From contig CBDCNV010000001.1 in assembly GCA_965219535.1 (NCBI GenBank), positions 840,001 through 872,000 on the forward strand: DNA of 32,000 bases, given 5' to 3'. The notes beneath the pieces were generated by a model. It worked only from the letters and a program-made list of their open reading frames with translations. It was not told the origin of the DNA and searched no databases. This document shows, piece by piece, positions 1 through 32,000 of the stretch (positions are counted from its first letter, which is position 1; every line of letters starts with the position of its first letter). A program made the translations under genes and the position numbers. This stretch comes from Opitutales bacterium (GTDB taxonomy: Bacteria; Verrucomicrobiota; Verrucomicrobiia; Opitutales; PNEW01).

Positions 1-595
1 CGCGCACCGAACCGGGCAATTCTATGCCCGGATACGATTTAAAATTTAATTTTAAATTGGCTTTATGTGAACCGGGAACGAGAAGGAGGCACCCATCGTC
101 CGGACCATTTTTAGAAAGGAACCAGCCGGTATTGACGGAGAGGCTGCGAATTTTGCCGTCATTGAAACTAAAATCACTTGGTTCGTGCCCTGCGTGCCAA
201 CTGCTGAAGTGCGGACCTTGTCAGTTAGCGATACCCCAGGAACCACGGTACTTCGGTTCTTTCATAAATTCCTGCAAGTAGGGTAGAATGCGCGGGTGAT
301 TGACCAAGGTCCCAAAGAGCGGATCCAGCTCATCGAGGCTGTTTAGTCGCACATAATGATCATCAATATGAATGACCGAAGATTTCCCAACGTCATTGGG
401 ATGCATCGTTTTCTTTTCTAAATAGGTAGTATTTGTGCCCCTGGCATTGATTTCATTAAATTTTTCAAGCAGTGCGTTAACCTCCTCAGCATTTAATACA
501 CCGCGAAGGATTAAAAAACCCTGGGTATCGAAATGAAAGCGATCTTCGTCAGAAATCTTTACCTGCTCTGCTTTGGATGCGGAATCTGTACTCAT
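1..595 (-). pseudogene. PhyH-family Fe(II)/2-oxoglutarate dioxygenase interrupted by an in-frame TGA (221-223); 3' end runs off the left window edge
   Basis: ORF 221-595 gives the N-terminal half (FDTQGFLILRGVL...). Hand translation of the same frame past the TGA stays open to nt 1: QGPHFSSWHAGHEPSDFSFNDGKIRSLSVNTGWFLSKNGPDDGCLLLVPGSHKANL. This is the jelly-roll core with the PGSHK motif seen in the other four PhyH paralogs of the window. Confidence 0.75.
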
Positions 596-700
596 GTTGG
601 GTAAAATACGGTTTAATATTATACGGTCAAATTCAATAAATTACTTTTGTGATAAGTGCTTAGAGATAATGCATTTTTTTGATAATAGCCATATTGTGGT

Positions 701-1573
701 TTGACGAAACGAGCAGATTTTATAACTTCAACCATGCAAAATCAATCAGTTATAGAAAAACGCGATCTGTCCTTTAAGCCGGTGATTAATGACAACCCTA
801 AGCGTCTTACGGTTGAACAGATAAACTTCTATAATGAGAATGGTTATCTTAAACCCTTTCGCATTTTCTCTGACGAGGAGAACATAAAAAATCGAAACTA
901 CTTTGATCATTTGATTCAGCTTCTAAAAGAGCAGAATGATGGTCGTGATGCCTATGCGATAAATTGTTACCAGGCACGTTGCGAAGGAATCTGGGATATT
1001 GCAAAAGACTCCAGGATTCTCGATTACGTGGAAGATCTGATCGGTCCCAATATTATTGCCTGGGCCTCTCACTATTTTTGTAAAAGTGCACATGATGAAA
1101 AAATTGTCCCCTGGCATCAGGATGCATCCTATTGGCCTATAAGCCCGGCGCGCACAGTTACCGTTTGGATTGCGATTGACGATGCAGATGAAGATAACGC
1201 GGCGATGCAATTTATACCCGGCACGCATAAACTGGGGCATCTCGAATGGAAAAAAGCGGATAAGTCAGCAGTCTTGCATCAGGAGATACCAGAAACTACT
1301 CAATATGGTAAGCCGGTATTCGTTAATTTAAAAGCGGGTGAATTTTCATTTCACGCGGACATGATGGTGCATGGTTCAACGCCAAACACTTCAAATCGCA
1401 GACGGTGTGGACTTACTATTCGCTATTGTCCACCTGAAGTGAAATCTACAGATAGTAACTGGGTAGCTGATGCGATCATTTGTCGAGGGAAAGACCCTTA
1501 TAATCATTGGGTAGACAATCCCCGACCCCAGGGTGATGATTTGTCACCTCGATCTTATTTACAAAACAAATAA
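701..1573 (+). CDS. Phytanoyl-CoA dioxygenase (PhyH) family Fe(II)/2OG oxygenase
   Basis: Motifs VPWHQDASYWP (HxD), IPGTHKLG and HGSTPNTSNRRR (distal His plus 2OG-binding Arg). The track start at 701 is TTG; the ATG at 734 (MQNQSV) is an equally plausible start. Confidence 0.85.
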   Translation: MTKRADFITSTMQNQSVIEKRDLSFKPVINDNPKRLTVEQINFYNENGYLKPFRIFSDEENIKNRNYFDHLIQLLKEQNDGRDAYAINCYQARCEGIWDIAKDSRILDYVEDLIGPNIIAWASHYFCKSAHDEKIVPWHQDASYWPISPARTVTVWIAIDDADEDNAAMQFIPGTHKLGHLEWKKADKSAVLHQEIPETTQYGKPVFVNLKAGEFSFHADMMVHGSTPNTSNRRRCGLTIRYCPPEVKSTDSNWVADAIICRGKDPYNHWVDNPRPQGDDLSPRSYLQNK

Positions 1574-1631
1574 ACGACGCTCCCACGCTTTTACACTGCG
1601 TAATTAGAAGGCTCAATTTCAGGCAGATTCG

Positions 1632-2750
1632 ATGAAGATTATCGACCTGAAGATTTTTCCTGTTCTACATTTTGTCTATGTAAAGATTATAACCGACAGT
1701 GGTCACTATGGTATTGGTGAAGCCTCTCTCAGACCCAGGAATATGGCTGTTGTTGAGGCGCTCAATCATATCAAACCGCTGATAATCGGTCAGGATCCTA
1801 CCCGGATAGAATTCATCTGGCCGGACATTTTCCGGGGAACGTTCTGGCGTGGCGGACCTGTTTTACAATCTGCCCTCGCGGGGATCGATATCGCCCTCTG
1901 GGACTTGAACGGGAAAGCTCTCGGGGTACCTGTCTACAGATTGCTGGGCGGTGCGGCCAGGGAAAGAGTCTTGGTTTACACGCATTTTGACGGGGACACA
2001 CCTGAAGAATTGGCGGATGGCGGACAGCAGTTGCTCGAAGAAGGGTGGCGTGTAATCCGTATCTCCCCCATCGTGACGGAAGGGAATTTTAATGCGAAGA
2101 AAGCAATTAATAACGGCATTAATCATTTTGAGGCACTGAGAAACAGAGTCGGGGATGAGGTTGAAATAATATTTGAAGTACATACCCGTCTCACACCAGC
2201 CCGAGCGATTGAATTATGTAACGCTCTCGAAGAGTTCCGGCCTTTTTTTGTTGAAGATCCGATTCGAGCTGAAAACCCGCAATCCTATGCGAACCTGCGC
2301 GCTCATACCAACGTTCCTATCGGAACGGGGGAACAATTAACAACAAAATGGGCATTCCGGGAACTTATTGAACAGGAATTGATAGATTATTTGCGCGTCG
2401 ATATCTGTCATAGCGGTGGCATTACCGAGGGAAAGAAGATCGCGGTAATGGGAGAAGTACACTATCAGGAGCTTGCGACACACTTTACCGCGAGTCCGGT
2501 GAGTACCGCAGCCATGCTCCAATTGAATCTATCTGTGCCCAATTGCGCGGTACAAGAGCATAATCCTCCTGATGAAGTGCTCAATGATATCATCCATTAC
2601 GACTGGAAAATAGAGGATGGGTACCTGGTCAGTGGTCATTCTCCCGGCCTGGGCATTGATCTCAATGAAGAGGCAGCTGTCGCCCATCCCTACGAACAAT
2701 ATGAACCACCCCATCTCAGACGCGAGGATGGTTCAGTGCAGGACTGGTAA
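1632..2750 (+). CDS. Enolase-superfamily acid-sugar dehydratase, D-galactonate dehydratase (DgoD)-like family
   Basis: 372 aa. GQDPTRIEFIWPDIFRGTFWRGGPVLQSALAGIDIALWDLNGKALGVPVYRLLGG and the C-terminal HLRREDGSVQDW track my recollection of E. coli DgoD closely. Substrate is not assignable from sequence alone. Confidence 0.8.
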   Translation: MKIIDLKIFPVLHFVYVKIITDSGHYGIGEASLRPRNMAVVEALNHIKPLIIGQDPTRIEFIWPDIFRGTFWRGGPVLQSALAGIDIALWDLNGKALGVPVYRLLGGAARERVLVYTHFDGDTPEELADGGQQLLEEGWRVIRISPIVTEGNFNAKKAINNGINHFEALRNRVGDEVEIIFEVHTRLTPARAIELCNALEEFRPFFVEDPIRAENPQSYANLRAHTNVPIGTGEQLTTKWAFRELIEQELIDYLRVDICHSGGITEGKKIAVMGEVHYQELATHFTASPVSTAAMLQLNLSVPNCAVQEHNPPDEVLNDIIHYDWKIEDGYLVSGHSPGLGIDLNEEAAVAHPYEQYEPPHLRREDGSVQDW

Positions 2751-2869
2751 TGAGAAAATTTTTTACCACAATTATAATGTTACCACGCTAATAATTGACA
2801 ATCGAGGTGAAGCGTATCCAGATTAATTTTATAACTCATAATTTATATAATGAAAAGAGAAACTAACTG

Positions 2870-3967
2870 ATGGCTGAAAACTCCATAACCATACTAGGAG
2901 GTGGGAACACAGCTTTCTCCGTTGCTGCCCGCTTAACTTTGCAAGGTCATAAAATAACACTCTATGAAATTCCCTCATTTAAAGAGACACTGACCCCGAT
3001 CAAAGATGAAGGTGCGATTCATTTACTCGGCGTCGCCGGTGAAGGAAGGGCAAAGTTGCATCACTTCACTTCAGATATAGAAGAAGCACTGGCTGGTGCT
3101 AACCTTATTCTTCTCATTGTACCCGCCTATGCTCACAAACCGTTTGCTGAAGTCTGTATCCCTAATTTAAAATCGGGACAGACCCTGGTCATCATGCCCG
3201 GCACACTCGGTACTCTTGAATGGGCGCAAATGCTGCGAGAGGCGGGTAAGGAAGGTTTAGTTACACTAGCAGAGGTCGACACCGCTCCTTATGTCTGTCG
3301 AAAAACAGCGCCCGACACGGCGACAATTTGGGGGATTGTAGCGGCCCTTGGATTGGGTGTATTGCCTTCTACTGAAACAGACCGAGTTAAAGATATGCTG
3401 GACCCTCTCTTCCCCGGTATTCAATGCTATCCGGATGTCATGGCCTGCGGATTAGCAGCGATGAACCCGGTTGTTCACCCCGCGGGTGTATTAATGAATG
3501 CCGGGCGCGTCGAGTACTCGCGCGGTGAATTTTACTTTTATGAAGAAGGTGTATCCGTTTCCGTAGCGAAGGTAATCATGGAAGTGGATCGGGAGCGCTT
3601 GAAAATCGGTCAGGCATTAGGGTATGAACTGAGTCCGGTCGATGAAGCCTTTCACGCGGCAGGCTTTGGGCCAAAGGGTGACTTATGGTCGACGATCAAT
3701 GGCAGCTGGATGCTTACCCGGTTGAAAGCCCCTGGATCACTGGAGAGCAGATGGTTAACGGAGGATGTTCCTTATGGACTGGCTGCCTGGTCAACGGTAG
3801 GGTCACAATTTAACGTTGAAACACCGACGATGCAGGCGGTGGTAAATATTGGATCCATCGTTATGGGGTTTGACGCCTGGAAGAATGGTCGCGGTGTGAA
3901 AGAGCTGGGCATCGAAGGTTTGGGACAAAAAGAACTATCAACATATTTAAAAAGCGGGCTTCGTTAA
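2870..3967 (+). CDS. NAD(P)-dependent octopine/nopaline (opine) dehydrogenase family protein
   Basis: N-terminal Rossmann ITILGGGNTAFSVAARL. C-terminal family signatures AMNPVVHPAGVLMNAGRVE and RWLTEDVPYGLAAW. Confidence 0.7.
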   Translation: MAENSITILGGGNTAFSVAARLTLQGHKITLYEIPSFKETLTPIKDEGAIHLLGVAGEGRAKLHHFTSDIEEALAGANLILLIVPAYAHKPFAEVCIPNLKSGQTLVIMPGTLGTLEWAQMLREAGKEGLVTLAEVDTAPYVCRKTAPDTATIWGIVAALGLGVLPSTETDRVKDMLDPLFPGIQCYPDVMACGLAAMNPVVHPAGVLMNAGRVEYSRGEFYFYEEGVSVSVAKVIMEVDRERLKIGQALGYELSPVDEAFHAAGFGPKGDLWSTINGSWMLTRLKAPGSLESRWLTEDVPYGLAAWSTVGSQFNVETPTMQAVVNIGSIVMGFDAWKNGRGVKELGIEGLGQKELSTYLKSGLR

Positions 3968-3980
3968 GGGACAATAAATT

Positions 3981-4925
3981 GTGATGAAAGCGATTCATTA
4001 CAAGCAGTACGGTGATCTCTCTCAACTTGAAGAGGTGGAGATAGACAGACCCGAACCAACCGCCTCTCAAATTCTCGTTAAAGTAGAGGCATCGGCGATT
4101 AATCCCATCGATTGGAAACTTCTCAGCGGGAGCTTTCGTGCTATTATGCCCGTGAAGTTTCCCGCGATACCCGGCTTTGACCTGGCCGGTGAAGTGATAG
4201 ATGTAGGTGCCGCTGTCACACAGTTCAAGATCGGTGACAGAATATACGCCTGTCAGGACATTAAACAATTAGGCACGGCTGCTGAATATACAGTGGTGGA
4301 GGAACATCTGGCTGACCTTATACCTGAAGACTTAAGCGCCGGTGAAGCTGCGGGGATACCACTTGCCGGATTGACTGCGCTTCAAGGATTACGTAACTGC
4401 GGTGGCTTGAATGCAGGTGAGCGCGTTCTCATCGTAGGGGGATCCGGCGGGGTAGGGCATTACGCGGTACAGATTGCCAAGGCGATGGACACATATGTCA
4501 CGGCTGTATGCAGCACCGGCAATGTGGAGATGGTCCGCGATCTGGGTGCCGACACGGTGATCGACTATAATAAACAAACGGATTTTGCCACCGATATTAA
4601 ATATGATGTAGTCTTGGACTGCGTCGTAAAATCGCCCTATAAAGCGTTCGCAGCGGTGATGCAAGCTGACGCGGTTTACGTTCCCGCACTCCCCAGTATT
4701 TCATTTATCATAAAGTCTTACCTGATGCCATTGTTTACAAAACGTCGGGTAAAACCGGTGATGCTGAAAACCAATGGGAAAGATTTAAATTTCTTGTCAA
4801 ATTTAGTAAGAGAAGGAAAGCTGCGGACGATTATTGATAGTTCGTATTCCTTGAATGAATATCGCGAAGCATTTGAGCGAAATCAGACGGGGCGAACGCG
4901 AGGTAAAATCATTATCAATATTTAG
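3981..4925 (+). CDS. MDR-superfamily NAD(P)H quinone oxidoreductase / zinc-type alcohol dehydrogenase-like protein
   Basis: 314 aa. GFDLAGEV, nucleotide-binding VLIVGGSGGVGHYAVQIAK, C-terminal RGKIIINI. GTG at 3981 or ATG at 3984 as start. Confidence 0.8.
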   Translation: MMKAIHYKQYGDLSQLEEVEIDRPEPTASQILVKVEASAINPIDWKLLSGSFRAIMPVKFPAIPGFDLAGEVIDVGAAVTQFKIGDRIYACQDIKQLGTAAEYTVVEEHLADLIPEDLSAGEAAGIPLAGLTALQGLRNCGGLNAGERVLIVGGSGGVGHYAVQIAKAMDTYVTAVCSTGNVEMVRDLGADTVIDYNKQTDFATDIKYDVVLDCVVKSPYKAFAAVMQADAVYVPALPSISFIIKSYLMPLFTKRRVKPVMLKTNGKDLNFLSNLVREGKLRTIIDSSYSLNEYREAFERNQTGRTRGKIIINI

Positions 4926-4936
4926 AAAAATTATAG

Positions 4937-5776
4937 ATGAAAACGCTTGAGGAACACTATGTAGAATTCAAAGAAAACGGATTTACCATACTTCCGAAAG
5001 TCTTTGATCAAGCGCAAATAGATGAATGGATTTCTCTGTATCCAAGTCTGATCAAACGTCAGACATCACCCGGAGCTGAGCAGGAACAGAGATGGCTCAG
5101 TAGTGTAGTCGAATATGAACCCCATGCAATGCTGCCGGCAGTTGCCAATGAAAAGATTCTGTATTTTGCGGAAATGGTCATGGGGCCGTTCGTTCAACTC
5201 GATAATCTTACTTTCATGGCCTTCCCCTCCCAATCCAAGGAAGAGGCCAATGGCAAAATCAGTGGTTGGCACCGCGATCAGTGGTCATCTTTTCCGCTCG
5301 GTAATGATTATATCTGGCCCAAGGCCTGTAATGCGATCTGCTATTTACAGGATTTAACCGATGATAACGGCCCATTCCGTGTGATACCCGGATCCCATCG
5401 CGCACCTCTCACTATTGAAGAAGATGATCACCAAAAGAAACATCCCGATGAGAAGGTCTATTACCCAAGTGCAGGTGACGTCGTATATACGCACTGTGGG
5501 GTGGTGCACTCGGGAACACCCAATACTTCTGGCAAGTTACGCTATTTTTTCAGCATCTATTATAATCTCAGCTGGTTGCGTCACCGGGACAATCATTCGG
5601 GACCCAATGTAGCAAAGATTATCGCAATGGCGCGCGAAAAGAACGATAGGCGACTGCTGCGGCTATTTGGAATTGATGAACTGGTTTTTCCAAGATCTAA
5701 TTGGGGCTTTCGCCAACCGGACAACGAGAAATGGGAGCAATGGATCAAAGAAGATCGCGAAGCTCTAAAAAAATAA
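4937..5776 (+). CDS. PhyH-family Fe(II)/2OG oxygenase
   Basis: SGWHRDQWS (HxD), RVIPGSHRAP, VVHSGTPNTSGKLR. Confidence 0.85.
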   Translation: MKTLEEHYVEFKENGFTILPKVFDQAQIDEWISLYPSLIKRQTSPGAEQEQRWLSSVVEYEPHAMLPAVANEKILYFAEMVMGPFVQLDNLTFMAFPSQSKEEANGKISGWHRDQWSSFPLGNDYIWPKACNAICYLQDLTDDNGPFRVIPGSHRAPLTIEEDDHQKKHPDEKVYYPSAGDVVYTHCGVVHSGTPNTSGKLRYFFSIYYNLSWLRHRDNHSGPNVAKIIAMAREKNDRRLLRLFGIDELVFPRSNWGFRQPDNEKWEQWIKEDREALKK

Positions 5777-5819
5777 GTTCATATTAGTTGGCACGCAGTA
5801 AGTACGTCGTCAACCCGAG

Positions 5820-6581
5820 CTAGTAAAGATTGGGTTGGACCTGCCCGTCCTTTATAAACAGTTTATTGGCATCAATCGCATGCCCACCGGGCATGGGAGA
5901 TGCGGTATATTGGGCGAGGTAAACCCGACGTTTTTTTCCGGTTGGATTAGCGCCACTGCGATGAAAGGTGAGACTTGAAAATACAGCGATGCTGCCGGCG
6001 GGTGCGATCACCGGTTCACCCGGATCATTGCCAAAATAACCAATCCTGTCATTGCTGCCCTCTTCAACGATATGCTCTGCCAATTTTTTTTCTCCGTAGC
6101 GACTCATGGGCAATAGGTAGACCGTGCCGTTATCTTCGTTGACCTCATCGAGAGTGCACCAGCAGGATAGCACTTCAGGATGATCGCCGAGTCGTGCCTG
6201 GGCATAGCCGGAATCCTGGTGCCAACTGAACTTCATACCCGTTTTATCGAATTTTACCACGTATTGATCGCTCTTGTAGTAAATTTCGTCGCCGAAAACT
6301 GCGCGGGTGATACTGGCCATCAGGTCGCTGAAAATAAATTCACGTATGCGGGGATGATTGGGCTCGGCTTTCATAAAATACCGCTTACCGCGATGATTGA
6401 TCCCCATCACATCGGTACCCTGTCTGTCCATTTCCGCGTCTGTTTCGTCAATTGCCGATTGACACACTTCTCTCAACAACTCGACGTGCTCATTGGGAAT
6501 TACGGATTCGAGGATGAAATACCCGTCCTTTTTAAACTGCTCAATTTTTTCTTTTGGTATATTGATGGTGGTTGTTTGCAT
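5820..6581 (-). CDS. PhyH-family Fe(II)/2OG oxygenase
   Basis: KDGYFILESVI N-terminus, FSWHQDSGY (HxD), LTFHRSGANPTGKKRR. Confidence 0.85.
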   Translation of the reverse strand: MQTTTINIPKEKIEQFKKDGYFILESVIPNEHVELLREVCQSAIDETDAEMDRQGTDVMGINHRGKRYFMKAEPNHPRIREFIFSDLMASITRAVFGDEIYYKSDQYVVKFDKTGMKFSWHQDSGYAQARLGDHPEVLSCWCTLDEVNEDNGTVYLLPMSRYGEKKLAEHIVEEGSNDRIGYFGNDPGEPVIAPAGSIAVFSSLTFHRSGANPTGKKRRVYLAQYTASPMPGGHAIDANKLFIKDGQVQPNLY

Positions 6582-6671
6582 ATCAATTAATGAAATATAT
6601 GTTACTATGCATAAAGTATTATTATTTATAGGCTGTTAGTCAATTCAGTCTTTGAATTGGGGCTTTAAATC

Positions 6672-7934
6672 ATGATGAATAAATCAATTATTTTACTGTC
6701 TCTATTTCCCCTATTAACCACTACTAATATGGTAACTGAAGCCAATGATGACGCGTTAATGGACGAACCCTTTTTTGAGGTCAAAGATCTGATGCTTGCT
6801 GAAGGAGAAGTAGCCGCCTATGGCCTTCCCCTGATTACCGTTACGGCGAGGGGAACGGTACTCGTCAGCAGTAATGCCCGCGTCGGGGACCGCCACGATG
6901 CGGGGAATGTTCAGTACGGGGTGCTATTAAGAAGCACGGACAATGGTGAAACCTGGATGAAGAAAAAGTTAGATGCTCTCCCCCAAGGCATTGTCACTGA
7001 TAAGGAGACGAATAAAATAATGCTATTCATTCCCGAGAGTTCTGCACTACTACGTCCAGATGGAAAACGCATGAATGAAGAGTGGGCGGTTGAGAATCCT
7101 CCCGAAGAAGCGAGACCGATTTGGCAATATGAAAGTATTGATGACGGAATCAGTTGGGAGAAAGGGCAAAATATTACCCCGATGTTACAGAAGAAAAAAT
7201 ATACGCATGTGGGGGCCCCCAACTATGCGAGCGGAATTCAACTACAGTTTGGTAAGCACAAGGGCCGATTGATTCTTCCGGGGCGGACGTTTATAAAAAA
7301 TATTTTTGAATTCCAGTACAGCCGTAACATATTAATCTATAGTGATGATCACGGGAAGACCTGGAAGAACGGAGGGTTGAGCCAGTTAGCTTGTGGTGAA
7401 GCCTGCGTCGTGGAATTGTCTGACGGCAGTTTATATCTCAATAATCGAAATGAGGCTGGGCGCGTTTACCGCAATAAGAACAACCCAGATGCTGTTCATT
7501 TGCTTGATGAGAGAAACGCAGGTGTCCGCTGCTATTCCATCAGTAAGGACGGAGGAGAAACTTTCACTGAATTTGGTGAGGTCGGTGAGTTTATCCATGC
7601 TACCTGTCACGGGGGGATGGCACGTCTCACTGATAGCGAGCTCGGCGATATTCTTTTTTTCTCCAATCCTGGCACGGAGATGGGGCAGGAAAAGTCGTAC
7701 GGTGAAAGGCATCATTTAACGGTATGGGCGAGTATGGATGAAGGTAAAACCTGGCCAATTGCTAAAGTTATCAACGAAGGACCATCTGCTTACTCCTGTA
7801 TGGCTGTAGGTGTGGATGGTATGATCTTCGTTGCCTTTGAACGTGGGCTCGAAAATGCTCGCACAAACACGGCCGTAGCTCGATTTAACCTCGCATGGTT
7901 ATTGGAGAATAGGGACACAGCCAGTGTAAAATAG
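6672..7934 (+). CDS. Secreted BNR/Asp-box six-bladed propeller protein, GH33 sialidase-like
   Basis: N-terminal hydrophobic signal-like segment (SIILLSLFPLLTTT). Five Asp-boxes: STDNGETW, SIDDGISW, SDDHGKTW, SKDGGETF, SMDEGKTW. Confidence 0.75.
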   Translation: MMNKSIILLSLFPLLTTTNMVTEANDDALMDEPFFEVKDLMLAEGEVAAYGLPLITVTARGTVLVSSNARVGDRHDAGNVQYGVLLRSTDNGETWMKKKLDALPQGIVTDKETNKIMLFIPESSALLRPDGKRMNEEWAVENPPEEARPIWQYESIDDGISWEKGQNITPMLQKKKYTHVGAPNYASGIQLQFGKHKGRLILPGRTFIKNIFEFQYSRNILIYSDDHGKTWKNGGLSQLACGEACVVELSDGSLYLNNRNEAGRVYRNKNNPDAVHLLDERNAGVRCYSISKDGGETFTEFGEVGEFIHATCHGGMARLTDSELGDILFFSNPGTEMGQEKSYGERHHLTVWASMDEGKTWPIAKVINEGPSAYSCMAVGVDGMIFVAFERGLENARTNTAVARFNLAWLLENRDTASVK

Positions 7935-7969
7935 CAGAGCGAAACGCCGAGTGACAGCAATGAGTTTTG

Positions 7970-8746
7970 TTATCTTTCCCAGGGATAATTTTCTGCGCAA
8001 CCAATGGGCTTCCAACCCAGTGCTTCTTTAGTATGGTCAGTTGATCGCCAGCGGTACTTGTTCTCGGAAATAGCGTCGAAGATATCAAACATTATATCAT
8101 CCGGTGCGCTGAGACACTTATCAATTACCTGAAGACAGTCCGATTGTGCGAGATAGCCGGGATATTGTCGGCGCAATTGAGGTCTGTCATTATCATTCAC
8201 CGCGCCGAGACGGATGACGAGTGTGGAGATACCGTACTTATCCGCGTAATATTGCCCCAGGTTTTCACCAAAGATCTTGCCTATAGCATAGGGTGAGTCA
8301 GGTCGGACCGGCCAGGTTCGGTCCACCATTTCCCAGGATTCAGGAATCTTATCATCCGGCCCGTTGGCAAGTGTCCCATAGGGATAGTTATCAACCCATT
8401 CATAACCCAATTGCGTGCAGCCGCTGCTCATGTGGACGATGCGTTTTACCCCGGCCTCACGCGCCGCCTCGAAGACATTAAGAGTGCCTCGAACGGTTAT
8501 TGCCATTGTGGCATCCCAATCGTCGGTCAGACCATAGGTTGCCGCCGCGAGATGAAGGACACTATGAATGCCATTGAAAGCAGGTTTAATCGCATCCGCA
8601 TCACAGATATCAGCACACAGATTGGGAATGCCCTCTAGCGGACGCCTGTTCAATCCGCTGAATTCATATTTATCGTTCAGGTTCTTTAAGACCAGACCAC
8701 CAATCAGTCCACTCGCCCCCGTTACTAACACTTTTTTCTTATCCAT
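7970..8746 (-). CDS. NAD-dependent epimerase/dehydratase family (extended SDR) protein
   Basis: VLVTGASGLIGG Rossmann motif at the N-terminus and a YxxxK-type region (SPYAIGKIFGE). 258 aa. Confidence 0.75.
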   Translation of the reverse strand: MDKKKVLVTGASGLIGGLVLKNLNDKYEFSGLNRRPLEGIPNLCADICDADAIKPAFNGIHSVLHLAAATYGLTDDWDATMAITVRGTLNVFEAAREAGVKRIVHMSSGCTQLGYEWVDNYPYGTLANGPDDKIPESWEMVDRTWPVRPDSPYAIGKIFGENLGQYYADKYGISTLVIRLGAVNDNDRPQLRRQYPGYLAQSDCLQVIDKCLSAPDDIMFDIFDAISENKYRWRSTDHTKEALGWKPIGCAENYPWER

Positions 8747-8794
8747 AATTTTTCAAATCTGCTTTTTGATTTCTTAATTCATAATTCCTAATTA

Positions 8795-9803
8795 TTAATT
8801 GGATAAAACCACTTCCCGTCCCGATAGAGCTGATGCTTCACAGGCCTCATGAATTTCCATGACCCGCCTACCATGCAATTGTGGAATGGGCGTGTCATCG
8901 TCATCTTTAATAATTGAAGCAATGAAATCAGAAAACTCATCGAGCATACTATTGCGATCGGTAACCGGCTCCTCCTTCCATTTACCCTTCGTACCGATCC
9001 AAAAACCAGTTTTCTGCCCCTCTTCATTCCCGTAAGCTATTCGGAATTTTGCCTGTCCCTTCGTGAAAAAGAAATCTGCCCCATAATCGGTGATTCTCGT
9101 ATCCCAGGCGATACGACTGATAGTGGCGACGACACCGCTTTTCCAACGGAAGAAAGCCATGGAGGTATCATCACAAGGCAATTCCGGGTGGGTAAAAGCG
9201 CCGAGTTGAGCGCTGCGTCGAAATGTCATCACCAATAATCCACAGGAGCCGATCAATCATGTGCGTGCCGTCCATCAGTCCCATGCCTCCCCCCAATTCG
9301 CGATCCAACATCCACTTTGGCCTGCCGTTTGGTTGATAGGGTTTATGCCAAATATCATAGACCATGAGAAGATCTCCCAGTTGTTGGGATTCAACGCATG
9401 CCTTCATCTTTTTTACTACTGGCATATAACGTTGGGTGTGTGCGGTCATTAATTTCACGTCATTTGTTTTTGCTGCCGCCAACATCTCGTCACACTCGGT
9501 GAGAGAAATAGCCATCGGTTTTTCCAGATAAATATGTTTACCTGCGTTCGCGGCATCAATTGCAGCTTGCTTGTGCAGCCAGTGGGGAAGGGTAGCGACG
9601 ACTACTTGAATATCATCGCGATTGATCGTCTCTTTGTAATCGGAAACAATCTCAATATGGGGATACTTCTCTGCGATCGGTGTGGAATATTCGCTGCGCG
9701 GTTCCGCTATAACTTTAATATCGGATCCACAAGTCTGCTCAATGATATCAATGTAATTACCACCTATACGACCCGTGCCTAACAGTGCGACTCCCAGATT
9801 CAC
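8795..9803 (-). pseudogene. Gfo/Idh/MocA-family oxidoreductase split by a frameshift near 9205-9235
   Basis: ORF 9171-9803 has the N-terminal Rossmann domain (VALLGTGRIGGNYI...EKPMA). ORF 8795-9256 in another frame has the C-terminal alpha/beta domain. Family-like sequence runs ...HMIDRLLWIIGDDI in one frame and SAQLGAFTHPELPCDD... in the frame one nt ahead. Confidence 0.75.
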
Positions 9804-9829
9804 GTTTCAGTTCTGGTAAGTATTACTTT

Positions 9830-10654
9830 TTATGTAAACCATAATCGCATGGCGGTTTCTCCCAGGATAGCCTCTTTCTCTAAAGAGGATAGTCCCAAAT
9901 GATCAATAAAGATTTCGAGATGTTGTTGATAGCTTACTTTTGGGATCCAGAGTGAAGTTGGGAAGTCACTTCCCCAGGTGCACCTATCGGGAGTGTAAGC
10001 GTCAATAACACTCTTTATTACCGGGTGCGAATCGCGACAGGGAAATGTTTCATCCGAACCGGTGACGAGAAAAGATAACTTGGCGTAAAGGTTTTTATAC
10101 TGTGCTAAATCCAAAACGGTTTTTAAGTTTTCAGATTGCGGTGTATCCGCCGCTTTCAGATTGGCACAATGGTCGAGCACCACGGGAACACCGGGGAAAG
10201 CGGAAAGCATATTGGCTAAGGATCGGCAATTCGGTGGATCGAGCAGGGCGCAAATAATCATCCCTCCTTTTTGCGCGGCTTTCCATATCTGTTTATGTTC
10301 TTCAATCACCGTACCGTCAGTATGCCAGCCTATGGATACACGATTACCACGGACACCATTGGACGGCGCTTTTTCCAGGAGATCTATCGAACCTGAATCA
10401 AAGGGATCAACATTCAAGACACCGGTCATCCATTCTTGATGATCGCGCACCGTGTCGAGGATAAGTTTGTTGTCATGATTATAGGTTGAATAGGTTTGGA
10501 CCACAACAATGTGATCAATGTTATTTAACTGCTTTTCATTTAATAGATCATCAATTGTCCCACGACCGGTTGGTGGTAAATAGGGCTTAGCAATCTGTGG
10601 ATACTTAACCGTATCTTCAGAATATATATGCGCGTGTGTGTCTACTATACTCAT
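9830..10654 (-). CDS. Amidohydrolase-2 family TIM-barrel metal hydrolase (sugar-lactonase-like)
   Basis: IVDTHAHIY at the N-terminus, VVLDHCA, WGSDFP near the C-terminus. 274 aa, typical of PF04909-type lactonases and decarboxylases. Confidence 0.75.
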   Translation of the reverse strand: MSIVDTHAHIYSEDTVKYPQIAKPYLPPTGRGTIDDLLNEKQLNNIDHIVVVQTYSTYNHDNKLILDTVRDHQEWMTGVLNVDPFDSGSIDLLEKAPSNGVRGNRVSIGWHTDGTVIEEHKQIWKAAQKGGMIICALLDPPNCRSLANMLSAFPGVPVVLDHCANLKAADTPQSENLKTVLDLAQYKNLYAKLSFLVTGSDETFPCRDSHPVIKSVIDAYTPDRCTWGSDFPTSLWIPKVSYQQHLEIFIDHLGLSSLEKEAILGETAMRLWFT

Positions 10655-10719
10655 GAATGATTACCAGAATCTTCGTCTTCGTCTCATTGTAACTTTTAAA
10701 TTATATTCATGCTTCTCAG

Positions 10720-10785
10720 CGGCCACGACGGAGCGTGGCCCTCCCTTTTAATCAATCTCTGGAGGGCCACGCTCCGTCGTGGCCG
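10720..10785. repeat. Perfect 25-bp inverted repeat with a 16-nt loop (REP-like palindromic element, possible transcription stop for the upstream minus-strand operon)
   Basis: CGGCCACGACGGAGCGTGGCCCTCC (10720-10744) and its exact reverse complement GGAGGGCCACGCTCCGTCGTGGCCG (10761-10785). GC-rich inside an AT-rich spacer. There is no T-run on either side. Confidence 0.7.
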
Positions 10786-10813
10786 TTCAATGTAATAAGA
10801 TGACACAAATTTA

Positions 10814-10960
10814 CTACTCTTCATTATCAATATCCTTAAGTTTACTGAATAATTTTTTTAAATCGAAATAACCGCCGATGGAAACCCACAGGGCCATGCA
10901 GGTGAAAATAACAACTGCGAAGATAAATACGATTTTCCAAATTAAGATCCAGAATTCCAT
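10814..10960 (-). CDS. 48-aa single-pass membrane peptide coupled to the upstream SSF symporter (candidate small subunit)
   Basis: Hand translation: MEFWILIWKIVFIFAVVIFTCMALWVSIGGYFDLKKLFSKLKDIDNEE*. The ATG lies 4 nt after the symporter stop codon. One hydrophobic helix plus a charged tail. Absent from the ORF track, in which every listed ORF is at least 60 aa. Confidence 0.5.
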   Translation of the reverse strand: MEFWILIWKIVFIFAVVIFTCMALWVSIGGYFDLKKLFSKLKDIDNEE

Positions 10961-10964
10961 TATT

Positions 10965-12524
10965 TTAATCTATAGTATTATTTGTCTTAGTTAAGGTCCC
11001 TTTATCGGGAAATAAGAGGGAGCCAACAATCATTGTTGTGAAGGCCATGGCGATCGTAAAGAGACCCACTTGAGCTCCGGTCAATCCGTCAAAGCCGACC
11101 GCGTTTCTCACGGGTTCCAGTCCAAAAATAGCAAAAAAACCACAGAGAAGTGCGAGAACAGCACCCGTAGAACTGGCGCGTTTCCAATAAAGCCCGCCGA
11201 CAAGGAGCGCAAATGCTCCGGTAAAATAAACTGCGCCGGTAACCACGAGATAATCCCAGATATCATCTTTACCTTTGTAGACCAGTCCCCAGTAGAGGAT
11301 ATAGGCTCCAATGAGCACAATAAGAATTCGCGTTAAACGTATACGCACATCATTGCTCAAATTGCGCCGACTTAATGGCACAATGATATCCTGGGTGATG
11401 ACCGCACTCCAACATAGTAGATAGCTGTCATGTGTAGACATAAAGGCGGCAATCATGGCGGCTGTGATTACTCCGATAATTCCTACCGGTAAAATACGCC
11501 CGAGGAATATAGGCATGGCATATAAATTATCGATTGGTTCACCGCCATCAACCTCAGGGAAAAATAGTAATCTCAATTCCGGTGCCTTGGTGAAGATAAA
11601 AACGAATGCGGAGATGCCCCAAAAGTAGGGAATGAGAAAGCGGATTAAATAAGCAGCAGATGACCACATGTACTGTACTTTTACCGCTTCTGGACTTTCC
11701 ATTGCCAGGGCCCGAGCGACCGCGGCTGGCCATACCGAGCATGCGATAATACCGAGAAAACCCATCCAGATAATATATTCTATACCAAAGGTCCCCTCAG
11801 CGAGGATAGGATTGAAGCCCTTTTCCCCCATTTGCAGGGCAACTGTATCGAAAATGTTCTGCCAGCCGAGGTGATAGATGATTAACCCGGTGGCAAAGAG
11901 TAAACCTAATGATAAAACAACGAACTGGATATAATCGGTTACGACGACGGATATCATGCCACCTAGAACAGTATAGGCCAACACCAGGATGAGTAAAATC
12001 GTCATTACCGTCGGTAGAGCCCAACCGGTAGCTGACATTCCCGTGATACCGACAACAAACATCGAGCCCACTTTTAAAAACATTCCCATGTTTAATATAC
12101 CTCCCAGGGCCAGCATAACCGCACCCAGGATCCGTGTCTTGCGGCCGAAGCGCTGTTCATAGTATTCCGGGATTGTCAGTACCTTCATTTTACGAAGCCG
12201 ATAGACGATAAGGCCGGTAGCACCGACGATGAAGGTTCCTAATGCCGCCATGATCGCGATGTGAAAAGCGGCAAATCCCCCAGTGAAGCCTTTTTGAGAA
12301 CTATACATAACCGTAACCAACCCGGTTTCTGTTCCTGCCAGAGTTGCGACACCGAGCCGGGTGCCGAGCGCTCTACCGGCGCCGATGTAACTGGTCATGT
12401 TTGTGGCGAAGCGTTTTACGAGAAGGCCGATGACCAGGGAGATAGAAAGATAGACGCCAACAATAATCCAATCAATAAGTGTGAAATTTGTCTGGCTTAA
12501 GGCCTCTGAAAAAGTGGATTCCAT
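10965..12524 (-). CDS. Sodium:solute symporter family (SSF/SLC5) transporter
   Basis: 519 aa, about 13 hydrophobic segments, SSF-like blocks (GGMISVVVTDYIQF, AAFMSTHDSYLL). Confidence 0.85.
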   Translation of the reverse strand: MESTFSEALSQTNFTLIDWIIVGVYLSISLVIGLLVKRFATNMTSYIGAGRALGTRLGVATLAGTETGLVTVMYSSQKGFTGGFAAFHIAIMAALGTFIVGATGLIVYRLRKMKVLTIPEYYEQRFGRKTRILGAVMLALGGILNMGMFLKVGSMFVVGITGMSATGWALPTVMTILLILVLAYTVLGGMISVVVTDYIQFVVLSLGLLFATGLIIYHLGWQNIFDTVALQMGEKGFNPILAEGTFGIEYIIWMGFLGIIACSVWPAAVARALAMESPEAVKVQYMWSSAAYLIRFLIPYFWGISAFVFIFTKAPELRLLFFPEVDGGEPIDNLYAMPIFLGRILPVGIIGVITAAMIAAFMSTHDSYLLCWSAVITQDIIVPLSRRNLSNDVRIRLTRILIVLIGAYILYWGLVYKGKDDIWDYLVVTGAVYFTGAFALLVGGLYWKRASSTGAVLALLCGFFAIFGLEPVRNAVGFDGLTGAQVGLFTIAMAFTTMIVGSLLFPDKGTLTKTNNTID

Positions 12525-12657
12525 ATTCGCCCTTAATTTATATTGAAGGCCACTTTCATAAAAACATTTCCATAGATCAAGCAGACTTGCTAAGCCGCTC
12601 GTTCAACATGGTTGTGAAGTGTATGCGCTCTGCCGGAAGAGGAGATTAGCACATCCA

Positions 12658-13617
12658 TCAGCTCCTGAAAGTGGGAGGGTTGGATGAAAACCCCAAGAGG
12701 TAACGGAGGGTAGGTGAAAAGCGCTCTGCCATCTCTTTTGGAATGGAAGGCCTAAAATCGGTGAATGGTTTAACCCAGGAGCGGCAGTAATATCCAAGAA
12801 TGGCGCGGCGCAGTTTATCTGTTGCATTTGAACCTGAGCGATGCCAGGTATTTGAGAGCCAAATGGCCACTGATCCAGCGGGCGCAGTAAGAATTACATC
12901 TTCCTCACCTAACGCTTCTCCCCACACCGGTCTTTTTCTTCGAAGGTGGCTGCGTGGGACGACATGGGTCGCTCCGTTATCTTCGGTAAAATCATCAAGC
13001 ATCCATACGTTTTGCACGGTGAGAGGAAAATGGGGGAGGGGTTCTTCCAATTGACCGAGTGGAACATCCACGTGCCAGGCACCGCCTTCTTTGGCCTGAG
13101 GTCCTATACTGTTAACACTGAGGTCGGAGAGAATACAATCATTATCCAATACCCCTCTTACGAGTTCTAAGACAATTGGGTTTTCGATCAATCTGCCAAA
13201 TAAGTCTGATTTGCTTGGTAGATTCATTACCCGCTGAGATCTATCTTCATCAAAAAAAAGAGGGAGGTGCATGAATAATTTCATTACCTGTTTGATGTGA
13301 ACCGGCCAGGGTGTGTCATAGTTCTGCGCTCGCGTGTGGCGCACCCGTTTCATAACCCTGGCCAACTCTGTTTTACTTATCGTGTAATTTTTAGCATAAA
13401 AAGCTTCGATCTCTACATCATCAGGGTGTGCAGGACCGTCATCAGGTTCATAGGGTGTCTCCCGTTCCCGCGTAAGCAGATCTTCCACTACTTCCCGATA
13501 CTTTTCCAATTCACTTTCTTTAAGTATTCCCTCGAGCACGACATAGCCCTGTTCCGATAGCTGCGTGTGTGCCGATTGCAAATCGTATTTGGAACAGATC
13601 TTTGTTTCTATTGGCAT
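12658..13617 (-). CDS. PhyH-family Fe(II)/2OG oxygenase (long form, 319 aa)
   Basis: EQGYVVLEGIL N-terminus, GGAWHVDVP (HxD), HVVPRSHL, NTWHRSGSNATDKLRR. Confidence 0.85.
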   Translation of the reverse strand: MPIETKICSKYDLQSAHTQLSEQGYVVLEGILKESELEKYREVVEDLLTRERETPYEPDDGPAHPDDVEIEAFYAKNYTISKTELARVMKRVRHTRAQNYDTPWPVHIKQVMKLFMHLPLFFDEDRSQRVMNLPSKSDLFGRLIENPIVLELVRGVLDNDCILSDLSVNSIGPQAKEGGAWHVDVPLGQLEEPLPHFPLTVQNVWMLDDFTEDNGATHVVPRSHLRRKRPVWGEALGEEDVILTAPAGSVAIWLSNTWHRSGSNATDKLRRAILGYYCRSWVKPFTDFRPSIPKEMAERFSPTLRYLLGFSSNPPTFRS

Positions 13618-13830
13618 TGTATGACGAATAATAAATATTAATAATTAGAGGATTATATCAGATTGGTGCGACATTTTAGTTTGTCTTTATTGTTATATCT
13701 AAATTGCATTCCACTATGATGAATTGCTAATAACTGGTAAGAGTTCAAGAACTTATGATACTCCTGAAATTCATCAGATGACAGCAACTAAGGGTAGGTA
13801 GGTTTTCATCAAATAAAAAGTAATATTACA

Positions 13831-15372
13831 ATGGATGGTTTAGCCGGATTCAGTGGATTAAACTATTGTATACTTTTCGTATACTTCGGCGTCTTATTCA
13901 GCATCGGTTTGTTACTGGCGAAAAAACAGCGAAGCACCGAAGATTACTTTTTAGCGGGTCGGAACATGCCGTGGTTATTTGTCGCTATGAGCATGCTGGC
14001 CTCTCTCACCAGTGCCGTTTCCTACATGGGAGTTCCAGGAACTTCCTATGCTGAGAATATCTCTTATATTTTTGCCGCTCCGATGGCACTTATAACGGCC
14101 CCGATCGTTATTTTCTTTTTCTTTCCCCTCTACCGAAAATTAAGGATTACCACGACCTATGATTACATCTTGAAACGATTTGGTAAAGAGGCCCGCTATA
14201 TTGCATCCGCTTTGTTTTTGTTACAAACCTTGGGATGGATGGGAACGATTCTGTATGCTCCTGCCCTGGCCCTCAGCGTCGTTACCGGGATCAATATATG
14301 GATGGCCATCATCCTGATGGGACTGTTGACCACAGCCTACACCGTATTGGGTGGTCTACCTGCGGTTATTTGGACCGATGTAATTCAGTTTCTTATCCTT
14401 GTCGGCGGTGCAATCTGGGTATTCGTCAGTCTCTTGAACGGAGTCCCGGGTGGATTCAGTCAGATTATTGAAATTGCCGGGGATACAGATCATCTGCGCG
14501 TCTTTGAATGGAAATTGGATTTTAGCAGAATGAATGCGATTGCAGTGACAATTGCCTGGTTTTTCATCTCAATCCAAGCCTGGGGAATCGGCCAGGTCTC
14601 AGTGCAACGCCTGCTTGCGATCAAAACCTCTGGTGGAGTCGCAAAAGCATTAATCGCCAATGGTGTATTTGAGACGATTATGTTGACCCTGCTCTTGTTC
14701 ATCGGGATTGGCATGTTTGCCTATTTTCATGTTTTTCCCGAACGACTTGTCAATGGCCTGGTTGGCGATCGTTTTCTTCCCTATTATATTATTCATGCCC
14801 TGCCCAATGGCATTTCCGGACTTCTTATTACGGCAATTTTTGCGGCGGCGATGTCGAGTATGGATTCCGCGGTCAATTCATCGGCTACGGTGATTGTCAA
14901 CGACTTTGTCAGACCACTCAGTCGCAAACCGAGAACGGATCAACAGGACTTAAAATTAGCACGTATCTTAACTATAGGCTTCGGCTTTTTCGCCATTGTC
15001 GTAGCCTGTTATGTTTCCAGAATTGAAGGGGTGTTAAAAGCCATCAACATGATAGGCGGTTATTTCGGGGCTCCCGCAACTGGCTTATTTTTTCTTGGTA
15101 TTTTCAGTCGTCGAGCAAATTTCCAGGGATGGGTTGTGGCCACGCTGCTCTTTGCAATGCCTTTTCAATATTGGATTCAAAATATTGTCGATGTGCATTG
15201 GATATATTATTCAACTTTGGGTCTATTCGTAACGGTAATATCTACTTATGTGTTGAGTGTAATCTTTTCAGCACTCTGGCTTATTCCCGTAGCTGACAAC
15301 CAATACACCGTGTGGGGAACGCGATTTTCATTTTCAGAAGCTGATGAAACTCAATCGGCTAATAATCCTTAA
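13831..15372 (+). CDS. Sodium:solute symporter family (SSF/SLC5) transporter
   Basis: 513 aa polytopic protein. YFLAGRNMPW, GGLPAVIWTDVIQF and AAAMSSMDSAVNS are SSF-type blocks. Confidence 0.85.
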   Translation: MDGLAGFSGLNYCILFVYFGVLFSIGLLLAKKQRSTEDYFLAGRNMPWLFVAMSMLASLTSAVSYMGVPGTSYAENISYIFAAPMALITAPIVIFFFFPLYRKLRITTTYDYILKRFGKEARYIASALFLLQTLGWMGTILYAPALALSVVTGINIWMAIILMGLLTTAYTVLGGLPAVIWTDVIQFLILVGGAIWVFVSLLNGVPGGFSQIIEIAGDTDHLRVFEWKLDFSRMNAIAVTIAWFFISIQAWGIGQVSVQRLLAIKTSGGVAKALIANGVFETIMLTLLLFIGIGMFAYFHVFPERLVNGLVGDRFLPYYIIHALPNGISGLLITAIFAAAMSSMDSAVNSSATVIVNDFVRPLSRKPRTDQQDLKLARILTIGFGFFAIVVACYVSRIEGVLKAINMIGGYFGAPATGLFFLGIFSRRANFQGWVVATLLFAMPFQYWIQNIVDVHWIYYSTLGLFVTVISTYVLSVIFSALWLIPVADNQYTVWGTRFSFSEADETQSANNP

Positions 15373-15399
15373 CCCATACGATTTAAACCAACGCGGGAG

Positions 15400-16248
15400 T
15401 TAATGATCTATATTCAGAAGGGCCATAGCTAAAATTGCGATCGCTATACCGAATGCGCTGCGTTTCGAGAGGGGTTCTTTAAAGAGAAAAACGGCGACCG
15501 ATGTTGTAAAGAGCAGTCCGCCAGCGCTGATGATCGGAAAGACAATGAAACCGGGAAACTTTTCAAGCGCTTTGAGCAAAAAGACTGTTTGCAAGTAATT
15601 CGCAAATCCTACCACCGTCGCGATAATTATTTCTGATAATGTGGGGCGGAGATTGCGGAAATGAATTATCGCCAGTGACGCGAGGCTGGCGATGGAGAAA
15701 GCAGCTAAAACGAAGAATGCAATTTCCTCAGGGTTGCCATAATATTTGAAGGCCTCCTGGGATGTTCTCGCTGACCCGGCAACTAAAAAAAACAAAGGCA
15801 TGAGGACAATTATACGAGCGGGTATATTGGATTCACCGATACGCGTTTTATTCTGTCCGATAAGAAGCAAAGAAAAAGTACCAAAACCGATTCCTATCGT
15901 TTGCCATAAAGACGGCCGTTCTCCCCAGAAAAGAATACCGAATACAATGGGCATGAGCATGGCCAACCGAGAGGCAACGGCAGTTAATGCCGCGCCTTTC
16001 CAAAATAAAACGGGAATCAGTAGTAAATATCCCAGAAAATAAGCAATGCCATTTACGGCCCCCAAGAGGGTGGCGTTGATACTCAATGTCTGGTTGTCGG
16101 AAAAGAGGAAAAATAGCGCGGCCAGTACTGCGCTCGCGATATAACTTATCGCTCCAACCGTTGTTAAATCTTCATCGCGATCCTAGACCCAGCGAAAGAT
16201 GAGAATAAAAGAGGAACTGAAAATAATATTCAGAAAAAGATAGATCAA
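15400..16248 (-). pseudogene. DMT-superfamily (EamA-like) 10-TM permease, paralog of 16300-17142, with an in-frame TAG at 16183-16185
   Basis: Track ORF 15400-16086 lacks the first ~55 residues of the paralog. Hand translation upstream in the same frame gives (TTG)LIYLFLNIIFSSSFILIFRWV*DRDEDLTTVGAISYIASAVLAALFF. This aligns to MIYLILHIVLSSCFLIIVRWAQNRKQNIVNVGAVNYIICAVIAVFLF, and the TAG sits where the paralog has Q. Confidence 0.7.
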
Positions 16249-16299
16249 TTTGTGCCTTGGAAAATATTTATTGCTTTAAGATGAAACAAATAGAAACGG

Positions 16300-17142
16300 T
16301 CATAAATTTAATAGAACCAGTGATACGATTGAGATTACGATTATCGCATAAGTAAGTGAAACTAATCTCTCCTTAAGAAAGAGGGCCGCGAGACAAGTCG
16401 TAAATAACAAGGAACCGGCACTGGCCGCGGGGAAAATAATAAACCCGGGTAAAGATTCAAGGGCTTTTAATAGAAAGACCAGTTGAATATTGTTCACGAT
16501 TCCGAGGACCCCGCCAATCATCATCTCAGGGATCGATGGGCGCTGATAACGCGAAATTAAAATGATGATTGAAATAGTACCGGCGATAATAAAAGCGGTA
16601 AGGATATAGAGCGTAATTTCATCGGGGCTCCCGAGATATTTAAAAGCTTCCTGTGAGGTCATAGCACTGCCTTCAATTAAAAATGCAACGGTCATGATGA
16701 CAGCGATGATCGGTGGCACTTTTGTTTTTGCGATTCCCACTTCCCTTTGTCCAATCAATATCAGGGAGAGACAGGCAAGCGCGATACCAACGAACTGGAT
16801 TGAAGTCGGTCTTTCTCCCCAAAAAATAATACCTGCTAATAAAGGGAGGATCATCGCCAGCCTGGCGACCGCGGAGGTTAAAGCTGCCCCCTTCCAGGGG
16901 AGAATAAAAATGGTAATAAAGAAAACGTTAATATAGCAAACGCCATTAATCGCGCCGAGGAGAAATGAAATCCCGCTGTAATTCGAAGGCGGCTTAAGGA
17001 GAAATAAAAATACAGCTATAACGGCACAGATGATATAATTAACAGCACCGACGTTGACGATATTTTGCTTACGATTTTGGGCCCACCGAACGATAATGAG
17101 AAAACACGAACTTAAAACAATATGGAGTATAAGATAGATCAA
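16300..17142 (-). CDS. DMT-superfamily (EamA-like) 10-TM permease
   Basis: 280 aa. Two similar five-helix halves. WKGAALTSAVARLAMILPLLAGIIFWGERP resembles EamA-domain transporters. Confidence 0.7.
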   Translation of the reverse strand: MIYLILHIVLSSCFLIIVRWAQNRKQNIVNVGAVNYIICAVIAVFLFLLKPPSNYSGISFLLGAINGVCYINVFFITIFILPWKGAALTSAVARLAMILPLLAGIIFWGERPTSIQFVGIALACLSLILIGQREVGIAKTKVPPIIAVIMTVAFLIEGSAMTSQEAFKYLGSPDEITLYILTAFIIAGTISIIILISRYQRPSIPEMMIGGVLGIVNNIQLVFLLKALESLPGFIIFPAASAGSLLFTTCLAALFLKERLVSLTYAIIVISIVSLVLLNL

Positions 17143-17231
17143 ACTTTAGAAATTTTTATAGCTTATCTATCTTGCTTTCATCTATTAATAAATAAGAATT
17201 TTCAACGAGAGTGGTTTAACCGCAAATTATC

Positions 17232-17966
17232 ATGGCAGAGAAATTACCTATATTAGTCTATCACCGCGTACATCTCGATGATGACGTTACTGAACCCAAT
17301 GATGGCGGACGCACTGATCTCTCCCTCTTTAAACTTCAAATGTATCATTTGAAGGAAGAGGGATTCCAGACAGTAACCTACCGTGAGATTGAGTCCTGGT
17401 TATATAATGATGATGCATTACCGGAACGTGCGGTGGCCATCGATTTTGATGATAATCGGTTGAATGTTCTTGAAAATGCTTTGCCAGTTTTGGATGAGCT
17501 GGGATTTGTCGCCACGGTATTTGTGATCACCGATTTAGCGAGCGGCGAAAACATGTCGGGGATGGTCGGGCATCCTGCTTTGAAATGGGAACATCTCAAA
17601 GAGCTTCGGGATAAGGGTTGGTGTATCTCACCTCACACCGTTAAACATTTATACCTTGCCGGTCCTGAACGTCTGCCCCGCGATGAGGCTGAATTGATGA
17701 GTGAACTGATAGATTCGAGGCGGGAAGTGGAAGAGCGTTTAGGCATTGATGCACCCAATTTTGCCTATCCCTGTGGCAGTTGGAACGACGAGGTTGAAGC
17801 GCGTGTAAAAGAGGTCTATCGCACTGCCCGCCACTGGCATCTTGTCGACAAGGGACCCTGGCCATTGAATACGCGGGAGACTAATCCCTACCGTCTCGCA
17901 GCAATCAATATGTGTAATGCGATGTCGTTGGAAACCTTTAAGGACCTGATCGATTCATCGAAATGA
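17232..17966 (+). CDS. Polysaccharide deacetylase (CE4 / NodB-homology) family protein
   Basis: ILVYHRV..., VAIDFDDN (DD metal/catalytic motif), ISPHTVKH, YPCGSWN. 244 aa. Confidence 0.6.
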   Translation: MAEKLPILVYHRVHLDDDVTEPNDGGRTDLSLFKLQMYHLKEEGFQTVTYREIESWLYNDDALPERAVAIDFDDNRLNVLENALPVLDELGFVATVFVITDLASGENMSGMVGHPALKWEHLKELRDKGWCISPHTVKHLYLAGPERLPRDEAELMSELIDSRREVEERLGIDAPNFAYPCGSWNDEVEARVKEVYRTARHWHLVDKGPWPLNTRETNPYRLAAINMCNAMSLETFKDLIDSSK

Positions 17967-18078
17967 GGTGATGTAAATAGTCGAAAGTCAAAGGTCGAAG
18001 GTCTAAAGCGATAATACTATGTTATTTTAGTAAGGCTATGTCGGACAGGCAAAAGGCACAAAAATAATTTAGAAATAA

Positions 18079-18110
18079 GGTGGAACGCGCTGTCCCTAGC
18101 GCGTTCCACC
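18079..18110. repeat. GC-rich perfect hairpin (12-bp stem, 8-nt loop)
   Basis: GGTGGAACGCGC tgtcccta GCGCGTTCCACC. T-rich only when read on the minus strand (followed by TTATTTCT). Function unclear. Confidence 0.4.
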
Positions 18111-18197
18111 CATAGCTGAATAATTATCAGGTTAAAATTAGAGATTGATTTTTCACACTATTGGTGGGAAATTTTCTGCAGTTCAGTTTAATTCAGC

Positions 18198-18290
<93 letters not shown>

Positions 18291-18345
18291 ATTTATCGAC
18301 ATCTTGTCAATATTTGTTAATTATAATTAGCAAATTTTAATCTAG

Positions 18346-19575
18346 ATGGCGAAACAGAGATTTAAGATTACCAGGTTTATCAACCCGAGTGGCTCAGAAG
18401 CCTGGCGCTTATCCGGCACCCTGAATGGTAAGCAAATACGTAAGAATTTCAAATCCCGCAACGATGCTGTCGCCGAGCGTCAGCGGTTATCGATTCGATA
18501 TTTAAACGAACAATCCGAAGGGCAGACCGTATGGACAACCCTGACCCAGTTGCAGAACAAAGAGGCCATTTCAGCTATTAATCTTCTTAACCAAGCCAAG
18601 TCCAATAAGTCTCTCACCTTCGCTGTTAACTATTTTTTAGGGCATTATAAAGAAGCTGCTGAAACAATGACCGTCGAAGAGGCCGTCCATGAGTATTGCG
18701 ATCATAAGTCCAAGGAAATGGAGCGTGGGATCATCTCATTATGCCAGGAGCAGGGCATCACGCGTGAGATGAAAAAGTTAAAGGGTATTTTTGGGGGACG
18801 GATCGTTAACGAAATTCAACCTGTTGAGTTGAATACTTACCTCGACACACGACACCATCGTTCAAAAGAAGTGCTCTCCCTTAAAACCTGGAATAACCGC
18901 CGAGGATACCTAAGCACTTTCTTCAAATACTGCGTGTCAAAGAAATATGTGGGAGAAAACCCGATCCTGGAAGTTCCCCAGTATAAAATAAAGCAACGCA
19001 GGGGTAGCGCAGAGATTCTCTCTGCTAATGAAGCATCCGAATTGATGGAGTGGCTGGAAACTTATCGTGGAAAGCAGAACAAGGACGGATCCTTTTGGGG
19101 TGAATCCGGGTGCATGGTTCCCTATTTTGCATTAGCCCTGTTTGCAGGAATCAGGCCCGACTGGGAGCACGGTGAAATGGGAAAACTCAAAACCAAGCAC
19201 ATCCGTATGGATACCGGGGTTATCCTTATCGAACCGGAGGTCTCGAAAGTAAAGGAAAAGCGAGCCATTAAAATCCAACCCAACCTTAGTCTGTGGCTGG
19301 AGAAATATCCTCTTTCTATATACCCAATCATCCCAGCAAGGAGGTTCAGTGACATGTGGGCTCATGTCCGAAAAGAGCACAAACTTTCTCAGAATGTCCT
19401 TCGTCATACCTATATATCGATGACGGTGGGGTCCTTCCGCTCGGTAGGAGACGCCGCCCTTCAGGCGGGTAACTCTGAATCCGTGATCCGCAAATACTAT
19501 CTCGACCTGGTAACTAAAGAGGAAGCAGATCGCTTCTGGCAGATAGTTCCACTGAGCGATCAATTAGTTCGGTAA
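18346..19575 (+). CDS. Tyrosine-type site-specific integrase (phage integrase family)
   Basis: 409 aa, 57 nt downstream of tRNA-Ser. C-terminal catalytic region has GIRPDW, VLRHTYISM (HxxR) and IRKYYLD (Tyr). Confidence 0.85.
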   Translation: MAKQRFKITRFINPSGSEAWRLSGTLNGKQIRKNFKSRNDAVAERQRLSIRYLNEQSEGQTVWTTLTQLQNKEAISAINLLNQAKSNKSLTFAVNYFLGHYKEAAETMTVEEAVHEYCDHKSKEMERGIISLCQEQGITREMKKLKGIFGGRIVNEIQPVELNTYLDTRHHRSKEVLSLKTWNNRRGYLSTFFKYCVSKKYVGENPILEVPQYKIKQRRGSAEILSANEASELMEWLETYRGKQNKDGSFWGESGCMVPYFALALFAGIRPDWEHGEMGKLKTKHIRMDTGVILIEPEVSKVKEKRAIKIQPNLSLWLEKYPLSIYPIIPARRFSDMWAHVRKEHKLSQNVLRHTYISMTVGSFRSVGDAALQAGNSESVIRKYYLDLVTKEEADRFWQIVPLSDQLVR

Positions 19576-19599
19576 GCTTAATAAAATAGGGGGACTTCG

Positions 19600-19680
19600 A
19601 TCTATCAACGTAAAGAATTAGTCTGGCTGGAGTGACCCCCAAAGATGGTATCATTTACAGAGAGAGGTTATCGGGGACAG
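19600..19680. mobile_element. Solo terminal remnant (~60-80 bp) of the IS type found intact at 24.4-25.7 kb
   Basis: GTCTGGCTGGAGTGACCCCCAAAGATGGTATCATTTACAGAGAGAGGTTATCGGGG matches the reverse complement of 25672-25727 (right end of IS copy 2) and of 28131-28175. Confidence 0.6.
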
Positions 19681-19789
19681 ATCACCTATACACGAATAAA
19701 CAGAACTTAAAAACCACTTGTTAGGATTTAATCAGATGACGAAACCTGAAGATGCTCCTTGAGGCACGGTTAATACAAAGTTAGAGAGA

Positions 19790-20183
19790 ATTCACTCACT
19801 CTCTCGGCAGCAAGACATAGAGAGTGTCAGGTGTGAGTTGGCGTTAGGTGTCGACGTTGATATCCTCAATGGTAGAGCACTGAATGGTGATGGTGGCAAC
19901 ACCGCGCTATGGTTTGCTACTCAGGGCTCTTCACCAGAGTCAGTTCCACTAGCTCGGCTGTTGGTCGAGTCTGGAGGCAACATAAACCGAGCGTGTGAAA
20001 TAGCTACATTCCGATGCACATGGCTGCGCAGTGGGGGCACCTGCAGCTGGTCAGATTTCTCGTCGACTCAGGCGCCGATCTATTCCCAGAATCTGATGTA
20101 GATGGCACCTCCTGGACAAGGCGCAAAAAGCGGGACGTGATGAGGTTGTAGAATATCTGGAATCACTTAGAGAGGAAACCTAA
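19790..20183 (+). pseudogene. Ankyrin-repeat protein remnant with at least two frameshifts
   Basis: ANK-like segments lie in three different frames: GNTALWFATQGSSPESVPLARLLVESGGNIN (track ORF 19838-20101), HMAAQWGHLQLVRFLVDSGADL, and WHLLDKAQKAGRDEVVEYLESLREET* (stop at 20181-20183). Confidence 0.6.
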
Positions 20184-20256
20184 CTGTCGGCTTCTAGTTG
20201 CTTGCCCATGGCCTTGGCCCGTTTTTTCGTTACTTTTATTTTTTGTTTCGTAATTC

Positions 20257-20580
20257 CTAACGGTCGACATCTAAAGGAATACCAAGCTTGATACGCCGTG
20301 CACTTTCATCACTCATAAACCGGGCTGCGGGTTTAGTTGTTTCACCCCTTAGAGCAGCTAACCGCTTGGCGGGTTCAGGCCAGCTTATATCTGGGTAATG
20401 ATCCGCACAGTAACGCACCAATAAATCGACTGTCCTTATTGTGATCCGACCTGATTTATACCTGATTGCACTATAAGCATGGGCATTGCCTGTAGCTTTG
20501 GCAAACAAAGTCAGTGGAGTAATGCCCCCAGACTCGCAAACCGCGTTGACCAGTTCCTCAATTTCTTCAACGTAGATCAT
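20257..20580 (-). CDS. Hypothetical 107-aa island protein
   Basis: Clean ORF with ATG start. No motif recognised. Its 5' end and upstream region are tandemly duplicated (see repeat 20518-21040). Confidence 0.45.
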   Translation of the reverse strand: MIYVEEIEELVNAVCESGGITPLTLFAKATGNAHAYSAIRYKSGRITIRTVDLLVRYCADHYPDISWPEPAKRLAALRGETTKPAARFMSDESARRIKLGIPLDVDR

Positions 20581-21040
20581 TGTTTATATACAAAGAGTCA
20601 ACTTATATTAAATTACAACATTTATAATAAAAAGGGGAATAGTTAGACCTACAGGTGAGACAAAAGTTAAAATTTCACTTCCACAAAACCCTGATCGGAT
20701 CCAAAATAGCGATTGTGTCACTTCTTTTCAATAGAATCCAAAACAAGCAATGTGCTTGATTTAGCGAGGCCGTATGATACTCCCAAACTCGCAATCCGCG
20801 TCGATCAATCTTTTTAATGTAAATCATTGTTTATATACAAATAGTCAATTTATATTAAATTGCAATATTTATAGTGGAAAAAGGGAACAGATAAACCCAC
20901 AGGCGAGATAGGAGTTAAAATTTCACTTCCACAAAACCCTGATCGGATCCAAAATAGCGATTGTGTCGCTTCTTTTCAACAGAATCCAAAACAAGCAATG
21001 TGCTTGTTTTAGCAAGGCCGTCTAGTGCCCCTAAGATTCG
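20518..21040. repeat. Tandem direct duplication, unit ~246 bp, about 2.1 copies
   Basis: ATCATTGTTTATATACAAA...TTCACTTCCACAAAACCCTGATCGGATCCAAAATAGCGATTGTGTC...AACAAGCAATGTGCTTG occurs at 20577-20773 and 20823-21021 with scattered substitutions. Each unit also carries the first ~55 nt of the 20257-20580 gene (second copy reads MIYIKKIDRRGLRVWEY...). Confidence 0.8.
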
Positions 21041-21143
21041 TTTTGATTTTGTTTTGATATAAAAAGGCGTATAGGGGAAACAACAACCTCATAAGGGATA
21101 GTAGGGTAGCGAGGTGTCGGTTCCCAGCTGGTCGAGATCACGA

Positions 21144-22455
21144 AAACAGGTCCACTAGAAAAGTTAGTCTGGGACACCTGGAAAGGACTCAGACAATGAA
21201 AGGCAAAAGATATACAACTGAAGAGAAGATACGGATGCTACGGCAGGCAGACAAAGGGAAAACGATCCTGGAAGTATGCCGCGAGAACAACATAAGCGAA
21301 CAGACCTACGACCGCTGGAAACGTGAGTTTGGGATGATTGATGTCAACCAGGCCAAGCGGATGAAGGAACTCTTTGAAGGAGAACGCGCGGTTAAAGCGG
21401 ATGCTGGCGGACAAGCTGCTGGGGATAGAGATTCTGCAGAAGACGCTCGAAAAAAAATGGTAGATGTCGCTTATGCTCGGTAGTAAGCCCTGGGCACAAG
21501 CGGCAAGTGGCAGAGAGACTTGTGGCCCGGGGCCAGTGTTCGATACGTGGAGCGTGCCGATACTTTCACCTGCACCGCTCCACCTATGCGTATCGGGCGA
21601 AGTATCCTGATGCCTGGCTAACGAAACTGAAGGCGGCAGTAAGGCGGTTATCACGGCAATACGCGAGGTGGGGCTATCCGAAGATCACGAAGCTGTTGAA
21701 GGACGAAGGCTGGCAGGTGGGTAAACGGCTCGTGCAAGGTCTGCGACGTGAACTGGGCCTGGCGATCCCCCCACGCAAGCCAAGACGCCGGCGCAGGGGT
21801 GTCTCCACCGGGCTGCCGACGAAGGCCGAACATCCCGACCATGTTTGGACCTGGGACTTTATCCACGATAAGACGGTCCGCGGTGGGAATCTCAAAATGC
21901 TGACCGTCCTTGACGAGTACACCCGCGAGTGTCGGGTGATCCATGTCGATCGCCATATCAATGCGGAGAAGGTGCGCGGGGTCATGCAAAAACTGCTCGA
22001 CCGTCATGGGCCACCAAAATATATTCGCAGCGACAATGGATCGGTTCCGAGGAGCGAAGCGACGACATGCGAAGCCATTTATTGGAAGTGAATTGAGAGT
22101 CTGGCTAACTGCGATGAAAATCAATACCCTCTATAGCGAACCAGCAAGCCCTTGGCAGAACGGATACATCGAATCGTTCCATGCACGTTTTCGCGAGGAG
22201 TGTCTAAATCGTGAACAGCTGTGGACTTTGACCGAAGCCCGTGTGGTGATCGAAGATTGGCGCTGGCTTTACAATCATGTTCGACCCCACCGCAGCCTCG
22301 GCAATATTACTCCACAACGTTTCGCTGAAAACCTCAATACCGAAGGCTCGGGCTCCATTCGGGCTACGCCCTCATTGCGCCCAAGTCTTGACTTCCTCTA
22401 CCAACTTAACTTCAACATTAACCTCTCCAGACTAACTCTCTCAGTGGACCTGTTT
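21144..22455 (+). mobile_element. IS3-family insertion sequence, copy 1 (about 1.3 kb), transposase disrupted
   Basis: Imperfect terminal inverted repeats AAACAGGTCCACTAGAAAAGTTAGTCTGG (21144-21172) and CCAGACTAACTCTCTCAGTGGACCTGTTT (22427-22455). OrfA HTH/leucine-zipper plus OrfB DDE (rve) coding content. Confidence 0.75.
21196..21483 (+). pseudogene. IS3 OrfA (HTH transposase subunit) with a frame change near 21370-21376
   Basis: N-terminal KRYTTEEKIRMLRQADKGKTILEVCRENNISEQTYDRWKREF is in the track frame. The expected zipper LKENARLKRMLADKLLGIEILQKTLEKKW* (stop 21461-21463) is in the +1 frame. Confidence 0.7.
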
Positions 22456-22461
22456 GTGTAA
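21507..22461 (+). pseudogene. IS3 OrfB (DDE/rve transposase) split after the DNG motif by a 31-34-nt insert
   Basis: ORF 21507-22091 ends ...HGPPKYIRSDNGSVPRSEATTCEAIYWK*. ORF 21943-22461 (+1 frame) carries ...PFIGSELRVWL...PWQNGYIESFHARFREECLN...HRSLG. Confidence 0.8.
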
Positions 22462-22712
22462 CCCGACCAGCGGCTAAGGAAATTGAATTTGCAGGTTTTG
22501 AAATTGGTGAAAAAGTAGAAGCTTTTCCAACGACACGCTTTCTTGATATTGGCGCCGTTGTTTATTACTTAAGGATGATCCCCTGGCAGATTCCCGATCT
22601 TACTTTGGACAAATACCGCGAAAGATTATTTAAGATTCATCAGCAGATTCAAATAGAAGGAAACCTCAAAGTTCAGAGTCACCGATTTTATATTAAAGCG
22701 ATTAAAGCATGA
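22458..22712 (+). pseudogene. 3' fragment of a class I SAM-dependent methyltransferase gene, 5' part removed at the IS copy 1 boundary
   Basis: Hand translation TRPAAKEIEFAGFEIGEKVEAFPTTRFLDIGAVVYYLRMIPWQIPDLTLDKYRERLFKIHQQIQIEGNLKVQSHRFYIKAIKA*. It resembles the C-terminal region of a methyltransferase family I recall next to resistance-type kinases. The stop overlaps the APH start (ATGA). Confidence 0.55.
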
Positions 22713-23599
22713 AGTCTCGATATATAGATAGAATTAAAAAACATTTTCCCAACATCGATATCAATAATATTAGTGAGAATAATGATGGCCTAATTAATGA
22801 CGTTTTAATCATTAATGAAGATCGGGTATTCCGCTTTGCAAAGGATATTAAAGGCGCAAAGAAGGCATTAAAAAATGAAATACAGTTTGTTAAATTGATA
22901 GCGCCCTACGTTGGGCTAAACGTTCCTGATTTCGATCTTTTAGAAGACGACTTTGTCTCCTATCAATTTATCTCAGGAAAACCACTGCTGCGAAATGATA
23001 TCGTAATTCTCAATGACAGTGATCAGGACAAGATAGCTCAACAATTAGCCGAATTCCTTAAAGCATTACATACACTCCCGGAGGTATTGTGGTTGGAACA
23101 TGAAATTGGACCTTCAGATGTCAATAGAAACCGTGAAGTCTGGTGTAAACTCTACACAGATATTCAAGAACAACTCTTCCCGCATATGATGAGTCACAAT
23201 AAAGAATTGGTAAGGAGACATTTTGAACCAGTTATTTCGAATAAACTTCCAATGGAATATCGGCCCGCTTTAATTAACGGTGATATGGGTACTTATCATA
23301 TCCTCTATGATTCAGCCCAGAAAAAGATTAACGGGGTTATAGATTTCGGGACAGCGGGCGTTGGGGACCCCGCGGCTGATCTAGCATGCATGTTATATTA
23401 CTATGGAGAAAGTTTCGTTCAGAGAATGAATAAATATTATCCGGAACTTAGTGAAGCCATAGACCGTGCTCGATTTTGCGCGGGTACCTTTGAGCTTCAA
23501 TGTGCACTGGGTGGTATTCGGACTAAAAATCTATCGTGGTTCATGATGCATCTTGGAGGAATGAGGGACATGAATCCTTTGGCATTTAAAGCAGAATAA
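22709..23599 (+). CDS. Aminoglycoside phosphotransferase (APH) / phosphotransferase enzyme family kinase
   Basis: 296 aa. Catalytic-loop-like LINGDMGTYHILYD and IDFGTAGVGDPAADLA (Brenner/DFG-type motifs of the APH fold). Confidence 0.75.
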   Translation: MKSRYIDRIKKHFPNIDINNISENNDGLINDVLIINEDRVFRFAKDIKGAKKALKNEIQFVKLIAPYVGLNVPDFDLLEDDFVSYQFISGKPLLRNDIVILNDSDQDKIAQQLAEFLKALHTLPEVLWLEHEIGPSDVNRNREVWCKLYTDIQEQLFPHMMSHNKELVRRHFEPVISNKLPMEYRPALINGDMGTYHILYDSAQKKINGVIDFGTAGVGDPAADLACMLYYYGESFVQRMNKYYPELSEAIDRARFCAGTFELQCALGGIRTKNLSWFMMHLGGMRDMNPLAFKAE

Positions 23600-23615
23600 C
23601 GTAAGAGTCATAAGA

Positions 23616-24149
23616 ATGAATACTATTAGTGAAGCCAGTCGTTGGCGTCGACAGATTGCAGAACAAATTGCAAAGCGTTACGCTGAGAACAGTAAAGTTG
23701 ATGCCGTTTTCTTAGGCGGCTCTGCCGCTCGAGGCTGTGCTGACGGTCATTCAGACATGGAGTTAGGTGTCTTCTGGAATGAAGATCCTTTAAAGGAAGA
23801 GAGGGAAAAGGTAGTTCAATCGTTAGAGTTTATAGATAAACAATATATTGGGATTCATTCCTATAACGCCGATAAGGAAATATGGGACGATGATTTTTAT
23901 CTAGGTACTGACATTCAAGGGAATAGAGCCTCTGGCAGTCTTGTCGAAGTTGGCCCTCAAAGAACGGAGTACATCGAAAGGATTTTAAAGGAAGTAACGG
24001 GAGAATTTAATCCTGACGATATCAAGCAAAGTTTGCTTGTAGGAGTAATCAATGCCATTTCCTACTTTGGTATCGAGAAAATCAACAAGTGGAAATCTGA
24101 TCGGGTTACGCAAACTGGTCCACCAAGAGAGTTAGCCTGGAGAAGTTAA
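23616..24149 (+). CDS. Nucleotidyltransferase-domain protein (KNTase/ANT-like), 3'-truncated by an IS end
   Basis: GGSAARGCADGHSDMELGVFW is the minimal NTase G-S...D-x-D/E motif. The last ~12 codons (from about 24112) are read out of an inverted IS terminus, so the native C-terminus is missing. Confidence 0.6.
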   Translation: MNTISEASRWRRQIAEQIAKRYAENSKVDAVFLGGSAARGCADGHSDMELGVFWNEDPLKEEREKVVQSLEFIDKQYIGIHSYNADKEIWDDDFYLGTDIQGNRASGSLVEVGPQRTEYIERILKEVTGEFNPDDIKQSLLVGVINAISYFGIEKINKWKSDRVTQTGPPRELAWRS

Positions 24150-24206
24150 TGTTTAAGTTAAGTTGGTAGAGGAAGTCAAGGTTTGGGCGCAATGAGGGCG
24201 TAGCCC
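24112..24206 (-). mobile_element. Inverted 95-bp right-end fragment of an IS copy-1-type element
   Basis: AAACTGGTCCACCAAGAGAGTTAGCCTGGAGAAGTTAATGTTTAAGTTAAGTTGGTAGAGGAAGTCAAGGTTTGGGCGCAATGAGGGCGTAGCCC is the near-exact reverse complement of 22361-22455. Confidence 0.75.
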
Positions 24207-24432
24207 GCGTGGTGATCGAAGATTACCGTTGGCTCTACCATCATATCTACCCCCATAGCAGCCTCAGCAATATTACCCCACTGCACTTCGCTGAAGATCT
24301 CAATACCGAAGGTTCAGGCTCCATTCGGGCTAAGCCTTCACTTCGTCAGGATCTCTCCTATACATAAATCCTAATACCATTAATATACGGTAACTCTCTC
24401 ACTTAATAATTGGTACGAAAAACGGGTGACCT
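24203..24432 (+). mobile_element. 3'-terminal fragment (~230 bp) of a copy-1/copy-3-type IS3 element
   Basis: CGTGGTGATCGAAGATTACCGTTGGCTCTACCATCAT...GGCTCCATTCGGGCTAAGCC parallels 22244-22370. The end ...CGGTAACTCTCTCACTTAATAATTGGTACGAAAAACGGGT matches the copy 3 terminus at 30612-30650. Confidence 0.65.
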
Positions 24433-24512
24433 GTCCCCGAAAAACTGGACCAGCAAAGATTTAGTCTGGCATGGGTGAAAAACCTAATATAAGATAGGAG
24501 AAAGAACGACCC

Positions 24513-24812
24513 ATGAAAAGCAAAGGCAAACGCTATAACAAAGAACAAATCATCTATGCCCTAAGGCAGGTAGAAGGCGGTCGAAGGATTGCCGAAGGGT
24601 GCCGAGAGTTAGGCGTAAGCGAACAGACCTACCACCGATGGAAGGGTAAATACGCGGGCCTGGGAATAAGCGAATTAAGACGACTGAAGCAACTCGACGA
24701 AGAGAACGCTAGTTTGAAGAAGCTGGTAGCTGATCTGAGCCTGGACAAGCACATGCTGCAGGAAGTTATCGCAAAAAATTATAAAGCCTGTGCGCAAGAA
24801 GGCGATTACTGA
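24513..24812 (+). CDS. IS3 OrfA (HTH plus leucine zipper)
   Basis: KRYNKEQIIYALRQVEGGRRIAEGCRELGVSEQTYHRWKGKYAGLGISELRRLKQLDEENASLKKLVADLSLDKHMLQEV. Confidence 0.85.
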   Translation: MKSKGKRYNKEQIIYALRQVEGGRRIAEGCRELGVSEQTYHRWKGKYAGLGISELRRLKQLDEENASLKKLVADLSLDKHMLQEVIAKNYKACAQEGDY

Positions 24813-25656
24813 CTGGTTAGTGGAAGCTTATGCGGTGAGCAAACGCCGGGCGTGCAGGCTGATGCAGTTGTCTTGGTCGAGTTATAACTACCAGCCTGTG
24901 AAGAAGGATGAACGCGCGTTGATCGTGCGTATACGTGACCTCGCCTCAGCGCGCGTGCGCTACGGGTATCGGCGAATCACGGTGTTATTAAAGCGGGAAG
25001 GCTGGACGGTAGGAAAGAAACGCGTTTATCGTATTTACAAGGCCGAAGGGCTGGAAGTGCGCACGAAGAAACGAAAGAAGCGTGCTGCGAAAAGGCGGGT
25101 CTCACTGCCTGCGGCTACAGCAGCCCAGGAGCGCTGGTCGATGGACTTTATGAGCGATCGGCTGACCAACGGCCGCCCCTTCCGCATACTCACCGTTGTC
25201 GACCAATACACCCGAGCTTGCCCACTGCTTCTAGCCGATACGTCCATCGGTGGGAGCAAAGTCGTTGCAGCACTTACGAAAGCCGCCGCAGGAATCGGTC
25301 TTCCCCAAACCATTACCGTCGATAATGGTCCCGAGTTTGCCGGCAAAGTACTCGATGAGTGGGCTTATGGCCACGGCATCAAGCTGGATTTTATCCGCCC
25401 AGGCAAACCCGTAGAGAATGGTTATATTAAGAGCTTCAATGGAAGCTTACGAGATGAACTTCTTAACACCGAGCTATTTAGTACGCTCGCTGAAGCGAAA
25501 GAAAAACTTGAAGCCTGGCGGCTTGATTATAATACTCAAAGACCACACAGTTCTCTGGGCTATCGGCCTCCGGCCGAATACGTCCACAGAGCCATGTCTA
25601 AGCAAATTAAAACCCATACCACCCTGCCGGAACTAACACTGGCTCTGGTACAGTAA
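24790..25656 (+). CDS. IS3 OrfB (DDE/rve transposase)
   Basis: WSMDFMSD (D1), ITVDNGPEFAGK (D2), PGKPVENGYIKSFNGSLRDELLN (E region), QRPHSSLGYRPPAEY. The frame is +1 relative to OrfA, which is unusual (see findings). Confidence 0.85.
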   Translation: MRKKAITDWLVEAYAVSKRRACRLMQLSWSSYNYQPVKKDERALIVRIRDLASARVRYGYRRITVLLKREGWTVGKKRVYRIYKAEGLEVRTKKRKKRAAKRRVSLPAATAAQERWSMDFMSDRLTNGRPFRILTVVDQYTRACPLLLADTSIGGSKVVAALTKAAAGIGLPQTITVDNGPEFAGKVLDEWAYGHGIKLDFIRPGKPVENGYIKSFNGSLRDELLNTELFSTLAEAKEKLEAWRLDYNTQRPHSSLGYRPPAEYVHRAMSKQIKTHTTLPELTLALVQ

Positions 25657-26289
25657 ACGGGTGCAGGTCATTATCCCGATAACCTCTCTCTGTAAATGAT
25701 ACGATTTTGGGGGGTCACTCCAGACCCGAATCGATAGGACTGAATGGTTTACCTTGTCGTGTCTAATGAATTTCGTAAACCATGTCTTGAACTCCGTTCG
25801 ATCACGACTCGTTGTACCAATAAAAGGGTATTACCCCGATCACACGGTAGGCGAACAATGCAGATGCAATGTTTGATTCGACGGTTAGATTACAGGACGA
25901 ACCGCAATCATTCTCAAAAACAAATAAAGTAAGAATGCTGTCTTCTCAGAATTAAGCCCTCAGAGTTATATATGCAAATTCTTGAACTCGGTCATCGGTG
26001 AACCAATCTAGTAATTGAATCTTCATTATTTTCAGGACTGTCATCTCGAAGTTGCAGATTGTTACAGTTAATAACATATAATGAGATCGAGCGACATCCG
26101 CTCCCTCCATACTCCCCACTTTTTGCTATTTAACGCTATATACTACTATTTAGTTTCTCTGGACATAAGCGAGAAGATGATTCATGAGTGCTTATTAATT
26201 AATATAAAACATTGATATATAAGGAGTACTAAGGAGGAGAGTTGAACTCCCTATCAAAGGGCTGTATGGTCTTTGAGCATTATAATCAT

Positions 26290-26425
26290 GATCGGAGCCC
26301 ATTTTTCGTACCCGTTTAAGTGAGAGAGTTATCGGGTGTTAATGGTTTTAGGATTGGTGTATAGGAGAGATCTTGGCGAAATGAGGGCGTAGCCCGAACG
26401 CGGCCAAAAGCGGAAAGGAATCTGA
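26290..26425 (-). mobile_element. Inverted ~135-bp right-end fragment of a copy-3-type IS3 element
   Basis: GATCGGAGCCCATTTTTCGTACCCGTTTAAGTGAGAGAGTTATCGGGTG...GGCGAAATGAGGGCGTAGCCCGAACGCGGCCAAAAGCGGAAAGGAATCTG is the reverse complement of the 30523-30658 type sequence. Confidence 0.7.
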
Positions 26426-26540
26426 TAAACGCTTGTGGGAGAAGTTAATTTAAGGAGAATATTGACCAGAAATTATAGTGAACATGTGAATAGTATATAT
26501 GTTTGAAAAATAATTATTAATATATAAAAATTATAAACTT

Positions 26541-26705
26541 ATGAGTGATAAATCTAATATCGAATGGACGGATGCTACCTGGAACCCAGTACGGGGTTGC
26601 ACGAAAATATCTCCTGGCTGCAAGAATTGTTACGCAGAAACATTCGCAGAAAGATTCCGTGGAGTTATCGGTCACCCATATGAATTTGGATTCGATTTGC
26701 GTTTA
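26541..26705 (+). pseudogene. 5' fragment (about 55 codons) of a phage Gp37/Gp68-family (DUF5131) gene
   Basis: [55 protein letters not shown] matches the conserved N-terminus of that family as I recall it. The remainder of track ORF 26541-26774 is antisense to the helicase gene and unrelated. Confidence 0.65.
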
Positions 26706-28091
26706 GTTCATCACACGGCGCACCATCAAATATTTAAGTACTTTATCGCGTATTTCCCGCGCGTTTTCTTTTAACGTATTTATGTATTCTTTGTAGTCTA
26801 TTTTCCGATCCAGATTTTTAAGTTTTCTTTCCAAGCCATTGAAAAATGACTCCAGATCAGACAGGTTTGGGATTGTGCTTTTTTTGGCTTTCTGAAACAA
26901 CTTAAGCAGGCTTAGTATATCTTTTGGGGTGTTATTGTATGGTGTTGCCGTTACTAGGATAACCCTTTTCCCACGACATATTTCCGCTAATTTCTCGTAG
27001 GTAATTGTTGTTTCTGTTCGAAAGCGGTGTGCCTCATCTATAATGATATTAGTATATTTGACAGTTCCTTTTATTATCAGATCATCTAGCTTTCCGAGTG
27101 ATTCAAAATCCGCTGAAACTCTAAAGTCTGAAAAAACATTGGGCCAGGATCCAGGATTGGATTTTTCTAATAGCACAGGTGGTGCTATAATAAGCGTTCT
27201 ACCGTCCAGTTGACCTGCAAGCATGGCTGATATGTAGGTTTTACCCAATCCAACAACGTCCGAGATAAAAACACCGCCATATTCCAGGAGAATTTTTTTG
27301 GCGTTCAAGACCGCTTGCTCTTGATATTGCAATTTTTTAAACTCTTCCGGGAGATAATTTACAAAAACCTCATCAGTTTGATTTAGCTCATCTTTAAAAT
27401 ATTCGTACAGAAACTTAAGATAGAGCTGATACGGAGTAATATTTTGAGTCAACCAGGTCTTACTTTGAATGGTCTGAATATACTTTTCGCTGACATCTAC
27501 AGCGTCATGCCATAACTCCTCAAATTTGTTTTTAGCAAAATCATAGTCGCTTCTGTTTTTAAGTTCCACATTGAATTCAAGATTGTCAACAAGCCCAGCT
27601 TGTGTGAAATTGCTAGAACCTGTGATGACACGTCCAATATCCCTATCGCCTTCCTTAAATGTCATAATATATAGTTTGGCGTGGATATTTTGAGATGGAT
27701 AGGCTTTGACTTCTAATTTTTTCCCCTTAACCCATTCAATAAACTTGTTTACACCCTCTTCGACTTCTTTTTTATCTTCTGAGTCAGCTAACTCTTGTTG
27801 TATCTGCTTTTCAACTTGTTCCTTAGCTTCTGTATGTGAAAATTCTATAATTTGCTGGTTTGGATTATTTGTATTTTCGAGCCAATTATAGGTCTGCCTA
27901 TTGGTGCTAATACCAATCAGAATTCGTATTTTCTCCGTAGTCTCTAGAGACCTATAAATAGAATGAAATCCGCTTGAAAAGAAATAACCTATCAGGCAAT
28001 CAAAAAAAGCTGTATCTTTAATCAACTTTTCAAATCTGTCTCTTAGGTTTTGATTTTTTTCGTTCGTAATGAATGATAAATCAATATTCAA
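26703..28091 (-). CDS. PLD-nuclease-domain / SNF2-family helicase fusion, C-terminally truncated (no Helicase_C half)
   Basis: HKD motif NIHAKLYIM...[18 protein letters not shown]2 N-lobe: motif I DVVGLGKT, motif [12 protein letters not shown], motif [13 protein letters not shown]. The ORF ends ...[10 protein letters not shown], where the C-terminal helicase lobe should begin. Confidence 0.75.
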
Positions 28092-28124
28092 TGTATTATC
28101 CTATTACTAATTGTCATTTAAATG

Positions 28125-29340
28125 GTGGAGTGACCTCTAAAAAATCTTATCATTTACAATGAGAGGTTATCGGGATAATGACCTGCTCTCGTATACTGCA
28201 CCAGAGCCAGTGTTAGTTCCAGCAAAATATGACCTACTCCCGATTACTGTTCTAGAGCCAATGTTAGTTCCGGCAGGGTAATATGGGTTTTGATTTGCTT
28301 AGACATGGCTCTCTGGGCGTATTCGGCCGGAGGACGATAGCCCAGAGTACTGTGTGGTCTATGGGTATTATAATCTAGGCAGTAATGTTCAAGCTTTTCC
28401 TGTACCTCGGCCAAGGAAAAGAAGATCTCAGTGTCAAGGAGTTCACCGCGCAGCTTGCTGTTGAAGGACTCGATGTAGCTGTTTTCAGTCGGCCTACCTG
28501 AACGGATAAAGTCTAGGTTGATACCCTTATGTGCGCCGATGGATTGGTCGGCCTAGAGCACTGAGCAGGAACGATCATCATGATCAACCACGGTAAGAAC
28601 ACGAAAGCGAGCGACATCGTCCAACTTGTCCGCCATAAAGATCATACTCCAACGCGGTCCAGTGGCTTCGGCTTGAGGCTAAGGCACCCGGGACCTCGAT
28701 GCGTGCTTTTTACGCTTTTTCGTGCGCACCTCTAGCCCCTCAGCTTTATAGATGCGGTAGACCCGCTTGGGGCCTACTGACGAACCTTCACGCTTTAGCA
28801 ATACTGTAAGACGTCGATATCCATAGCGCACAAATGCTGCGGTCAGATCCCGGATAAGTATAGTCAGCGCTCGTTCATTGGGCGGCGGCTTAGGCTAATT
28901 GCAGAAACTCGACCCGTTTAGTGGCAGCACCCCGCACCCTCGGCTGTAGCTGATCTCGAAGATCTCCCCTGCCTTACGCACCAACTCCGTCTTGTATGCG
29001 TTTTAAACTTTTTTGAAACGATCTCTTGTAGAATATGTTTATCGAGACTCAAATCTGCCACCAACTTGCGCAGTGACATGTTCTCATCCTCCAACTTCTT
29101 CAACCTTCTAAGCTCGCTCACTCCCATCCCCACATACTGCTTCTTCCAGCGGTAGTAAGTTCGCTCCGTCACTCCCAACTCGCGACACTCCTCGGTGACT
29201 TTGCGGCCACCGTCCGTCTGCCGTAGCGCGTAGATTATATGTTCTTCTTTCTAGCGTTTACCTTTGCTTTTCATTTTTGGATCGGGTCCTTTCTATCTAC
29301 CCCATCTGTCCCTAGCTAGCCTAACACTTCGTTGGCCCAA
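28125..29340 (-). mobile_element. IS3-family copy 4: decayed copy-2-type element (stops, frameshifts, internal deletion)
   Basis: Minus strand reads MKSKGKR*KEEHIIYALRQTDGGRKVTEECRELGVTERTYYRWKKQY...LVADLSLDKHILQEIVSKK with slippery A AAA AAG (29008-29014). OrfB follows as ...VRYGYRRLTVLLKREG...RVLTVVDH...LDFIRSGRPTENSYIESFNSKLRGELL...HRPHSTLGYRPPAEY, with in-frame stops and the DNGPEF segment deleted. Confidence 0.7.
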
Positions 29341-30658
29341 ATTTACGGGTGTAGGTCAAACAGATAACCTCAATGAAAAGAAAAAGACACCCAACAGAAC
29401 AGATAATCGCAATACTACGACAAGCCGATACCGGCAAAACGGTACAGGAAGTCTGCCGTAGTAACAATCTAAGCGAACAGACCTTCTATCGCTGGGGTAA
29501 AAAGTATGGCAACTTGGAGCTAGCCGATGCTCTAGCGATATAAAGAGCTGGAAAAAGAAAACACCGAACTGAAGAAATTGCTCGCTGATCAAAAGCTCAA
29601 AAATCAGGTTTTGGAGGAAACGTTGTCAAAAAAGTGGTGAGCCCAAAGCAGAAGAAGCGAGCAGTAAAAGATGCGGCTGAGAAAGGGCTGTGCTCGTTTT
29701 AGAGGGCATATTCCTATCTCAGCCTCAGTTGGTCAACGTTCAGCTACCGGCCCAAGCAGGCCAATAAGAAAGCTCAGCGATTGGGCGAGCGGATTGTAAC
29801 CCTGTCCTGGGAACATCCTCGCTACGGTTACCGTCGCATCCGTGCCTTGCTTGTAAAGGAAGGCTGGACAACAAGCAGGAAGTTTGTTCAGGCGGTACGA
29901 CGCTCAGAAGGGCTGCAGGTAAAGCCACCGAAAAAGCGTAGACACCGTCAAGGAGTCTCTACGGGGTCGCCTACTAAAGCAAACGGTCGCAATCACATTT
30001 GGTCCTGGGACTTTGTCCATGACCGCACAGACAATGGCTGTCCATTAAAGATGATGACTCTGATCGATGTACCGAGGAGCTGAAAGCGACGACACTCAAG
30101 CGAAGCGAAGACATATACGCGTCAATGCTTGGATATCCGGGTCGCCCGTCAACTCACCTCTACCGATGTCCTCTCTGTGCTTAGCGAGGCCATTGAAGAG
30201 GAGGGAACTCCTAGCTATATCCGTAGTGACAACGGCAGTGTTCCGAGGAGCGAAGCGACGACATGCGAAGCCATTCATTGCTCATCAACTGTAGCAGTGG
30301 TTGTCCGACAAAAAGATCAAGGCGATCTATATCGATCCGGGTAGTCCATGGCAAAACGGTTTCATCGAGTCGTTTCACAACCGCTTACCCGATGCGTGTT
30401 TGAACCGTGAAGTGTTGCTCAGCGTAGCTGAAGCGCAAGTGGTAATTGAATAATGGCGTCAGACCTATAACCATGAACATCCCCACAGTCGTTTAGGCTT
30501 TAAAAGCCCACAAGAGTTTGTCAGATTCCTTTCCGCTCTTGGCCGCGTTCGGGCTACGCCCTCACTGCGCCAAGATCTCTCATATACATCAATCCTAAAA
30601 CCATTAACTCTCGATAACTCTCTCACTTAAAAATTGGTACGAAAAACAGGGTCCAATC
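29341..30658 (+). mobile_element. IS3-family copy 3: decayed element related to copy 1, left end abutted or clipped by copy 4
   Basis: OrfA from ATG 29373 (MKRKRHPTEQIIAILRQADTGKTVQEVCRSNNLSEQTFYRW...), frameshifted near 29535. Canonical slippery A AAA AAG at 29628-29634. OrfB pieces are in track ORFs 29781-30083 and 30129-30344 and beyond (PGSPWQNGFIESFHN), with TGA, TAG and TAA interruptions. Right terminus ...GGTACGAAAAACAGGGTCCAATC. Confidence 0.7.
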
Positions 30659-30798
30659 ACAGACAATAACTTTTTGGTTGATCGGAAGTTGAGAAGAAAA
30701 CTATCAATGTTGTTGCCTGGCAGAGTTGCGATTTGATCCCACAGTGTCTGACAGATCAAGGCGCAACAAGTACATATAATTTTCACAATAACATATAA

Positions 30799-31662
30799 TT
30801 ATACTCTACTATTTTTATGAGCATTTTCGATTAATTCTTTCAGTAATTCACAATGGGTTTTGATGTCTCCTTCCCGTATCCTAAGATTATATTTTTCCAA
30901 CCTTGTTACATATTCAGCATCGAGTTCTGCTTCTTCCAGTTTTTTATTCAAGCTAGAGTTTTCTGGTAAACGTATCTGAAGACTAACCCATTGTTTCTTA
31001 GGCCTGCATGTAATAAAGTTATTTGGAATACCAGCTTTAGCTAAGCCAATATAGAACTTGTTGTATTTAAATTCAATTTGAGCATCTATTGATTTTACTA
31101 TTTCAAGTATTTTATCGGCCATCGCAATTGTTTTCTTAGACCCCCTCTTAATCCAATAATCCCTATCGGTTACTTCATGGCTTTCTTCATCCTCATCAAT
31201 CAACCCCAATGCAAGTTCATCTATTACTTTAGTAAAAGTAAGTCCAATCCCTTCACCGACTTTTATAGCATTCACTTGTATAGCGACCAGTGGAATCATT
31301 CCATTAAATAACGATACAATATTTAGAAATCGACTAGTAATGTCCTCAGCTACTAATACAGCACAATGGTCATATTGAGGATATCTTTTTCTTTCAAGAT
31401 CCCAATACTCAATTGTGCGAACGATATGACTTTCATCAGTGGGCCCAAGTTGCACCTCGACTTCATATCTTTTATTATTATCAGGATCTTGGAGTAGTAG
31501 ATCTAAACGCCCTGCCCTGGGTTGCCTTCGTTCTTTATCTCTGAGTAAAACATCTCCTAGCCCTAAAATTGTCGGATCACTGGCAATAGCTTTCTGAACC
31601 CAAATTTCATTAATTTCAGGATGCTGCTTTATTGAGATAGTTTCTAATTTAATGTGTTGCAT
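30799..31662 (-). CDS. PD-(D/E)XK-like nuclease-fold protein with an uncharacterised C-terminal domain
   Basis: GRLDLLLQDPDNNKRYEVEVQLGPTDESHIVRTIEYW followed by HCAVLVAEDITSRFLNIVSLFN resembles the GR(I/L)D(I/L)L...E-x-Q-L...TD..H...Y family of restriction-endonuclease-like proteins (recollection only). AT-rich gene between IS debris. Confidence 0.45.
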   Translation of the reverse strand: MQHIKLETISIKQHPEINEIWVQKAIASDPTILGLGDVLLRDKERRQPRAGRLDLLLQDPDNNKRYEVEVQLGPTDESHIVRTIEYWDLERKRYPQYDHCAVLVAEDITSRFLNIVSLFNGMIPLVAIQVNAIKVGEGIGLTFTKVIDELALGLIDEDEESHEVTDRDYWIKRGSKKTIAMADKILEIVKSIDAQIEFKYNKFYIGLAKAGIPNNFITCRPKKQWVSLQIRLPENSSLNKKLEEAELDAEYVTRLEKYNLRIREGDIKTHCELLKELIENAHKNSRV

Positions 31663-31784
31663 GATTTCTCATAGTTAAGTCTTAATTGCGTATCAATTTA
31701 ATTCGTTTATCAGGTATCTATCCTAGAACCTATCTACTAACTAAATATATGAGCCAATTGGGGAACTGTAAACGGGAGTCAACA

Positions 31785-31830
31785 CCCGGTAACTCTCTCA
31801 CTTAAACTGCTACGAAAAAGGGGTCCGATC
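31785..31830 (+). mobile_element. Solo ~45-bp right-terminus fragment of a copy-3-type IS3 element
   Basis: CCCGGTAACTCTCTCACTTAAACTGCTACGAAAAAGGGGTCCGATC matches 30612-30658 and the reverse complement of 26290-26335. Confidence 0.6.
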
Positions 31831-31837
31831 AGGATTC

Positions 31838-32000
31838 AGTCATTGTGTATAGCAACTCGCGCTCAAGAGACTCAGCCCTTAAGTGACTGTTGAGCTCTCG
31901 GCAAATCCGTTGTGCCAAGGACAGTTATGGTCGATATAAATCGTGCCGATCAGGTGCTCTCGCAGACACTGCTGGATGGCTTTGGGTACCACTAAAGAAC
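31838..32000 (-). pseudogene. rve-domain transposase remnant (frameshifted), continues beyond the right window edge
   Basis: Hand translation of the minus strand: VVPKAIQQCLREHLIGTIYIDHNCPWHNGFAES in one frame, then LNSHLRAESLERELLYTMTES in another. This is the PW(Q/H)NG..ES(F)N signature of IS3/rve OrfB. Confidence 0.55.

Follow-up and report, generated by a model that had tools for sequence, protein, structure and literature searches.

The window analyzed here, that is, the whole stretch of 32,000 nucleotides from an Opitutales bacterium, contains three IS3-family elements, all of them on the forward strand. Elements of this family encode OrfA, with a helix-turn-helix (HTH), and OrfB, with a DDE (rve) domain, connected through an A-rich −1 frameshift site. 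The assignment was based on Pfam matches (HTH_Tnp_1, HTH_21, rve and rve_3) and on the A-run that lies between OrfA and OrfB as frameshift site. Copy 1 (21129-22469, the "c1" family), with ends TGGTCGAG and CCCGACCA, is defective, carrying a 1-nt insertion in OrfA (TTT at 21373-21375) and two short inserts at positions that we call site 0 and site 2. Copy 2 (24513-25656) is intact, with OrfA at 24513-24812 and OrfB at 24790-25656. Copy 3 (29358-30665, the "c3" family) has a truncated or rearranged left end and is also defective, with an early OrfB stop shared with other copies (TAG at 29700-29702), more stops, and inserts at sites 1 and 2. A previous reading of this DNA from its letters, referred to here as the sequence-only reading, had already noticed that copies 1 and 3 carry lesions besides the insert they have in common, and the OrfA insertion and the OrfB stops agree with this.

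Copies 1 and 3 share an exact 36-mer (GTTCCGAGGAGCGAAGCGACGACATGCGAAGCCATT), present twice, at 22044-22079 and 30240-30275, on the forward strand in both cases, with no occurrence expected in shuffled sequences. In both copies it lies directly 3' of the SDNGS codons, right after that of Ser, in an OrfB gene of IS3 type (rve/rve_3/HTH_21), and OrfB picks up again behind it in the +1 frame. From these same features the sequence-only reading had proposed that two clearly different IS3 species are interrupted by a segment far better conserved than the coding DNA around it, and this was borne out. The two OrfB proteins are 47% identical, and over around 206 aligned nucleotides the flanks are 47.6% divergent, compared with 0 of 33 positions in the insert (P about 1e-7), in such a way that the identity stops sharply at both insert edges. 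The segment had been described as 31-34 nt long and placed after the second catalytic Asp motif; the position stands, and the exact size is 33 nt. It could be fixed from insert-free relatives, which had been suggested as a means to set the boundaries and which give exact junctions. For copy 1, comparison with the insert-free sister copy L058:651-1939, plus L105 and L106, delimits an insert of 33 nt (TTCCGAGGAGCGAAGCGACGACATGCGAAGCCA, 22045-22077, forward strand) that takes the place of AG in the Glu codon of SDNGS-E-F, with a net gain of 31 nt that shifts OrfB to the +1 frame. For copy 3 the same sequence sits at the same codon (30241-30273, forward strand), the empty alleles L044 and L108 reading GGCAGTG-AG-TTCATT, and this empty target, GGCAGTG AG TTCATTGCT, forms a hairpin. 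The site-2 event seen from the insert-free sister copies is thus G-AG-TTY with the AG swapped for the insert. Copy 2 lacks the insert at the homologous codon (GGTCCCG-AG-TTTGCC), as had been noticed before, although it offers the same local G-AG-TTT context.

Two further members of the same family are present in the window, neither of them listed as such in the sequence-only reading. The one at site 1 of copy 3 (30070-30113, forward strand) is an insert of 44 nt (TACCGAGGAGCTGAAAGCGACGACACTCAAGCGAAGCGAAGACA) that stands in place of AA in the Glu codon of LID-E-YTR, adds a net 42 nt and contains an in-frame TGA; empty alleles of this site are found in L001, L065, L090, L099 and L108. The one at site 0 of copy 1 (21458-21482, reverse strand) is an insert of 25 nt (TACCGAGCATAAGCGACATCTACCA on the minus strand) that replaces CT (AG on the minus strand) directly 3' of the A8 frameshift run, adds a net 23 nt and holds the OrfA stop. 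It was defined by its presence or absence in an alignment of 46 copies (columns 361-384), together with the tally of lesions.

Among these 46 IS copies, which come from two Opitutales MAGs, the inserts occupy five fixed sites, and comparison of filled and empty alleles gives the same rule at all five, S-AR-W, with AR replaced by TWCCGAG...CA (net gains of +23, +42 with a stop, +31, +42 and +35 nt at sites 0 to 4). All five coding insertions share one codon phase, and strictly one variant is found per site across c1, c3 and L086. The members of the family are 25-50 nt long, with a conserved 5' core CCGAG(GA)GC-GAA-GCGAC(GAC) and a variable 3' module ending in ...CA. They are inserted after G, sometimes C, in place of an A-R dinucleotide, so that instead of the flanking target duplications contemplated by the sequence-only reading, none of which was found, two target nucleotides are replaced. 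A partial copy of 21 nt in L107 keeps the AG and has AGTG duplicated (4 nt), which shows that the left junction is fixed and the right one variable, and P0132 is an in-frame partial derivative. As a single IS offers 77-88 S-AR-W sites and 11-18 GART sites, the re-use of sites is non-random. Comparison of the inserts with their own flanks for guide-like or homology matches gave no diagonal signal, by which complementarity of each variant with its own target was rejected. Targeting of hairpin loops in the IS sites was discarded as well, being true only for site 2 of c3, and a 17-nt identity island (TTCGGGCTACGCCCTCA) considered as a sixth insert turned out to be an ancient hairpin loop, whose stems are species-specific and whose peptide is conserved.

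The inserts have exact junctions, are polymorphic for presence and absence, recur in independent lineages and in unrelated genes, and show a horizontal, not a vertical, distribution. Subgroups A and B of c3 are 13.6% divergent in their flanks and identical in their inserts (0/77; P about 1e-5), and L086 differs from c3 by 41% in the flanks and by 2/77 in the inserts. The empty copy L058:651 shows no other substitution in 1.3 kb with respect to the filled L001/L084, and the empty L106 differs from the filled group 4 by 12/1318 substitutions, the two filled groups being around 6% apart from each other. Close to the junctions the only change is AG>CA, with no further substitution for at least 90-210 nt. 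Empty alleles are interleaved with filled ones, and in public proteins (P0129/P0166, P0147, P0148, P0005, P0135) the sites assort independently of each other, with intact insert-free relatives being common (P0001-4, P0121-134); the loci were sampled by motif, so that counts of filled and empty alleles describe the sample and not a genome-wide ratio. Because of this interleaving, and of the 0 and 12 substitutions per 1.3 kb, the insert appears to spread horizontally and precisely among IS lineages, and such a passage between lineages and species would account for its identity in elements that differ at half of their flanking positions.

The family also occurs outside IS3 genes. An independent in-frame insertion with the same G-AR junction was found in a phage HAD-like gene, in which the insert-bearing protein has 156 aa, and roughly 100 homologues have 140 aa, with Glu at that position. 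T-loops of duplicated tRNA 3' ends from Woeseiaceae and from a verrucomicrobium also contain the element, there in approximate agreement with the junction rule, and further insertions lie in hairpin loops in other phyla. Insertion within a genuine tRNA gene was rejected, since both ARAGORN and Rfam put the true tRNA around 70 nt upstream and the element in the duplicated 3' end. The conserved 20-nt core was detected in Verrucomicrobiota, Spirochaetes, Gammaproteobacteria, Acidobacteria and phage contigs. Some matches from Acidobacteria and Chloroflexota show TGTC-ATT...GAAT. In the Opitutales loci and the window, the non-IS DNA adds up to 273 kb and contains no copy, all the copies there being within IS3-like genes. 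An artefact of sequencing or adapters was rejected, as the element appears in independent assemblies of long reads and of short reads, as well as in the window. Among the proposals of the sequence-only reading, the one best supported is that of a tiny site-specific insertion element hitting transposase genes, in view of the five sites in IS3 genes, the existing insert-free relatives, the identity confined to the insert and the widespread motif; its restriction to transposase genes did not hold, given the HAD-like gene, the tRNA T-loops and the hairpin loops.

The core of the element seems to be built around a mini-hairpin of the GCGAAGC type. Its stem has 2-3 Watson-Crick pairs, GC-GAA-GC, and more pairing would need tandem G.A pairs. 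Compensated changes were detected, from GC/GC to GCT/AGC at site 1, to AC/GT at site 4 and to GT/AC in L014. Nearest-neighbour folding revealed no significant stability of the element, and for this reason the case for the hairpin comes down to these compensated changes and to published GCGAAGC data. A permissive Rfam 15 scan of positions 20900-31000 gave nothing relevant and no ribozyme or intron match, and a scan of 16 loci at the gathering threshold returned tRNAs and SRP RNA only. A hammerhead reading of CCGAGGA-[GCGAAGC]-GAC was discarded, since two essential core positions differ to judge from the sequence, and the likeness is superficial.

Regarding their effect on the host genes, the inserts most likely knock out the IS3 transposase and are not read through. 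The site-2 copy in particular would inactivate it because the frame is broken just after the second catalytic Asp. The opposite possibility, that of recoding or RNA removal already considered in the sequence-only reading, would be that the insert is bypassed or frameshifted by the ribosome in a byp or gene-60-like manner, or excised from the mRNA, as an extra throttle on transposase synthesis. It would account for the several copies that become perfect IS3 elements when the inserts are removed in silico, for a dN/dS of 0.12-0.3 downstream of the frame-breaking insert and for the common codon phase of the five coding insertions. Some codon arrangements also point in this direction, as the mini-hairpin of site 1 contains AGC-UGA, followed 21 nt further on by an AGC in frame, and at site 2 no stop closes the +1 frame within the insert, which has a GCG in the 0 frame and a GCG in the +1 frame, 10 nt apart. 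However, this internal pair is all that site 2 offers, and no matched take-off and landing codons span it, on which grounds a ribosome hop over the whole insert was rejected; the hop between two GGA codons that had been contemplated before fails too, the pair being not conserved and absent in copy 3. Nor could a single geometry serve the different net gains of sites 0 to 4, no Rfam ribozyme or intron match supports excision, and the product of a removal would turn a conserved Glu into Ala or Pro. Moreover, further lethal lesions are common to many filled copies, which multiply all the same, with the same OrfB stop in at least 14 c3 copies and the same OrfA frameshift in most c1 copies, in both cases at different loci, and the inserts are pristine even in the c3 subgroup B, dead by the shared stop; the partial derivative in frame (P0132) also argues against recoding. 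Therefore, abundance and low dN/dS are no proof of function, and since each filled lineage has a near-identical empty and intact relative, the low dN/dS is inherited; on both accounts it was disqualified as a sign of function. Recoding or removal is thus regarded as highly improbable. Copies with no lesion besides the inserts do exist (c3 subgroup A, L099, L109 and L001/L084). A split gene with an internal start was rejected, as the ATG that follows GAGGAG in the insert does not share its frame with the C-terminal part.

In our opinion, the 36-mer is probably a copy of a tiny non-coding and non-autonomous mobile element that inserts precisely, in such a way that IS3 genes were colonized and the loaded copies persist as passengers. 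Against this, no mobilizing enzyme or autonomous partner of the element was found, a short target consensus alone cannot explain the same codon and the same variant in three IS species, several filled copies have no other lesion, and the dN/dS values on their own also fit a tolerated insert. The strict pairing of site and variant across c1, c3 and L086 would, in addition, follow more naturally from copying between alleles than from insertions drawn from a pool, and it favors a scheme of one insertion per site in one IS, followed by gene conversion, template switching or chimera formation among co-resident IS3 copies, with no present-day insertion activity on IS genes. The short conversion tract of the sequence-only reading finds support here in the mosaic copies, which include the c1/c3 chimeras L081 and L090, joined exactly at the insert, in a single event of gain or loss in one lineage with TTT>TTC co-converted 3 nt from the insert, and in the OrfA frameshift and OrfB stop, also patchily shared across subgroups. 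But the flanks of c1 and c3 are native up to both junctions in spite of a 47% divergence, the nearby identical blocks having only 11 and 7 nt, which ordinary homologous conversion leaves unexplained. No donor-type SNPs were found in filled copies within 90-210 nt of the insert, and de novo insertions of the family elsewhere obey the same junction rule, so we consider this scheme rather unlikely. Hardly credible is an insert older than the split of the IS species and held invariant by selection: the perfect identity across very divergent IS species would agree with it, as would the fact that mutated inserts are mainly those of the most degenerate copies (L004, L021, L045, L065), but empty and filled alleles are 0-1% apart inside lineages that are 6% apart, and this interleaving already largely refutes it. 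The inserts also assort independently of the IS phylogeny, intact insert-free relatives are common, and pristine inserts are kept in lineages already dead by the shared stop. A more active role, which we see as doubtful, would be that of a homing-type element sterilizing IS3 transposase genes, either an IS3-riding hyperparasite or a host-encoded anti-transposon system, in which a trans-acting activity would recognize a few conserved coding positions of the DDE core, install the cognate variant of 25-44 nt with single-nucleotide precision and drive it to near-fixation among the copies of the genome.

The family is best read as a previously undescribed, REP/SDR-like mini mobile element that sterilizes IS3 transposase genes. 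REP/REPIN sequences are imperfect palindromes, with a stem of 5-13 bp, a small loop and GTAG or CGTC at one terminus, which are scattered extragenically in many copies, often as inverted dimers, and are associated with RAYT transposases of the IS200/IS605 type. The mini-insert resembles them in being very small, non-coding, apparently mobile and intragenic, but differs in its putative stem (2-3 Watson-Crick pairs vs. 8-9 in REP) and in having no tag at the defining position, since CGTC appears only opposite the strand with the ...CCA tail, 2 nt from the end, and GTAG only in the site-0 variant. It also differs in having a defined junction, in re-using the same transposase codons, in that the frame is broken by most of its insertions and in not being dispersed extragenically or as inverted dimers in these genomes (no copy in the 273 kb of non-IS DNA), and no RAYT was seen among the window ORFs examined. 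REP/REPIN-type, hairpin-based, non-coding and apparently mobile repeats of 20-40 nt are known from many phyla (PMC3733652, PMC3116915), for the families tagged with CGTC, which have a CCA tail, no transposase is known (Di Nocera et al. 2013, PMC3733652), and intragenic REPs are documented, with the highest numbers in Opitutus terrae, which belongs to the Opitutales (PMC3733652). Membership in the GTAG REP families of O. terrae was rejected, as both the sequences and the REP peptides, such as VGPALAAG, are different.

Rickettsia palindromic elements (RPE) are selfish palindromic inserts of 100-150 bp in protein-coding genes, in frame and sometimes read as an extra peptide. Equivalents of such extra peptides are site 3, P0005/P0135 and the HAD-like gene, but the mini-insert has 25-50 nt, and one half of its insertions shift the frame or contain a stop. 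The small dispersed repeats (SDR) of heterocyst-forming cyanobacteria, described by Elhai et al. in 2008 ("Very small mobile repeated elements", cited in PMC3116915 and PMC2884548), are reported to be mobile repeats of around 20-30 nt with conserved ends and a variable center, nested in other mobile elements; small size and nesting are similar, and phylum and sequence differ. Bypass elements (T4 gene 60 and the byps of Magnusiomyces mitochondria) are mobile inserts of 27-55 nt in ORFs, with a compact and stable 5' hairpin. Programmed bypass uses matched take-off and landing codons on either side of the gap, the take-off codon being followed by a stop or a hungry codon. The mini-insert is likewise a short mobile insert in an ORF, and at site 1 the codon just before the stop is found again further downstream in the same frame, but the family lacks conserved matched take-off and landing codons, coexists with other lesions and also appears in non-coding loops. 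The T4 gene 60 bypass element is itself mobile (bioRxiv 10.1101/2022.08.31.505936). As MITEs do, the mini-insert is short, non-autonomous and amplified, and may lie within other elements; unlike them, it has neither terminal inverted repeats nor a target-site duplication, and is 5-10 times smaller. No parent IS sharing the ends of the mini-insert was found.

According to the favored reading, that of a precisely inserting mobile element, an element with the mini-hairpin at its core would take the place of an A-R dinucleotide after G, or sometimes C, without duplicating the target, and would have colonized the IS3 transposase genes of this Opitutales lineage at five fixed positions, each with its own variant. 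With the frame broken past the second catalytic Asp by the site-2 copy, the transposase would be inactive, and the loaded IS copies would persist and multiply as non-autonomous passengers, presumably mobilized in trans by the rarer insert-free copies. Recombination between copies may shuffle the loaded IS, and the insert would be handed horizontally and precisely between IS lineages and species. The inactivation, the trans-mobilization and a dedicated insertion activity are the parts of this scheme that we infer.

These data also bear on how REP-like elements without a dedicated transposase move, and the precise filled, empty and partial alleles provide a directly testable system. The annotation of "frameshifted" transposases in MAGs is affected, because many apparent pseudogenes share one exact lesion. 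If the favored reading is true, the mini-insert, which replaces a dinucleotide and duplicates nothing, would be among the smallest mobile DNA elements for which an insertion signature is defined, and a parasite of a parasite, in which 33 nt repeatedly and precisely disable the catalytic core of IS3 transposases and cross between IS species. Most IS copies in a genome would in this way become non-autonomous passengers, which would be relevant to the curbing of IS expansions.

The 36-nt string GTTCCGAGGAGCGAAGCGACGACATGCGAAGCCATT occurs exactly twice in the window, at 22044-22079 and 30240-30275, both on the plus strand, whereas none is expected from shuffled sequences. Both occurrences lie immediately after the SDNGS codons of OrfB in the IS3-family copies 1 (21129-22469) and 3 (29358-30665), whose host genes carry the Pfam domains rve, rve_3 and HTH_21 in OrfB and HTH_Tnp_1 in OrfA, and when gaps were allowed one more related string, GAGGAGCtGAAaGCGACGA, appeared in copy 3 at 30074-30092. 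The OrfB-bearing IS species of these copies show 47% protein identity. When the families typed by them (c1 and c3) were compared, the flanks were 47.6% different over around 206 aligned nt, and the insert showed 0 differences in 33 (P ~1e-7), in such a way that identity had dropped to the background level by 20 nt from the insert in both directions instead of running on well past the 36 nt. This exact pair and its sharp identity drop support the sequence-only reading, which had described an exact duplicate at the SDNGS position of divergent IS elements. Copy 2 (24513-25656) carries no insert at the homologous codon, as that reading had also stated, and the local context there is likewise G/AG/TTT.

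A pattern scan with CCGAGGAGC-N0-1-GAA-N0-1-GCGACGAC in one genome per species gave at least 104 loci (L-numbers); among the matches listed, around half belong to two Opitutales MAGs, CBDANS01 and OY829953, where they are IS copies of c1 or c3 type. The window comes from neither MAG, its matches to them being confined to mobile elements and reaching at most 97.7%. We aligned 46 IS copies, from the c1 family, the c3 family and L086, whose element is a third species with 77% identity to c1. Because some copies lack one or another insert, the comparison with insert-free relatives that had been proposed was found in this alignment, and exact boundaries were obtained at five fixed positions (sites 0-4). 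At site 2, 33 nt replace AG in both families (net +31), with GGCAGTG/AG/TTCATT in c3 and GGTTCCG/AG/TTTATT in c1 becoming G[TTCCGAGGAGCGAAGCGACGACATGCGAAGCCA]TTC, and at site 1, 44 nt with an in-frame TGA replace AA (TCGATG/AA/TATACG to G[TACCGAGGAGCTGAAAGCGACGACACTCAAGCGAAGCGAAGACA]TAT, net +42). The same rule was found at site 0, where 25 nt in reverse orientation stand for AG of the minus strand directly after the A8 frameshift run, at site 3 (TGGC/AA/AACGG in PWQNG; 44 nt, open in frame) and at site 4 (GATG/AG/TGT in RDECL; 37 nt). Copy 1 is filled at sites 0 (21458-21482, minus strand) and 2 (22045-22077), and copy 3 at sites 1 (30070-30113) and 2 (30241-30273).

A longer, Coraliomargarita-type variant forms an in-frame 48-nt insertion within a 156-aa HAD-like ORF of two viral contigs (L110:7669-8139 and L111:12016-12486, both minus strand). 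Around 100 HAD-like homologues have 140 aa, no insert and the sequence ...DAYFA-E-ISA..., and in proteins with the insert this stretch becomes ...DAYFA-VPRSEATTRPGAERTGP-ISA..., with the conserved Glu replaced; its codon was struck as G/AR, the element starts with TTCCGAGG, and the codon phase is that of IS3. Because this unrelated gene shows the identical junction and phase, the junction rule belongs to the element and not to IS3 genes.

All members share the core CCGAG(GA)GC-GAA-GCGAC(GAC), preceded by 1-2 variable bases, and a variable 3' module with terminal CA, often CCA. The central GCGAAGC is a published extraordinarily stable mini-hairpin (PMC13037366); pairing is kept in the core variants GCT-GAA-AGC (site 1), AC-GTA-GT (site 4) and GT-GAA-AC (L014), and long cores differ from short ones by symmetric additions to both arms. 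Since standard folding did not score the core hairpin as stable, its structure is a putative one, which we infer from sequence. The identical 20-mer was also detected in apical loops of unrelated hairpins (Coraliomargarita and other Opitutales), in Actinomycetota tandem repeats, in the centre of a palindromic repeat of around 110 nt in Spirochaetes/Treponema and one bin labelled Acholeplasmatales, and in the T-loop of a duplicated tRNA 3' end (TTCGA^ATC) in Woeseiaceae and one verrucomicrobium. The spirochaete palindrome, CTAACATTTGCTTAACCTG...CAGGTTGAAGCAGTTGTTAG (L012, L020, L035, L057, L069, L079, L085, L095), points to a MITE-like composite with the mini-insert as its nucleus. The tRNA duplicate comprises T-arm, acceptor strand and CCA, around 70 nt past a genuine tRNA-Arg or tRNA-Met gene and its terminator, and the true tRNAs are intact and separate from it (ARAGORN, Rfam). 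Its T-loop carries a 41-60-nt family member (L008:1-240(-), L050:3390-3600(+), L083:7300-7560(-), L097:2760-3030(-)), and the arrangement resembles a miniature att-type duplication in which the element occupies the position where an integrase usually crosses over. Some core matches in GC-rich genomes are ordinary coding sequence, probably matching by chance. In the window, a perfect 25-nt inverted repeat (CGGCCACGACGGAGCGTGGCCCTCC and its complement, 16-nt spacer) lies between convergent genes at 10720-10785, and is probably a terminator or REP-like hairpin.

As to whether the insert is tolerated or INACTIVATING, the data at first resembled tolerance: many filled copies have open reading frames to the left and right of every insert, in-silico removal of both inserts turns L094 into a perfect IS3, and downstream of a frame-breaking insert dN/dS is 0.12-0.3 at dS 0.1-0.23. 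These signs lose force because of three controls, namely that dead copies multiply, that near-identical empty relatives exist and that intact transposases are common. A premature OrfB stop (TTG CGG > TTT TAG; window 29700-29702) is present in at least 14 c3 copies at different loci, among them the whole of subgroup B, and most c1 copies, across subgroups, carry a 1-nt OrfA insertion (window 21373-21375) that destroys the leucine-zipper frame and joins OrfA' to OrfB in a 300-aa ORF (P0049 in public data); evidently, dead IS copies proliferate or are homogenised. For every filled lineage there is an intact relative that lacks the insert and is otherwise nearly identical, so the low dN/dS is inherited from insert-free ancestors. 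Between the empty L058:651-1939 and L001/L084 the sole differences are the insert, AG>CA and a TTT>TTC change 3 nt away, while the empty L106 shows 12/1318 substitutions against the doubly lesioned c1 group 4, these two filled groups being around 6% apart. Public data contain many intact transposases of both families without inserts (P0001-P0004, P0121-P0134), the truncated filled forms (P0049, P0147, P0154, P0162, P0166) are interleaved among them, and the sites assort independently. As even subgroup B, which was already dead, has unaltered inserts (0/77 vs 13.6% in the flanks; P ~1e-5), their invariance reflects recent horizontal spread and not constraint. Recoding across the inserts is kept as a very improbable rival because AGC-UGA lies within the site-1 hairpin, AGC recurs in frame 21 nt further downstream, and two GCG triplets stand 10 nt apart in the right frames at site 2; however, with net changes of +23, +42 with a stop, +31, +42 and +35, no one recoding geometry serves all sites, Rfam gave no ribozyme or intron matches, and the GGA pair earlier considered for recoding is missing from copy 3.

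Near the junctions, filled copies and their nearest empty ones differ by AG>CA only, the next substitutions being at least 90-210 nt off, and between IS species the flanks are native right up to both junctions. The sequence-only reading had offered a mini-insertion or a conversion tract: precise movement held up, and so did frequent recombination among IS copies (mosaics L016 and L038; one co-converted flank base), but ordinary homologous conversion is an unlikely source at 47% divergence, with nearby identical blocks of only 11 nt and 7 nt. Chimeras of c1 and c3 (L081:4628-5956, L090:3316-5616) switch exactly at the site-2 insert, with c1 upstream and c3 downstream or the reverse, the shared 33-nt insert being the crossover point between IS species otherwise 47% divergent. 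Since each IS offers 77-88 S/AR/W and 11-18 GART targets, it is far from random that one site was re-used by one variant in c1 (at least twice), c3 and L086. Neither complementarity nor similarity was found between variants and their own target flanks, and a clear hairpin-loop target is present only at c3 site 2 (GGCAGTG[AGTT]CATTGCT). A partial allele, L107:3050-3095, reads GGCAGTG[TTCCGAGGAGCGAAGCG AGTG]AGTTC, with AG intact and AGTG duplicated; its 21 nt hold only the 5' module of the site-2 insert and keep the frame (SDNGS-VPRSEAS-EF) of a transposase that is otherwise intact (P0132, a 42-sequence cluster), the left junction being fixed and the right one variable. Speculatively, such a pattern would be expected if the insert were copied in from the left junction onwards. 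We conclude that the insert moves precisely and horizontally among IS lineages, either by true site-specific insertion or by very short templated copying between co-resident IS copies.

In the window, both IS species hold a hairpin close to the OrfB C-terminus (22348-22388 and 30538-30578; fragments at 24179-24219 and 26368-26405) with species-specific stems (GGCTTGGGC/GCCCAAGCC in c1, AGATCTTGGC/GCCAAGATCT in c3) and an identical 17-nt loop, TTCGGGCTACGCCCTCA, with GCGTAGC on the other strand. Because its encoded peptide, G-S-[IV]-R-x-T-x-S-L-R, is kept in distant homologues, this hairpin has probably long served this IS3 subgroup as a structured signal. A further repeated element (18236-19596) has a 409-aa ORF with a weak phage-integrase N-terminal domain, and filled c1 copies lie within its homologues at three different positions (L016, L032, L038). 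The region from 20.5 to 31.9 kb is an IS graveyard (features at 20558-21034, 24097-24219, 26298-26439 and 31781-31823), with a 248-nt tandem duplication directly upstream of copy 1, solo inverted fragments from the 3' ends of c1- and c3-type elements, and genes for an APH-like kinase, a nucleotidyltransferase and a truncated PLD/SNF2 helicase.

Cyanobacterial SDRs are functional analogues of the mini-insert and not relatives, and among known kinds small palindromic repeats of REP type come closest to it. GTAG- and CGTC-tagged REPs were described by Di Nocera et al., the CGTC families having CCA tails and no dedicated transposase, with intragenic REPs most numerous in Opitutus terrae and Rickettsia RPEs counted as members (PMC3733652). 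The mini-insert is absent from that catalogue, the O. terrae REP peptides differ, and it departs from REPs in tag, stem length and extragenic dispersal; 273 kb of non-IS DNA contained 0 copies. The T4 gene 60 and Magnusiomyces bypass elements (bioRxiv 10.1101/2022.08.31.505936) are also analogues in function, not relatives, and our literature search found no paper on the core motif or on very small inserts within the cores of transposases. The observation is real and extends further than first reported. It probably represents, at moderate confidence, a new family of 25-50-nt mobile mini-inserts with a defined AR-replacement signature, which in these Verrucomicrobia would be specialised on IS3 transposase genes and disable them. 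A dedicated homing or sterilising mechanism behind the mini-insert is doubtful, and would be of high interest if true.
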